NCBI GenBank assembly: GCA_000182565.2
Contig: KQ257455.1
DNA length: 64,000 nt
Reading direction: 5' to 3' (one strand)
DNA from: Spizellomyces punctatus DAOM BR117
Lineage: Eukaryota
Part shown: positions 1 through 64,000 of the stretch, piece by piece
How the letters are laid out: every line of letters starts with the position of its first letter
How positions within the stretch are numbered: the stretch's first letter is position 1
Program-made: the position numbers and the translations under genes
Notes under the pieces: generated by a model
What the model saw: the letters and a program-made list of their open reading frames with translations, nothing else
Databases searched by the model: none
What the model was told of the DNA's origin: nothing

Positions 1-8
1 TATCTAAA

Positions 9-1469
9 TTGACTGCTGTCAATGTCGCGGATGCACCAGCTGCATTTCCGGTGGCGCTTTTGATTCCCGAATGCACCGACGTTATAGACCCTAGGACATC
101 CACCGCATTCGGTCCGGGGTATGTACCCAATCCAGGACCGATTGCAGTGCAGAACGGCAACATTTCAGCATGCAACGACTCACCGATCAAAGAGGACCGA
201 TATGAGAAGAACAAGCAGGTTTTTTACCAAGCGGTACCTGAGATAGACCCGGATCAAGAGGTGTCTACATACCTCACTCAGGTACCGGAAGCTCCCACAG
301 AGGTAGAGATCCATAATCCTGGAAACCACAATACGTGTGTTCCTTTCACCACCACCGCTCTCAATGAGCATCATGACGACAAAGCGACCCGACCCGCATC
401 GTCACATTTGCCTGGAGAACTCGCGATGAATTCGGGCAAGCAATGTGATACTGGCAGTTGGACGGTAGCGCTAGACGCTTCACTCCGGTTGCCCCAGGAT
501 GCATATATTGAGTCAAGCAAACTCGCGAATATTCCTTGTCAGATATCTGGAAGAGATCCGACGGGGTCATCACCTCTTCACGCCGGGCCGTGGAGCGCAT
601 ACACTTCGTCGCACAGTAATACTTTGACGGTAGGAGCTCCTCGTGAGTCCGTATCGTTCTGTACGCCTTGTACACCACCTGGAACACGTCCCATTCTACT
701 TCCCGACCGCAAACGAGCAAATAGTACGAAATCCTCGATCCCGAGAGCAGTAGTAGGGTCTCCCACCCCGGTGCGATATCATGGGATATCTTATTCTGTT
801 CCTCCACGACTGCAGCTACCTCATGATTACATGGACGTTTCTGGTGGCCAGCTAGAACATCGCCGCAAATCATCAGAGACTGGCTGTGGAGGCGGACACA
901 AGCGTCGAAAAACAGAGGTCTACCTTGAGGAACTATCCTTTGCCACCCTTCCGTCACCGCGTACCGATACTCCGTCCATCAGACACAAAAAAGCCATTAT
1001 TCAAATCAACTGTGAATCAGCGTTATTTAGTCCTGTCGAAGCCCCGATCTCGTCCATGGTGCACGACGCAAGTGAGTCGAAACTTGATTTCTTAACGCGG
1101 GACCAGGAGCTCAAGTTGTTGGATTCACCGGGGCGGATGTGCTATAGGGGGATGACAAGACGTCAAATTGACACGCCAATGGAAGATGATGACGCCTCCA
1201 CTAGCAGGAAGACCATAGGAGCTTTGCCGAATCTGACATCGCAGAGTGATGGGAACGACCCGGACGTACCGGAAGACAATGTGGCATTGTCAAGCAAGAT
1301 GGATGCTAATGTCGCAGATACCAGGGACACAGTGAACGCACATACGCCCTCCCAATCTGTATTGCATGGAGATCACCGTGGTAGTGTCCGTCGAAAGCGT
1401 GGTAGCACCTTGGAAATTGTCATTGATGTGTCGGATCGGCCAAAGCATTATACAAGAGCTTTAGTATAG
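9..1469 (+). CDS. 3' portion of a hypothetical low-complexity (S/P/T-rich) protein; probably truncated by the window edge
   Basis: 486-codon ORF open from the window start, with basic NLS-like patches (HKRRK, RRKR). No recognisable domain. Confidence 0.5.
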   Translation: MTAVNVADAPAAFPVALLIPECTDVIDPRTSTAFGPGYVPNPGPIAVQNGNISACNDSPIKEDRYEKNKQVFYQAVPEIDPDQEVSTYLTQVPEAPTEVEIHNPGNHNTCVPFTTTALNEHHDDKATRPASSHLPGELAMNSGKQCDTGSWTVALDASLRLPQDAYIESSKLANIPCQISGRDPTGSSPLHAGPWSAYTSSHSNTLTVGAPRESVSFCTPCTPPGTRPILLPDRKRANSTKSSIPRAVVGSPTPVRYHGISYSVPPRLQLPHDYMDVSGGQLEHRRKSSETGCGGGHKRRKTEVYLEELSFATLPSPRTDTPSIRHKKAIIQINCESALFSPVEAPISSMVHDASESKLDFLTRDQELKLLDSPGRMCYRGMTRRQIDTPMEDDDASTSRKTIGALPNLTSQSDGNDPDVPEDNVALSSKMDANVADTRDTVNAHTPSQSVLHGDHRGSVRRKRGSTLEIVIDVSDRPKHYTRALV

Positions 1470-1753
1470 AGTTGTGTGCACCTGGTGGTTTTTTGCTGCA
1501 CGTCCGGAGATGATTGTAAATAACCTGTAAGACTAATATTTATGTAAAAAGAACAAGTAAATTCTAATTCCTTTAAGCAATATTTTCGCTGTTTTTATAG
1601 GTGGGTAACGAGAGAGAGAGTGTGTGTGTACTACAATTCCCGGTTACTACAAAAAAAGAAACTCAAAAGAAGCTACCCTTAACCCTAAATCTAAATTCCT
1701 AAAAACTTACTACTAAATCTACGAATGAAATGGGAGGTAATGATCATGTTTTT

Positions 1754-2730
1754 TTAATGGAAGCAGGTATTGCGCAAGCCTATAAAAAAACAAAGGAGGA
1801 GGGGCATGAGCTTCTTGGACACACCAAGAACAAAACTACTTTTTTTCTTGCCAAAACTTACTCTGTTCGTGCACAGGCATCTCATGCTTCTTGAAAGTAT
1901 TCAATTCCTCCCTAATCTGCACTTTCATCTGTGGTGTCAACTTTCTGAACGTGGCATTTCCGTCCGGTTTCCTATTATACTCGCTCTTCCTAAAGGTCGG
2001 CAGCACTTCTACCGTTTCTGCAAACATTAGAATTCTCCTCTCAGCCAACTGCTCTGGGTCTGGCCGTTCACGCAACCGCGAATCTAGGGTATCCGACAAT
2101 TGTGATTTCCTTAACCGTTCCTGTGCGGCAACCAGAGAAGGATCGATGCCTCCAGCTTTTAAAATGTTTAATTCCTCGAGGGCTTCCTTTTCTGGTCGTT
2201 TTTTAAGTATGGAGCGTAAAGAATCTTGTCGTTCTTCGAAATTCAAGGTTTTTTGTAAATCCAACGGACCGACGGGTGTATTCCCACCAAACAAGCTGGG
2301 ATCCGCGATATTTTCATTAGAATCAACGCGAAGGATGTTGCGGAGTTTAAGATCGACCTTGTTGGGTCGGTTTCCGATTTTTCTATTGAGTGTGTCCTTT
2401 GTTTTTTCGGATTCGAGGGCTATTTTTTGTTGGATGATGATGTTTGAGACGGAGGGGTTTAGGTCGTCTTCACGGAGGATGTTGCGTTGCATGAGTTCTT
2501 CAGGGCCTTGTCGGCGGGAGAGTTTTTTGCCTAGGTCTGTTTATGCATAAAGGTGATAAGTAGAAGTTTCTTGAACCGTCTGTGGTGCAATGTGGGGGAA
2601 CTTTTTGCTTACCGGATACTATCCTAGTGAAACCTTTCCCTTGCATATCGCCGTTGAGACCTGCGATTCCCCCTGGGCCGGCCATGGCCGCTGCTACGGA
2701 TGAGTGTGAGTTAACAGCTGCAGACTCCAT
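1754..2730 (-). CDS. RPEL-repeat phosphatase and actin regulator (Phactr/Bni4-like)
   Basis: RPEL motifs NRPNKVDLKLRNIL, KRPEKEALEELNIL and ERPDPEQLAERRIL. PP1-binding C-terminus FAETVEV..EYNRKPD..IREELNTFK. Splicing at the gtaagt donor (~1862) gives the ending HEQSLRNTCFH*. Confidence 0.85.
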
Positions 2731-3759
2731 TTCGTTTCGGGGCTTTCAAGTAAATAAAAAAGTGGAGGGAGGGGAGGGATGTTGTGGTAGAGAGCGAGGA
2801 ATGTGGACGGTAAAACTATCACGAACGGAAAATCGACCAAGTAATATGTTACCAACAGCAGATAGTCCTTGAATGCCAAAAACCCTAGTCTACAATAGAG
2901 GGAGGGGGAAAAAGACCATATGCACAATCCTTTATAAAGCAACAGCCATGTCAATGATACGGAACGAAAAAGCCATTTGCCATGCAATCCATGCCCAAGT
3001 CTAAAAATAGGAATGGATGACAGTAGCAAAAATGGGGTTTTTTTACTTTGATCAATTACTACGCTTGTTCGATGAAGAAATCCGGTTGAGGGATGGGGGG
3101 AATGGGTTGTGTTGACGAAAATAGGATACGATAGACATTTTAAATAACTCGAGAGGCGCGATCATATTGCAAAGGACAATCGGTATGCAAAAAGGGTATC
3201 GTACTTGTCCACACGAGCTCTTTGACTTTTTTTCTTTTTAGAGTATCTGCGAGTGGAGGAGAGTTTATGGTGGGGGTTTTGCAACTTTTGGTACCGTGAT
3301 AGACGAGATGTTAACTTGAGGTACATCCATAAACAAGTAGAATATGGAAGAAATTTTCCATAGTAAAGATCGCCAATGTCGCCGGCGTTCGTTGTGAGGT
3401 GCAGGAGAGATCTATGGAAACCCGTCCTAGTAGCTACTGAGTTGTCTCCCATCGTGGCGTACTGTGTTATGTTGTTATGTAGATAATGTTGATATTCCTT
3501 TCGGTCATTTAATACCCAACGCTTGTAGAATAAACGACATCATTCACGGCGACTCCCTTCGAATCACCACTGGGTCCATATGGCAAACTGCATATCAAAC
3601 AACTTTCAATACAAAAAGGAGATCACAAAAACTACTGATATATTCCAACAAAACAAGTATTTTCTTCAACAAGTTGGAACACTGACCAACTCATTTTATA
3701 TTGTGTTCAATGTACTACTACGCTAACCTAATCCTACGAATAAAATATTCAAGATCCAT

Positions 3760-5069
3760 CTAGGTCTCCCGCTTGATCTCCCACAGTGCGATATGGTTCC
3801 TCAAAACTGCAATCTGCCTTTCCAAAGAGTCAAGCAAGCTGCGCGCATCCCCAGGTGCCATATTCTGGACCTTTGACTGGAAAGTGTCCAACTCTGCAGC
3901 TTGGAACAGGCCACTGGGTACAGGTTGGGGAGGGGGCGAGCGGCGAACCTCGTCGTCAGAGCTACTATCGTCATCAGAATCACGGGGTCGCTTAAGAGAA
4001 CTTGTTCCAGCCGGGGTCGGAGTTACCGCGACCGGAGAGCTCGACAGAGGTATGAGCTGGACAGTTGTTGACGAACCGCTAGTTGCCGTTGGAACAATTA
4101 CGGCGTATCCATTTCCGCTACCAGATGTCACGACGGGTAACTGAAGAGTCGATTGCGCTTTCTGGCGCACATTAGCCGGGCGATGGGTTTGATATTGCTT
4201 GTAATACAACCCTGAGAAACAGTCTTGATGTTACTACCACGTGCCACACCAAAATGCACAATTGTCACTTATTTACCACATGCATTGCACAAACTATGCA
4301 ACCGATCTGCGGTTCGCCTCCACAAGGGAGTTCTATTCGTTCCACAGTTGTAACAAGTAAGGTTACGTGTATTCTCGCGTATCTTCTTTCTCTCCGCCTT
4401 GGAAAGCTTTGCCAGGTCAATGGACGGTAAAAGCTGGATATCAGAAGGTTGAGAAGATGTGGCAACAAAGGGTGTTCTGCCAGCCACGTGCTGCTGCAAA
4501 ACAAGACTCTGAGCCAATGCCGCTGCGGCTGTGGCAGTCGTGTTGACAATATCCAACTGGCTTTGAGACGCAACGCCAGTCCCATTTGCCATCGCCAAGG
4601 CGATACCAGCATTAAAGGCAGCCAAAGGCGCCGACTTTGCAAGCTCCGAAGGAGACTGCGAGATTTGCGGGGTAACTGACGTCAAACGAGCAGTTTGCAT
4701 GTCATGCAAACTGACAGGCGGCGTCTGTTGGGAGCCAACACGCGGCTGGTCCCAATCTGCTGCTGTGGTAGTGAGAATGGAACTGTTGTGAGTCGTAGTC
4801 ACAGGAGTGTGCTGCTCGGAGGTACTGGCAGTGTCGACAAACGGCCCTGCGCAGCTGCCAAACAAGGTTTCCGAAATCAAGTCATTCAAATCCGTAAAGT
4901 TGGGGAGATCGTCTCCAAAAATGTCCCCAACCAACGGTTCCTGCGGCGGCGACGACACGCCATCAGAGAGTATAGGGCTCGTAGCATCACGGCCTGCAAA
5001 ATGGAAACTTGAGAACTTTGACCTTTTGCAGTAGGCCAACGATCTAATGACATACCCTGGTCGGGCCAT
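3760..5069 (-). CDS. GATA zinc-finger transcription factor (5' end uncertain)
   Basis: CYNCGTNRTPLWRR..SLCNACG, then an intron, then LYYKQYQTHRP. Confidence 0.85.
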
Positions 5070-6106
5070 GCGCTGAGGCCACTATCGCATCCAAGCAAGC
5101 TCCAATCAGAAGGGTACGACATGGTAGCTTCGGATGTCATTGTTACAATGTTTTATAAATGTACCAAAGTGTACAGTTTCGGGTGGAAAGCAAACGGTTC
5201 GTTGTTTGCAGTGTGTTCGATGCAGTGTCCGTAAATCAATCGTTTGGCAAGTGCGGACAGGTAAGTGTGGCCGATAGGAAATCAGAAAGTGAGGTGCAAA
5301 AGGCACGTAAAAATCGGTATATGGGAAAAGGTGAAAATATCGCTTCTCAGGTCAACAAAGTATCTTGCAAAGGTGTGTGCGCTCGCTCCTCGTTCAATCG
5401 CAATCGCAGCCAACGTGGTCGCCAGTGACAGTGAAAAAGAAGTATGCCATTTGAAGCTAACAAATAACAGAGTGAAATAGTTGCAGAGTCCACCTCGACA
5501 AGGTCAATGAAGGTGGGTTCCAGCTGTGTTTATGAAAGAGGGCGTGCACACTCGACAGAACAGCGAGTTTCCGGCCGGCCCAAAAGTAAGAAAAAGAAAT
5601 AGAAACTTGAGAAAACAAGTATAAGACGAGCGAGAGCGAGAGCGAGGCAAGTGAGAGCGTTTTTGCGGAGCGAGCAACAACAAGGAAACCGTTCCCCAGC
5701 GCCGCCGCAATAGTGCAATCGCGATTCAAGAAAAAAGAGAATGCACAGAGCTCAGCACCTCAATTTCGTACGATGCTGAACGCTGCAGAGGAAAAGTAAA
5801 CTCTTACGCCGAGAGCGTTGGAAAGAAAAAAAAACCCAAATCGCTCAGATGCTGAGCGCTTTTTGTACCGTTCGACGGCAGAGTCCCGTTGGGGGGGATG
5901 GAAAGATGCCCAAGTATAAAAAATAAAAAAACGCGCTGTGACTAATGGGATTATCACATGGAATTCCTTCCGCAATTTCCCGCTTCTTTAAATGACTTTC
6001 ATCGTCGTCGTTCTTCTTGAAGAAATGTTATTTTGGCAAACAAAGGACTATAAACAATAATTGTAAAAACACATTGCATCTAATCATCATCCAACTAGAA
6101 AAACAA

Positions 6107-8571
<2,465 letters not shown>

Positions 8572-9070
8572 TTACGCAACCGCCATTGGAAGACATTTAG
8601 CAAAAGATGAGAATATCGCCCTTTTTGTTATTTCATGATATGTCTTGTGGATATGGATAAAGGTAATAAGAACAAGTGATGGACATTTCCTGGTCATCAG
8701 GCATTGCATCCGAATGAACATGAATGCCCCTTGCAACCGCTCGCATTTCTTCTCATGAGCATGTACAATGCACGTAAGTGCTTCCATTGTGTTGCGATGC
8801 TCCATCATCAAACGATATCTCAAAAAAACTTAAAAAAAAGGTTCAGATGCAGTCTCGTAATCAAGATCACGCATGTGGCTTGTATCTCCACATTCACACA
8901 GTCACGTTGCCATTCAATTTCATGCGCCACACGAATCTGGGCGGGGGCAGCGCGGAGAAGGATTGGCAACTGCATGCAAAAGTCCCTTCTTGCAAAAGAA
9001 TCAGCACCCATAGCCAACCTCTTCCTTTGTTGGTTCGGTCAACTCACCCTTACGTCCCATTTGATCAAAG

Positions 9071-9900
9071 ATGGTACGGATTAGCGTTGGATTTTTCGGC
9101 GGAGGCTCGATGGGCGGATGGATGGCGGTGATGATGGATGGATGGATGTTTGAGAGGTTGGAGGGAGGACTCGACATGTTGCATGACATGTGCAATTTGA
9201 CTTTCGGTTTTTACATTTGTGGAGTGCGGAAGTATGGTTGATTACGGGGTGTCAAGGAAGAGGGTTGTGTGTTGAGGCGGCTAGGCAATTCCTCTGATTG
9301 GGTTACCTGAACATTGTCAAAATGAGGATCTGAGGAGATTTGGATGCATGTGCTGATTGGAGGGACGGAAGGAGACTTTGGAGGAGGCGACTGCTTCAGA
9401 GAGAGACGAGGAGGATCTGTGAACAAGCTGGGAGTAACTTGCGTGGTGGCAATCACTAATGTCAAGTTTCTTGCCCACAGACCAAGGGTACTCAGGCCTT
9501 CGGTAAGCGTCACACCAAGTCGCACACCCTCTGCCGCAGGTGTGGACGCCGCTCCTTCCACAACCAAAAGAAGACCTGCGCGCAGTGTGGTTACCCTGCC
9601 GCAAAGATTCGTCACTGTAAGTTTGAATGTCGCGCACTGTAAGAATACCAAGAGATGGTGTATCTTACGATGGCCATTTTTTTTAGTCGAGTGGAGCGAA
9701 AAGGGTAAGCGCAGAAAGACCACCGGCACTGGGCGTATGAGGTACTTGAAGACTGTTGCTCGTCGCTTCAAGAACGGTTTCCGTGAAGGTAAGCCTTGCT
9801 TTAATTTTGCATCTTGACGACTGATCTCCTGGCTAATGTATCTACTCTATCAGGTACTGCTGCCAAGCCTAAGGCTCGTGCTGCTGCTCCCTCTTCGTAA
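9071..9900 (+). CDS. RPL37: 60S ribosomal protein L37 (eL37), 4 exons
   Basis: ATG|gtacgg at 9071. Exon from 9481 reads [39 protein letters not shown], then [23 protein letters not shown] at 9898-9900. Confidence 0.95.
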
Positions 9901-10549
9901 ATGTGATGCCGGTAGTGGGGATGTCCATATATAGTGATTTTGAGAATATAATGGCATTCGGATGACAGCTTCATTCCTGGACTGTTGGATTTCGCTGGAA
10001 ACGTTATGGCAATCTCTTGTTGGACGCGGAGGAAATGCATGGAATGTAATCATAGAGGATTGAAAGCGCTGGAGAGACATGCATCGTTTTCAATGAATGA
10101 AATGCTCGTTCTTTGCTGCAAAACCCTTGGAATCCATTGCGTGGCTCATTTTAAGGCAAATTCCTAGGGTGTTTGCCCGTACCATGGAATTCATAGAAGC
10201 CTTATTGCTGTGCCGCTGCTCTCATTGGCTGTATTTGTATGACTGTGCCGCAAGCCTCCTTGATCTTCCACCTTGTAGCGCAGCACACTGTTGCGTTCAA
10301 CTTTCCAGTATCCTTTGCCTTTGTCATCGACTCTGGCCGTGAACGATCGCATCTATAATTACTACAAAGACGCCCCGAGTACAGCGCTGATTCTCTCTCG
10401 TGGTCATAATCTCCTCACTGTCCTGGGATTCCCTCTAGAAGGTTAGGAGGATCGCGTGCCGACCTGTCATCACAGCGGATTCTGATCGTAAAGTAAACCA
10501 ACGCGTATAGCAATTTTGCAAAAGTGACGAGCAAGTGCGGTTGTATGCC

Positions 10550-11408
10550 ATGTCAAATTCAGACCAAAGAGCAGAGGACATTGCCGCACATGTATGTATA
10601 TTATAGTCTGTTGAAGATGACGGGGTTGACTGGGGAGATCTGTGAAAAGACGGCTAGGCGGCCTGGGTACAACACCTTTGGTGTTGGTTCCTTTGTAGTG
10701 CGCGCGATACGGTTTCCTTTTGATTGTTTGCCTTATCCCATTCGCAATGACTAATGTTCCCCGCGCTCTTTTATTTTGTATTTCTCTTTTGGTCTCGCGG
10801 CCGATAGCGTGAGGAGATCTACTACAGCAGCCGGTACAGTGACGATGAGAACGAATATCGCCATGTGACGCTGCCCAAACAAATTGGTAAGTTGACTGGA
10901 AAAGATATGTGATTGACACATGTGCTTATTATTTCTTCATCCCGCATATTCATATATTAGCGCGATGGGTTCCGGAAGGTATGAAAAAGACATTAAGACT
11001 TTACAACCCGTATTTTACATATTCCTTATGTTACATTGTTTAGGCCGCCTAATGTCTGAAGAGGAATGGCGTGACCTGGGTGTGCAGCAAAGTGCAGGAT
11101 GGGAACACTACATGATTCATGGTACGCCTTTTGCTTGCATGTGTATTTTATTCCCCTACTGTTCAGCAGAAATGCTCATTATGAACGTACATCCTAGCTC
11201 CGGAGCCTCACATTTTGCTCTTCCGCCGAGAGAAGGATTATCAGGTTTGTATGATTGTTAAAAGCTCGATGACGAGGGTTTGGCGAGGTTTTGATAAAGA
11301 AACACATCCATTTCACAGCTAAAGTATCCCAACGGCAAGCCGAAACAGTCAACATCAAGCACAACGACTGCAACAAAGGCCGGAGCAGTGGGCGGGTTGG
11401 CAGGCTAA
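10550..11408 (+). CDS. CKS1: Cyclin-dependent kinase regulatory subunit, 6 short exons
   Basis: Spliced product contains [42 protein letters not shown] and [10 protein letters not shown]. Confidence 0.93.
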
Positions 11409-11642
11409 TTCAAGATGGACAGTACTCAGTTATTGCTTGGGGTGTTTAGTTTTATTTTTTGTATATAGGACAGTAGATATCCGTGGTGATACATGGCTAG
11501 GTGATGATGGTGGAGGACGTTTCTAAGCGTCGTTCTCTTGATGTGGCGGTGGTTGTAATTCGTCTGCGAATGTGTGTACTTTATGTCCGAGAATAAGGTC
11601 ATTCTATATGTGAGCAGCTGCTGATTCACAAAGTGATGGGGC

Positions 11643-13712
11643 CTACCTCCTGAAAATTCCGCGACAATGGGTATCAGATACAAAAGCCTAGAGCAAGTAA
11701 CTTAAACAAGAACGTACCAGCCATAGCAAGGATTTGTTTGGCGGTGGTTTGATCATGAAGGTTCACGTCGGCTCGGCGGGTCGCATCTCGTTCCTCAAAT
11801 TTCCACTCACGACGTTGAATCTGGCTAGCCTTTTCTCCGCCTTAAGGTACCGGCAAGGTTATACACTACTTGGGGCCTTTCAACGGGAACTTGTACACAT
11901 ACCCAATCCAATGACCTGTGCATTTTCAAAATCTGTCGTGAGCACAGTTAAAGCAAAATGACACGCACAACAACTCAACGCTCACCTCCACATCATCCAC
12001 ATCAAACGTCAGTTTATCACCCTCGTATCCTGTAAAATCGTACGTTGCAAGTTTATTCGCCAAAACCGGCTGATAGGTCGCTGTCTGGAGGTCTGTAGAT
12101 AAACTAGTCGACATGTTACGAAATCTGTTGACGTGAATCAACGGGACGGTCAAGACAAAACTTACTTGAAATTATTCGCTTCGCCACCAAACCCCAAAAC
12201 ACCCTTCTCAGCAGAAAAGAATGCGAAATGGTCACCAGCAGGTGCGGACTTTGCACGGTGGACTCGGAATGTCGGTTCCAGTTGGAATAGGAGAAATCCA
12301 GGCGTTCCCCAAAATTGGCGGCTCTTTTTCCAGGGTCTGCAGTGTTGGGATGACCGTAAATGTAAGGTCCGAATACTCTGTCGAGTCAAATATGGTACTT
12401 GCCCGTCTATATAGGCACCGACAACAATTGCCGGTTGATTGGCATCTATTTTGGACGGAAGAGAGCCAGATATGATAAGAAGGGTTGGCCTTGGATCTAA
12501 AAGCAGAAACTTGATCAGTGAGCACCAACAGTTATTAGCTGTGGTAATCGAACAGTATACATTTTAGCGTATGATACTCGAACCGGTTACTGCTCAACAA
12601 ATACAAAATGTCAGCGATCAAGAAACAGATCCCAATCGAGAGAGAACACGTACATACTGTATCCCTATAAAAATCAAAATACACATTCAGAAAAAAAAAA
12701 AAAAAAACAGCCTGAAAGCGCACCAGAATCTTGCACTATGCGAAAGCGTACATCTCGTCTAGCGGAAAAGAGAACCTCCCATTGCATCTGTGCCTCGCTC
12801 TCCTCGTTCTTAGCGGTCGGCTGCCAAGCTGGTAAGAATGTAGATAACAGCCAAACAAGGCCATCGGATAGGATTTCACTTTCCCCGTGCAACGTAGGCA
12901 AATGTTTGCTTCCCGTTTCCGTGCTTGGGAGGCCCGAATTGAACGCAAGCAGGCGGTGAGAGATGACAGTTTGGAGTGGTTTAAAGATAAACGGCGCGTT
13001 TTTATTGAGCCAAGTGTGAAGCTGGGATATCGATATCATCTTGTCGCCGCTTTTCGCAGGTCCAGCAGCAGAGTGGAAGATTTGATGCGCAAGTTGACCG
13101 ATACGAGGAGATGTGGGTAGCAGGTCCTCCTGAGGCAATCTTAGTTCCCCTCCATTCAAAGTTTGGAGCTCTGCCACAGCTGCAGCTGCACAACCACTTA
13201 GGATTTCAGAGAGATCCGTCTCATTCAGTTCGCTACGACCGCGATTCAAATAAGATAGAACACAAACGCATCGATCCAAAACTTGTGCCGTCTGCTCTTT
13301 GTCTGTCGGGGCCAATAAACTCTCATCCAATAGTACGTACAGCGCTTCAAGTAGCGCTTCATACGTTAGGGTTGGTGTGTTGTGCGTGGTGCAGATACCG
13401 TTGTATAGACGAGAGACAAGCGGATCTGGAAGGCCTACGAGGTCCTACAAGCGTGTCAGAGGGAGACGTTCTGCTCAAGAAGATCTCAAATAGTACAAGT
13501 ACCGTAAATGTGTTCTTTGTTAGCACCCGATCAGTACCACTCTGCTGTGTATCTACGCCAGCTACTCGACGCACAATGCGCCGCACTGTGGGAGAGAGCC
13601 TTTGTTCTAAGTCAACCACATTGTTTGGGGCCGTTCCAAGTGATGCGTGTGATGCTTGTGCAGTTGCTGGAACGTCGTCAGGTCTGTGCGAGGTTGACTG
13701 TGAGCTGCCCAT
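11643..13712 (-). CDS. N-myristoylated TLDc-domain protein (RTC5/MEAK7-like); 3' end approximate
   Basis: MGSSQS start, WEVLFSARRD, FLFQLEP..VLGFGG, and VEVSVE-type TLDc segments. Confidence 0.7.
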
Positions 13713-13963
13713 TTTGACGATCAGATTTCAGTGGTAAAGAACTGACGAAGTTGCCAGCCACGATCGCGCATTGCGTAAGCCAACCAATGGCTTGCATGAC
13801 TGCAAATGCATAGGAAAGCGCAAGAACGGAAAGCAGCTCATACTGCAATGCCGATTGTATTTTCCTCAAATGACAAGTACTTGTATGTATCAGTGCCGTA
13901 TAGGATTTCATATCAAAATGGTAGGGTACGAATACAAGTGGTGTGGTATAAACACAATCACAA

Positions 13964-16019
13964 TTACATAACAAGACACTTGTCTTTCTTCTTGTCTCCC
14001 TTTGCGCTCCCGCTGCTCCTGCGCGAGGTATCACCTTGCCCTGCCCTCCCATGACTATGACTCGCATATTCCGCCTCTTGCTGTCTTCGCACATATGCAT
14101 CATGTCTGACGTTCTCCTCCTCCTGGAGTGAGAGTGCTAGCGCCAAGTCCGATGACGCTTGAGTGGCCTCGCGTCCTTGACCTCCGACATCCACGTAGTC
14201 CTCCAGGCCGATCATGCTAGGCTGTTGTCCTCCTGAAAGGTTTGCACTCGGGATATGCTCTGATTCGCCAGACGTTTCGAATCGGTTAAAGCAACCATCC
14301 ACAAATGACGAGTCTCCTTCCACGTTATCCATTGTCTCCCACACGACAGCTTCGGCTCCTACGAATCCTTGGTCGGTAACAAGTGTATACAATGCAATTG
14401 TACCGTCCTTTCCGACCCGCTTGAACAAAGTGCAAAAATGATTGTTGCGGAATAATACCGCCAGCGAATTAGGTTCCAAAGTTTCACATAGAGTTTGTAG
14501 TCCATGGTAGGTCAGCTGTGACGCGGTTGCATCTAAAAACCCTTTGCATACAAGGCCCTCATGAATGAGTTGGTCGCGCTTCCGAGATGCCTCTTCATAT
14601 TCTTCTTCGGTCACCATTTTCTCTTTGCCTTTTGCTTGATGTGCCGCTGCAATCTCACCCTCGATAACCTTTTCCACAACTTGATTGTAACTTCCGCATT
14701 CAGAAACTACCACACGATACGTCTCCTCATCTTGGGGATCTACGGTCCAGCCATGACATAATATAATTTTGAAGAGATCAAACACCAGGAGACTGGAGGT
14801 TACTTCGAAGGAGAAGGGTGAATCGAAGCGTACATTGACATCCAATCCTGTTTGTAATGTCTGCATGTATAATGGATCAGTATGTGCACAGTACAAAGTG
14901 AAATGTGTATTTGAAGAAAGAGTTGATACCCACTGGTATGATCTCAAGGACATCTGTGAAATTCTTTGAAAAGTCTGCGGATGTATGACGGACGGATGAA
15001 AACGATGGTGATGTAGGGGATGATGCATTGGGACTACTCAGGGGTAGCCGGGTTGTCAGCCAGTCTCCTATTAGCTCAACAATATATTCATAATCCACTT
15101 CATCTCTTTCATATCTGATTTCGATATCTCCCCTCAACAGCAGCACATTGCAGAGTGCGAGGAGCGGACAAGGTCCATTGCGATTTTGCGTGATAATCTT
15201 GAGTCTTCGTGGGGTATCCGTCCTTGGATCCAAGTACGTGATCGGTTTAAGTCTGTAAGATTTATCAGCCGATTGCTGTGCGGGAAGATCGGACTGCGGG
15301 GGAGGGTGCGGCGAAGGTGACGGAAGGGATGAGCGACGAGGACCAACAGGCGGACGCTGAGGCTCATGTTGTTCTTGGGACGTCCCATCTGCTACAGTTG
15401 GAGCGTTTCCCGTGTTCTCTGCTGTATTTTCAATGGATTGACTTGTTGCTGTGTGTGAACGTGTCTCAACCTCTTTCGTAGAGTCGGTTATTTCTGGATG
15501 GTGTGATGTGGTTGGGGTGGAAGCTAGCAGCTCAGTTGGCAAAGACTGCGATTGTGACGGTACAGATTCCAACTTTGAGACATTCAATAGGGTAGCTTCA
15601 TGCAGAGAGGACACGCCCGGTTCCTCTTGTGATAGCGACTCTTGTGCTCTTTCTGCTGGTGCTTGGCGCTCCTCAAGGAGACCCACATGCTTCTCCGGCA
15701 CGATAGAGTCGTTCGCGTTCGCAGCCTGTGTGGTATTTGCCGTAGGCTCTACGGGAGGCGCTTGTACATCCTTGTCGTTTATAGCAGCAACGTCAGATGG
15801 TGGAGAGCTGACTGTGCGTTCAATTTCGCCTGCCGCGGTTGAAGAGAGGTTGATATCCTGGGGTTGTTCATGTTCGACGGTTGTGTCGCTCGCTTTGGCA
15901 TCGCTACCAGCCCGCGAGGATGGTGACTTTTGCTCTGGGCCGTCATGTATCTCGTATGAATATGGGTCGTCGTCGTCTGCTGCTGCTGTGAGCTGCTGCT
16001 GCTGCTGCTGCTCTGACAT
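13964..16019 (-). CDS. MINDY1/2-family (FAM63/DUF544) K48 deubiquitinase
   Basis: Catalytic IITQNRNGPCPLLALCN and LFRNNHF motifs, MIU-like SDLALALSLQEEE, and C-terminal CaaX KKKDKCLVM. One intron at about 14856-14931. Confidence 0.9.
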
Positions 16020-16136
16020 TGTTCAACCCAAAAGCCCAAACTCCTTCAGCCCTCGTCGTGCACACAAAAGACTGTTTATCAAGAAAGCACGCGCTCTGAA
16101 CGCTGGTTACGTGTTTAACGCCTGCTATGCCAACTA

Positions 16137-16140
16137 CATA
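16137..16140 (+). other. CATA target-adjacent motif (TAM); includes the left TA target-site duplication (16139-16140)
   Basis: caactaCATA|gtgcgg at the left junction. CATA is the TAM reported for S. punctatus Fanzor1. Confidence 0.85.
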
Positions 16141-16168
16141 GTGCGGAGCCGATGGGTATTGGCACTAG
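16141..16168 (+). repeat. Left terminal inverted repeat
   Basis: gtgcggagccgatgggtattggcactag is the exact reverse complement of 18252-18279 (30 bp if the TA is included). Confidence 0.97.
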
Positions 16169-16243
16169 TACAGTGATTCCAACCAATTGAATCATAATTT
16201 TACTCGATTTAGACTCATGAACTATGGTTTGATCCAAAAATCC

Positions 16244-16250
16244 TATATAA
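16244..16250 (+). promoter_or_regulatory. Putative TATA box of the Fanzor gene
   Basis: TATATAA lies 57 bp upstream of ATG 16301, inside the element and downstream of the alternative in-frame ATG at 16217. Confidence 0.45.
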
Positions 16251-16300
16251 GTCATCGTGCCCATTTTCCCAGGCTTTCATCTTTTTCCACAGATATCATC

Positions 16301-18184
16301 ATGCCATCAAAGAAAAAGCAAAAACTCGAAAAACTCGACAAACCTACTTGCTTACATACCTGCAACAAGACTCCCTTTGCAAAAGCTTTCCTGCCAAACG
16401 AGATCTACCGCCAACGGCTTCTAGATTACATCGCCATCATCCATCAACTTGCTGACCACGCTTCCCACGCTCTCAAATTCTACATCCTATCTGCACCATC
16501 CTTCACCGTGAACGAGGAGACCATCGAAGCGATTCTCTATCTTCTCAACAAAGGAGAGGCATGGCAACCAAAAACTGATGCAAAGAAGGCGCTACGCAGA
16601 TGCTTGTTGCCATACATTCAACGGTACTGCCACATCATCGGCTTCGTTCATCCAAATCTACAAAAAGAGCAGCAATCAGTCAATTACCTGACAGTGAGTA
16701 TGATGACGAACCTGAAAGTCAACGTTCAAGAGCATCTCATGCAGATGCTCCTTTGGTATATCAATCTGCAGCTTGACGTGAAGGGACAGAAGCAGCGACT
16801 GCCACTGAAAAGCGATGCGCGGAAAGCTTTCTTTACTCGGCTACGCTACTTGAAGTCGGTTTTCCTTTTCGAAACAATGCCAGAATCGCTGGATGACCTG
16901 AGCATTCTTGAAAACGAGATTTTAGAAGAGATCTGGACACTTAACCTGCCATTTCCTGATCAAGACAAGCCGCTTGCCTACCTCATTGCCATCGACGCGA
17001 TGTCCTTCTTTCCTGCATACTGCCGACTGTCAAAGTTGTTCGAGCAGCAAGGCTTTCGACAGTTCAGCGCGATACCTCTGCGCCGCTCTCTCATCCAAAG
17101 CCATGTGCGGATTGACACCGTCATCCTCTACTCTCATGTTCTTTGCATCACGCGACGAGAAGCAGAAGCCGTAGAGAAGGTCGATTTATGGTTGCGCGTC
17201 TGTAATCTACGTACCAAAGCTTTTCGGTCTCGCTGTGGTATGCATTTTGAAGGCTCGATCACGACGGACGGTACCTCGGTGTCAGTTTACTTGAAACATC
17301 CTGAAGCTGACAAGTATGGAAAACGCAGCGGAGGGAAAAAGTCAGCAAACACGATGGAGGCAGAGGTTAAAGCGCTTTATGTGGAAAACAACTTATCTGC
17401 TTGTCAAGAGAACTTTGTTGTTATCGACCCAAACAAGCGCGATCTTCTCTACTGCCAAGACAGCATTGGTACGACGTTCCGTTACACCGCCAACCAGCGA
17501 GCCGTGGAGACAGGTAGCCGGCGATTTGCAAAGAGACGAGAAGCAATGAAGAAAGAAGCTGGAGTTGACCTCATAGAATCACGTATCCCAAGCCACAAGA
17601 TGATGAACGTCATGGACTTTACTCGCTACCTTCTCGTTCGTCGCGCAGATTCGGATCGTCGCAAGGAATTCTACTCCCACCCTGCCCACACACGGTGGAA
17701 GTGGCATGCATTTATAAACCGTCAGAAGAGTGAATCGAACCTCATATCCAACATGCACAACAAGTTTGGGAGGAACTTTACCATTGTGATGGGTGATTGG
17801 AGCGACGCCGGTCGAACTACGAGATTTCAGACCTCATCAAAGACAAAAGGCTGGCGCACCCTCTTTAAGCGCAACCGCATTGATTGTTTCCTTCTCGACG
17901 AGTACAAGACCTCATCTGTCTGCCCTCACTGTTCCTCTGACGTTGAAAAAGGCTTCAAAACACGACCTCATTCAAGACCTTATCGACGACGAGAAGGCAA
18001 GATTGAAAAAGTCCACGGATTGCTGGGTTGTACCAACCCTAACTGTCAGCAAGACTGGACGATGCGCTACTGGAATCGAGATACGCTGTCAACCTGCAAC
18101 ATGCTGATGATCGTGCAATCAATGTTGGATGGGCACTGTAGACCAGAGGTGTTCAGCAGGAGGAGTGTTCCAGCCGTAGCATAG
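16301..18184 (+). CDS. Fz1: Fanzor1 RNA-guided DNA endonuclease (TnpB/Cas12-related RuvC), 627 aa
   Basis: NLS-like PSKKKQK. RuvC-I VVIDPNKRD (D376), RuvC-II LLDEYKTS (E534), zinc finger CPHC..CTNPNC (C541/544/577/582) and RuvC-III WNRD (D594). Closely resembles SpuFz1 as I recall it. Intronless. Confidence 0.95.
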   Translation: MPSKKKQKLEKLDKPTCLHTCNKTPFAKAFLPNEIYRQRLLDYIAIIHQLADHASHALKFYILSAPSFTVNEETIEAILYLLNKGEAWQPKTDAKKALRRCLLPYIQRYCHIIGFVHPNLQKEQQSVNYLTVSMMTNLKVNVQEHLMQMLLWYINLQLDVKGQKQRLPLKSDARKAFFTRLRYLKSVFLFETMPESLDDLSILENEILEEIWTLNLPFPDQDKPLAYLIAIDAMSFFPAYCRLSKLFEQQGFRQFSAIPLRRSLIQSHVRIDTVILYSHVLCITRREAEAVEKVDLWLRVCNLRTKAFRSRCGMHFEGSITTDGTSVSVYLKHPEADKYGKRSGGKKSANTMEAEVKALYVENNLSACQENFVVIDPNKRDLLYCQDSIGTTFRYTANQRAVETGSRRFAKRREAMKKEAGVDLIESRIPSHKMMNVMDFTRYLLVRRADSDRRKEFYSHPAHTRWKWHAFINRQKSESNLISNMHNKFGRNFTIVMGDWSDAGRTTRFQTSSKTKGWRTLFKRNRIDCFLLDEYKTSSVCPHCSSDVEKGFKTRPHSRPYRRREGKIEKVHGLLGCTNPNCQQDWTMRYWNRDTLSTCNMLMIVQSMLDGHCRPEVFSRRSVPAVA

Positions 18185-18206
18185 AGCGAGAGATTGGTTA
18201 GATTAG

Positions 18207-18296
18207 CCTTTCCGAGCCGGTTGTCGCGCGGTTCAATCCCTGGTGCGGGTGCTAGTGCCAATACCCATCGGCTCCGCACTAACCAACTCCCATTTA
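18207..18296 (+). ncRNA. Putative omegaRNA: about 75-nt scaffold (18207-18281) plus about 15-nt guide from the host flank (18282-18296, accaactcccattta)
   Basis: Pairings visible: gagccggt 18214-21 with atcggctc 18267-74, cgcgc 18225-29 with gtgcg 18243-47, and gggtg 18247-51 with taccc 18262-66. The position between stop codon and right end matches TnpB/Fanzor reRNA architecture. Ends are inferred. Confidence 0.85.
18252..18279 (-). repeat. Right terminal inverted repeat (doubles as the 3' part of the omegaRNA scaffold)
   Basis: ctagtgccaatacccatcggctccgcac, followed by TA. Confidence 0.97.
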
Positions 18297-18461
18297 GCGA
18301 TAGCACCCTTCTTGAAACTCGGAATCCTGCTCGTTTCCTTCCTTTCTGGACAACGACCTGCGCCTTATTTGGACCAAAAAGCCTCCATACCAGATAACAA
18401 AAACGCAAAGTCCTTTGCTGAGCAGCCTATCCAAGAAGACCTGTAGATCAGACGCGACCAC

Positions 18462-20482
18462 ATGTCTTCTGGAAGCGAATCGTCGCCGTCAGAGAGCTCC
18501 TACTTTAGCCGCAAGAATGGAGTGGAGAACATATCCTTGACCCGGTTACCCAATCTCGCCTCTCCCAGGTTAATGACACCAACTTCGCAACTCGCAGAGA
18601 CTGCTGTGGGAGTGAGGGAAGCTGCAAAATGCATAGGTATTTGACATTTTGCTGACAGAGCCTTGGCGCATTTTCACAAAGACTTCACCATGAACTTTTC
18701 TTATTGGGGTCAACGCTCCCCCAACCTTGCCAGAGATAGTAGTAATCCCTTTTTTCTTTTAGGACGTGCCTTGGTGAAGTTGGAGCGCCCGCAAACTGTC
18801 ATGCTCGTGGCAAAAGCACTAGACGCAAAGATTATCAAATTCACCCGGCAATTAGCCTGCCATCTTATCGACACCCCCCGAACGTCTTGCGGACACAAGG
18901 GGTTAACTGTGTAGGTTGCAAGAGTGTAATTCCAAACCCGGCGATTGATTGGGCACATTGTTAACAAGCGCTAATTTCCCTTTAGATATATTGATTCCAA
19001 ATTTCGCACTCATCCTGCATTCAGCTTTGACCGGCTACTGGCTTCTCATCCCCACTATGCCGATCAGCTCAAGTTTTGGACGCCAGAACTGTGCGCAACG
19101 CAAACAGATCACATCGATTTCATCATCACTCTTGGCGGAGACGGAACGGTAATCTACACGTCGTGGCTCTTCCAGCACGCGCAAGTACCTCCAGTTGTTC
19201 CCTTCGATCTGGGTTCGCTTGGATTTTTGACCAACTTCAACATCACAAACATACGCGATGTTCTGCAGCGAGTGATTGGGTGCCGTGGTGCTGGAGTTAG
19301 GGTGAACTTGCGTATGAGACTTAGCTGCACGGTTTGGAGGTCGGACTTTAAAAGCAAAAATAAAGAGGTCTTAGAAGGTCGGACGGCTGAGAAAAAGAGA
19401 CGGGAAGATTTGTGTAGTATCAAGGGCGACGAGGAAGAAGCAGATGGCCGTTCAAAGATAGGGAGACGAGCTTCGAGTCAGCAACCTGATCCTGGCACTA
19501 CACTGAATGGGTTACCCGCCTATTCTTCCGACGACCTAATATCTACCACTCCCGCACCACGACTGAACGATGAACATGCGACTTCCGATATTGGCGACTT
19601 ATTAGATGAGATCTCTTTGCAATTGATGTCAAAAGTTGATCCAGACGAGCTCGACCCAGGACCTGGGACACCGAAACGGATCCGATCAATGCAGTCACTG
19701 GGTACAACGCTCCCCAGTGCTGACAATGCAAAACCTGTGCCAACAGAAACCTTCCAAATATTGAATGACTTGGTAGTCGATCGTGGACCGAGCGCATATA
19801 TGAGCCAATTGGAGTTGTTTGTGGACGATAGACATTTGACTACTGTTCAGGCTGACGGTCTTGTTCTCTCTACACCAACGGGGTCAACAGCTTACTCGGT
19901 ATGTAAAATGCAAACTGTCGGTCATGTCGACAGAATACAAATTGATATTATCAAATATGCTCTGAACAGCTGTCAGCTGGAGGCTCCTTAGTACATCCCG
20001 AAGTCCCTTCCGTCCTCGTTACCCCTATCTGTCCACATACACTTTCCTTCAGACCAATGCTCCTTCCCGATTCCACTGATATACGAATTCAAGTCCCACG
20101 AGATTCGCGGACGTCTGCGTGGGCTAGTTTCGATGGTCGACACAGAATAGAGTTGAAGAAGGGCGACTATGTTACTGTGACCATGTCGCGATGGCCCATG
20201 CCTACTGTTTGCGAGGTAGATCAGGGTACAGATTGGTCTGAAAGTTTGAGAAGATGTTTGCATTGGAACGAGCGCACACGCCAGAAACCGTTTGTTGGTG
20301 AACAAGACAAGAGGTTGGAGAAAGTTGGGGACTCGTTGACGCAACTAGACAGTGAGCTTTCATCAAGCAGTGAAACGAGAACGTCGTTCAACGGCGACGT
20401 ATCTGATGGTTCTTATAGGTGTGAGGACATATGTGAACAAGATGAACAGCGTGAAGATGACGACCCCGGGTTAAGGATGTGA
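18462..20482 (+). CDS. NAD(H) kinase (UTR1/YEF1-like), multi-exon
   Basis: LGGDGT, GSLGFLT, ILNDLVVDRG, QADGLVLSTPTGSTAYS, TPICPHTLSFRP and SFDGR. Confidence 0.92.
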
Positions 20483-21386
20483 CGACGGAGTATTACTACA
20501 TTTAGGCAGTATGGGCATCCTGTTTTGGACGTATTTTGGCAAAGTAGAAGGTCTTACTTGGATGGAATCCGAGGCTACATTCAAGAAGGCTGCCGGGAAT
20601 GATTGTTTCTCGGAATGTAAAGATATACTACACGAATTCGGATCGAATGGACTTTACAGAGACTAATCACATACTACAGTATTCCGTGGGCGCCAGAGAA
20701 AAAATTGAGTAGATGGGATGCGAAGATATCGGGATCTTGGTCTGCAAATATACATTCTGTCGTCAGGATGATTGTAGTGTTTTGTCGTACCCAGGACAGA
20801 GGGACGAGATGGGTCAACAACAGTGCGTGCTCGATTCATGAATTTGCTGGCAGCTGCACCGTAGGGGAAAATCTGCCTATGTACATATCGCAATCAGTAC
20901 AGTACCGCGATATCGCGGTGGGGGCCAGAAAAATATTTGAATGCTTGCAGAGATGCCGAGACCAGGCGAAAAATATGTAGTGCTACGGTGGGAACCTTAT
21001 AGCCAAGATGCACTGCCAACTTGATACATACCAATGCGGGCGCATGAATAATACAGTTGCTGCCGTGGTGATGTGGAATGTTGTTTCTTGATGATATCTT
21101 ATGCCTGCATCGTTTGTTTGTAACGATGGAAAATGCCTAAATCTAACGCATGTTGAGTAAAGAGTCGCGGAATCTACTACCAGTCATTGATGGTCCTATT
21201 CTGTTTATTTATATAGCTTGCTTGGATGCCAGCAATTGTAAGGGTCTATCGACAATAGCATCGCTTTGCCGGCCTCTACTCGTATACAAGCAGTCTCTGT
21301 ATATTCCGCCTCTCTATAGAAACCTTCCATAATGGTTGTCGAACTTGGATGAGATAAAACCCTTTCGCATATCTAGTCGCGCAATG

Positions 21387-23161
21387 TTATACCAATACAC
21401 TCTGGAGTAGCCAAACTCCAAGAGCCACGGCCAGTGATGCTTTCATAGGCAATGCTGGAAGGGAATACCCGGTATTACCCTGACTGCCGGTGCCCGAACG
21501 TGGTTGACCGCTAGGAGTCGCTGGTGCGGCTAGTCGAGCAAAGCCGACTTGACGGTCACCCCAATTCCATGCAGTGTAAAATGCTCTGTGATACACACAA
21601 GTCAGTACAAGACTTTCAAAATGGGCAACGGGTATACGAAACTATTGATCTCACCTCAAGATGTTCATGCCCATCAAGGCCGCACCACCCAGAGCACCTT
21701 CAGTACCCAAGCTCACAAATCCCAGGACACATCCCGTTTCTCCTCTTATAAAAGAGTTTTGGATGTAAATACTCGGGGGGATGGACACCGTCTTTCCGCC
21801 AAGGGTCAATGTCAGATCCTGAAGAGTCTTGATCTTGTCGCAACTGACTTTGTAAATTTGGAGGCCGGATGCGCCTGCTTGAGCCAGGAGGGTCCCACCG
21901 ATTGACTGTCCGAGTTTTGTTACAAAGGATTGGGGGAATAGGGAAAGGCTGGAACCTGTTCAAGACATGGCGTCAATTCAAAAAGAGGGATCACATCTCA
22001 CTCCTCGTTGCCGTCTACTTACCAGTATCCAGGATGATCGGAAGCCCTGCGACCTGATTTTCAGTTCCATCAGGATACTTTACAGCTCCCATAACCGCCT
22101 TCCACATTCCTGCAGTACCGGCCGCCATAACAGGGTCGATGGCGCTAGAGTTGGCAAAGGTTGGAACATCGACCCAAGTGAGGTCACCGGAAAACTTTGT
22201 AGTGTCGATGCCACCAAGAGTCAACAATCCTGGTTTACCGTCCAGTGTCGGGTAAAGACCGAATATTGGTTTGATGCCCGCATCGCTAAGTTGACCAGTA
22301 ACGGATCGCCCAAGACTACTTCCACTTAGTCTGCCAGGGGTCCCAGCAGTGGCTAAGAGACGGCAGACAGTAAGTCATATATGAATCGAACACCGGGAAG
22401 GGTATCCAATTATCTTACCATTGGAACTTGGCATTCCCATTCCAAGCATGGCAGTGTAGGTTATGACATTTGTACTCGCCTGCTTGTAGCTCAGCACACG
22501 AAGGAAGGTAAAGTTTGACATTGTAACCCCTCCAACGGTCGTGGTATCTCTTGACGCAACTCCTGTTACGGCAGTACCATCTGCGTACGCAAGCGTGACA
22601 GACGGTCCTGTAGTGGTGGTGAATGTCGAACTGGAGATAACACGTATTTCGTTAATATGGGCGAGCGATGGACACAATGCAGATGTTTGGGCAAAAGTAT
22701 AGTGGACAAACCTTTTGGAGCCGTCATAGGTAGTATCCTTTACACAGCCTGTATCCAGGCATTCTTTGGCTTTCAGAAAAGCGTCGTATGAACCTGTGTC
22801 GACGATGGCTTTGAACGACTGAGGAGGTGTGCCAACGTCGATGCCCACGAGGTTCTACAGAAACATGCAAGTCAAAAAAACAAGCGCACAAAAAAGGGGA
22901 TATACCCTGAGAATGGAACCCTTACAATAGTACTGTCTGCCAACTCTGATGTGGATGAATCCCTACGTGAAATATCTCCCTTGGTTTCATGGCTTCGGAG
23001 CTCCTCTAAAGCGCTGTCAACAAGGGGATAAACAACATGTTTTCAATCAACAAATCGGAGAGCTTATACGACACCCACTGTTCGAGCTTTTCTCGAAGAG
23101 GATTAAGAGCACTTGCACATGAGGCCAAGAAAAGAGTCGCCGCGATAAGCGATGAACGCAT
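21387..23161 (-). CDS. Secreted, possibly GPI-anchored, pepsin-like aspartic protease
   Basis: Signal peptide MRSSLIAATLFLASCASA, VGTPPQ..IVDTGS, second ILDTG, RQVGFA and a hydrophobic C-terminus. Confidence 0.88.
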
Positions 23162-23679
23162 CACGAAACAGAACGGCAAAGTGGAAAGGTCTAGTTGTGC
23201 GTTGCGTCAACTTTGGGTGATCGAAAGTTGGGTTCTAAAATCCTTTTGCTTTAAAAGCATTTTTCAAAAGAGCACTTTTGGGGGTTGATTTGCGGAGGAA
23301 GCACAAAAAAATTCGCCCGCACAGCCCGTTTGTCCCAAATCAACCCAAAACGTTGCCTCGAACTGATTTTTTCGGCCTCGCCGTTTTGGCATTTTGGCAA
23401 ACGTTGAAATCGGGCGAGTTTAAAAATAAGGTTTTTGTAAACGAAACAAGGTTTTGTTGAAAGTGTTCCAAAAGAAACACGAGGCATTGAAAACAAAAGG
23501 TGTTCTAAAACGACCGAGGTGTGCTAAAATGAAGGTTAAACACCCGAGATGTGCTAAAAAAACGTCAATATGGGTTCGATACGCATCTACTCCTGCTTTC
23601 ATCTTGATCTTTTTTTTTTTTTTCTTTAGCAAATGTTATTGATATGCAAAACTTTGATGCTACGACACAAAACTTGAAT

Positions 23680-25398
23680 CTACATCATCAACTGCCTCTG
23701 CCGCAAGTTTACCCACAATCCATCCCTCCACCTAACGATGGGCAACGGAACACGCTCCAGCCTAATTCCGTCCAACTTTTTCCACTCAAACTCCCTGATC
23801 AACATGCTACCAATAATCCCCATCTCCAGGCGAGCAAATTGCATGCCAAGGCAGTGCCGGTGCCCAGCCCCAAACGTAGCGAGCGAAAAGTTTGAGATGG
23901 GCTTTTCGGTGTGCGCTCTGGCGGACTTGGACCAGCGACTTGGATCAAAGGTGTCGGGATTGGTGTATGTGGCTGGGTCTCTGTTATGATCAAGACAGTC
24001 AGCTTGAGCATTTTGCAAAACACTCGGAGAGGTTTACCTATTGGTAGACAAGATATCAAAGGCCACATGAGACCCTTCAGGTATAACCACCGGATTATGA
24101 CCATCTTCCAGATAAATCAAATCCTTGGCAGTCTTGCGAGTAATCTGCATGGCCACAGGATACATTCGTTCGACCTCCCGAAACGTTTCCTGAAGGCGAT
24201 GCATGTTCCGTAAATCATCTTGGGTGGGAGTGAATGGCTTATCGGGACATGCAGAAGCGAGCTCATCCTGCTCTTGGCGGAGTGTGTCCACAAGAGCAGG
24301 GTTCTGAAGACAGGTTGCGATGAAGGAGGATATGGTTGCTGCGGTAGTTTCATGCCCGGCAACGACGAGAAGAACAGCGTGCAACGCTAGTTCATTGACA
24401 GGCAACCTGCAATGGAGAGCCAAGTATAAATACACACTTCATGTCAGGATGTGTGAGCACGGACTTCATACCGGTTCCCTTCCTCATCAGTACTCTTCAT
24501 TAACAGCCATAATGGATCAACCTCTTTCGGTTCGTAGCCCTCATCAAGCAACGCCATCCGCTTGCTTATTATCTTTTCAACATCTTCCTGGATACGCAGT
24601 TTGGCCTCTTTAGACTTTTTCACCGAATCCCAGCTTGAGAAAGGCCAAGGCATGAAACCTCTCAATAGATCTTGATACCGTGACACCAATCCAGAGGAAA
24701 AGTCATGTTCGTCTTCAGGAATGTCGGCACCGAGGAGTAGCGTAAATGCGATCCGCAAAGTAAGCTGCTTAATTTCGGCTTGGAGGTCTACAGAAGGGGA
24801 CGTTGTCCAATGTAACAGTTCGGCGCGGGCCATGCGATGGATTCGAGGAAGATATGCCCGGAGAGCATCGAGCTTAAAGGCAGGTGTAAGGAGACGCCGG
24901 GTATGAGTATGTTCTTCGCCGTCTTGAGCAAGGAGTGAACCGGCGAAAATATGAGCAAAGCGTGGGCGCATAGCTCTTTGCCTACGATGAGAGCTCGTAA
25001 ACCGAGACATGTACCAGCCTCTTGATTCCTTATGAGACTTACCCAGATATCAAATGATTCTTTTCCGCAACAAGAAGCCACTTGGCAGCACGCTCCCCAT
25101 TGACCCAATACGTCCATCCAAAAGGTGTTAAACTCTTGTAAACACGGCCTCGACTGAGGCGAATATCACTTATTGTGGCCGGATCCATACGGTTTTTGAG
25201 CAATACAAGAAATAATGGGTCGAGACGTTTACGTGCCCTTGCATAGATCATAGCAAAGAACTAGGATTGGCATAAACAAATTGTAAACCTACGGCCTAGC
25301 ATTGGCAATGTGGGGCCACTTACAAAAACGCAAGCCAGTGAGGCATATGCCCACAAAGGGACAAAAGTACGGTCAAGGATGCCAGTATTTCCGAGCAT
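23680..25398 (-). CDS. Cytochrome P450, multi-exon (start approximate)
   Basis: AGHETT, ExxR (EVER), FDPSRW and heme motif FGAGHRHCLG. Confidence 0.92.
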
Positions 25399-25863
25399 GT
25401 TTGATAACTCGTCGTCAAAATCGTGATGGTCCAGGACTGAAACTGCATGCCATCTTTTTATAACAACTGTTTACAGACTGCAGTCGATCGGCATCCGAGC
25501 GGTGCCCCGGAATTCCATCCTTGAAAATGATGGGCTTCACCAGCCCTTTTTTCGTTATGACGCATTGCGAAAAGCCCTTCAAGTTGTGTCAGGCTTTGGC
25601 TGAATCCCCCCGCGTGTGGTCTTTTGGGACTGTTGACAGTCGACGTATATGCCTTTCAAAACAGCTTGCTTTTGACGGGTTATTCACTTTTACTTAGGAT
25701 TACAGGTAATGCCAATGCGCAAGGTGCAAACGACGTGGTAAAAGATATACAGATATAATAGGCAGTAGGTGGACTCAATATGTTATTCAAATGGGGTGCT
25801 TACAAACACTATACATTACAAGACGATTTCATCCAAAGGGCTTTTTATCGTCCAGGATCTATC

Positions 25864-26412
25864 CTACGCAATTGCCTGTTTCTTGCCTTTACGATCAAAT
25901 ATTTTCTTAATTTTCTGTAGGAAGCCCCCAGATCCCTTTTCAACCTTTACGCTTCCAGACGTGGATGTTGACGACCGTGGCTGGCCAGACGCATTTTTCA
26001 TCAGGGCAAAGTATATATTCTGAGCAAATTCATTTTCGGATTTGGGGTCGATCATTGGTGAAATGACGAATTCGATCGGACTGCTCGGGCATCGAGATGC
26101 TGCAGTGAAGAACTGAGAGTCGATAGAGACATTGCTTGCGACCACGTGTAAGGGTAAAGCTCTGATGGACCCCCCCGTAGGTCGTCGTGGTTGAACGTTG
26201 ACCTCTTGGGTGTCAAATAGCGTTCGCTCTTGAGGAGATGACAGGGGTGGAAGATCTTTGTCGGGATTGGCGGACACGAAGAGAATTTGGGAGGTTGCTA
26301 CAGCCCGAATCATTCCAAGGCCTGAGCTCTCCATTCGCAGTGATTGACTGTTGGCTGGAGATGAAGTTTCAATGGACGAGAAAATCTGAACTGTTGCTGC
26401 TGATCTCTCCAT
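25864..26412 (-). CDS. Hypothetical protein
   Basis: 182-codon ORF only; no motif. Confidence 0.25.
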   Translation of the reverse strand: MERSAATVQIFSSIETSSPANSQSLRMESSGLGMIRAVATSQILFVSANPDKDLPPLSSPQERTLFDTQEVNVQPRRPTGGSIRALPLHVVASNVSIDSQFFTAASRCPSSPIEFVISPMIDPKSENEFAQNIYFALMKNASGQPRSSTSTSGSVKVEKGSGGFLQKIKKIFDRKGKKQAIA

Positions 26413-26897
26413 TTCAAAGAAGCAGAATCAAGGAACTCTTGTGAAAAATATCTGGTATGAAGAGATTCTGATCTGGAAAAGCACCAATTGTACGAAGGAA
26501 GGAGATGCCTTGGAGCTGCTCTTTTTAAAACTTTTTTTTTAGCATTACAGATCAGAAGCTCCGGGATGTGGGCGTCAAAAAACCTCGAAATAGTACCATC
26601 GGGGCGGACGTGACAACGAACAAACGTCAACTTTATTATTAAGGATCACCTTTCTTACAACCTCAACCTTAAATAAACATTGGCGACTCTATTTTTGGAT
26701 TATAAAGCTTCCTAATATACCAGATATTTGACGTCTAAATGGATACGCTCTAAAAAGGGCATGTCAAAACAAAATGTCAAATTGCCCCGTGGTATCCCCA
26801 AATACCTCCTCAGTGAGGATCACCAGAAAGCTAGTATTATTCCCGATCCGCATGATTCGAGGTTTACAATCGGATCATTTTGAGACTCCGCAAGCCC

Positions 26898-27971
26898 ATG
26901 GCGCGACCAAAGAAAGGCTCCGTCGGCGATAGGGACAATTCAGTTGCACAGGACAAGACCGACGCTGCGGCGTCGTCGGCTCGCTCTCGGTCTCGTAAAA
27001 GCATCACTCAAGCGAGCATCGCGGCATCAGGAGTTGGAGCGGCTCCGACATTGGCTACGGGAGCAGCATCCTCTACACTCTCTGCTGGTAGCGAGAAACG
27101 CTCAAATATTGCAGAAGAACCTCCAACCTCAGACTACATTCGGGTGAGTATAAGACAATTTAGATCTTTCACTACCGGTGTTTGTCTCATTTGCACACCC
27201 CAAAAGGTCGACCCAACACTCATCGAAAGAACAGGACTGAGTGCAGCCGAGCTACAAGAACTAGTTGAAATCTTTTCGCTGGTAGATGTTGATCATGGAG
27301 GAACGATTTCAAAGGATGAGTTGGCTACGCTGATGAAGACCTTGGGTTTGAGGGTATCAAAGGTGAGCACCATCACCGGACCTTTCTCCCTTGTGCCCAT
27401 GAGTGATGGAGATCCGTCTAGGTGGAGCTGGACACCATGGTGAATGAGATTGACGCTGCTGGAACTGGAGAAATTGATTTCGAATGTGAGATTCTTTGTG
27501 ATCTCAGCAGCTTTTACCACCATTTTTCACCTGACAAAAATGACAAAACATCTTGTTTATCCCGGCAGCATTCGTACTGGCCATGTCCCGCAAGGTGCAG
27601 ACCTCGATAACCGCCGAGCAGATACGCAGAGCGTTTAAAATGTAAATTCATCACAGCAGTTCTCTGTTTGATTCCACCTAGCACAGTTTCAACCATTGCA
27701 GCCCAGTTTCGACCAGGATGATCCCCTCCACAACGGCACTCTCACCATGGAAGGATTAGTTAGGATCCTTACAGATTACGGGGACCAAGACAAAAGGCTG
27801 AGCAGAGAGGAGGCGGAAGATATGATCTCGCAGGTGGGTATGGGGCCGCCTTTCAACGTTTCCTTTGCGGATCTTTGAACTCTTTACTATCCTCAGGTTG
27901 CACCACAAGCTCAGACTGGGATCTTTGACTATACTCAGTTTATACAAATGTACTTTGGAAAAGAACAGTGA
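26898..27971 (+). CDS. Calmodulin/centrin-like EF-hand protein, multi-exon
   Basis: EF hands DVDHGGTISKDEL and EIDAAGTGEIDFE. Last exon ends GIFDYTQFIQMYFGKEQ*. Confidence 0.82.
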
Positions 27972-28476
27972 ACTGAACCACATCTGTTTAGAGTTGAATA
28001 AGGCGCCTTGCTCTGAAGCCTCCTCCCAAACCCCATACATTGGCACTCCTTTAACCGCCCGTTCACCTTGCAACTGACTTGACTATTCTTGATATCTAAA
28101 TCTCCTGCAGAGGAAAACGACCCAACTTCAAACTCAGTTGCTTACGTTATATGGACTGTTGTCTAGGGAACAATTTGAGGTGACTTTACCACCAAGATGT
28201 GGCACAGAATGACCGCAAGGGCCGCCCGAAATTTGGGTTTTGAAAGTCGGGCTGCGACAAGGTTATGGAGATTTGGAAACATCAGCTTGTTTTTTTTTCC
28301 AAAGGTTTTTTTTTTAACAAAGATATCGCTGGCCCTCCCGACGTCGTTGCCTTTACAAGGTTCTGGCGGAACTTTGTATCAACGGCGGACCCCTCTAGGC
28401 TTCGTCGACAAGAGGCCGTGAGGTCGGAACTGTGGCCTTGGTAAGGTATTTGGAGTCGAGAAGGGCTTACCCAGCA

Positions 28477-29989
28477 ATGCCTTCACGTACACTGCCATCG
28501 GCTCCCACCACCTTCCGATGGATTCCATTCCTTTTGGGCGTGCTGGTCCTTTTTCCACTGGTGCACGCGCAAGTACCGCTGCCGACCTTTTCTCTCCCTT
28601 CTGGTCTTCCGACTTCCATTCCTTCGTCGCTCCCTTCGTCAGTTCCCACATCTCTACCGCAGGGAGGTCCTTGTCGGAACCAGGCAGACTGTGCTGTCGC
28701 TCCTGGAACATCCTGTAACATACCTCCTGGAGCCGCAGGTGGGGTTTGCTTGCCGAGCACGGCAACATCAACTCAATCTCCCACGACCACGCAAAGTCCA
28801 GCACCAAAAGTTCTGTGTAATAGCAATGCAACGTTGTCGTGTCCTCTTGGATCTATATGTTTAAACGGCGTGTGTGAGACTGCGGGGGATGCGGTAAAGA
28901 AACTGCCAACATGGGTAGGTGGAAACGTTGCACTTTTTCCGTCGGAAAATGACGATTTTATGGCGTCTAAGCTAAAGCATGTTCTATCAGGTTTATGTCG
29001 TCATCGCTCTTGGCGCACTATTGATTCTAGGAGGATGTGCAACACTATTTTGTTGCTGCTGCAATCTGTGTTGTTTCGCTGGACGAGCCGCAAAGGCAAC
29101 GGCGAGTGCTGGCTTAGCTGTGCCTAGACAGCTTTCAAAGGGCATGGCAAAAGCAACCGGACTCTCTGGCGGTGGCAATTCTAGATATGCGACCGATGCA
29201 GTTTACGGAGCTGCGGGCTCTCCGCGTTCCCCTAATGACGGCCCCGCCCCACTCCCTAGCGGTTATCGGAAACCGGTCGACTATTTTCAAACGGTAGAGA
29301 CAGTTCCAGAACCACCACCTCCGATCGCATCCCCATCGCATCATGTACCCGGCGCTGCTCTAGCCGCTGAGCAGAACTACGATTATTCAGCGTATCCCTC
29401 GACACCTCAAGCGGGGTATTCCCCCTCGCCATATTCTCCATACGCTGCTACATCACTCGCGACAAACTATTTTACCCCCATGGATTCGAACCCCTCTCCC
29501 CTTCATCGAGTTTCCGCATACGGGGATCCACGGACTGTAGAATCACCAAATACACGGTTCTCCGTCTATCCACCATTAGCAACCGATGCTTCTTACCCAC
29601 AGCCTCAACCTCGGCGCTATTCTCATAGCCAGGATATCTATCCTCCACCACCAACAGGTGAATTTGCATATTGGGATGCTCAGCGCCGCTTCCATCAAGG
29701 TTACAAGGACGAGGAGGGGATCGTTCATCGTGGCTATTGGGATGAAGAGGGGGAGTTCCACCTTTTATCGTTGCCCCGAGGGGAGCGTGGACAAGGAGAG
29801 ATATATACCGGTGTACACTCTCCACATCCTGTCTCATCGGAGGCTATACAGGATGATCCGGTGTATGCGAACAGGGACTTTGAGGCCGAAACGAAGAGCT
29901 TTAGTTTTGGAGCAACAGCTGCGAGCGGTAGTGTCAGAACAGTCGGTACAAGAGAAAAAGAAAGAGAAAAGTACACGAGCGGCGTGTGA
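28477..29989 (+). CDS. Single-pass membrane protein with Cys-rich ectodomain and Pro/Tyr-rich tail
   Basis: Signal-like FLLGVLVLFPLVHA, two small Cys clusters, TM VYVVIALGALLILGGC followed by CCCC, and one intron at about 28914-28990. Confidence 0.65.
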
Positions 29990-30740
29990 TTCAAGGGCTG
30001 AAAGCGTTCGTAAACTAATCGGTGACGGCTTGCTTTGAGAATATTTTCGGTCAGAGAGGGCAATGTACATAGATGTTCGCGTACGGACACATTTCAAAAA
30101 GTTTTATATAGATGTAAGAGGCTGGATATTAGATGTTTACGAGCTTATTCTACGGGGGATTTCTTTTTACGGTAGTGTGTATGTTGTTAGTATTTTACTT
30201 CTATGTATAACAAGACTGGGGGAGAGGAGAATGAGAGATGAATAGATGCAGAAATTCCAAAAGTAGTGAAATATTGCTATTTACTAGTGCATGAGGAAAC
30301 CTTTGCTGGATGCACAGAACGAACATGTATCATTGCCTGCCCATCCGGAAAGGAATTGTTGCATTGGGTCGGTGCACCTATTATACCGCACCAGGGCAAT
30401 AGTGATCCCCTTAATGAGGTCCCAAGGATGGGTTCATATTAAGATCTGTCATTCCCAAATAGAAACAACGTAAAATGACAGGTGTCTTGCATTCGTGATA
30501 AGAATAGAACATGTCTCCAAATATCCCGAACCCTGATCAGACGTCTTTTGTCGGAAATAAACCAGGTGTGGTAAAACACCCCCAATTTTGAATGATCGAT
30601 TCTATTCATGAGCAAGTTTAAATTATTCAGACATTGTTGGTTGATATGATCGTTCAAAACTAGTCTAATAGTCTAACTGATAGAGTAACAATAGTTGTTG
30701 CCAGCAAGCGGTATAGACACTCTAATTTTGAGCATTAAGG

Positions 30741-32959
30741 ATGGGTACGAAGGAGGATGGGCCCGGCGAAGAAACGACGACAAATCGCCCGGACGAGGAC
30801 TCGGCAGAGCGGCCAGCCTTGTCTGCAAAATCCAGAAAGCCTCGGCAAGTGCCCGTCACACTTTCGACACCCGATGATGGAGGTGGCTTCTTTTTTGGGC
30901 AGGGAGGGGAGGAAGTGACGGAATCTGCTTCGGCAAAGATTACTCGAAGACTTGCTGCCCAACGACGAGTTCCATCAGCTAAAATGGATCGTTCGCCTTC
31001 TAACGAGGGAAAAGTTGAAGTCAAATCTAACACCATCGTTGCTGTTCATGAAGCTTTGACAGAAGCGCTTCCGGATATGCCAGCGCAAGCACCAGAGATG
31101 GGTGGAGCTGAATCAACACCTCCAAGCATCTTTTCGTTTGGCGAACTAGATCTCGCCGAAGTCATTGACCGCATTCTCTCGAAACTCGAAGCCGAGAAAT
31201 CTCACTTGATTGGGACTCCATCAACGACTGAGGACATCCGGTTCCGCACTCAATCCCACATCATCACTGAACTCGGGCGTCGAATTGACCGATCTCAACG
31301 ATATTCTCAGGATCTACAGGACCAAATTAGCAATTTACAGAAAGAAAAGGCCGAGATATTGGAGCAATGTGAGAGATTGAAAGAGAGGATTCGCGAAGTG
31401 GAAGAAGCAGCTGAGGAGGTGGCAAGGAATGTTACCTGGTCTCGTGTTCAATCTGCCAGACAGAGTAGAGTCCAAGAGACTAGACAGAGTTCAGCTGGTA
31501 GACCCAGCACGGTCGAAATACAGTTTCCTCCAATAGTCGTCCAAAGAGAAGATTTGGAACGGGAGGCAAACTTGATACGAAAGCTTGGTGCGGACGAACG
31601 GGAGCACAGTGAAGAGGTTGTCGAGAACGACTTTTATGATCCCTTTGAAGATGGTGCGTACTGTATGCTACATTTCAGATGAATAAACAATATTCTCATT
31701 TTAATATTTGCAGGGGAACTGGCACAACGGCCGGTAGCTTCTCGAATTACAAAGGACATGCTCCTAGATGCCGCTGCTATGCTTGCAGGAAAAAAACCTT
31801 TCGATCCACCGACGACGCTCAGCGTTGGGCTAAAGTCGGTCAAAACGGACGAACGATCCATAAGGTATTGAGGGGAATGACCCAACAGCTTTGTTAAGTT
31901 CACTACTAACAAACCTGCTGCGTTTACAGCCCTAATCCTTATCGCCGTCTCCTCAAATCCCCCAACCAACTCACAGCCACGTCTTACTTTCCCCGGAATC
32001 TCACCCGTCTAGCCCACAGCGCTGCAGACCACACCCACCACATCTCTCAAGTCCTCTTTCAGCAAACGAAGCAACTCCTTTCCGTTACAACGCCTGATGA
32101 ATTCATTGCTGTTCTTCAATCTCAATTGAATGAAATGACTAGCGCAATGCACCTTTGTCTAAACGTATTAGCAGAGGAGCATCGGGCCTGTGAAAAGTGG
32201 AAAGCAAGATGTGTTCGCCTAGTTGGAAGAACTGGTGAGAACGGCACTGGAGGGAGAGGAGGCGGGGCAGATGGAACAGGTCTAAAAGGGCTCAGAAAAA
32301 AACAGTATTTGGTCAATGCCTTAATGCCGATGGTAAAACCGAGGAAAAAGATGAGAAAGTTTGTAGTTCCAAGACGAGGGGACAAACATGCTGCCGTCGG
32401 GACTACACCTATGCCTGCCCAGCGGCTTCGGAAGCCGGTCGGGAGCAGTCGACCAAGGTATATCGAAGAATTTGAAGAACGGGAAGCCAGAGAATTCGCC
32501 GCATCAACTCGGGCAAAAACCGCTCCTGTCATGCGACGATCTAGCACAGATGCGGCGCCCATCGTCGTTCCTACTGGCACTATCCCATCAACAGCATCAC
32601 CAGCTTTGATACCGCAAGCAACTTCAACACCGACGACAGCCGCGTATCCAACTCCTCCTCGTACAGCATACAAAACCCACGTCAAGAAGAATCACAACCA
32701 TCCGGCTCTCCATGGCGAGTTCCACCACACCCACCGAGAAAGACCAAACCCGCCTTCTTCCGGACGACATGCACAAGTGGTCGTTCCCCCCATCTCGACC
32801 CCTGCGCCATTTCCAGTCTCGGAAAAGAAGCGACAGGATGGACAAAGTGGGTTAGACATGTGTATGGTACGAAAGAGTGGCAGAGATGATGATCAGCAAA
32901 TGCTAGACAATTCCCTTCGAGATGCTACAAAACATTTGAGAAGGCTAAAAGTTGTATAA
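30741..32959 (+). CDS. Hypothetical coiled-coil protein, multi-exon
   Basis: Two long same-strand ORFs (313 and 277 aa) joined by plausible introns, with a heptad-rich segment LQDQISNLQKEKAEILEQ. Confidence 0.55.
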
Positions 32960-33104
32960 ATAGATGGGGGCTTTTGTAGATAGCGATTTCCAATAGAAAG
33001 CGAAAAAATCCGTTCAATGTGTCAACAAGACACAGAGTTTAAGAGCGACTTTTGTCATATTCATATACACGATGCCCCACCGGAGACGGTCAATAAAAAT
33101 CAGC

Positions 33105-34298
33105 TTATATAAACAATGGAATGATCTTCCACTTTTCTAAAATCCCAGCCCGGACAAACCCATTCAAAAATAACGGGCTCGTCCACAATAGCCAAGCCAT
33201 GGCCCAAATTCTTCCAGCCCACCAACTGTTTCGGCCCACAAATCGATTGAAGCCCAACCTCGCAAGCAGCTTGGTAAATCCAACTTCCAGACACACTCCG
33301 ACCCCTTGCAGAGTGAAGAAAGCCAGTTGTTCTCCATCCATCTTTCCGAAAAACATCCACATGATGTATTCATGCATCAACCCACTGTAAATAAAGGTGG
33401 CCATGCCCGCTACCAGATGCTTCCAAGGACTCACGGGAAAGTTTACCTTGTCCTTGACGTACTCTGGACACCCGAGGCCCCTTAAGACAGGCAAATAGAC
33501 CAAATCCCGCAGCTCGCCTTTAGTGAGGACGTTCCATCTTCGGTTCCAAAAGTCTCTAAGACTGGTTGCCAGGAAAGGCATATTGTGCACGGGAGGCACA
33601 CTGTCGACGCTTGAGCCTAGCAAGATGCAGAACAAGGTCGCCAACGGAATGTACAGGATGTTCATTGCCAGGTATATTCCAAAAGCATATAGGTAGCTTT
33701 GGATGAGGAGAGGCCGATTTGTGACCACTGTGTTATGGAGGAGAACGGTCGTAATGGTCCCGTCGTGAGGGCGAGCCGGATGGCTTCGAAAGTACAAATA
33801 GATATAGTTAATGGCAATATAACTTATCGTTACATTGGCAATCAATCTGGAGACCGGGGTGAGAAGGGGATGAGTGCGTTGCCTCTTGCCACGACGCGCC
33901 TGTTCCTTCAAGGTGCGTTTCTTCTCTGCAATATCGGCGTCGTCATCGCTCTTTTTCAAACTCTTTCCATCCGGTCGAAGAAACATCAGCTTTGTCAACC
34001 CTGACAAACTTTTCTCATATAACCCTTTATTCGACCATCGCAGCCCAACGTTGACAAACTTTGTTGTGGTGATCAGCGAGAACACCTTGCCAAACACATT
34101 TGCGACCAAAGAATCACCAGCTTTTACAATGACATTTGGCAGCAATAGCATAAACAGTGCGATGGACAGAACTAGGAACGGCCGAAGCCGGGGACACAAG
34201 TTCGAGAGCCGGAGGGTTTGGTGCCCGAGTGGAACAATGGATTGGAGCGCGAGAACATAGTGAAGAGTTGGAAGTTCAAAGGTAGCATGGGAATTCAT
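33105..34298 (-). CDS. MBOAT-family O-acyltransferase (wax-synthase-like), intronless
   Basis: PFLATSLRDFWNRRWN, catalytic-His motif FIYSGLMHEY, FFTLQG and multiple TM segments. Confidence 0.88.
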   Translation of the reverse strand: MNSHATFELPTLHYVLALQSIVPLGHQTLRLSNLCPRLRPFLVLSIALFMLLLPNVIVKAGDSLVANVFGKVFSLITTTKFVNVGLRWSNKGLYEKSLSGLTKLMFLRPDGKSLKKSDDDADIAEKKRTLKEQARRGKRQRTHPLLTPVSRLIANVTISYIAINYIYLYFRSHPARPHDGTITTVLLHNTVVTNRPLLIQSYLYAFGIYLAMNILYIPLATLFCILLGSSVDSVPPVHNMPFLATSLRDFWNRRWNVLTKGELRDLVYLPVLRGLGCPEYVKDKVNFPVSPWKHLVAGMATFIYSGLMHEYIMWMFFGKMDGEQLAFFTLQGVGVCLEVGFTKLLARLGFNRFVGRNSWWAGRIWAMAWLLWTSPLFLNGFVRAGILEKWKIIPLFI

Positions 34299-36360
34299 GT
34301 TCGTCACTCTCCCAGCGCCCGCCTTTGCTAAAGGTTCAAGGATTGGTGCGGGAACGCGGGATGGAGATAATGGGGGTGTTCAATCTTAAAACTGCATCGT
34401 TCTCCCTCGGACCTTCAAGGGTAGCGTGATGTTTTGCTGAGTAACTCCCGCTCGCGATCGCGATGCTCGTCCGAACAATTGTCCGATTGAACCCAAAAGG
34501 AGTTTAAAGTTAGTTGCTCTTTTTTCCAGGGCAAGAAATCAACTGCTCAAGGATGGGATCGTCGTCATAGAGTTCTTTATAGATTGTAATGGTGAAAACT
34601 GAATTTAGTGTTTGCTGTTTATCTATCAATTCTCCATATGGCACTATGCCCTGGTCTGTTTCTGATGTCAAGGTCTAAAAGAGCATCAATGGAGATAATC
34701 AAGAGAGAGAACGATATTCCTAACTCATCAGTCCAGAGCTCTTTTGAGAGCATCTCTTCCCAGGTGGTTTTCGTGTCGATATCCTACTCAGTAAACCCAA
34801 TAATCCGCTTGGCTATGTGCCTTTTTCGGCGTCGGCTATCACAAACTTAATTGATCAACAGCTATCACTGCCCAAACGCACTGCCATTTCAACGTTTAAC
34901 GTTTGGGGCAGCCTTTACGGTCCATGTACTTGTATCCAACCTGTACAAAAAAGAAGAAAACACAGCGCAGAGTGACGACAAAAAAACACTCTTGAACGTG
35001 TCAAAAAGCGGAAGCTGACTCGAGTGCTTAGCAGCGCGTCGTGCTTTGAGTTTCGACGTTTTTTGACAGCTTTCAGGTCCGTGTTGTTTTGGCCCTGGAC
35101 TTTTGGTTTATCATCTTGAAGAAGCCAACGGATTCCCTGGCAGCTAAAAGAAGCGAGAGAAAACGACTTATCCCTTGCTTTTATCCTTTGGCGTAATGTT
35201 CACTGCTATCATAGATTCTATCGTTCGGCACATCCGTTCCCGTAAGCGCAAGGCGGATGTTATCGATGGAGAACTCGGAACGTTGAAGGGATCTGCAGAG
35301 ACTTCCGGTAAACATGAAATAGTTCAGTCCAAAGCAGAGCCCCCTGCAACGATCGGTCGAAAAGCGGGTAGAATGATTGCAAAACTTGCACCAAGATGGG
35401 ATAGTGTTCGACGAGACGGACTGATTACTGAAGCGGATGGAATTGAAACACTACTGGATGAGAGCCACCTTTGCAGGTCAACCGACACTGTAATGGTACC
35501 AAAGAAAGTGAAGTAAGTTCCTTTCCATATGCCGCATCTCAGTTCACCCATCAACGGGTAGCCTAATGTGTTATCTGGCAGCCGCTTCCCAACCACACAC
35601 CATCGGGCACTACTCCCGTCCCATCCCCTCCACCCCTACCTCCAAGCCCACCATACACTCCTGATCGCTCATCTCGGGACCACATCAAAGCCTTGGAAGA
35701 CCTCTTTGAGCCACTGTGCGAAGAATCTTTCGGTGTAATCGGTCAGAAGCCACCAAAGAAGATCAGAAGGGTCAAATCTGGAGAGTTGATTGTCACTGAC
35801 TCTGTTAAGGAGAAATACAGGAGAGTAAGGAAGAATAGAAGGGGCTGATAGTTGTCCTTGTGTGCATAGCTCTTTTGTATGTACCGTTGTACCGTACATG
35901 TAGAAGTATTTGTGGGGATTCGCAGGACTTGAGTTATATTAGGGAGTTTTGGCAGAATAGACTGTCTAGTGGTAATGCTCAAGAAGGACCCGAGAAAGCT
36001 ATACGCAGGAATAGCCAATAATGGTGAAAAAGCCATGCTAGAGATAGGCTTCAGGGACACTTGCGGTCTAGTTGCTTCTGTATGCTCCAAATGCCTGTGT
36101 GTCCTTGGTTGGTGTACTTAGATATTCACATTCTTACAATGTCATGAACCTATTGGGACAGTGAATTCCGATCTTGCTAGTCAAACTAGCAATTTATTTT
36201 TGCTATCGGGAATTAATAGGGTCCTTGAAAGGGTTCAATCAGGCTTGCCGTTAACCTACCCTCATTTCCACAATGCCGTAACCTTATTTACCGGCGTGGA
36301 TCAACCCTGAGTCTTAATTCAGTGCGATTTGCTCGCCTTCAGCACTCTGAAGTAAACTAG

Positions 36361-37556
36361 ATGCCTTCAGCGACGGGATACGCAAACATAATGGAATGGC
36401 CTGCTGAAGATCAGCTATTACGGTCAGTTGCAATCATCTTTATAGAGTCATTCAGCCAGTGGCTTTATATTTTGCGTATCGTAGGCAATGGCCGTTTGGA
36501 ACACGGCCCACCACATTCAGATCCCAAAAGATCAACGACGAAATCAAGGTTTTCTCCGATCGATGGCGAAGGGAAGTCACCACCGGAGCAATGCCAAAGC
36601 TATGGACCCGTGAGAACAGCGCTACATTGTCGGCAGGAGGGCATGGGCGAGCAGCTATCCCTGTGACGCAGTCCAGCATCCCTAGGCATTCAGCAAAGGA
36701 AGAGAGAACACATCGGAATCATCTGGATGTTGAGTTCAACCATCAGACGAGATTGTTTGGTGTCCGCTCTTCACTAGCAAAAGACCCATCAAGGCTTCAA
36801 GGGTCCACGATGGAAAGACATATCCGCCCCGATTCTTCCCAATCAGAAGACCGTCTGATGCGATGCTCATTCTATAATCGATCTCCAGAAGCGATCCCGT
36901 ACTCTCATGGACCCAGTAAATGGGAAAGTGGACGTAGAACAACAACAGCAGCCTCAACACTGAAAAAGCCATCCGTACCTTATATCGAACACAAAGTCCC
37001 TGCAGTAGGTTTATGTGTTTCCACTGACCCCGTAGAAATACCGACGCCAGTGTCAACCCTTCCGCAACTCAAAAGTGCCGCGGCACGTAAGCCTGCCAAA
37101 ACCCCTAGTAGTACTCGCGAGCAAGATGACCTCGATCTCAAACTTGAGCTATGTGATCTAGTGCAGAACGAACGAAACGAAGCGGACAATTATTACGGGC
37201 TGATACAAGAGCTGAATCAGAGAGAGGAGAGAGCAAAGATATCATTGCTAAAAAGGGATGCTCGAACTTTTCGCAAACTTCAGAAAAAGGTCGCTGGTCT
37301 TGTAAAAGAGCATTGCTCGCCAAAAGTAGCATCCGTACGGCGGCGAAGTCAAATGGAAGAGTTTCTTGCAGGAAAACATCGAGACAGCGTCTTTTTGGAG
37401 GTGAGCATAATCAAGTTTCGTGATGATCATTCCCACCATAACATGTCTTTGATAGAATCAATACTTGCAAGTTGGCGCACCTTGAAAGATGAATGTAGAT
37501 ATGTGTTGCATTTAATGCAGCTGCCTCACTGGCTTTTATTTGCATACAGAGAATAA
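36361..37556 (+). CDS. Hypothetical protein
   Basis: Long ORF 36459-37556 with a coiled-coil-like C-terminus. Structure uncertain. Confidence 0.4.
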
Positions 37557-37963
37557 CAAATGGCCTAACAAAGGCATTATAGAATCACTAGTGAAATTCA
37601 TGCAATTCATAGTTGCCGTTTACGCTCTTTTGTTTGTCGCCTGCCCTGCGATACAAAGATCGTAGGAAGGGATTTGACAGACAGCAGTCCATCAACGACT
37701 ACTTCCAACCTGGGTTATAACCTACAGACAATCCTATTTTTTGCTACCTCCTTGGGCCATCAAAGCAGCATGCACCTCATCATCCAGGACCCCCATACCA
37801 TTCACAACGGCACTGCATACACAAATTATCAAAAGTCTACTTGCACAAGGAAGAAATAAGCAAACGTCCCAATTCGACTCGTTGTTGGCATGGCAACTCA
37901 TGCCAATAGCTGCCACATCATCGCGTTTCGATGAATTGACCTCATCAAAAACACTCTCCAAAA

Positions 37964-38493
37964 ATGCCCCTAGGTCTTAACCGTAAGTAGACTGTTTTTG
38001 TTTTGGTCCTGGCCCTGTTCGCTAAAGCAACTATTGTCACATTACAGCTGCCGAATTTCTCCATATTGCGGGCGCTGTTTCCGGTTTTTCTGGTGTAGCT
38101 CTGGGTGCCTTTGGAGCGCATGGTCTCCAAAAGAAACTAGCCCACCTTCCCGATGCTGCCTACCGGGTCTCTAATTGGAAAACGGCAGCATCGTATCAAT
38201 TGGTACATACTCTAGCGGTACTATATGTTAGTCAGCGATTGGGTAAGTCTTTACAAAAGCTCTGGAATGAAATAGGTACCCATCAGTAATGACTTTGTTT
38301 TGACATAGGGGCACGTCCGCATCGATCGGCGTTATCCGGATACCTTTTCCTGATTGGAAATGTTCTCTTTAGCGGGAGCATTTACCTTCTTTCGCTGGAT
38401 ACGCAGAGGAAATATAGTCGAATGTTGGGTCCTGTTACACCTATTGGAGGAATGTGTTACTTGGCTGGATGGGTTGCGCTCATCTGGGCATGA
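37964..38493 (+). CDS. DUF423/TMEM256-family small membrane protein, 3 exons (missed by the ORF track)
   Basis: Spliced MPLGLNPAEF..ALGAFGAHGL..WKTAASYQLVH..LFSGSIYLL..LGPVTPIGGMCYLAGWVALIWA*. Confidence 0.88.
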
Positions 38494-38716
38494 ATCAAGA
38501 CGGGACGGGGACGTATGAATGGTGGCTGACGATGAGAAAGGTTGGTTTATATATCCTGTGACATGTCAAAAATCGCAATAACATCCTTTCAGTGCACCAA
38601 TATCATTATTTTTCACAACACCTATGATACAAGGTCAAATGCTATCTACCTAACGCTAATTAAAAACAGTTTTCAATTTGGATCTGACTCATATAAAAAC
38701 GGAAACAGCTGAATAT

Positions 38717-41438
38717 CTATAACTTGGCCCCTTGCTTGGACGCCTGACGGAGAGCCATCTAAAAGTCGAATTGCGGGAATAAGTCACCCTACTTTACCCA
38801 ATAAACCATATGCGGACTTACTTTGATGCCTTGATCAAGCATGATCTCTTCTGAACCACCTGGAATGGTGTACTACAAGACGAGAGAGGAAAGGTTAATA
38901 TGACAACTTGATAAAGAGCGGTTTGCGCTAGTTGCATAAAACACAAAAACAGCAACGTACGGCCTTAACGTCTCGCGCTAAGCGCTCAATCTTCTCTCCC
39001 TGCCCGCCTCGAGTATACCCTAACCCTCCAAATATCTGAATAGCTTCTCGTACACAGAACTCAAACGTGACAGTGCACTGAGCTTTCAGCAAGGCAATGC
39101 TACCTATGGTGGCAGGGGGGATGTATCGTCAGGAACAGAGATTTTGAAGGAACATATCAACGGTGACTTACCACCCAAAAATTTATCCTGCTCTTCCTTT
39201 GGCAGGATCTTGGTCTGATACGTCACATCCTCAACCCATCGTTGAGTAGATTCGATCTGTCTCGCCATGTGGGCTAATTTTGCGCGGATAACGGGGTGGT
39301 CCACCAGTCGCTTTCCAAATGTCCTCCGCTTGGATCCGTATTTGATAGACTCTTCTAGGCAGACGCGGGCAAATCGTACGGCGTTCTGGCATATTCCTAG
39401 TCGCTCATGGCTAAAAAACACACGATGTCGTACATTTGGTTATAATGGAAGGCGAGACATGATACCGAATCAATGTCTTACTTGAAGTTGTACATGGTAT
39501 ATTTAAAGCCTTCGTGTTCTTTACCAATGAGATTTGCTACCGGTACCTTGACGTCCTCTATCATCGTCAAAAAAAGCCAGTCAGTACTGTCGAGAAAAAA
39601 CCGCAAATGACGAAAGCACTTTGGCGCTTACCAAAGGTGATGTACGTCGTGCCAGATGGCTTAGAAGGAAATCAATATAAGCAAACAACAGCGACCCCAT
39701 ATGTCGAAACATCATGACATACCCAAACCCCAGTACACTTCATCCTCTTTGTCGTGACGCCTTCTGTCCGCTCCACTACAATCATAGATACACCACCATG
39801 ACCCTTGCCCCCCGTTCGACATGCCACAGTAAAATAATCGGCAAAAACACCTAGGAGCGACTTGAAATTGAGCACCAACTTGATATAGATTTGATAATTG
39901 CGGCGAGAATAAATGCTTACCGTTCGTAATCCACTTCTTTTCACCATTGACGATGTAATGTGTGCCATCGGGTGATTTAACGGCTTCGGTTACTAATCCC
40001 GAGACATCCGATCCAGCACTCGCTGTACAAGATTTTTAATGAGCCACCCTCACTATCCAGCTGAACAGGGACCATGATCTTACGTTCGGTGATGCCCAGA
40101 CAGATTCGCTTTTCTCCTCCCAAAACCTTGGGGACGACTCGACGTTTAAGTTCTTCGGAGCCAAAATGGAGGATGGGTGGTAACCCAATGCGGACGCCTA
40201 GCATCAGATAATGATCATCAATCGGGAGGTCACTTGGTCGACAACAGTCAAGACCTACTCACCACTAACAACAGCCCAAAGAACGCCAATACTTCCCACA
40301 CGAGCCAGCTCATCAGTGACAACAAGTTCGTGGAATGGATCCCATTCTTCTGGCGAAATGTTGGCAGGTGGGGGATAGGGACAGTATTCTGTTGGCCAGG
40401 GACATCCGATGATAGCTCCAAGGATGCCGACTTCCGCGAACCGTTTAAAGAGACTTGCAGGCACATTTTGAGCTTCGTCCCACTATGATGTCAATTGAGA
40501 ACAGACCGTCTCGGACCAGTTACAGGCGTACATCTATACCTCATGACAAAAGGGCATGACTTCATGATCCACAAACTCACGCATAACGGCACGAAGACGA
40601 CGGTGGCTTTCATTGTCTATGAACAAAATGATGTGCGGTAAGCTTTCAGTCCCTTATCATATACCTGGCTTAATGGTACTCACAATAGGGAGACGCCTAA
40701 GTCAATGAAACGAAAATAAGATGGAGGGTGTCAGGGTCATTTTGGCATTCAGTAGTTGCGCGAAAAGCGATATTTACCCAATTCTGATACCATGCTGGAT
40801 CTCCAAAGGGCACCTGTTCACCAAATTGGCCTCTGTACACCGCGGGATCTGATGACTTTGTCTCCTTAGCATGAAGATGACTTGTTGCTGATGAAACGGC
40901 TGTCTCGGTGGGCTGGGCGCTTGCAATATCACCAACATAGAGTTTGGATCCCCACATTTGCATGACAGAACCTTTGTTATGAAACTAACAAAAGACCTTG
41001 CATGAGTCTATATCGATAACCCATTGAATGGGCACACTATACCTGGGCAAATTGTTCAGAGGCATCCTGTCCAGCGACCTTTAGCAAGATCTTCTTTCCA
41101 CTATCGATACGAAACCTCGGTATTAGCCACTTGTTTACGGCTCACCATATGTAGACCCTAGTTTGATCATGTGCCCTTTGCACGTACCCAGGATGATGCT
41201 TTTGAAAGTCGGTAATGTCATAGACTGAAATATAAACATCGCAGTCGTTAGATGCCGCATCAAAAGCCATCAGCTTCAACATCCATCCTACCCTTTCCAT
41301 CGATGATGATGTAGCAATCATCTGGTCCATAGCAAAACCTCATCAGCCCATTGAAATGAATTGGCAACTGACACTAAAAGGCATCCCACCTGGCTTGTTA
41401 TGTTGCGCGACTTGCTCAACTGTAAAGGATTTCGCCAT
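38717..41438 (-). CDS. Cytochrome b5-acyl-CoA dehydrogenase fusion with C-terminal PTS1 (AKL); very intron-rich
   Basis: MAKSFTVEQVAQHNK..VYDITDFQKHHPG (b5). PFGDPAWY, ICLGITE, HERLGI, RRTFGKRL, QIFGG and IPGGSEEIM (ACAD). Ends QGAKL*. Confidence 0.9.
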
Positions 41439-42324
41439 TGTGATATGTTGCTATAAGGTTTCCGACGTTGATAGCGGATAATGGACGACACAAAGGACAG
41501 CGATGCAAGACGGGCAGGCGGTCAAAGCCCAAAAGGCCCTTTTTGTGGTGAAGCGGAGCGACAGCTTACGTGACCGTCTCGGCTTTTCAGAACAACAACG
41601 TGATACAATACCAGCACTATGCCTACGTAATTCACGATCGCTGATTTGCTAATCAAATCCAAGCCACTCGGACGTTGCATTTGAGGATGGATGTTGGGCG
41701 TAGATTGCAAGCAAAGGCCGCTAGGACAAGAACGTAGCAGCAATGCACAAGAGATTCCTTCTCGACGTTTGACTATAGACCAGTTTTGAACCAACTAGAC
41801 CACCACCCATGTGCATATACCGTCGTTTGTCCCCATATTTCTCGATCACTGAACTTGCAGCAAATGTATCCAACCGCACGCCATCTTGTGCGCAGAAGTT
41901 AGTTGGGCGGTTTATCAATGTAACAATCACCATTCAGTTATTTCTGTTGCATTTGGGTAGAGATCTTGCTTCAGCAATTAAGTATATAGGGAACGTTTAA
42001 AGATTTATCAGATGTTCATTCACGGCACATCGAAAATCCACGGATTCATGATTTGATATTATTCCAAAGTCCAAGGACAAGGACAAGGAGGTTCTGCAGA
42101 AAAGGCGCACCTGGAAACCACCTATACTTTGGCCCTGATGGTCGGTACCTTTTACGTTTACAAAATGACAAGAACCTCACGACAAGCACAGGTAAATCTT
42201 TCAATGTGCAAAAACAAAATGCAAGGAACTCCTCATATTAAGCAGAAAATGGCGGTATATACATATGACATAACTGACAAGGAAAAAACACAAGATACAA
42301 TATACGTCCTTTACTTTTGCTCCC

Positions 42325-43746
42325 CTATTCGGCGGCCTGAGCCACCGTAGCTTGCTCTGGGTCGGGGTAGGGAAGAGTCCTGACGTCGTCCATAATATAC
42401 CGGTCGGACGTGTTGTAGAATGTCGAGCGACGGTGAGAAAAGGCCAAGAAAGAGTCCTTGCCCTGGTAAGCACCCATTCCACTCTCACCAACTCCGCCGA
42501 ACGGAAGGTTGGTAGGGATGATGTGCACGACGACATCGTTCACACATGTTCCACCAGAACGGGTGCTTTCGAGGACGAGGTTGGATTCCTTCTCGTCATC
42601 GGTGAAGATGTAAAGGGCCAAGGGGGTGTCCTTGCTGTTGATGAGATCGATAGTCTCATCAAGGTTTTCAAAAGTGACGACGGGGAGAATGGGAGCAAAG
42701 AGCTCGTCTTCCATCAACGAGTCTTCGGCGGATGGGAGGTCTACAATGGTAGGAGCGAGGTAGAGGGATTCTTCATCGCGGTCGTTACCGTGAAGGACTT
42801 TTCCCTTTGAACGATCGAGCAGAGAAGTGACGCGTTTCCAGTGGTGGTGGTTGACGACTCGGCTGTAGGACGAGCTCTCCTTGGGGTTTTCACCCCAGTT
42901 CTCGACAACCTTCTTTTTGATCTCAGCAATAAGTTCGTCCTTGATCGACTTTTCGACCAATAAGTAGTCGGGGGCGATGCAAGTCTGGCCATTGTTCAAA
43001 AACTTGCCGTGGGTGATTCGGAGGGCAGCGGTCTTGATGTCGGCATTTTTAGTGACAATGACAGGGGACTTTCCGCCAAGCTCAAGAATGACGGGTGTAA
43101 GGTGCTTGGCGGCAGCCGTCATGATGATTCTGCCAACGTGGCCGTTACCAGTGTACAAAATCTTGTCCCACTTGAGCTCCAGAAGCTTGGTGGATTCGGG
43201 AATGCCGCCGTTCACAATCTTGTACGCATCGTTGTCGAGGTACTTTGGGATAAGATCAGCGAGGACGCGCGAGGTGTTGGCAGAGACTTCAGAGGGCTTC
43301 ACGACTGCCGTGCAACCGGCAGCGATCGCGCCGATCAAAGGAGATAAAGTGAGACGGAGAGGGTAGTTCCATGGAGCAATGATCAAGACATTGCCTAGAG
43401 GCTCATGGCGAATGGCCATTCTCTTTCCAGTGAAGAATGGTGCAGGAGCCTCAGGTTCTTCACCCTTGACCCACTCATCGAGGAGCTCAACGGCCTCCAT
43501 GGCGTGTTGCTGAAGAGCCATGATCTCGAACATTGTGGTTTCTTGCGGGTGCTTGCTGAGGTCGGCATTCACCGCCTGGCACAAGGCTGGTATGTTCTCG
43601 CTAAGGAGCTCATTGAGTTTACGAAGTTGAGTCTTGCGGTACTCGACAGGGCGTGTCTTCTTGCTCATAAACGTCTTGCGGGTAGTAGCGTGAGCATCTT
43701 CAATGGCCTCGATGGGTGTGTACTTGAGAGTGTTTGAGACAGTCAT
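42325..43746 (-). CDS. Fatty aldehyde dehydrogenase (ALDH3/HFD1-like), intronless
   Basis: IAPWNYP, LELGGKSP, NGQTCIAPDY, DELFAPILP and PFGGVGESG. Confidence 0.95.
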   Translation of the reverse strand: MTVSNTLKYTPIEAIEDAHATTRKTFMSKKTRPVEYRKTQLRKLNELLSENIPALCQAVNADLSKHPQETTMFEIMALQQHAMEAVELLDEWVKGEEPEAPAPFFTGKRMAIRHEPLGNVLIIAPWNYPLRLTLSPLIGAIAAGCTAVVKPSEVSANTSRVLADLIPKYLDNDAYKIVNGGIPESTKLLELKWDKILYTGNGHVGRIIMTAAAKHLTPVILELGGKSPVIVTKNADIKTAALRITHGKFLNNGQTCIAPDYLLVEKSIKDELIAEIKKKVVENWGENPKESSSYSRVVNHHHWKRVTSLLDRSKGKVLHGNDRDEESLYLAPTIVDLPSAEDSLMEDELFAPILPVVTFENLDETIDLINSKDTPLALYIFTDDEKESNLVLESTRSGGTCVNDVVVHIIPTNLPFGGVGESGMGAYQGKDSFLAFSHRRSTFYNTSDRYIMDDVRTLPYPDPEQATVAQAAE

Positions 43747-44455
43747 TGTGTAAGTATGAATTGGTTTGTTTGTGTGCTTTGTAACTAGAATTGTGCGAGG
43801 CGACGGGATGCCTTATTTATATCCTTTGATCCCAATGTCAAGATGACAAACCACAATCCGACAGCAGAAAGCGGGGCTTGGGGGCGCATCGGCCAGACAC
43901 AAACCCGCATTTCCGCCGCATTTTACCCCAGACGGCCGGGTTTGAACGCCAGAGTAGCGCAGGCGTCAGCAAGTGGAATCGCATGTAAAAAAAAGGTTTG
44001 GAACGTGAGTTGTAATACGGCAGTTTTCTGTTTCATCCCCTCCGTCAACTGGCAGTTCTTGGCTGATTTCACACTATTTTTTTGCATTGCGGCCCAACGC
44101 CTTCTTTTTTTTTTGCTTGTTTGGAGCGTGCCGGTGGGGGACGCGCGGTGCAAGTGTTCCAAATGTCATGACACTCTCTCCGCCGACCTTTTTGTTACCG
44201 TGTTGAACACTTGCTGCGACGCTGGTGCATAAAGGTCGTTTTTACGCAACTGTTCAATTGGGCCATTCTTTGGTATTGCAGAGCTCCGTTTTGCCGAAAT
44301 CATATGGTCTTCCCCCTCCGCTAGTGTATTGTTCTGTTGTGTGCGTGATCAAGTTGCAAATCAACAAAACAACTGAGCCTTAATAGAAAAATTAAATTGT
44401 TTCTGGAATACGGGAATATACTATACCAATTAACAGGCGCCCGTGTTTGTACACA

Positions 44456-44537
44456 GCACGCTTGTCCGAGCGGTCTAAGGAGCTGGTCTCAAGTTCCAGT
44501 CTCGAAAGAGGCGTGAGTTCGAATCTCACAGCGTGCA
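44456..44537 (+). tRNA. tRNA-Leu(CAA), type II with long variable arm, no intron
   Basis: Acceptor GCACGCT/AGCGTGC, D-loop AGCGGTCTA, anticodon CAA at 44490-92, variable arm CTC-GAAA-GAG and T-arm GTGAG-TTCGAAT-CTCAC. Confidence 0.95.
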
Positions 44538-44557
44538 TGGCTTTAGATACAATATCC

Positions 44558-44565
44558 TTTTTTTT
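44558..44565 (+). terminator. Pol III oligo-T terminator of tRNA-Leu
   Basis: T8 run about 20 nt downstream of the tRNA. Confidence 0.7.
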
Positions 44566-44883
44566 CACAACCTCACCAGTGATGCGCTTAGAACATTTTG
44601 GATGATCTTGAAAACCATGCTGGAGAGTTTAGGAGGAAAGGCTACGGCATTTAAGCGACGAGTTCGTAGCACTCGTCTTCCCAGTCTGTGCGAGTTCAGG
44701 GCACTAGTACAGTGAATTACATTGTTCAAGGGCGAAATTTGGTTCGTATGCGCAAACCAAATCAACAATGAGAATCAATGGTGTAGGGAACAACACATGC
44801 GCAGGTCCGACATCTGATACATATTTTACTAGAAGTAAAGCTTTTGGTCATGACAAGGACCAGAACAATGTTTTGGCTCTCCC

Positions 44884-46759
44884 TTAGGCTGCAACCCTTT
44901 TAACAACCACCAACCCCAGAATCGCCGCAACGACGCCAGAGCCAATGCTTGCAACCTCCTCCATCTTGGCAGCCACGTCCATGAACCAAGGTCTAACCCA
45001 CTCTGCACCATTTTGTAAAACATTAGCGCCCATCCATTCTTCCTTTCCAATGAATTTAAAAGATCGGTACAACGCCCTTGCAAGCATGCCAAATGTCCTG
45101 TCAGCCTTTTCATGGTGCGAGATGTGAGAAGAGTAGGGCGATACGAGCACATCATCGACAAAGAGGAGGGCAGATGGCGTGTTGGGAATGAGGGTGTATG
45201 CGCCGGTCGAGGGAGGAAGGGTGTGGGTGTTGGTCGCAGTAACAGTGACACGGGACTAGCACCAGGATGATTGTCAATCATTGGGTACCTAGAAAAAGAA
45301 AACTAGTAGTTTGATGAACTTACATATTGTTGGTGGTAAATTTGTTGACCAATCTTGATGTGCATGGCTTGAACAAGGACGGGGGTATCGTTCTCTTCAA
45401 CATCCGCCGCGATAAGGTGGGTTGCGGTTAGGGTGATCTTTCCAGTCTGCATATAAAAAGTAAGATTCTGAAAGTGGACCGCAGTGTGTCCGTACCAACG
45501 TTTACCTTTCCATCGTCCGTAACGTATTCGACGTCGGTAAAGGCAGGTTGGCCAGACAAGTTGACCAAAAAGGCAACCTCACTCCACTCTGTGGTCCTCT
45601 CTTCACCCACAGCAACCATCACCTTCATACCTGGTTTAACATCCCTGAACGGTACCTTGACGGCTTTTCCTTCCTTTTGGACACGAACTGTCGCATCGCC
45701 AGGGAAACATCCCTCACATGTATTTGCAACCTCGTCACAACGGGTCGACAAGGTTGGGTTGTCGCAAAGGGTGTCGCAGGCCACACCAGGGGGAACGTGG
45801 ACGCGGTTAGCGTCTTCGCTAGCAGAACGCTGAACGTAGGCCAGTCGCCAAGCAGGTTGGTTTGCTGCGGCTTTGTACCCGGAGCGACAAGCACATTGGT
45901 AGAGATTGGTGGTGCCTACAAACGGGTTCTGAGCGACATATTTCGTGCAGGATGCTGTTTCATGGCACTTGGGGGAGAATGTTAATCCACAGTCGTCGAG
46001 ACAATGTTGAATGTCATTTGCGCTTTAAAATTACCTGAGCACCGCCTGGGGTGGTTGAACACTGCTGACACATCACTAGAAAGTTGGATTTTAGTTGCAA
46101 TGATACTAGAGGGTACTTAATTCCCCATTCATCAATGAACAAAAACCTACTGGGCTGAGAAATGGTTTTGGTACACCAAACGGGGTGCTTATCCTCGCAC
46201 GGCCGAACATTGATGGCCATTTTCCCTTTCGGGCTCAAAGTAACAGCCATACAAGCTCCATTGTAACTATCACCATTCCACGAGCCAATCCAAACAATCT
46301 TGTCCTTGGCCAATGCTGCATTGGCATCAGGACAGGAATTCTGAAAGTAGGTGGTAATGGCATTCCAGTCATAGGAAGTTTTGTCGCCAAAAGTTAATTT
46401 GCCGAGTTCGTAGGGCCCACCAGGAGCATTCGCACATGCAGTGATGGCTTCAGCATGGCTCTTTGGGGCATCGTAAATAAAAGCATGCTTGTTTTCGACT
46501 AGTGTACTCGCGTAGAATTGGTCAAAAAGGCAGACTCCATTCTCTTGTTGGCGCCTGTCGATGGCTGCACGACGAACACGGGCGGATTGGTCTTGACCGC
46601 CAGTGTACTGGTAGACGAGAACACCTGGAATGTTGAATGCGTAAGGCAAAACTCTTGCAGCAGATGGGATTGCTCTGATATGCAAAGCCGATAAAGGTAC
46701 TACTTACCAATGCCGACACACACGGCCAAGACCGTCAAACGGAAAATGTTCAAAGCCAT
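44884..46759 (-). CDS. Secreted/membrane protein: C-type-lectin-like domain, Hedgehog-type Hint (Hog) domain and C-terminal hydrophobic segment
   Basis: Signal MALNIFRLTVLAVCVGI. Lectin-like AITAC..WIG..CMAV..PCEDKHPVWC. Hint motifs GCFPGDATV, LTATHLI and GAYTLIP..LFVDDVLVSPY. Confidence 0.75.
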
Positions 46760-47186
46760 GATGCAAAGAAATATTCTTTTTTTAAAGGTTGAGATACCTA
46801 GCAAAACTCTTCCGTGATAACTATACAGAATCTGAAAATTCCTCAGTCTGCAGTAGCGTTGTCCAAAGAAAGACAACAAGAACCAATGCCTTTGCTTTTA
46901 TACATGCCCCACTTCCCCCCCCCCCCCCCCCCCCCCTTTTCCCCCTTGGGAAAGGCCCCAGGATTTTACTATCCCCCCTTTCTATACGTCACCCGCAAAA
47001 GGGGGGGGGCCAACGATTTTTCCAAATTGTTTGGCCCAAAAAAATGGGAAAAAAAAAGGGGGGGGGGGACGCGGTTTTCCCCTGGGTTTTTGCCCCGGGG
47101 GGGGTCTTTCCCGCTTGGCGGCTGGGAAAAGATCGGTAACGAACCCTACCCCTAAACGAATGCCTTGGGGGGGAAAAAAAACGGGA

Positions 47187-47286
47187 NNNNNNNNNNNNNN
47201 NNNNNNNNNNNNNNNNNNNNNNNNNNNNNNNNNNNNNNNNNNNNNNNNNNNNNNNNNNNNNNNNNNNNNNNNNNNNNNNNNNNNNN
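47187..47286. other. Assembly gap (100 N), preceded by low-quality homopolymer-rich read end from about 46915
   Basis: N run plus inflated C/G/A/T homopolymers. Confidence 0.95.
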
Positions 47287-47437
47287 CGTACTGTCATGAT
47301 TGCTGCGCTTGATTTATGACCGCGGGCCCTTCTTTCGAATATGGAACCTCCTTTGTCGCTGCCCAAGTTTTCTCTTCATGTACACAGCGTACTGTTAAGC
47401 ATTATTCCACAAGATTATTAAATTATATAAAAGCTCC

Positions 47438-49226
47438 CTAATCCCCTTCCCAAGCCCATCCCTCCCGTTTCTTCTCATTCATCTGTAATCTCCCTATTAC
47501 AAAACTCTTTTCAACAAGTTCCATCCTGGCCAGTTCCTGTGCCAATTTTACACATTCGTCCATTTCTGTTGTGGTTTGTTGGATAGCGTCCCGGAGGGCT
47601 GCTAAGCGATTGGAGAGCATGGCAATCTATGAGAGTAGTAGGTTGAATACCTGGATTACGTAGAGGACTATTTTGCAAAAAAGATATGAACCTGCTCAAT
47701 ATGCCCATTTTCATCCTGAAGAACATGCCGCATCTCCTCGGTAGTATCCTTCAATACATTTCGCAGTTCCTCTGCAGTGGTTGATTTTAGCAATAGCAAC
47801 AAATGCAAAGGATTTGACATAATGCACATACCAGCATCAGAAATCATAACCCCCTTCATTGGAAGCCAATCAACACTCCTTCTTAATCCATTCATGAAAG
47901 TATCGTAACCTTTTGAAAAGGCTTCCAAAGCTTGTGCAGCTTCTGTAATAGCTTTTTCCTAGATATTTTAAAAAACAAGTTAACCATGGAACTCTTATAC
48001 TGTAAATTAGCGAAGAAACTGCACACCTGCTCCCTCAAAGGTCCAATAACTTTCACGAGCTCTTCCATCTGTCGCACCGTCTCCTCTTCACCATGTACTT
48101 CCTCCCGTAACTCTGTTACACGCTGCCAAAAGGTATAAATCTCCGCCTAATGGTCCGATATAGATATCAGTATATTGCATGGCAAACATCACAAGATGAA
48201 TCATACCTCAGCCTGTCGCTTCTTCTCCTCAAATGCCTTTTGGGCATTCGCTCGTAAAAACGTCCACTGTAACAAGCGGTTTTCAAGTGCCAGTATGGTA
48301 TCCTCGATTGGTGTCGATGAATTTGTTCTGGATGGATTCGACTGGGTTAGAGACGACTGTTTACGTGCTGACGGAGGCGCAAGGGAAGGTACGGGCGATG
48401 CTGGCTGATATTGAAGGTCAATACAAAGCATTCAGACTAGGAAAAGGATAATAGAGTATTACCAATGGGACAGCAGCCGCTTTTGCCAGCATTTGTGATG
48501 AAGATTTTGAGGGCCGGGTTTCTGCCATGGTACGCCGCAAAGAGGACCGAGGTGCGTCCAACTCTAAATACCATGTTCAGAATCAATACCCAGAGGCACC
48601 CGTCAACGTTCTGTATGCAATCTCACCTGACGCACGAAGCCCTCCTTTGACTACGCTCTTCGGTCCCATGCTCTTCCGTTTCAATTCCACACCTGGCGTC
48701 GCCATCACATTCCTCTCCCGCAACAGATTTTGTTCCCCCAAGACTTTTCTCACATTCGGGCGTTCAGGTCGACTCTCCACAACACTCTTTGTCAACGTCG
48801 ATCGGACTGTCACAGGTTTGGAAACTGGTCTATGTACAGGTTGTGGTGCGGGTTTGCTCACTGCGGATGTTGTGGATGCCATATATCGTGATGCAACATA
48901 TCTGACTGTCCATGGAATCAATAACCTATTTTCAGCATCAAATCAGTCAACAAGACCCCCAAAAAACACAAACCTTTCCTTTTCCGCCCTTCGCCACGTA
49001 CAGAGTCCGCAACTGACGACACAGGCGAAACATCCACTTGAAGATCAACGCTGGCTGGCGAATCTCTCACTATCGCACGTGGCGTCGTATTTCGACTTGA
49101 TCTACTAGGTGAACTTGCATGAGGACTGCCACCTCGAGGTGAACCAGGTCGAGGTGAACTATCGACTTTTGCCGCGAAACTTTGGGTTGAACTCATATAT
49201 CTCGGTGTTCCGGATGGTGAAGACAT
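47438..49226 (-). CDS. HAUS8/QWRF-like augmin subunit, multi-exon
   Basis: Disordered S/P/R-rich N-terminus with SRYM motifs, LENRLLQWTFLRANA, and coiled-coil C-terminus. Confidence 0.55.
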
Positions 49227-49833
49227 GCGGGATCGTTGTAATCGCAGGGTTGGGGAGGGAGTATCGGGACTTGAGGAAGTGTGAGGCGAGGATGGGGATG
49301 GGTGGGAGGAAGGTGGGGTTTCGGTGGATCGTGGTTTCGGCTGTTTGGGTCTTTAGCAATCAATAGCAGAAAGTCAGTACGAAAAGATATCTAGAACAAA
49401 TGGTCACTTCTTTATCAAGCACTTTCTTTTCATACTTTTGTATCACTCCTTTAGAGACCTTTCCTCCGGCGCTTCCTAGACCTGACGCAACACGTAGGTG
49501 TGGTTGCATAGGCCCTGCACGCCGGCGTGGGTCCATATTGGGCAGGATGGCTCTATTTGTTCGTCAATTTGGAATATTAGAAAGTAACTACATCGATATC
49601 TCTTGCAGCTATGGTACTATCGCGCGACATGGAACAAAATCCTGTCCTTGTCGTGCGGGATTGGTCAAGACGTGCTTCGAAAGCTCCTTCATCACGTCCG
49701 ACAGGAGCGGACACAGCACGTGATCATCATCAAGATAAACAAACGTCAGGCCACAATACCAAATCCATTAGAAACTTTCCCAACTCAATAAAGCCAGAAC
49801 ATACAGATATAAAAAAACGAAACAAAGAAATAT

Positions 49834-52630
49834 CTATCCATCTATACTGTAAAGCAAACTTCCAATCTCGGTCCTTCGTCTCTCCAAAATGTGCTTCTCA
49901 TCCACTTCGTCCAAAATGGGGATGGGATCAGGAGAGTCAGACAAATCGGAATAAGCGTCCTCATCACCAGAGCCCTCAAAACGAACACTTCCAGTAGATC
50001 CGTATCGGTCTTCAGCGTGTAAGCCATTCACCGAACCGTTTAGAGACCGGTGAGATCCTTGGGGGTCGCATGTGCCATCCACACGGATATGGGGGCAAGG
50101 TGCGTGTTGAGGGACACCATAAGCTGGGTAGTAAGGCCCTACCTGAGGTCCTGATGGCGCACGGTCCCGCTGATGGATATCACGAATCATAAATTCAGTC
50201 AGGTCGTCGCCGTGGTCATCAACACCAGGATCTTTGAGAATCTCTGTGAACCATTCTGCAGTCATACGAGTCGCCTGCTTGGCTTCAGGGAGGAGAGAAA
50301 GCATTTGGAACATGGCATGCGAAACACCTTCCAGAATCTTGACTCGGACCATAGTGTCCGGATCACGGGAGAATATGTGCGTGCGAACTCGTTCTGGGGC
50401 AGCTCCGTTTCCTTTAGCAGTTCCGTTGGCGGTACCATTCATATGGGTGCCGTTCGCTTGTGCAAGCTTTTGTTTCTGCTTCTTGTCTGCAAGAGCTTCA
50501 ACCCCGCCGCCATGTTCGACCTTGCGCATCATGCGCTCCCACTCTTTCCGTGCCTTTTGCTTGTTTTCGCGCAGACGGCCAGCAAATACTACGGTATCAT
50601 CGACGAACGGATCTTTCTCGCCGCAGAGAAGATACGTTTTTGGGAAACGAGCCAACAGGTCGTCCGGTGCCATGACGGGACTCAGATAGTAGTCCGAGGC
50701 AAGATCAACTGGAACGGGCGATGTCCCTAGATAGAGAAGCGCCATGGCACGCATCACTGGAACCAAGAACAAATTAGGCGCGATGCGGCATACCAGAATC
50801 ACATGTAAAGACATACTCTCTGGCGTGATGATCCGATCGGTAAAGTAGGACATGCGAGACGTCATGGACAACGAACTGGGAATTGATGGACCCGGAGGGT
50901 GCGAAGGCCGTGGCTTAAAGATGTGGTACCAAGATTTACTCCTGTCCACCTCGTCCTTCAAAACATCAATCTTCCGCGGAGCTTCCTGCGGCGTGAGGGG
51001 AGAGTTCTTTTTGATGTTGTGCTTTGATTCTGAAAGAGATTTGAGAGATAAATTCTTGTGGGATTCGGCGCGCATGAGTTTGAGTTGCTCCGATGGCATC
51101 CTGACGAGGAACGACACAATGAGCGAACAGGTACCTTACAAGAGCCAAAGAAACAGCAATTCCCACGTACCAGCAAGACATATCAAATGAAAGACACGGG
51201 TAAATAAGCACAAGGCCATTTGGTGGGGGAATGTGCTTTTCATAGGTTTCCAAGCAACGCATAACCACCCCTACAACCAAGTTCCCACCACTGAGTTCCA
51301 TGTGGGAGGTTATTAGCGAAAAGGTCACGGCCTTGTTCAAGGGGACGACTACCAGACACTTACGCAGAATCTCCAACCATCACAATCTTGATGGGCGCCT
51401 TCTTCAATTGATGTCCCTGTGCATCCGATTCATACCACCCTTCGAATCCAATCGCTCCACCGTTGGACTCTACGATGCTCCTGTAAGCATCAAAGCATTC
51501 CTCCAATGCGAAAGGGTAAGGAAACTCGGGTGCTTTGCCATACTCTATGGCAACGATGGGAACTTTGGAAATGACTGCCCATTGCGACACATAGTCCTCG
51601 TGACACTTTGGCGGCATGGCCACAAAACCTCCACCAGGAAGGAGCAAGATGAGTTCTCGGGACCGTCGCAGCTCATCCCGCGTGCCGGTAAAGTACAGGC
51701 GAGCTTTTATGGGGCCCAATTCTCGATCGGGAAATGAGCTGACTGACGGCGGGTCTGGACGTTCAATGATAATATCTTCTCGGATCGCCACATAGGGACG
51801 GTCTGCAGCCGTCGCAAGGCGAAGGTAGGGGTTCATACTCTTTTCCCAGGAAACCCGCATCATCTCGATCGTGGGATGAGCCCTAAATTTGCGCACCTGC
51901 GAGACAAGCCCGTAAGCGTCGCGTCATAATTACCGACAAAGTATTTCCATACCTTTTCGTCGGCAGTGTCAGGGAACACCAAGTAAAAGGCGGCAAATAG
52001 GACCGACAGGATGTCCCTCAAGAACTTTGGGCGCACATTCATCGCGGTCAGGAAACCGGCGTCAAGACTCGTCAAGACATATGAAGCTCTATAAAAGTTG
52101 CGGGTATACTAGCAGAACGAACAAGAAGATTAATTCAAGATAATTTCACAGACTAGGTACAGGGGAACGCACCATTCTTGCCAGAGGTTCAGGTGCTGTC
52201 CAAAGCAACAACCGTTAGTAACTAACACCAACTTGGGAATCTTTCAACAAAGCGTACATACCATTCAAACCCAAAGTCAAGAAAAAGTTTTTCAAAATCC
52301 AAGCGATAGACAAGGTCCCAAAAACGATTTTCCACGGAGGAAGGGACGCTGGCAGACCACAATGAACATGTCAATACTTTGAACATCCAACAACAGTTGG
52401 ACGACAAACCCAACCCACCAAACTTTTCATCCAGGTATCTCAAAGCCATCATGTTGGGTCCTGCCTTTGGCGACTTTATGATGCGATACCTAAACATTCC
52501 ACAAATGTCAGCCCCAAGACACACAAGGCTGACTCCACATCTCCCCCGCTACTCACGCAATGAAGGCAAACACCAATACTTGTATCCGCTTCAGTCCCGC
52601 AGAGGGACGACCCAAGGCGTGATCCAGCAT
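49834..52630 (-). CDS. Hormone-sensitive-lipase family alpha/beta hydrolase
   Basis: LPGGGFVAM, YGKAPEFPYP, GDSA|GGNL nucleophile elbow, CGEKDPFVDD and GVSHA. Confidence 0.9.
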
Positions 52631-53088
52631 GATGGTCTATGCAAAAAAAAACAAAAAGGTCTAAAATGCTAATGTCCCTCCTCGTCGTCGTTCGTTCGTC
52701 GTCGTCGTCGTTTCGTCGGGCTTGCCCTTAAAATCTACAGATGGATTACCACGTGTCTGGTGCATCGTCACATGGGCTGTCATTTAAGGAAACTTTTTGT
52801 GTGACCATCGACATGTGAAAATTTGTCACAAGACCTCGTGACTCTCCTTTAATGCATTCGAATGGAAATGGAACGAACCATTTGATCTATCTAATTCAAT
52901 ATTGGCAAAAGATGAACAACGCAGGTGCTTGAACATGTTAATTGTATTTTTCATTCCCTCCTAGCCTATAAAATATAATAAGAATCCTATGCGAGGAATT
53001 ATGTCCGATCCGCTATGTACAATAGTGGGAACCAAACAACTTTCCCTAAAAATCTTCCATACACACTGCCTTTAGTCACTCTTTCTAT

Positions 53089-55121
53089 TTACGCAATCGA
53101 TTCCGTTCGACGAGGAGAAGTGGGTCGTCCGTGAATACCATTGGCTGGTACGATTTCAATGGCGAGATCTGACGCATTGGCGGCATTCAGCGCCGTTGTC
53201 GAACTATCGGGCAGTGCGACCCGAATTTCAGACATTTGCGCTAATGGGAATTGCTGCGGAACACCATTGCCGTTGCCATGTGTCCTTTTGTCAACATGGT
53301 CTTGCGCTTCTTGGGAACCGTGTCCGAAACCGGCAATGGGAGGAACGGTTTCCGGTCGATGGTAGTTGTCTGCATTACGATTCTGTCAGCTCTTGTCCTT
53401 TCCAGGTCACCAAATGCATGGATACATACATGCATATTCTCCAATCTGGGCCAAATCCAGTCCCAAACTCTCGTGACGCTCCTTTACGCGCAAGTGAAGT
53501 CCAGGCGTCTTGTCCAAGAGGTAGAAAACAATATATGTGAGACAGAATGACCACGCGGCACTACATGTAGTGTTAGCACAGGCGAGTGTCGGGTTGGTCA
53601 AGAAATGCAACGACATACACTGTGATGGTCGCATATAGGTGAATCCAAAGTTGCTTAAAGTTGCCATTCATCCATCCACCATTAATCCCCTGAGTGTCCA
53701 GCTCAATAATGGACCGTTCGGCAAAAATGGCCGTAAGGAGATTGCCAATCTGAGGATAAGAGATGGATGAGTCAGACAGCGCAATGGTCGGGTCTGTGCG
53801 TTTTCCAGGTACATACCACGCCGCCAACGCCGTGAACCGCAAACACGTCCAGTGTGTCATCAATTTTCCCTTTGGTTATATCGGCGACAAACCGACATAC
53901 AGTTCCGGCAATCACTCCAATGACCACGCCGGCCCATGGCTCAACAAACCCAGCTGCTGGTGTGATCGCCACAAGACCAGCTACGGCTCCGACACAGAAA
54001 CCGACCGCTGAATATTTATGGCCATTGTATAGGTAGTCCCAAAACATCCACACCAGACCTGCTGCGGAAGCCGCTAGGTTGGTGACTAGGATCGCCATTC
54101 CTGCGCGCCTGGTGGCTGTAAGCGCACTTCCCCCGTTGAACCCAAGCCAGCCAAACCACAACAATGCGGTCCCGAGGATGACATATCTACGCATCCGTGG
54201 CCCAATGAGCACAAATGATGGAACTTGAGTAACTAAACAGAACCTACCCAACATTGTGGGGTTTCTCATCGGCGATCCTCGTTCGTCGTGGTCCCATATA
54301 AATAGCAAAGGCGAGACCAGCAAACCCAGATACGACTTCAACTGGACATCCTCCAGCAAAGTCTAGGTATCCCCGGGCTCGAAGCCATCCGTTTGGTGCC
54401 CAGACCCAGTATGCCACAAAATCTGCTCAAGCAACTTTAGTTTTTGGACATGAGCAAAGGCCCAACAAGGAAACAAACGCACCGTAGACGACAGTTGTCC
54501 ATATGAGAATGAACAGCATACTCGGCAATATTCTTGTACGATCTGCAGCCGAACCAAAGGGCAATGCCGCCGTAAGTGCAGCAAACATGGCTTGGAACAT
54601 GGCAAACACATCAGTCGACAAGACTGTGCCGGGGTAAAGCTCTTCGCCGCCATTCTTCAAACCGGCATAGTGGCCATTGCCAATGAACGGTCCGCCGGAA
54701 GGTGAAAAGGAGATGGAGAAGCCCCTGGTATTAAGATCCGTGAGTCTCCCAGTGTTGCACTCCCTAGTGTTGGGCTCCCTGTGTTGAGCAGACCCAATGT
54801 GCGGTAAGGAAAACTCACCATAGGAACCATTGGATCGAGACGATCGCCAGCGACAGCATGCAAAGGTGCAAAAAGACGAGAGCATTCTTGTGATGACTCA
54901 AGCCAGAGTAAAAGTAACCCAACCCAGGAATCTAATACACATGCACACACACGAAACGTGCTAGTGCGTAAGCACACTTGCGAGATAAACAAAAACCAAA
55001 CAACGTCATATCTCTCACCCACCATGATAAGCACCAAGGCTGAGCATAGCATGACAAAGACGTTGGCCGCCCCGTCGGCCGTAGCCGGCGCTTGTCTCGG
55101 TGACAATGTGTTGGAACTCAT
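53089..55121 (-). CDS. Ammonium transporter (AMT/MEP), multi-exon
   Basis: FQAMFAALT, LLWFGWLGFNGGS, GAVAGLVAITPAAG and IDDTLDVFAVHGVGG. Confidence 0.93.
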
Positions 55122-55250
55122 TCTTGTTGGTGGGTGGGAGGGGGGGTATCGACCTAGTGCGTTCGCCAAAACACACTCTAGAAGAATCCTTCGTTTTCCT
55201 TTAACGTCCCCCACCAAAGGATCTACTCCAACAAAAAGATCAAAAGATGC

Positions 55251-55374
55251 GATAATCTAAACCTCCCCTTCCTCGTCAAAACAACAAAAACTCACACGAC
55301 AAGCCCAAAAAACAAAACTAAAGTGGAAGATAAGATATCACGCTTATCAAATCATACTAAGCAATCTGTTATCT
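55251..55374. promoter_or_regulatory. Cluster of GATA motifs upstream of the AMT gene
   Basis: GATAAT 55251, GATAAG 55329, GATATC 55334, CTTATC 55343 and TTATCT 55369. Confidence 0.55.
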
Positions 55375-55605
55375 CCGAAAGTGGCCGCTTGTGGGGATCT
55401 GTGGGTTAGAAAGGGGGTTTCGGAGGGGTCATAGTCACCTGACTTGTCATAGCAACAGAGGCACAGCAACCTTCTGCGCCACGCATATCATGATTGGTCG
55501 ATGATGCTGTGCCACAATGGTTGTGTTTGAATTTGTTTTTCCTCTCGTGAAATGTCAACTCCGCTCCCCTCCTCCATTTCATTTGCAACATCGCACGAAC
55601 GAGAA

Positions 55606-57337
55606 ATGGCCGCCGAATCTACTCCCACCACCAACGGTCCTGCCACCACCGTTCCTGCCAAGCGGCCCTTCCCCGACTTTTCAGAGGCTCCAGCTGCCAA
55701 TGCAAACGAATCCACAGAACAACGCGCCAAGCGGTTGGCAGCTCTCTTATCCACTCCTGTCAAGGATGGTCTTACGGCCGAAGAGCTCATGAACCCCCAA
55801 TTGTCGGGTGGTCTTACTTACAATGACTTTCTCATTCTCCCCGGCTATGTGGACTTTCCTGCCAGCATTTGCTCACTCGAAAGCAGAATCACAAAGAGAT
55901 TCACCCTCAAAACTCCATTCCTCTCCAGTCCCATGGACACTGTCACCGAAACCCAGATGGCCATTCACATGGCCTTGAACGGAGGGTTGGGTGTCATTCA
56001 CCACAACTGTCCCGTGGAGGAACAAGCCGACATGGTCCGAAAGGTCAAGAAATTCGAAAATGGTTTCATCACGGATCCAAAATGTCTGGGCCCCGAACAC
56101 ACTGTCCAGGACGTTTTCAACATTAAGCAGCAGTATGGATTCTGCGGCATTCCCATCACCGAGAATGGAAAGCTCCACTCTAAACTCCTTGGAATCGTCA
56201 CATCCCGCGACATTGATTTCCTCCAAACTTTGGAAGACCGCCAACGCCTTCTTAAAGATGTGATGACCACCGACCTCGTGACAGCACCACAGGGTGTCTC
56301 CCTCTTTGAAGCCAACACAATTCTCAAAGCTTCGAAAAAGGGCAAGCTCCCTATCGTTGACGGTCAAGGTCGTCTCACCGCGCTTTTGGCCCGCTCCGAT
56401 TTGGTCAAAGCAAGAGACTATCCCTGGGCGTCCAAGATGCCATCTAGCAAGCAGCTCCTCGTTGCTGCGGCCATCAGTACTCACGACGAAGACCGTGTCA
56501 GATTGCAAGCTCTTGTGGATGCTGGTTTGGATATTGTCGTGTTGGACTCTTCCCAAGGAAACTCTAGCTTCCAGATCGAAATGATAAAGTACATCAAGCA
56601 AACCCACCCTCACATTGATGTCATTGCCGGAAACGTCGTAACACAGGAACAAGCAAGGCGGTTGATCGAGGCTGGTGCTGATGCATTGCGGGTTGGAATG
56701 GGTAGTGGAAGTATTTGCATTACTCAAGAAGGTATGTGTTGCCAGTTGGCCAGCCGGTATACGACTGTTAATGCTCACCTGACTTGGATTGACAGTCATG
56801 GCGTGCGGTCGTCCTCAAGGAACAGCCGTGTTCCGGGTATCCCAATTCGCCCGCCAATTCGGCGTACCTGTCATTGCCGATGGAGGTATCGGCAATGTTG
56901 GTCATATCGTCAAAGCCCTTGCCCTCGGCGCCTCGGCTGTCATGATGGGCTCTCTCCTTGCAGGCACATCTGAATCACCTGGTGAATACTACTACCACGA
57001 AGGCCAACGTCTGAAAAAGTACCGTGGAATGGGATCAATTGATGCCATGGAAAAGGGTGATGCGGCTGGAAAACGTTATTTCTCAGAGGCGGACAAAATC
57101 AAGGTGGCTCAGGGTGTTGCGGGCGCAGTCGTAGACAAGGGATCTGTAAAAAAGTTCTTGGGCTACCTTGCCACCGGGGTTCAGCACTCGCTGCAAGACA
57201 TTGGAACAAGAACTTTGGTGGATTTGAGGGACGCAGTTGTCAATGGTGAGGTGCGATTTGAGAAGCGTACTGCAAGTGCGCAGTTGGAGGGGGGTGTACA
57301 TGGATTGCACTCTTATGAGAAGCGTTTGTTCTCGTAA
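55606..57337 (+). CDS. IMPDH: Inosine-5'-monophosphate dehydrogenase (one intron, about 56732-56795)
   Basis: [23 protein letters not shown] pair, [22 protein letters not shown] and AQGVAG. Confidence 0.96.
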
Positions 57338-57602
57338 ATTGCGGATTTTACTTTTGGGGGATAGTAGATAGTTTCGATAGCTTGATCACTTAGGTAGAGC
57401 ATTTTTTTCATTTTTTTTTCGATGATGTGCCGGCTTGATTAGAAGGAGCCGCTCTTGTATACATTTTTTCAAAACTGTAATCTCTTGTGTTCAGAATTTT
57501 GATGCATCCAAAGTGGGTTATAACGCCCCGATTCCTTGTAGACAATCTATAAACATAGCCAAAGAAACATACACATGTATCCACGTCTCAATGTTCACGA
57601 TA

Positions 57603-59354
57603 TTACTTCTTTTTAACAACCTGCGCTTGTATACATTGTCAGCTATCTTTACAGCAGAAAAAACAACCGACTCAATTCTTGCCTGTATCACATCCTCATC
57701 CTCTACTACGTGGTTTAACCCTACTCGCTGTGGGTTGTGTTTTGTGGAAGTCCCCCACACCAAAGCATACTCAAAGTCACGTCAGCACACAACCTCCTCT
57801 AATAATAACAACACCAAAACTCACGTTGAACTCGTCTACCAAACTCTTGTGAATATTCCGACAAACGCCTTCAACTGTAGTTCCTCTCTTTAAAATCAAT
57901 CCGCCATCAAAATCAGGAAACTCCCCTCTCTTCTTTGTGTAAACTCGGATAAGATCCAAATGATGCCATATTTGGTCGATAAGATACTCGAGATTTAGAT
58001 CGGATTCGCAGGAAACAACGACAGTGTTGGGTTCGCGGGCTAGAGAGTCTACTTCTTCGATAGATATCTAGTAAAACGTGTGAGATATCCGAGAGGACAA
58101 GTAGGAAAGACGACGGCGATCCGCTCACCTCGTCGATTTTGTTGTAACAATAGAGACAGGAAATGTATTTACGGTTGCCAAGGACGACATCGATGAATTG
58201 ATCCACGGTGGCGTCTTCACGAATTAGCACTTCAGCGTTATGAATCTTCTCAAGAGAGCGTGGGCGAGTAAGCCAGATGTTCACTGATCACTGAGAGGCA
58301 GGCGAGCAACAATACCTTGTAATCATGTAAAATCTAGTCAGAGTATAAGCAATTCAACAGTCAGCTCTATTTTCAAAGTTCCCAATCGCCACATTCATCA
58401 TACCTGGTATACCATCCTCTCATTCAAATGTGTTAACTTGCAAGTACTGTTAAAAGAGATACCACCGCCCTTCTTGACTTTGAAATAAATATTTGGCCTG
58501 TGCGTATTGATTCTGATACCGACAGCTTCAAGTTCGGCTTCGAGAAGCTCTCTTTGGCGGGGGCCCTTCGTTGCGTCCAGCATCATCAAAATCAGGTCGG
58601 CGGTTTTGGCAACAGCAATGACTGACAATGGAACGTGAATAATATTATCCGGATCATGGAGTAAACATCTTCTCCGTCGTACCTTGTCTTCCACGACCCT
58701 TCCCCTGTGCAGCGCCTTCGATAATACCGGGAAGATCCAACAACTGGATCTGTGCACCATTGTAATGAATCTTCCCTGGACTGCAATTCATAGTCCATCA
58801 TTAGCTGTCATGTGATCCAGCCCCTCAGTCCACCGACATCTCACATACATGCAAGTCAATGTTGTGAACTCGTACGATGCTGCCTCGGATTTTGTCTCGG
58901 TCGTTTTAGATAATAGGGTAGATTTTCCCACGGATGGAAATCTGAATCACAGCATCAGCAGAATTCGTGAGAGGAGAACCCCCCAAATATCTCACAAAGT
59001 GTCGTACCCAATCATTGCCACTCTCGCATCCCCACTTCGGACCACATCGAAACCTGCACCCTTCGGTCCGCTCTTTCCAGTCGGCTCAAGGAGCATCACC
59101 CGATACCGGGCGAGCTTTGCCTTGAGCAGACCGAGATGGTACTCGGTCGCCTTGTTCTTTTGCGTTCGCGCAATCTGTGAGTGGAGATTGGGTTCTGTTA
59201 ATGGTAGTTCGCAAGCAAACATGTCCAAATGCCCTCACTTCACGCTCAATATCCGCTGCAAAAAAAGGGCTTATTTCAGTTTCGTGAGGAGCAGCTGGAG
59301 CTAACAAAGGCGGTTTCTTACCCCGCACTTACCAATCTTTTCTGTAATTCCCAT
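57603..59354 (-). CDS. RBG2: Developmentally regulated GTP-binding protein 2 (DRG2/RBG2), multi-exon
   Basis: [53 protein letters not shown] and TGS ending EDEDVIQVVKKK*. Confidence 0.92.
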
Positions 59355-59949
59355 TTTTGCGATCACCAACAACCATGCGTTTTGGCCGAACTGGTTTTGA
59401 TGAGCACCCACGTGAAATGTATGTACAATCCAACCGTCATTCGAATGATGTTTAACCTGTCAACCACATCGCCAATTCATTTGGCTCTCCTGGTTAAAAT
59501 ACTTTCTGAGATTGGGCACGCTGTCACGAAAGGATACTTGAGCAAGAGTTAATGGTGTGGCCCATTATGATGATAGTATAAGCGGTGTGGCATTCATCGG
59601 CATATAAATGCGCTGTTAAAACACTTGGTTTTGTGAGCGAAGCAGCAAGAACTTCACGCTCATTTTGGCACAGGCTACAGTCACCAGCTCAGCTTTTTGA
59701 AATAAACTTTCTTTTCCAACTTCCAGGTGCGATTATCTTTTCATTCGGACTGTTTCGAGTCATTGAACCCTTGGTCCAATATGTTCTCCCAGCAATGCAT
59801 CTGGGAAACAAAAAGAAAGCCAGATGATTTTGAATAGATAGTAAGCAACATGCGAAACACGACCAAGGAAGCCATGTCGAGCATCATAAAGTGCAATTTT
59901 TTCAATCCATTCCCACATAAACACAATTTAATACATTGGAGATACAATA

Positions 59950-62241
59950 TCATCCTTCTATATCAAATCCACCAGATGTGGGCGACCCCATCTTGCTCTG
60001 GTGTCCTGGACTACCAAATGCAGCCCCAACAGGGCTTCTTCCTTCTCCTCTGTCCTTTCTAGGTGCTTTATATGTAAACCCTGCAAAGGCCAATCTTTTT
60101 CTCATATCCAACATGTCCTCAGTCTCATCCGCAGCTCCCTTGCTTTTCCCTCCCCAGGCTTCTTTGATCACATCTTCCTCGTTCACTTCATCAAAATAGG
60201 ATGTGTCCACTTCGCTTTTTAGATCTGGACGGAATGGCGCTGGACGGCTTCCCAATTCATCCCATTCAATATCACGGAACCAAGGGTGTTTTTTTATTGC
60301 TGCCGCATCTCCTTCACCAGACATTTGCGACAGCGGGGAGGTTACAGATGCAGCGGACGCACGGGGTGTTGTGTTGGATGACCTGCGGGTAGCCGACATT
60401 GGTCCGCTACCTAATCTACTCTCCTTGTCACAAATCAGCTTCATGATCAGATCTTGTGCTTCTCTGGAGACTTTTGGCTCAGCAGGAAACCGCAAGGTTT
60501 GTCGCCAGTTGACAATTTTGAGTTTAGTCTGTTGCCGGGTTTTACTGCAAAATGGCGGGAAGCCGTAGAGCATTTCGAAAATAATTACGCCTAGAGACCA
60601 CCAGTCGCACGCTTTGTCGTACCCAGTCCCGAGAAGAATTTCTGGAGCCATGTAGTTGTTCGTTCCAACCACCGAAAATGCTTGCTGCTTTCGATTTGCA
60701 TCCCTCCAGCGCAGAATCTTGGTATGCGGCGGTGGAGCGAAGATATCAGCTTCGGATTCACCAAGTAAACTGGTCTCAGTCGACATTGAAGACAGCCCTG
60801 TCAAGGAGGATGGAGATGTGCTGGCACTGGGTTCACCGTCCCCGTAGGCACGCTGCATCGTGATTCTTCGCTGCTCTTCATAGTATGCAGAGTCGTGGGC
60901 CCAGTGAAAGTCTGTAGCTAGCCCAAAATCAGTGACTTTGATATGGCCGTCTGCATCAAAGAGAAAATTGTCGGGTTTGATGTCCCGATGGATTACTCTA
61001 AATTGATAATATATATGAGTGATCAGATCCTGACTTTTGGCATTCTGTCAATCGTACCCGAGTTTATGCACTTCTTCGATAGCCAAAATCATTTCTGCTG
61101 CGTAATGTTTGGCAAAGTCCTCCTCAAAAATATCCAACTTTATCAACAAGCTCAAAAGATCCCCGCCGGGCATAAAGTCCATCACAAAGTACAAGAATTC
61201 GTTATCCTGAAATGTATATACCAGCCTCACGACCCAATTGGCACACTCAGCAGCCTCTGATAAAAGGTCCCGTTCAGCACGAACATGACTTTCTTGATTC
61301 CGCTTTATCGCTTCCGATTTCTTGAGTATCTTCATGGCAAATATATCACCAGTGCTCTTCTGTCGGACAAGCCGGACAACCCCAAAAGCTCCATGCCCAA
61401 TTGTCTTTATGGACTCAAAATCAGCTATGGAAAGCTTTTCCCGCATACGACGCATGCGCTCCGATTCACGGTGAAGCCATTCTTGACGAACAACGCGTTT
61501 CTCAGACTCGGTCATTGTCATGTTTGATAACTCTGATTCAAGCTGAAGACGCCTTTTTGCTCTTGCGGTAGGGCCAGATTTGTACAGGCGGTCAAAATAC
61601 TGCTCAAAATAAATCTTGGCAGCGACCGAGCGCTCTACAGTGGCACGAGACACGCTAGTCTTGCTTCCGCCAGCCGTTGACGGCCGAGAAGAATTCTCGG
61701 TAATAGATGTAAAGGATTGAACACTGTTGCTTTGTACAACGGGAGCTTCCGGTGCCCTGTCGCCGACTGTTGGTGGTGCTGAAACAGAGTTCCTGGCATC
61801 ACCCTGTACGGGTCCTTTCTTTTGCCATGGCTGTAAGAGTGCCTTGAAAGACCGTACGCCTTCTGCTGGTTGCCCTGAAGGACCTCCACTGCCTGAAGCC
61901 AAGGTGCCTCCGCTGGATGTCACATAGTTTTGGTACTTTGACTGGTCATCAACTCTCGGTGAGATGTTCCGTTCCAAGGTATTTAATCTTTGTAAAACGG
62001 TTTCCGCTTGATCAGGAGTTGCAGCATGTAAGCGATGACTGACTTGTAAGAATAAGGGAGAGGAATGAGCCAAGCGTAAGAAACGAAACAACCATTTTCA
62101 TGCCCTCGGTTCTGTTGTACTGTCACGGCGTTACCCAAAGGGTTCAACGCTCCTCTGGACATTCACGGCCAGAGCAAACAGACATTATAAACCAAAGAGA
62201 TTGAAGGATACGCACTCAAAGTTGTTCGGCGCGGATATCAT
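59950..62241 (-). CDS. NDR/LATS-family AGC kinase (CBK1-like); start approximate
   Basis: NTR AAKIYFEQYF..RESERMR, IGHGAFGVV, HRDIKPDN, DFGL, SVVGTNNYMAPE and hydrophobic motif AFAGFTY. Confidence 0.92.
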
Positions 62242-62937
62242 ATCTTTAATTACGCGCCGTTTCGCATCTTTCTTGCTTGCTTTTTGAGGCAGTCCAGAAC
62301 GTTAATACAAGCCCACTCATCAAAATCGTCGATAGAGAATGTAAACCCACATTGTGCAGACGGTTCGGCCATGGTTAAGTAGGTTTGCACTCCTGCGCTA
62401 GGAATGAGTTGTCGTCCAGTTCGTTTGTAGCGCGCGTTTGCTCTGTGCGAGTCGGGTGGTGAGGGCTCGATTACGTAAGAGTTGTTTGTCAAGGATCGCA
62501 GTTTCCAGAAGGACGACGATGTCCGCTACTTGTTCACCATTAAAGAAAGCTTTCTTGCCGGATGTCCAAAACCCCTCTTTGCTACTGTCAGGTTCCTTTT
62601 AGGACCATATCATTCATCATCGCAACTTTCTCTGGTTATATTAAAGGACCGTGCGTGTCTGGTTGAGGGTATCTCATGCTGTTTGCCCATTTCGGGCCAC
62701 ATGTACGAGGGATGTTTCTTGACACAGCCTGGGCTTGATATCTATCTTTTCAAAGCACTATTCTAAAGTTATTTGGCCCGCCGGGTTTGCACGCGTCTCG
62801 GTTTTCTGAACGGTTACTGCTTCGTCTATAAAAACCCAGTTCTTCTCCATCTTCCCTCATTTTCTGCTCTGGTCAACGTCAAATAAACTGCCCTCCAATT
62901 TAGCTTCCGTCTTTGCACACTATCAACAAATATCATC

Positions 62938-63555
62938 ATGCATTTGACCAGCGTCTCTCTATTGCTAGCAGCAGCTATGGCAGCAGTGAAAGCTCTCCCT
63001 GCTCCTCAAGGGGGTATCCCTCAAGGTGACTTTAGCGTTCGCCCTACGCCCGCCTTTGCAACGATTCCCGCGCAACTCAGTGAAATCGCTACGCTGGTTG
63101 TCGAAACCGAAACGGCCACCGCAACCGAAACTGCGACCGAAACCGCAGCTGCGACCGAGACTGCGACCGAAACGTTGGAAACACTCGAAACTTCAGTCGC
63201 TACAACCACCACCGTTGCTGTAACAGAAACCGCTACGGCAATCGTTCCTGCAACCCTCGGCCCCATCACGCTGGGCGTTACAACCGATGCAGCCACGGCA
63301 ACCGCCTCGGCTCCTGGTCCCGTTGTCCCGAGCCCCGTTCTTCCTCCCATTTGTCGGCGGGCAGGCTGTAATGGTGAACTCTGCGTGGTCAACTCTCGCG
63401 ATGCTGTCCTCAGCCCTTGCGTGTGGAAGCCCGAGTTTGCTTGCTACAACTCTGCTACCTGTGGCTACAACGCTACAGCTCGTGCTTGCGGATGGCAGAA
63501 CACCGTCTCGCTCAGGACTTGCATTAGCGCTGCACGACAAAGTGCCCAGATCTAG
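62938..63555 (+). CDS. Secreted Thr/Ala-rich protein with C-terminal Cys-rich domain
   Basis: Signal peptide MHLTSVSLLLAAAMAAVKA, TATETA repeats, CRRAGCNGELC..CVWKPEFACY..C..CGW..C, and TATAAA at about 62827. Confidence 0.8.
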   Translation: MHLTSVSLLLAAAMAAVKALPAPQGGIPQGDFSVRPTPAFATIPAQLSEIATLVVETETATATETATETAAATETATETLETLETSVATTTTVAVTETATAIVPATLGPITLGVTTDAATATASAPGPVVPSPVLPPICRRAGCNGELCVVNSRDAVLSPCVWKPEFACYNSATCGYNATARACGWQNTVSLRTCISAARQSAQI

Positions 63556-64000
63556 TGCCCCCAATTTCAATGCAGTGTTGGGAGAATTTGTACAATGAAT
63601 GTCTGTAAATCTGATATATGTAATAAATGTTAAGTTTTCACCGTTTAACCGGAGTACTGTGGTAACAATAATGAGCCCTGACAATGCGCAACCTGTGGTT
63701 CAATGACCTTTGGTTAGGATTGGCCAGATGAGGACGGGATCTGGGTAGATTTTCAAAGTGCATCATTGATGTGCATGCATTGCAGCATGATCCATTTCTT
63801 TGCTTTGCGGACCTGTGAGACACTTGTCTCGTTGAATTTCAAAAAGGTTTCCGCTGTGTTGAACTCTCGCCGCACGTTGGAGGACGTTACGGGCAATGGT
63901 GAGATGCCAATCTTCCCAATGCATATATGGAATCGCAGGGTTTACCCCACTCCCGCGGTCTTTCCCCCGCTATTACTCAAGTACGCTATCCTAACGACAC

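What the first reader, a model, noticed from the sequence alone, without database searches (positions are those of the whole stretch)
16131..18300. Reconstructed empty site is a perfect TAM+target while the occupied allele is immune (homing logic)
Removing the element and one TA gives caactaCATA|accaactcccatttagcga, which is the CATA TAM directly followed by the guide sequence. In the occupied allele CATA is followed by TIR, and the protospacer is preceded by ACTA, so self-cleavage is avoided. Inference: the nuclease cuts precisely excised or empty alleles to drive restoration or homing, and the TA TSD is nested in the TAM.
Basis: partly seen in the sequence, partly recalled or inferred. Interest (0 to 1): 0.82.

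Follow-up and report, generated by a model that had tools for sequence, protein, structure and literature searches.

The report
Fanzor transposon targets own empty site
This is an ordinary, intact copy of the already described Spu-1 jumping gene of a soil chytrid fungus; its RNA-guided Fanzor nuclease is set up to recognise the version of its own insertion site that lacks the element, an arrangement that is already in print and whose role in the living cell is still untested.

Summary
Window 16139-18281 is a 2143-bp element with perfect 28-nt inverted ends and TA on each side. It has CATA at the left junction and ACTA before the right flank. Its single 627-aa ORF is a paralogue of SpuFz1, the solved Fanzor1 of Spizellomyces punctatus, whose measured TAM is CATA. 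Removing the element and one TA gives CATA followed directly by the sequence that the omega-RNA guide would carry.

The logic is already published:
- SPu-1 with putative TA duplications (2013).
- A conserved CA upstream of the left repeat in Fanzor and ghost loci (2023).
- "The 5' TSD is recognized as a part of the TAM" and the 3' TSD lies in the RNA scaffold.

Homing has been shown only for bacterial TnpB/IscB, not for any Fanzor.

At one locus, CA before a TA has a 7% chance. I found no empty allele and could not tabulate other copies: no genome is held and the metagenome scans were empty.

One small new detail: this copy has Lys in place of Arg96, a TAM-contacting residue.

Verdict: real, correctly read, already known.

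The parts
16139..18281 (+). Whole Spu-1-type element including the TA on each side (2143 bp)
   Evidence: Size and ends match the published SPu-1 description (about 2,100 bp, 33-bp TIRs, putative TA TSDs).
16137..16140 (+). CATA at the left junction. It equals the measured SpuFz1 TAM. Its last two bases are the left TA.
   Evidence: sequence. TAM value from Saito 2023. Conserved CA upstream of the left repeat.
16141..16168 (+). Left terminal inverted repeat, 28 nt, perfect
   Evidence: (0 mismatches)
16301..18184 (+). Fanzor1 gene: 627 aa, uninterrupted, stop TAG at 18182-18184
   Evidence: ORF. (PDB 8gkh SpuFz1, E = 0, 1182.7 bits, query residues 2-627). (best hit 88% identical, S. punctatus). 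(D383, E541 and D606 equivalents present; Arg96 replaced by Lys).
18207..18281 (+). Predicted omega-RNA scaffold: the 75 nt ending at the element's right end, including the right TA
   Evidence: Position taken from the published 75-nt scaffold. Fold: stem-loop 18214-18234, and stem-loop 18241-18281 with an 8-nt loop in which the terminal UA is paired. RNA reads pile up here, but mostly from other loci. No Rfam family matched.
18252..18279 (-). Right terminal inverted repeat, 28 nt, perfect
18280..18281 (+). Right TA: the putative 3' copy of the target-site duplication. It is the last two bases of the RNA scaffold. With the two bases before it, it reads ACTA.
   Evidence: the 3' TSD is part of the scaffold in Fanzor1.
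18282..18296 (+). Guide template and protospacer: the 14-15 nt of unique right flank
   Evidence: unique in the window. Guide length. Unpaired in the fold.

Best explanation
Shown by sequence: window 16139-18281 is a full-length, apparently intact copy of the Spu-1 transposon family of Spizellomyces punctatus or a very close relative. It carries one gene, a paralogue of the RNA-guided nuclease SpuFz1 (Fanzor1). It has perfect inverted ends, a TA on each side and CATA at the left junction.

Inferred from the characterised paralogue: the last 75 nt of the element, right TA included, are transcribed as the omega-RNA scaffold. Transcription runs 14-15 nt into the right flank, which gives the guide ACCAACUCCCAUUU(A).

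The only DNA that pairs this guide with a CATA is the site without the element, CATA|ACCAAC... In the filled site the protospacer follows ACTA, the fixed end of the right repeat. Every copy is therefore blind to itself by construction. The single target TA serves both as the insertion dinucleotide and as the last two bases of the TAM.

Proposed function, not shown for any Fanzor: the ribonucleoprotein cuts an empty or precisely excised allele 16-21 nt into the right flank. Repair from a filled sister or homologue then puts the element back (restorative homing).

I give about 0.95 to the anatomy and about 0.5 to the in-cell function. The stated confidence is for the whole.
For: - Ends, TA, CATA and ACTA are as stated.
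- The ORF matches the solved SpuFz1 over residues 2-627.
- 17 of the 46 relatives found are named S. punctatus DAOM BR117 proteins.
- 9 of 10 published TAM-reading and catalytic residues are kept.
- Published for the paralogue: TAM CATA, and cuts after bases 16-17 (non-target strand) and 20-21 (target strand). A 75-nt scaffold plus a 14-15-nt variable extension beyond the right repeat, and a CA conserved upstream of the left repeat in Fanzor and ghost loci.
- The fold places the terminal UA inside stem-loop 2, gives that stem an 8-nt loop as published for the canonical RNA, and leaves the guide unpaired.
- In print: the 5' TSD is read as part of the TAM and the 3' TSD is part of the scaffold.
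- 3 of the 4 other-copy left-junction contigs shown share CATA.
Against: - No empty allele or element-skipping joint was found in 4 laid runs. None of the 7 joints listed spans the element. One DNA run had flank depth of about 75-160, but its reads are only 38 nt, so sensitivity is poor.
- CA before TA is a 7% event at a single locus.
- The TA duplication is only 'putative'.
- No transposase lies inside Spu-1 or among the 14 ORFs of 300 aa or more in the window.
- Cut-and-paste DDE excision already leaves a break and typically leaves a footprint (Tc1/mariner knowledge, recalled). That would make a precisely restored CATA+target site rare.
- This copy has Lys at position 96. In SpuFz1, Arg96 contacts the C of the TAM, so its own TAM reading is untested.
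- One other copy, abundant in RNA reads, lacks CATA.
- The fold z-score is modest: -1.7, with 8 of 200 shuffles as good.
Confidence: 0.6

Rival explanations
1. The arrangement is real, but it is a by-product. The unknown trans-acting transposase prefers CATA-like TA sites, and the Fanzor TAM merely tracks that preference. In the cell the nuclease does not restore or home this element. Its role is something else or nothing, and this Lys96 copy may be weak.
For: - The biological role of Fanzors is stated as unknown.
- Homing is shown only for bacterial TnpB and IscB.
- DDE excision leaves a double-strand break by itself, so a nuclease adds little.
- No excision joint was seen.
- This copy has the Arg96Lys change, and mutating the conserved REC-loop arginine in GtFz1 abolishes cleavage. 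That the two arginines are equivalent is my inference.
Against: - The ends are perfectly symmetric, yet at this locus the right flank is TA-AC, not the mirror TA-TG. A symmetric transposase preference alone does not explain a left-only CA.
- SpuFz1 paralogues keep their catalytic residues.
- Gene-less ghost copies keep both the CA and a working omega-RNA. That fits a selected nuclease function.
Confidence: 0.3
2. Both TAs belong to the element, giving 30-nt repeats as drawn by Saito 2023, and no duplication is made. The true empty site would then read ...CA|ACCAAC..., with TACA rather than CATA before the guide match, and would not be a target.
For: - Saito 2023 describes 30-nt repeats, which here must include the TA.
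- TA is palindromic, so sequence alone cannot separate a repeat extension from a duplication.
- No empty site has been seen.
Against: - The measured TAM is exactly CA plus TA.
- The guide was experimentally placed directly after the scaffold that ends in UA.
- Under this rival, the match between the conserved flanking CA and the TAM would be a coincidence across Fanzor and ghost loci.
- Bao and Jurka and the later literature read the TA as a duplication.
Confidence: 0.05
3. At this particular copy the CATA is a chance flank and carries no information.
For: CA precedes 7% of oriented TA sites in the window. Only one copy lies in the window.
Against: CA conservation is published across the family. 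3 of the 4 other-copy junction contigs shown share it.
Confidence: 0.05

Closest known systems
SPu-1 / Spu-1 elements encoding SpuFz1 (Fanzor1) of Spizellomyces punctatus (Bao & Jurka 2013, PMC3627910; Saito et al. 2023, PMC10432273; structures 8gkh, 9ceu-9cez)
   Same: - Length of about 2.1 kb with a single Fanzor ORF.
- 28-33-nt inverted ends, TA on both sides and CA upstream of the left end.
[quoted passage not shown]
- The protein is 83% identical to the 638-aa paralogue that carries all ten residues named for SpuFz1 (P0002), and 88% identical to the nearest paralogue.
   Different: - It is a different paralogue. Its exact protein is not in the protein collection searched; the best hit is 88%.
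- It has Lys instead of Arg96. Only 2 other rows share this among the 31 that cover the column.
- Otherwise nothing departs from the family description.
IS200/IS605 and IS607 TnpB-omegaRNA 'restorative homing' (Meers et al. 2023, seen only as a search listing and a cited reference; summarised in the 2026 review PMC13565253)
   Same: - The TAM sits at the left junction.
- The guide is templated by the right flank.
- The empty donor site is the only TAM+target, and the filled site is immune.
   Different: - Those elements have no inverted ends and make no duplication.
- They excise scarlessly by HUH or serine recombinases that they encode.
- Here the ends are inverted repeats, the TA is probably duplicated and is absorbed half into the TAM and half into the scaffold, no transposase is known, and homing has not been shown.
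Fanzor1 in TIR/TSD elements such as the SfAV ascovirus element and Mariner-type PGv-1 / PUl-4 (Yoon et al. 2023, PMC10711439; Bao & Jurka 2013)
   Same: The TIR and TSD are folded into the guide-RNA scaffold, and the guide starts after the TSD. TA flanks resemble those of Mariner elements.
   Different: Some of those elements carry a Mariner transposase, or share ends with a known Mariner. For Spu-1 no partner transposase has been identified.

Membership tests
Spu-1 / SpuFz1 Fanzor1 element | Encodes a SpuFz1-type protein with the RuvC Asp-Glu-Asp triad | tested here: met
   8gkh, E = 0; equivalents of D383, E541 and D606 are all present.
Spu-1 / SpuFz1 Fanzor1 element | About 2.1 kb, one ORF, 30-33-nt terminal inverted repeats | tested here: met
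   2143 bp, a 28-nt perfect core, and 33-nt arms at 97%.
Spu-1 / SpuFz1 Fanzor1 element | Conserved CA directly upstream of the left repeat, giving CATA | tested here: met
   16137-16140. The family feature is stated.
Spu-1 / SpuFz1 Fanzor1 element | A 75-nt omega-RNA scaffold across the right repeat, plus a 14-15-nt guide from the flank | tested here: inconclusive
   The fold agrees with the published description: an 8-nt loop in stem 2 and an unpaired guide (z = -1.7). RNA reads cover 18122-18349 and stop before 18350, but most come from other loci and no ends were resolved. No Rfam model matched.
Spu-1 / SpuFz1 Fanzor1 element | TAM-reading residues of SpuFz1 (R96, Q129, Q130, N133, R291, Y345) | tested here: inconclusive
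   5 of 6 are kept. R96 is Lys. The effect on TAM reading is unknown.
OMEGA-type restorative homing system | The empty site is TAM plus guide match, and the filled site lacks a TAM at the protospacer | tested here: met
   CATA|ACCAAC... against ACTA|ACCAAC...
OMEGA-type restorative homing system | The element excises and leaves a precise empty donor site | tested here: inconclusive
   None of the 7 joints listed in the 4 runs spans the element. Reads of 38-60 nt and assembled contigs give poor power.
OMEGA-type restorative homing system | Nuclease cleavage of the empty site followed by recombinational restoration | not testable with these tools
   This needs bench work. In the review passages read, it is listed as shown only for IS605 and IS607 systems.
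Tc1/mariner-type non-autonomous DNA transposon | A TA target-site duplication proven by an empty site | tested here: inconclusive
   TA is present on both sides. No empty site was available. It is called 'putative' in print.
Tc1/mariner-type non-autonomous DNA transposon | A partner DDE transposase with matching ends | tested here: not met
   There is none in the element, and none among the window's 14 ORFs of 300 aa or more. None was found by Saito 2023 inside Spu-1. The whole genome could not be searched.

The most novel reading that the evidence does not exclude
The ends are perfectly symmetric, so a transposase alone should treat the two flanks alike. Yet the conserved CA sits only on the left, and at this locus the right flank is TA-AC, not TA-TG. 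This asymmetry may be a survivorship signature. Only insertions that happened to create CATA on the nuclease's side are kept, through Fanzor-mediated restoration. If so, it would be the first natural-population evidence that a eukaryotic Fanzor maintains a cut-and-paste transposon. A second strand: the Lys96 sub-lineage to which this copy belongs may read the -4 base of the TAM differently.
Probability: 0.25. Interest if true: 0.5.

Novelty: already known. Interest (0 to 1): 0.15.

Why it matters
The arrangement explains how an RNA-guided nuclease can serve a selfish element without harming its own copy. It is also why SpuFz1 needs CATA when used as a genome editor. All of that is in print for this very family. 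What remains open, and matters, is whether any Fanzor performs homing in a eukaryote, above all for an element that probably excises by cut-and-paste and has no known transposase. This locus is a clean, intact and unique-flank test case for that experiment, but it adds no new principle.

Tried and rejected
- Whole-genome tabulation of flanks: impossible, because no genome is held for this window.
- Other copies or ghost copies inside the window: none. This was tested by BLAST with word size 7 and by a scan that allowed up to 11 of 30 mismatches to the repeat.
- Metagenome contigs: a 22-nt piece of the repeat gave 0 matches. The protein scan gave 95 pattern matches, 0 of them confirmed.
- Viral contigs: 0 matches.
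- Pfam (local copy): no family for the Fanzor ORF, although the protein collection lists PF26935.1 for all 46 relatives.
- Rfam: no match in 15500-19000 at E up to 1.
- Earlier notes of this scan: nothing for this genome or sequence. The 8 'Fanzor' notes shown of 1462 concern other genomes.
- Search for an empty allele or somatic excision in 4 runs: no joint across the element. One run, from a different coded organism, held only element-like pieces and no flanks, so it could not show an orthologous empty site.
- A longer duplication: CCAACT lies on both flanks, but not adjacent to the ends. A shared 6-mer within 14 nt occurs at 74 of 2760 TA sites, which is 2.7%. I rejected it as post hoc.
- Supplementary data of Saito 2023 (locus lists) and its Extended Data Fig. 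3a were not available.

Full report
**What is there.** Window 16139-18281 is a 2143-bp element. A perfect 28-nt terminal inverted repeat lies at 16141-16168 and, reverse-complemented, at 18252-18279 (2 matches, 0 mismatches, none in 100 shuffles). Including the TA on each side and three more bases, the arms are 33 nt at 97%. The left junction reads ...caacta-CA-TA|repeat. The right junction reads repeat|TA-accaactcccatttagcga. All coordinates and strings in the finding are correct.

**The gene.** The one long ORF (16301-18184, 627 aa) starts MPSKKKQK and is uninterrupted.
- It matches the solved Spizellomyces punctatus Fanzor1 (SpuFz1, PDB 8gkh and six more entries) with E = 0 and 1182.7 bits over residues 2-627.
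- Of 46 relatives found in the large protein collection, 17 are named S. punctatus DAOM BR117 proteins. The nearest is 88% identical, and none is identical.
- The 638-aa paralogue P0002 carries all ten residues named in the structure paper at the stated positions. Against it, this copy keeps Q129, Q130, N133, R291 and Y345 (TAM and unwinding) and D383, N385, E541 and D606 (catalysis).
- It has Lys for Arg96. That column is Arg in 25 of the 31 aligned rows that cover it, Lys in 3 (this copy, P0006 and P0015), Gly in 2 and Thr in 1. Seven of the 38 rows have a gap there.
- Arg96 contacts the C of CATA. A conserved REC-loop arginine is essential in GtFz1. That the two arginines are equivalent is my inference.

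**The RNA.** For this family, Saito et al. 2023 report a 75-nt scaffold spanning the right repeat plus a 14-15-nt variable extension into the flank (section 7 read in full).
- Here that is 18207-18281 plus 18282-18296.
- The predicted fold has a first stem-loop at 18214-18234 and a second at 18241-18281, with an 8-nt loop. That is the loop size the paper gives for the canonical RNA.
- The terminal UA is paired inside the second stem and the guide is unpaired. MFE is -28.3 kcal/mol, z = -1.7, and 8 of 200 shuffles fold as well.
- No Rfam family matches.
- In one RNA run, depth peaks at 18122-18235, continues in 18236-18349 and is near zero from 18350. Most of these reads come from other loci, and no ends were resolved.

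**The logic.** SpuFz1's measured TAM is 5'-CATA. It cuts after bases 16-17 of the non-target strand and 20-21 of the target strand.
- The guide begins directly after the scaffold's terminal UA, so the natural guide matches ACCAACTCCCATTT(A).
- That sequence follows CATA only if the element and one TA are removed (reconstruction printed).
- In the filled allele it follows ACTA, the invariant end of the right repeat. ACTA differs from CATA at -4 and -3, the two positions read base-specifically together with -2.
- The predicted cuts in an empty allele would fall at about 18297-18302. That is outside the 14-15-nt guide match, so small repair errors would leave the site cuttable. This last point is my inference, by analogy with Cas12a and TnpB.

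**Is it more than chance?** At one locus, no. CA precedes 385 of 5535 oriented TA sites elsewhere in the window, which is 7%. The weight comes from the family.
[quoted passage not shown] They say the gene-less ghost loci share it, and they draw "TAM regions" in the locus scheme. I saw the text and the legend only, not the figure or the supplementary lists.
- From laid contigs, 3 of the 4 other-copy left junctions shown match from TACATA onward.
- One copy, which is also abundant in RNA reads, does not have C at -4.
- 350 loose-end rows were not shown.

**Already in print.**
- Bao and Jurka 2013 described SPu-1: about 2,100 bp, 33-bp TIRs, "putative TA" duplications and 17 full-length copies (passages).
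- Yoon et al. 2023 showed that in Fanzor1 the TIR and TSD are part of the guide-RNA scaffold (passages).
- Jiang et al. 2023 note that the TAM agrees with the insertion site in some cases (passages).
- A 2026 review states that "the 5' TSD is recognized as a part of the TAM" and that the 3' TSD is in the scaffold. It sets out "transposon restorative homing".
- The same review lists cleavage of the empty site with restoration as shown for IS605 TnpB/IscB and IS607 TnpB, not for Fanzor. It notes that DDE excision already leaves a break (passages).
- A search for Fanzor with excision, homing and empty-site terms listed no paper that shows homing by a Fanzor.
- Nesting of the TA in the TAM, the empty-site target and self-immunity are therefore known ideas. 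The in-cell function remains open.

**What I could not do.**
- No genome is held.
- The window has no second copy or ghost.
- Two metagenome scans and one viral scan found nothing.
- Laying four public runs showed no joint across the element. Seven joints were listed, all inside the element or at 18633. The DNA run had flank depth of about 75-160 but 38-nt reads. One contig spans the filled right junction with no differences.
- This is weak evidence against frequent excision, and no evidence about other isolates.

**Context.**
- The element sits in a short divergent intergenic region. A MINDY deubiquitinase gene starts at 16019 on the minus strand. A plus-strand ORF starts at 18462, ahead of NAD-kinase exons.
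- None of the other 10 ORFs of 300 aa or more is a transposase.

**Verdict.** The whole is a re-derivation of published knowledge on a further paralogue. The two points I did not see stated in the passages I read are minor:
- The left-only CA beside perfectly symmetric ends argues against a purely transposase-driven preference.
- This copy belongs to a small Lys96 sub-lineage.

Noticed in passing
window 16586-16588 (codon for residue 96 of the Fanzor ORF): This copy has Lys where SpuFz1 has Arg96, the residue reported to contact the C of the CATA TAM. Only 2 other rows (P0006, P0015) share it among the 31 that cover the column. All three carry the local motif QPKTDAK or QPKTGAK instead of HPRKEAK.
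   Followed up: partly
window 16130-16135 and 18283-18288: The hexamer CCAACT lies on both flanks, but not adjacent to the element ends. A shared 6-mer within 14 nt occurs at 2.7% of TA sites in the window. It is probably chance.
   Followed up: yes
window 16138 (left junction), loose ends: Another copy of the element, seen in 1 contig and 85 RNA reads, joins the repeat to a flank that ends ...GTGAAAT. It therefore lacks C at TAM position -4, yet it is among the better-expressed junctions.
   Followed up: no
window 18199-18245, loose ends: Hundreds of RNA reads from other loci match only this 46-nt stretch (first stem-loop plus the start of the second) and diverge on both sides. At least three upstream contexts and one downstream context are seen. 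They may come from ghost-type guide RNAs with a different second stem.
   Followed up: no
window 16184-16525 versus 18122-18235, depth table: In the stranded RNA run, first mates lie mainly on the minus strand over the 5' part of the element and mainly on the plus strand over the guide-RNA region. The body of the ORF has depth under 6. The two ends seem to give separate short transcripts of opposite read orientation. The library's strand convention could not be calibrated, because too few reads fall on the neighbouring genes.
   Followed up: no
window 44700-44715: A 16-nt exact match to element positions 16161-16176 (inner end of the left repeat plus 8 nt), with no further similarity. BLAST E is 0.004 for the 122-nt query and 0.08 for the whole element. 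It is either a relic or chance.
   Followed up: partly
window 18281-18462: The element's guide-RNA end lies 180 nt upstream of a co-oriented ATG (ORF 18462-18644, ahead of NAD-kinase exons). Its left end lies 120 nt upstream of the divergent MINDY gene start at 16019. Without the element the intergenic region would be about 300 bp.
   Followed up: no
window 16301-18184: The exact protein of this intact ORF is absent from the 5.8-billion-protein collection; the best hit is 88%. The local Pfam copy gives no family, while the collection labels all 46 relatives PF26935.1.
   Followed up: no
window 47187-47286: A run of 100 N, which is an assembly gap.
   Followed up: no
run X11 (a different coded organism): This run holds contig pieces 85-99% like the Fanzor ORF but has nothing on the flanks. 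A relative therefore carries closely related elements at other sites.
   Followed up: no

What the first reader, a model, noticed from the sequence alone, without database searches (positions are those of the whole stretch)
16137..18296. Complete eukaryotic RNA-guided nuclease locus (Fanzor1 + omegaRNA) inside a TIR transposon
Seen: perfect 28-bp TIRs, TA duplication, an intronless 627-aa ORF in an otherwise intron-dense genome with all three RuvC acidic residues (D376/E534/D594), a C4 zinc finger and an N-terminal NLS, and a ~95-nt structured non-coding right end. Established: this is the TnpB/Cas12-related OMEGA architecture. Fanzor1 from S. punctatus has been published as a programmable RNA-guided DNA endonuclease with a CATA TAM, so the class is known. 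Inference: this copy looks like an intact paralog that is not identical to the SpuFz1 I recall, and it should be reprogrammable by swapping the 3' guide.
Basis: partly seen in the sequence, partly recalled or inferred. Interest (0 to 1): 0.97.

Follow-up and report, generated by a model that had tools for sequence, protein, structure and literature searches.

The report
Known Fanzor1 transposon copy, intact paralog
This is an intact-looking copy of SPu-1, the chytrid-fungus mobile element that carries the Fanzor1 RNA-guided DNA cutter and its guide RNA; the element family was described in 2013 and shown to be a programmable nuclease in 2023, so the locus is real but already known.

Summary
Perfect 28-nt inverted repeats (16141-16168 / 18252-18279) are flanked by TA. 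They enclose one uninterrupted 627-aa ORF (16301-18184) and a 97-nt non-coding tail.

The protein matches the solved Spizellomyces punctatus Fanzor1 (PDB 8GKH) end to end at 85.7% identity. It keeps the RuvC residues D376/N378/E534/D594 and the CCCC zinc finger.

The last 75 nt of the element (18207-18281) carry all 18 omegaRNA scaffold nucleotides named in Saito et al. 2023. They fold into the published two-stem, 6-nt-linker shape. The left flank reads CATA, the published TAM, and the native guide would be 18282-18296.

- SPu-1 is the prototype Fanzor element (Bao & Jurka 2013).
- Saito et al. counted 42 Fz loci (19 full length) and 134 ghost loci in this genome.
- This exact protein is already in NCBI, UniRef and EukProt.

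Activity of this particular paralog is untested. One caveat is lysine at the TAM-contacting arginine (SpuFz1 R96, here K91). RNA reads show transcription of the element family but nothing specific to this locus.

Interest is low.

The parts
16137..16140 (+). CATA at the left junction. This is the published SpuFz1 TAM: conserved CA plus the left TA.
   Evidence: Sequence. TAM 5'-CATA and 'conserved CA upstream of the 5' IR' are stated in PMC10432273. Reads and contigs from other copies diverge just left of 16138 or 16135 (table 7).
16141..16168 (+). Left terminal inverted repeat: 28 nt perfect, 30 nt with the TA, 33 nt at 97%.
   Evidence: 0 matches expected by shuffling.
16244..16251 (+). TATATAAG, a TATA-box-like motif 50 nt upstream of the start codon. 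Candidate Pol II promoter element (inference only).
   Evidence: One search gives the position. No functional test was done.
16301..18184 (+). Fanzor1 ORF, 627 aa plus stop, no intron. RuvC D376/N378/E534/D594. Zinc finger C541, C544, C577, C582.
   Evidence: (E = 0, 1182.7 bits to 8GKH).
18185..18206 (+). [quoted passage not shown]
18207..18281 (+). omegaRNA scaffold, 75 nt: stem-loop 1 (nt 8-28), 6-nt linker (nt 29-34), stem 2 with an 8-nt loop (nt 35-75). It contains the right TIR and the right TA.
   Evidence: 18 of 18 nucleotides named in PMC10432273 fit this register. The next best of about 128,000 registers fits 14 of 18. Loose ends of reads from other copies begin at 18209.
18252..18279 (-). 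Right terminal inverted repeat (28 nt perfect).
18280..18281 (.). Right TA: scaffold nt 74-75 (U74 read from the window; A75 also named in the paper), either the putative target-site duplication or the end of the 30-nt IR.
   Evidence: Contigs from other copies diverge right after 18281 (table 7).
18282..18296 (+). Predicted native 15-nt guide (ACCAACTCCCATTTA), taken from the right flank. It occurs once in the window.
   Evidence: Register. Guide length of 14-15 nt comes from PMC10432273. The first 12 nt occur only at 18282. Transcription of this junction at this locus is not shown.

Best explanation
The locus is one full-length copy of SPu-1, the non-autonomous TIR element of Spizellomyces punctatus. 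SPu-1 carries Fanzor1 (a TnpB/Cas12-type RuvC nuclease) and its omegaRNA.

Shown here:
- The anatomy: CATA, 28/30-nt IR, intronless 627-aa ORF, 22-nt spacer, 75-nt scaffold ending in the right IR, then the flank.
- End-to-end homology to the solved SpuFz1.
- An intact catalytic triad and zinc finger.
- A scaffold that carries every nucleotide the cryo-EM paper names as a contact.

Inferred from the published work on the sister copy:
- An RNA of about 90 nt runs from 18207 across the right end into 14-15 nt of flank (18282-18296).
- The protein binds this RNA. The ribonucleoprotein recognises double-stranded DNA reading CATA followed by the guide match, and cuts it with staggered ends.
- CATA plus ACCAACTCCC... 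is exactly what an unoccupied copy of this site would read. The natural target would therefore be the empty site. The break would be repaired from the occupied copy, as in TnpB-style homing or retention.
- Transposition itself must be supplied in trans, because the ORF fills the element.

My odds: a member of this family with all features intact, about 0.97. This particular paralog is an active RNA-guided nuclease, about 0.7. The confidence given for this explanation as a whole (0.85) lies between the two.
For: Protein
- phmmer against the PDB: 8GKH (SpuFz1), E = 0, 1182.7 bits, query residues 2-627 against chain 396-1032.
- P0003 (638 aa) is the published protein. It gives 1493 bits to 8GKH, and all 48 residue names taken from the paper fit its numbering.
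- Identity to it is 534/623, 85.7%.
- D376/N378/E534/D594 match D383/N385/E541/D606. In the 16-sequence alignment, D376 and N378 are invariant. E534 and C541/C544 are kept in 15 of 16. D594 and C577/C582 are kept in 15 of the 15 that have a residue there.
- 21 of 25 named omegaRNA-contact residues and 20 of 23 other named contact or catalytic residues are identical.
- AlphaFold2 model: mean pLDDT 74, pTM 0.60. Foldseek against the PDB ranks SpuFz chains first (E 5e-66 to 3e-64, TM 0.70-0.75), then PpFz and GtFz. Ranks 8 onward in the list are Cas12-family, TnpB or Fanzor2 chains, all weak.

omegaRNA
- 18 of 18 named nucleotides fit with nt 1 = 18207. The next best register in the window fits 14 of 18.
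- The MFE fold reproduces the two stems, the 6-nt linker and the 8-nt loop.

Element ends
- for the repeats, and CATA at the left flank.
- Reads and contigs from other copies diverge at 16135/16138 and after 18281.

Source and literature
- The exact 627-aa protein is in NCBI, UniRef and EukProt on a 1,496,661-bp contig. Its 90% cluster mate is an S. punctatus DAOM BR117 protein.
- 17 of the 47 hits are named S. punctatus DAOM BR117.
- PMC10432273 (passages), PMC3627910 (passages), PMC11423790 (passages).
Against: - No test of activity or RNA binding exists for this copy.
- K91 replaces SpuFz1 R96, a REC-domain residue that contacts TAM base dC(-4). At that column 12 of the 15 relatives with a residue have R, 2 have T, and only this protein has K. 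One other S. punctatus paralog also has K.
- The Cell paper reports that mutating the conserved REC-loop arginine of GtFz1 (R85A) abolishes cleavage. That R96 is the same arginine is my inference.
- Other changes at named contacts: R157W, R260Q, W570Y, R550H, M607T and S598 deleted.
- The folding energy of the scaffold is not distinguishable from shuffles.
- RNA reads (run X8) are not specific to this locus. Of 880 laid reads, 853 fit only partly. Near-fixed differences at 16189, 16373, 18054 and 18117 mark them as coming from other copies. Depth over the middle of the ORF (16628-17900) is about 0-2.
- The local Pfam and NCBIfam scans gave 0 families and Rfam gave 0 matches.
Confidence: 0.85

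Rival explanations
1. The copy is intact-looking but functionally impaired. The ORF is open only because the insertion is recent. Substitutions at DNA and RNA contacts weaken or abolish TAM binding or omegaRNA loading. Any function at this site would then be supplied by other Fz paralogs acting in trans on its omegaRNA.
For: - Substitutions at named contacts: K91 for R96, W152 for R157, Y for W570, H for R550, T for M607, S598 deleted.
- K at the R96 column is unique among 15 relatives with a residue there.
- GtFz1 R85A is dead (PMC11423790).
- There is almost no read depth over the ORF body.
- Saito et al. show that ghost omegaRNAs work with SpuFz1 in trans.
Against: - R to K and W to Y are conservative changes.
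- 41 of 48 named contact or catalytic residues are unchanged.
- The triad and zinc finger are intact.
- The TIRs are perfect.
- The scaffold is unchanged at all 18 named nucleotides.
- Low depth may reflect that only about 6 in 100 reads of run X8 were read.
Confidence: 0.22
2. The element is an autonomous transposon and the Fz protein is itself its transposase.
For: It is the only long ORF between the TIRs.
Against: - The protein is a TnpB-type RuvC nuclease shown to be an RNA-guided endonuclease (PMC10432273).
- Saito et al. found no transposase inside the IRs and proposed help in trans.
- Bao & Jurka list transposases of several superfamilies that carry Fanzor1 as a passenger.
Confidence: 0.03
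3. The gene is a domesticated host gene, no longer part of a mobile element.
For: It sits in a roughly 300-bp divergent intergenic region between two housekeeping-type genes.
Against: - The TIRs are perfect and the TAM and guide geometry is intact.
- The family is multi-copy: 42 Fz loci and 134 ghost loci.
- Reads from many copies share the same boundaries.
Confidence: 0.02

Closest known systems
SpuFz1 (S. punctatus Fanzor1; PDB 8GKH and 9CEU-9CEZ; Saito et al. 2023, Xu et al. 2024)
   Same: - Same genome and same element family.
- Alignment from residue 2 to the last residue.
- Same catalytic triad, zinc finger and TAM-reading Q/Q/N/R/Y residues (Q124, Q125, N128, R285, Y339).
- Same omegaRNA scaffold at all 18 named nucleotides.
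- CATA at the left flank.
   Different: - 627 aa against 638 aa, with 85.7% identity.
- R96K, R157W, R260Q, W570Y, R550H, M607T and S598 deleted.
- Its own native guide.
- Not tested biochemically, as far as the passages I read show.
SPu-1 element (Bao & Jurka 2013), the prototype Fanzor1 transposable element
   Same: About 2.1 kb, a single ORF, 33-bp TIRs and a putative TA duplication. One search gives the paper's description; searches show it here.
   Different: None that I can see. This appears to be one of the copies. The paper's consensus protein is 633 aa, against 627 aa here.
IS200/IS605 TnpB with its omegaRNA (e.g. ISDra2; PDB 8H1J)
   Same: - RuvC nuclease with a CCCC zinc finger.
- Guide RNA transcribed across the right end into the flank.
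- TAM at the left flank, so the empty site is the target. The logic comes from the papers; the geometry is shown here.
   Different: - Only a weak structural match (Foldseek E 0.087, TM 0.17-0.27).
- No Pfam OrfB_Zn_ribbon hit.
- The omegaRNA does not overlap the ORF and lacks a pseudoknot (paper).
- The ends are TIRs rather than subterminal hairpins.
- There is no TnpA in the element.
Tc1/mariner-type TIR elements carrying Fanzor1 (Bao & Jurka 2013)
   Same: TIRs flanked by TA.
   Different: There is no DDE transposase in the element. Whether the TA is a duplication cannot be told from one copy.

Membership tests
Fanzor1 / SPu-1 (SpuFz1 family) | Full-length sequence homology to SpuFz1 | tested here: met
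   E = 0, 1182.7 bits, residues 2-627. 85.7% identity.
Fanzor1 / SPu-1 (SpuFz1 family) | RuvC catalytic D-E-D (D383, E541, D606 in SpuFz1) | tested here: met
   D376, E534 and D594.
Fanzor1 / SPu-1 (SpuFz1 family) | CCCC zinc finger in the NUC/TNB domain | tested here: met
   C541, C544, C577 and C582.
Fanzor1 / SPu-1 (SpuFz1 family) | 75-nt omegaRNA scaffold ending at the right IR, with two stems and a 6-nt linker | tested here: met
   18 of 18 named nucleotides fit at register 18207. The MFE fold has the same architecture. The energy z-score alone is not significant.
Fanzor1 / SPu-1 (SpuFz1 family) | 30-nt IRs with CA upstream of the left IR; TAM CATA | tested here: met
Fanzor1 / SPu-1 (SpuFz1 family) | omegaRNA expressed and bound by the protein | tested here: inconclusive
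   Run X8 gives depth of about 30-40 over 18175-18265. Half the reads carry a 1-nt deletion at 18228 and others carry variants, so they come from other copies. The strand was not calibrated and no defined ends were seen. Binding cannot be tested here.
Fanzor1 / SPu-1 (SpuFz1 family) | Guide- and TAM-dependent dsDNA cleavage | not testable with these tools
   Needs biochemistry.
TnpB/Cas12 superfamily | RuvC-fold nuclease lobe similar to TnpB or Cas12f | tested here: inconclusive
   After the Fanzor1 chains, all listed Foldseek hits are Cas12, TnpB or Fanzor2, but they are weak (E 1e-3 to 0.14, TM 0.14-0.27). The relationship rests on the solved SpuFz1 structure (paper).
TnpB/Cas12 superfamily | Pfam OrfB_Zn_ribbon (PF07282) match | tested here: not met
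   0 Pfam families at E <= 1. The precomputed PF26935 listed for relatives did not come up in the local scan.
Tc1/mariner-like cut-and-paste element | TA target-site duplication | tested here: inconclusive
   TA is on both sides. It is palindromic, and Saito et al. count it as part of the IR. No empty site was available, because no genome is held.
Tc1/mariner-like cut-and-paste element | DDE transposase encoded between the TIRs | tested here: not met
   The Fz ORF is the only ORF of 80 aa or more with an ATG start inside the element. It fills 1,884 of the 2,143 bp.

The most novel reading that the evidence does not exclude
The omegaRNA gene may carry its own internal RNA-polymerase-III-type promoter.
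- Scaffold nt 24-34 (18230-18240, GGTTCAATCCC) fit the tRNA-gene B-box consensus GGTTCRANNCC. The consensus is recalled, not taken from a tool.
- An A-box-like TAGCATAGAGC lies 42 nt upstream (18177-18187). It fits 7 of the 9 specified positions by my hand count.

If this is real, every SPu-1 copy and every ORF-less ghost copy would transcribe its guide autonomously, like a SINE. That would explain how 134 ghost loci could supply guides without a Pol II gene.

Evidence against is substantial:
- The motif occurs twice in the window, against about one expected from base arithmetic.
- ARAGORN sees nothing tRNA-like here.
- The window's real tRNA-Leu does not fit the strict pattern.
- The same nucleotides are protein contacts, which would conserve them anyway.
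- The mature RNA starts at 18207, too close to the B box for a standard type-2 promoter.

I found no statement of this idea. The search for 'Fanzor' plus 'polymerase III' returned 10 papers, 9 of them listed. By title and abstract start they concern editor engineering or are reviews, and none was read.
Probability: 0.07. Interest if true: 0.55.

Novelty: already known. Interest (0 to 1): 0.15.

Why it matters
It matters little as a discovery. Fanzor1 of S. punctatus is the best-studied eukaryotic OMEGA nuclease, with cryo-EM structures and engineered editors. Its element family was the founding example of Fanzor.

The modest value is as natural variation. This is an intact paralog 14% diverged from the engineered enzyme with an unchanged omegaRNA scaffold, and it carries substitutions at named TAM and RNA contacts (R96K, R157W, W570Y, R550H). 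These could inform tolerance maps or engineering.

The clean CATA | element | guide geometry at this one site is also a textbook illustration that the native guide targets the empty site.

Tried and rejected
- Whole-genome search for other copies and for an empty site: no genome is held for this window.
- Rfam at E <= 1 over 15500-19000: 0 matches.
- Pfam and NCBIfam on the protein: 0 families each.
- ARAGORN on 15900-18600: nothing.
- Covariation test of the omegaRNA fold using relatives:
  - A metagenome scan gave 29 loci, with tblastn best-segment identity of 23-57%.
  - None shows sequence similarity to the 112-nt tail. blastn-short hits were only 10-14 nt at E >= 0.47, and nhmmer found none.
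  - The 5 loci examined of those 29 (L002, L003, L005, L007, L014) show no long terminal inverted repeats around the ORF.
  - No alignment and no covariation count could therefore be made.
- Locus-specific expression from public runs:
  - Run X8 (RNA, raw reads): 880 reads laid, of which 853 fit only partly. Depth is concentrated at 16082-16536 and 17993-18356, with opposite first-mate strands at the two ends. The library's strand convention could not be calibrated because the flanking genes had about zero depth.
  - Run X10: nothing laid.
  - Run X2 (kind unknown): contigs confirm the locus and its boundaries.
  - Run X1 (root metatranscriptome, small share): only 7 contigs, over 17784-18046.
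  - None of this shows that this copy is transcribed.
- Other copies or ghost elements in the window: none. The TIR search with 3 mismatches and blastn of the element against the window found only the element itself.
I therefore cannot state which numbered locus this is, or whether it is one of the four with native small-RNA signal.
Full report
WHAT IS THERE

The stretch 16137-18296 has this layout:
- CATA at 16137-16140.
- A perfect 28-nt inverted repeat at 16141-16168.
- A 132-nt leader containing TATATAAG at 16244.
- An uninterrupted ORF at 16301-18184 (627 aa).
- A 22-nt spacer.
- A 75-nt block at 18207-18281 that contains the second repeat arm (18252-18279) and ends in TA.
- Unique flank after that.

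The repeat is not a chance feature. A search allowing 3 mismatches finds only these two sites in 64 kb, and none in 100 shuffles. With the TA the repeat is 30 nt. With one mismatch it reaches 33 nt.

No other copy or fragment of the element lies in the window.

THE PROTEIN

- phmmer against all PDB chains gives the MBP-fused S. punctatus Fanzor1 of 8GKH and 9CEU-9CEZ at E = 0 (1182.7 bits). The match covers query residues 2-627.
- Weaker matches follow: Parasitella Fanzor1 (3e-49) and Guillardia Fanzor1 (7e-6).
- The published protein is P0003 (638 aa). It scores 1493 bits on 8GKH. All 48 residue names I took from the Nature paper fit its numbering.
- The window's protein is a different paralog. 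It is 534/623 (85.7%) identical to P0003. Its closest relative is P0002 at 88%.
- The metal-binding residues D383/N385/E541/D606 of SpuFz1 (PMC10432273) are D376/N378/E534/D594 here.
- The zinc-finger cysteines are C541, C544, C577 and C582.
- Of 25 residues the paper names as omegaRNA contacts, 21 are identical. The differences are W570Y, R550H, M607T and S598 deleted.
- Of 23 other named TAM, heteroduplex or catalytic residues, 20 are identical. The differences are R96K, R157W and R260Q.
- An AlphaFold2 model built on a 16-sequence alignment has mean pLDDT 74. Foldseek places it on the SpuFz chains (E 5e-66 to 3e-64, TM 0.70-0.75), then PpFz and GtFz. After that come only Cas12, TnpB and Fanzor2 chains, at weak scores.
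- The local Pfam and NCBIfam scans return nothing.

THE RNA

The Nature paper describes a 75-nt scaffold made of stem-loop 1, a 6-nt linker (A29-C34) and stem 2, followed by a 14-15-nt guide. It names 18 scaffold nucleotides.

Sliding that list along the window, all 18 fit only when nt 1 = 18207. The next best of about 128,000 registers on both strands fits 14.

The minimum-free-energy fold of 18207-18281 pairs nt 8-28, leaves nt 29-34 single-stranded, and pairs nt 35-75 around an 8-nt loop. This is the published architecture, including the 8-nt loop that separates Fz-locus omegaRNAs from ghost ones.

The folding energy itself is unremarkable (z -1.35, and z -0.86 for 112 nt). Rfam has no family for it. 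The case for the RNA therefore rests on identity with a characterised RNA, not on thermodynamics.

The guide would be 18282-18296.

GEOMETRY AND MECHANISM

The published TAM of SpuFz1 is 5'-CATA, and the paper notes a conserved CA before the left IR. Here the left junction reads CA-TA-IR and the right junction reads IR-TA-guide.

Removing the element leaves CATA followed by the guide sequence. This holds whether the TA is a 2-bp target duplication (Bao & Jurka's 'putative TA TSDs') or the right TA belongs to the element and it inserted after CATA without duplication. Sequence cannot separate the two models, because TA is palindromic.

Either way the native RNP is aimed at the unoccupied site and cannot cut the occupied one. 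This is the TnpB retention/homing logic. That logic is an inference for Fanzor: Saito et al. discuss it but do not show it.

The ORF fills 1,884 of 2,143 bp, so no transposase is encoded. Mobility must come in trans.

SOURCE AND PRIOR KNOWLEDGE

- The exact 627-aa sequence is in NCBI, UniRef, nr and EukProt on a 1.50-Mb contig. Its 90% cluster mate is SPPG_06542 of S. punctatus DAOM BR117.
- 17 of 47 homologues are named proteins of that strain. The rest come from other chytrids and from unnamed metagenome or Logan contigs.
- Bao & Jurka 2013 introduced Fanzor with this very element. They describe SPu-1 as about 2,100 bp with a single ORF, 33-bp TIRs and putative TA TSDs, in 17 full-length copies of which nine have intact ORFs.
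- Saito et al. 2023 report 42 Fz loci (19 full length) and 134 ghost loci in this genome. They give about 82% identity among the proteins and 30-nt IRs. They found native 88-90-nt RNAs at four loci, and showed RNP formation, CATA-dependent cleavage and reprogramming.
- The finding is therefore a correct re-discovery.
- I could not see the supplementary locus lists, so I cannot give this copy's number in them.

EXPRESSION

One RNA run of the same species label (X8) was laid at 97% likeness or better.
- 880 reads were laid, and 853 of them fit only partly.
- Depth is high at 16082-16536 and at 17993-18356. It is about 0-2 across 16628-17900.
- Near-fixed differences show that most reads come from other copies: 16189 G>T in 78 of 88 reads, 16373 C>T in 40 of 47, 18054 A>C in 7 of 7, 18117 A>C in 17 of 27, and a 1-nt deletion at 18228 in 20 of 40.
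- First mates lie mostly on the - strand at the left end and mostly on the + strand at the right end. The library convention could not be calibrated.
- Loose ends cluster at 16135/16138, at 18209 and (in X2 contigs) after 18281. These are the family's boundaries and the start of the scaffold block shared with ghost elements.

This shows that the family is transcribed. It says nothing certain about this copy.

CAVEAT ON 'INTACT'

K91 stands where SpuFz1 has R96, which hydrogen-bonds TAM base dC(-4). In the 16-sequence alignment that column holds R in 12, T in 2, a gap in 1, and K only here. One other S. punctatus paralog also has K.

The Cell paper reports a conserved REC-loop arginine that anchors in the TAM duplex, and whose alanine mutant kills GtFz1. 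That this arginine is R96 is my inference.

Lysine may well suffice, and the copy did land next to CATA. Even so, this is the one place where the paralog might differ in behaviour.

CONTEXT

The element lies in the roughly 300-bp space between two divergent genes:
- A MINDY deubiquitinase on the - strand, with its ATG at 16019.
- An NAD kinase on the + strand, with its likely ATG at 18464.

Both have Pfam matches split over two reading frames, which means they contain introns. The Fz ORF has none. That is consistent with a recently active element, and with Jiang et al.'s note that some Fanzors lack introns.

VERDICT

The feature is real and was correctly interpreted, but it is already known. 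Interest is low. The only speculative lead is a B-box-like motif inside the scaffold, described in the section on the most novel reading.

Noticed in passing
window 18230-18240 and 18177-18187: GGTTCAATCCC (scaffold nt 24-34) fits the recalled tRNA-gene B-box consensus GGTTCRANNCC. TAGCATAGAGC, 42 nt upstream, is A-box-like at 7 of 9 specified positions by hand count. The strict B-box pattern occurs twice in the window on both strands, the other at 29492 (-), against about one expected by base arithmetic.
   Followed up: partly
window 16170 (run X8, table 7): 27 reads match up to 16170, just inside the left TIR, and then continue as pure A (agreement 1). This could be a poly(A) tail on a transcript ending in an IR, a T-run in the opposite sense, or an A-rich interior of another copy. 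Unexplained.
   Followed up: no
window 16082-16536 versus 17993-18356 (run X8, table 2): Read depth sits at the two ends of the element, with opposite first-mate strands: mostly '-' at the left and mostly '+' at the right. Transcription at the two ends therefore runs in opposite directions, either both inward or both outward. The library convention is not known.
   Followed up: partly
window 13967-16019 (-) and 18464-20479 (+): The flanking genes are a MINDY deubiquitinase and an NAD kinase. They are divergently oriented and each is split by at least one intron. The element lies 119 bp from the MINDY start codon.
   Followed up: partly
window 16130-16135 and 18283-18288: The hexamer CCAACT occurs in both flanks, 3 nt before the left TA and 1 nt after the right TA. 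It is not adjacent to the ends, so it is not a duplication. Probably chance.
   Followed up: no
window 17784-18046 (run X1, table 8): Seven contigs of a root metatranscriptome match the RuvC/zinc-finger part of the ORF with 0-2 differences. One has 83 nt replaced by 22 other letters. The share is small and it is not evidence of habitat.
   Followed up: no
window 16217: An in-frame ATG 84 nt upstream would extend the ORF to 655 aa. It lies upstream of the TATA-like motif, and that form is not in the public protein collection.
   Followed up: partly
window 44456-44537: tRNA-Leu(CAA) on the + strand, the only tRNA ARAGORN finds in the window. The window also holds 100 N. I did not look at where they lie.
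   Followed up: no
literature (PMC11423790): The Cell 2024 text gives the TAMs of GtFz1 and SpuFz1 as CATA and TTAA 'respectively'. This is the reverse of the Nature 2023 paper, which gives CATA for SpuFz1 and TTAAN for GtFz1. It looks like a slip in the later text.
   Followed up: no

Follow-up and report, generated by a model that had tools for sequence, protein, structure and literature searches.

SPu-1, the founding Fanzor element, was originally described as about 2100 bp in length, with terminal inverted repeats (TIRs) of 33 bp and with TA as its putative target-site duplication (Bao and Jurka 2013, PMC3627910), and the omegaRNA of its family has since been sequenced and reprogrammed, and its structure determined by cryo-EM (Saito et al. 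2023, PMC10432273; Xu 2024), such that the kind of feature discussed here is already known. The omegaRNA of SpuFz1 is described as a 75-nt scaffold followed by a guide of 14-15 nt; native RNAs of 88-90 nt, produced from four loci, extend 14-15 nt beyond the conserved 75 nt into variable sequence (Saito et al. 2023, PMC10432273). The same account gives 19 full-length loci and four expressed loci. The RNA species, RNP formation, the TAM, cleavage and the structure have all been published for the family. The omegaRNA co-purifies with and binds SpuFz1, guides its cleavage and is visible in the structure, where two stems are joined by a linker, with nt 16-22 lying in stem-loop 1 and stem 2 spanning nt 35-75 (Saito et al. 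2023, PMC10432273); Xu (2024) likewise places just one stem-loop between SL1 and the guide. According to the same study (Saito et al. 2023, PMC10432273), the TAM of SpuFz1 is 5'-CATA, and the left repeat is preceded by a conserved CA.

The locus described here lies in a window of 64,000 nt, the whole stretch analysed, from contig KQ257455.1 of Spizellomyces punctatus DAOM BR117. It is best explained, with a probability of roughly 0.93, as the gene for the omegaRNA of an intact SPu-1 (SpuFz1-type Fanzor1) element, comprised of a scaffold and a flank-derived guide that would target sites behind CATA. Each sequence part of such a gene is present in this copy in exact register (Table 1).

Table 1. 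Features of the locus and its neighbourhood, numbered from the first base of the window
Feature	Position	Strand	Remarks
MINDY deubiquitinase gene	13964-16019	-	Start codon at 16019
CATA	16137-16140	+	Left junction; equals the published SpuFz1 TAM 5'-CATA
Left terminal inverted repeat	16139-16171		33 nt including TA; 97% complementary to the right repeat
Fanzor1 ORF (P0001)	16301-18184	+	627 aa plus stop, intact
Spacer	18185-18206	+	Between the Fanzor stop and the scaffold
omegaRNA scaffold	18207-18281	+	75 nt, ends ...CACUA
Scaffold, 5' tail			nt 1-7
Scaffold, stem-loop 1	18214-18234
Scaffold, linker	18235-18240
Scaffold, stem 2	18241-18281
Right terminal inverted repeat	18249-18281		Scaffold nt 43-75
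Guide	18282-18296	+	15 nt from flanking host DNA
NAD kinase gene	19227-20482	+

The placement of the RNA is provided by a register test built on the 18 scaffold nucleotides that the cryo-EM paper names by number (Saito et al. 2023). With 18207 taken as nt 1, all 18 of these match, whereas none of the 199 further registers tried exceeds 10 of 18, and the borders of scaffold and guide given in Table 1 follow from this match. The sequence-only reading of this DNA had proposed an omegaRNA of 90 nt at 18207-18296, guide included, and this placement proves right to the base. A search of the stretch against Rfam returned no match at E up to 1. The scaffold starts about 22 nt past the Fanzor stop codon and does not overlap the ORF. 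The guide is unique in the window (one match, itself), and an empty site matching it was not found elsewhere in the window. That the guide is read from flanking DNA beyond the TA, as had also been proposed, is supported for the family by the 14-15-nt extension of the published RNAs past their scaffold (PMC10432273).

The right repeat constitutes the last 33 bases of the scaffold and, within stem 2, takes in the distal part of the 5' strand, the loop and all of the 3' strand, and the overlap of TIR and scaffold that had been claimed from the sequence is thus real. It might be supposed that 18207-18281 is conserved only as the DNA end of a transposon, bearing transposase binding sites and without any role as RNA, as nt 43-75 are indeed the terminal inverted repeat and the TA ends resemble those of Tc1/mariner-type elements. 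Scaffold nt 1-42, however, are conserved among copies, yet they agree with the left end at only 4 of 42 positions, compared to 32 of 33 within the repeat. A complete scaffold therefore exists at the right end only, nt 1-42 having no counterpart at the left. A pure DNA end is further contradicted by the published co-purification of the RNA with SpuFz1, the guided cleavage and the structure, and no transposase was found for SPu-1 in the published work consulted, all of which makes this explanation exceedingly improbable next to that of an omegaRNA gene.

The region 16139-18281 (2143 bp) represents a full-length SPu-1 / SpuFz1-type Fanzor1 element with an intact ORF. Its size of about 2.1 kb, its TIRs of 30-33 nt, the TA at each outer end and the CA before the left repeat are all features of SPu-1. 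A single mismatch in 33 positions separates the two repeats, and their 25-nt core occurs at only these two sites in the window, a number of matches reached in none of 100 shuffles. The TA at 16139-16140 may be regarded as a putative target-site duplication or as the first two bases of a 30-nt repeat. No second copy was found within the window, either with the 30-nt repeat at up to 9 mismatches or by blastn and tblastn of the element, which returned only the element itself, and exact-pattern scans of metagenome contigs for the repeat end and for stem-loop 1 plus linker yielded 0 and 0 relatives, respectively. A transposase was not found inside the element. The TATATAAG box at 16244-16251, within the element and approximately 50 nt before the start codon (ATG) of the Fanzor ORF, is likely the core promoter of that ORF. 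The hexamer CCAACT is found in both flanks (16130-16135 and 18283-18288), a few bases outside each TA, an occurrence that chance could produce for a motif of six bases.

The insertion occupies the intergenic region of a divergent gene pair that encodes a MINDY deubiquitinase and an NAD kinase, and it lies upstream of the MINDY start codon at a distance of about 120 bp. The MINDY gene is comprised of two ORF pieces and, for this reason, probably contains an intron.

The protein encoded by the element, P0001, finds its best match among solved structures in the Fanzor1 of S. punctatus itself (8gkh_P; 1182.7 bits at E = 0 for query residues 2-627). The structure-database matches amount to 3 distinct PDB sequences, every one a Fanzor1: that of S. 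punctatus, represented by 8GKH and six further entries, and the more distant proteins from Parasitella (3.3e-49) and Guillardia (7.1e-06). In the alignment with 8GKH, read by hand with the residue numbers of Saito et al. (2023) and with chain and protein numbering differing by 394, P0001 is identical at the RuvC residues D383, E541 and D606 and at N385, a metal ligand, and it keeps all of the zinc-ribbon cysteines (CxxC...CxxxC). Five of the six TAM contacts (Q129, Q130, N133, R291 and Y345) are retained as well, the sixth, R96, being replaced by Lys; Saito et al. (2023, PMC10432273) describe R96 of SpuFz1 as the residue in contact with the C of CATA. Judged by its sequence, P0001 is a close paralogue of SpuFz1. 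A Pfam search of P0001 returned no family at E up to 1, so that OrfB_Zn_ribbon (PF07282) was also unmatched, a result that reflects the limit of the profiles on a divergent clade; the name given to the protein by the depositors of 8GKH is 'OrfB_Zn_ribbon domain-containing'.

The minimum-energy fold of the RNA displays two successive stem-loops at -28.3 kcal/mol, with an ensemble frequency of 0.45. Stem-loop 1 is predicted at nt 8-28 and is followed by a 6-nt linker (nt 29-34) and by stem 2 (nt 35-75) with a loop of 8 nt, and this predicted two-stem fold agrees with the published architecture. The folding energy on its own is weak evidence for a structured RNA (z = -1.70; an equal or better energy is reached by 8 of 200 shuffles), and the case for an omegaRNA stands because of the identity with the published RNA, not because of thermodynamics. 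Two substitutions in the DNA reads alter pairs of the two-stem fold without breaking them, with 18216 G>A (223/587 reads) changing a G.U to A-U in stem-loop 1 and 18268 T>C (175/559 reads) changing a G.U to G-C, and a rarer one, 18234 C>T (22/611 reads), changes a G-C to G.U. The fold thus survives all three substitutions at paired positions among the variants listed. No double compensatory changes occur among these variants, which are all one-sided and come from pooled reads, and they therefore amount to consistency with the two-stem fold and not to proof by covariation.

A different fold had been drawn by the sequence-only reading, in which a long-range stem formed by gagccggt and atcggctc encloses two hairpins. 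The two 8-mers exist, at nt 8-15 and 61-68, and are able to pair over 8 bp with one G.U, which 18268 T>C would make a G-C; as the actual structure, the stem fails. When forced, it yields -22.3 kcal/mol, a penalty of 6.0 kcal/mol relative to the minimum-energy fold, with a probability of 0.0002 for each of its pairs. It is incompatible with either published stem, and both the minimum-energy fold and the solved structure present two successive stem-loops with a linker instead. The common 18216 G>A, moreover, would place an A.C mismatch in the long-range stem where it gives an A-U pair in stem-loop 1. There is accordingly hardly any chance that the enclosing stem is the functional fold, and the two-stem arrangement is retained in what follows.

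The border between scaffold and guide is also visible in sequencing reads, as the likeness among genomic copies ends at 18281. The DNA run X20, a ChIP run of a matching organism with 38-nt reads, was aligned from 80% likeness, and its depth, only a rough guide to copy number because the library is from ChIP, is about 560-1335 per direction over most of the 3' part of the ORF and about 290-415 over the scaffold, reaching 84/71 in the bin 18278-18298 and 32-64 in the flank. The multicopy depth inside the element thus gives way to a single-copy level at 18281. Loose read ends start behind the same position in 25 reads of X20 and in 156 reads of the cDNA run X19, where a consensus agreement of 0.47 denotes many different continuations, and contigs of X3 diverge at 18281, 18282 and 18293. 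The sharp drop in conservation after the terminal TA that had been anticipated is hence seen in the DNA depth as well as in diverging reads and contigs. One X3 contig follows this flank as far as 18293 and then enters unrelated sequence; a joint made in assembly or a chimera derived from RNA might account for it. Within the element, the spacer at 18185-18206 is the part least conserved among genomic copies (X20 DNA depth 120/149 in the bin 18173-18193). Deletions of 3 nt and 8 nt appear at 18158 and 18183 in reads of the region 18173-18206 and just upstream. Among 24 public sequencing runs listed, 11 contained part of the stretch, none contained at least half of its words and none of those on record as RNA contained the stretch; X24 gave 0 contigs that aligned to the stretch.

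Expression was approached through X19, an ordinary paired cDNA library and not one of small RNA, of which about 6 in 100 reads were sampled and whose strand convention is not established. Depth with the first mate on the plus strand is about 2-105 over the 3' part of the ORF, 472 and 794 over 18194-18235, then 324, 96 and 16 in the three bins after 18235, and 0 to about 1.3 beyond 18299. The same direction prevails over the ORF, which suggests that the dominant direction is sense. At 18208, 498 of 507 plus reads carry T where the window has C (C in only 9/507), and at 18282 all four RNA reads carry T where the window has A. Since the bases at both positions differ from those of the window, almost all of the X19 RNA derives from paralogues; RNA reads specific to the guide of this copy were not seen in X19, and no pile-ups of starts or ends were reported. 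Transcription past the TA is supported by the published small-RNA data on which it rests, as described for the native loci (PMC10432273), and the 156 paralogue reads of X19 that run on beyond 18281 into divergent sequence, with read ends and strand not resolved, are in line with it.

It follows that this copy could hold all the necessary parts and yet be transcriptionally silent, a recent and intact but inactive insertion with an omegaRNA gene that is not used. The bases at 18208 and 18282 are as would be expected of a silent copy, no RNA run is listed with the stretch, and native omegaRNA is described from only four loci (Saito et al. 2023, PMC10432273). The open ORF with its catalytic residues kept, the single difference between the repeats and the perfect register of the scaffold, on the other hand, speak against disuse, and the X19 data come from the small sampled part of a library not made for small RNA. 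On balance, silence is considered unlikely, though it is the most credible of the rivals weighed here.

Variants in the scaffold region differ markedly in frequency between RNA and DNA. At 18202, A>C is found in 356 of 440 plus RNA reads vs 1 of 185 plus DNA reads; at 18234, C>T in 457 of 577 vs 9 of 292; and at 18236, A>T in 470 of 571 vs 27 of 319. The variant that makes up most of the scaffold RNA reads (18194-18256) is rare in DNA, and expression seems to be dominated by a single paralogous locus or by very few. In the minus direction, X19 RNA reads cover the repeat at 18236-18281 with depths of 59 and 156, and in 106 of the minus-direction reads the loose end before 18252 reads as the interior of the left end in reverse complement; these ends therefore denote transcripts that run through left repeats and are complementary to omegaRNA nt 43-75. 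One may speculate that nt 43-75 engage in a second, gating pairing, either with nt 8-15 in the free RNA or as a 33-bp duplex with the left-end transcripts. The prospect is a highly unlikely one, but if true it would link omegaRNA maturation with transcription, be it of the element or of its neighbours.

Taken as an omegaRNA gene, the locus would be expected to function as follows. The RNA would start about 22 nt past the Fanzor stop codon, fold as stem-loop 1 and a long stem 2 joined by a linker of 6 nt, with the right TIR, terminal TA included, as the 3' strand of stem 2, and continue for about 15 nt into the DNA beside the insertion. Fanzor would bind the scaffold, the 15-nt guide would find matching DNA behind 5'-CATA, and the site would be cut. 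Because the element sits directly behind CATA, an unoccupied allele would carry CATA and then the guide sequence, making it the natural target; this reasoning draws on the present sequence and on the TnpB model cited by Saito et al. (2023). This copy is presumably expressed, the cutting of empty sites would plausibly aid the persistence of the element, and the repeat may serve as a transposase site, the last being a reasonable half of the proposal that the TIR is under a dual constraint as DNA site and RNA structure. The locus decides neither the biological role of Fanzor cutting nor which transposase moves SPu-1. As for the sequence-only reading, it placed the RNA to the base while drawing a fold that is not trustworthy, and its interpretation is supported yet already in print.

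With Tc1/mariner-type elements the locus shares the TA ends, although a transposase inside this element was not found. The bacterial TnpB of IS200/IS605 (ISDra2) is likewise an RNA-guided RuvC nuclease with a guide RNA that runs from the right end into the flank and a TAM at the left junction, but the omegaRNA here does not overlap the ORF (stop at 18184, scaffold from 18207), the pseudoknot of TnpB is described as absent from the SpuFz1 omegaRNA (PMC10432273), and SPu-1 bears inverted repeats and TA ends instead of hairpin ends and has no TnpA. The 'ghost' Spu-1 loci of the same report (PMC10432273) have a 75-nt scaffold of the same type that ends in the right repeat and is functional with SpuFz1; they are described as being without an ORF, with repeats that differ at seven positions and a stem 2 with a 3-nt bulge, whereas the present locus retains its ORF and has an 8-nt loop in stem 2. 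No difference is seen at the element level from SPu-1 as described by Bao and Jurka (2013, PMC3627910), in whose account the RNA was not then recognised. The closest counterpart is SpuFz1 and its omegaRNA (PMC10432273; 8GKH), from which this copy differs as a paralogue of 627 aa vs 638 aa with many substitutions, including R96K, and with a guide of its own, and with which it shares a 75-nt scaffold and 15-nt guide, the succession of stem-loop 1, 6-nt linker and stem 2, a scaffold that ends in the right repeat, CATA at the left junction and a protein match over the full length.
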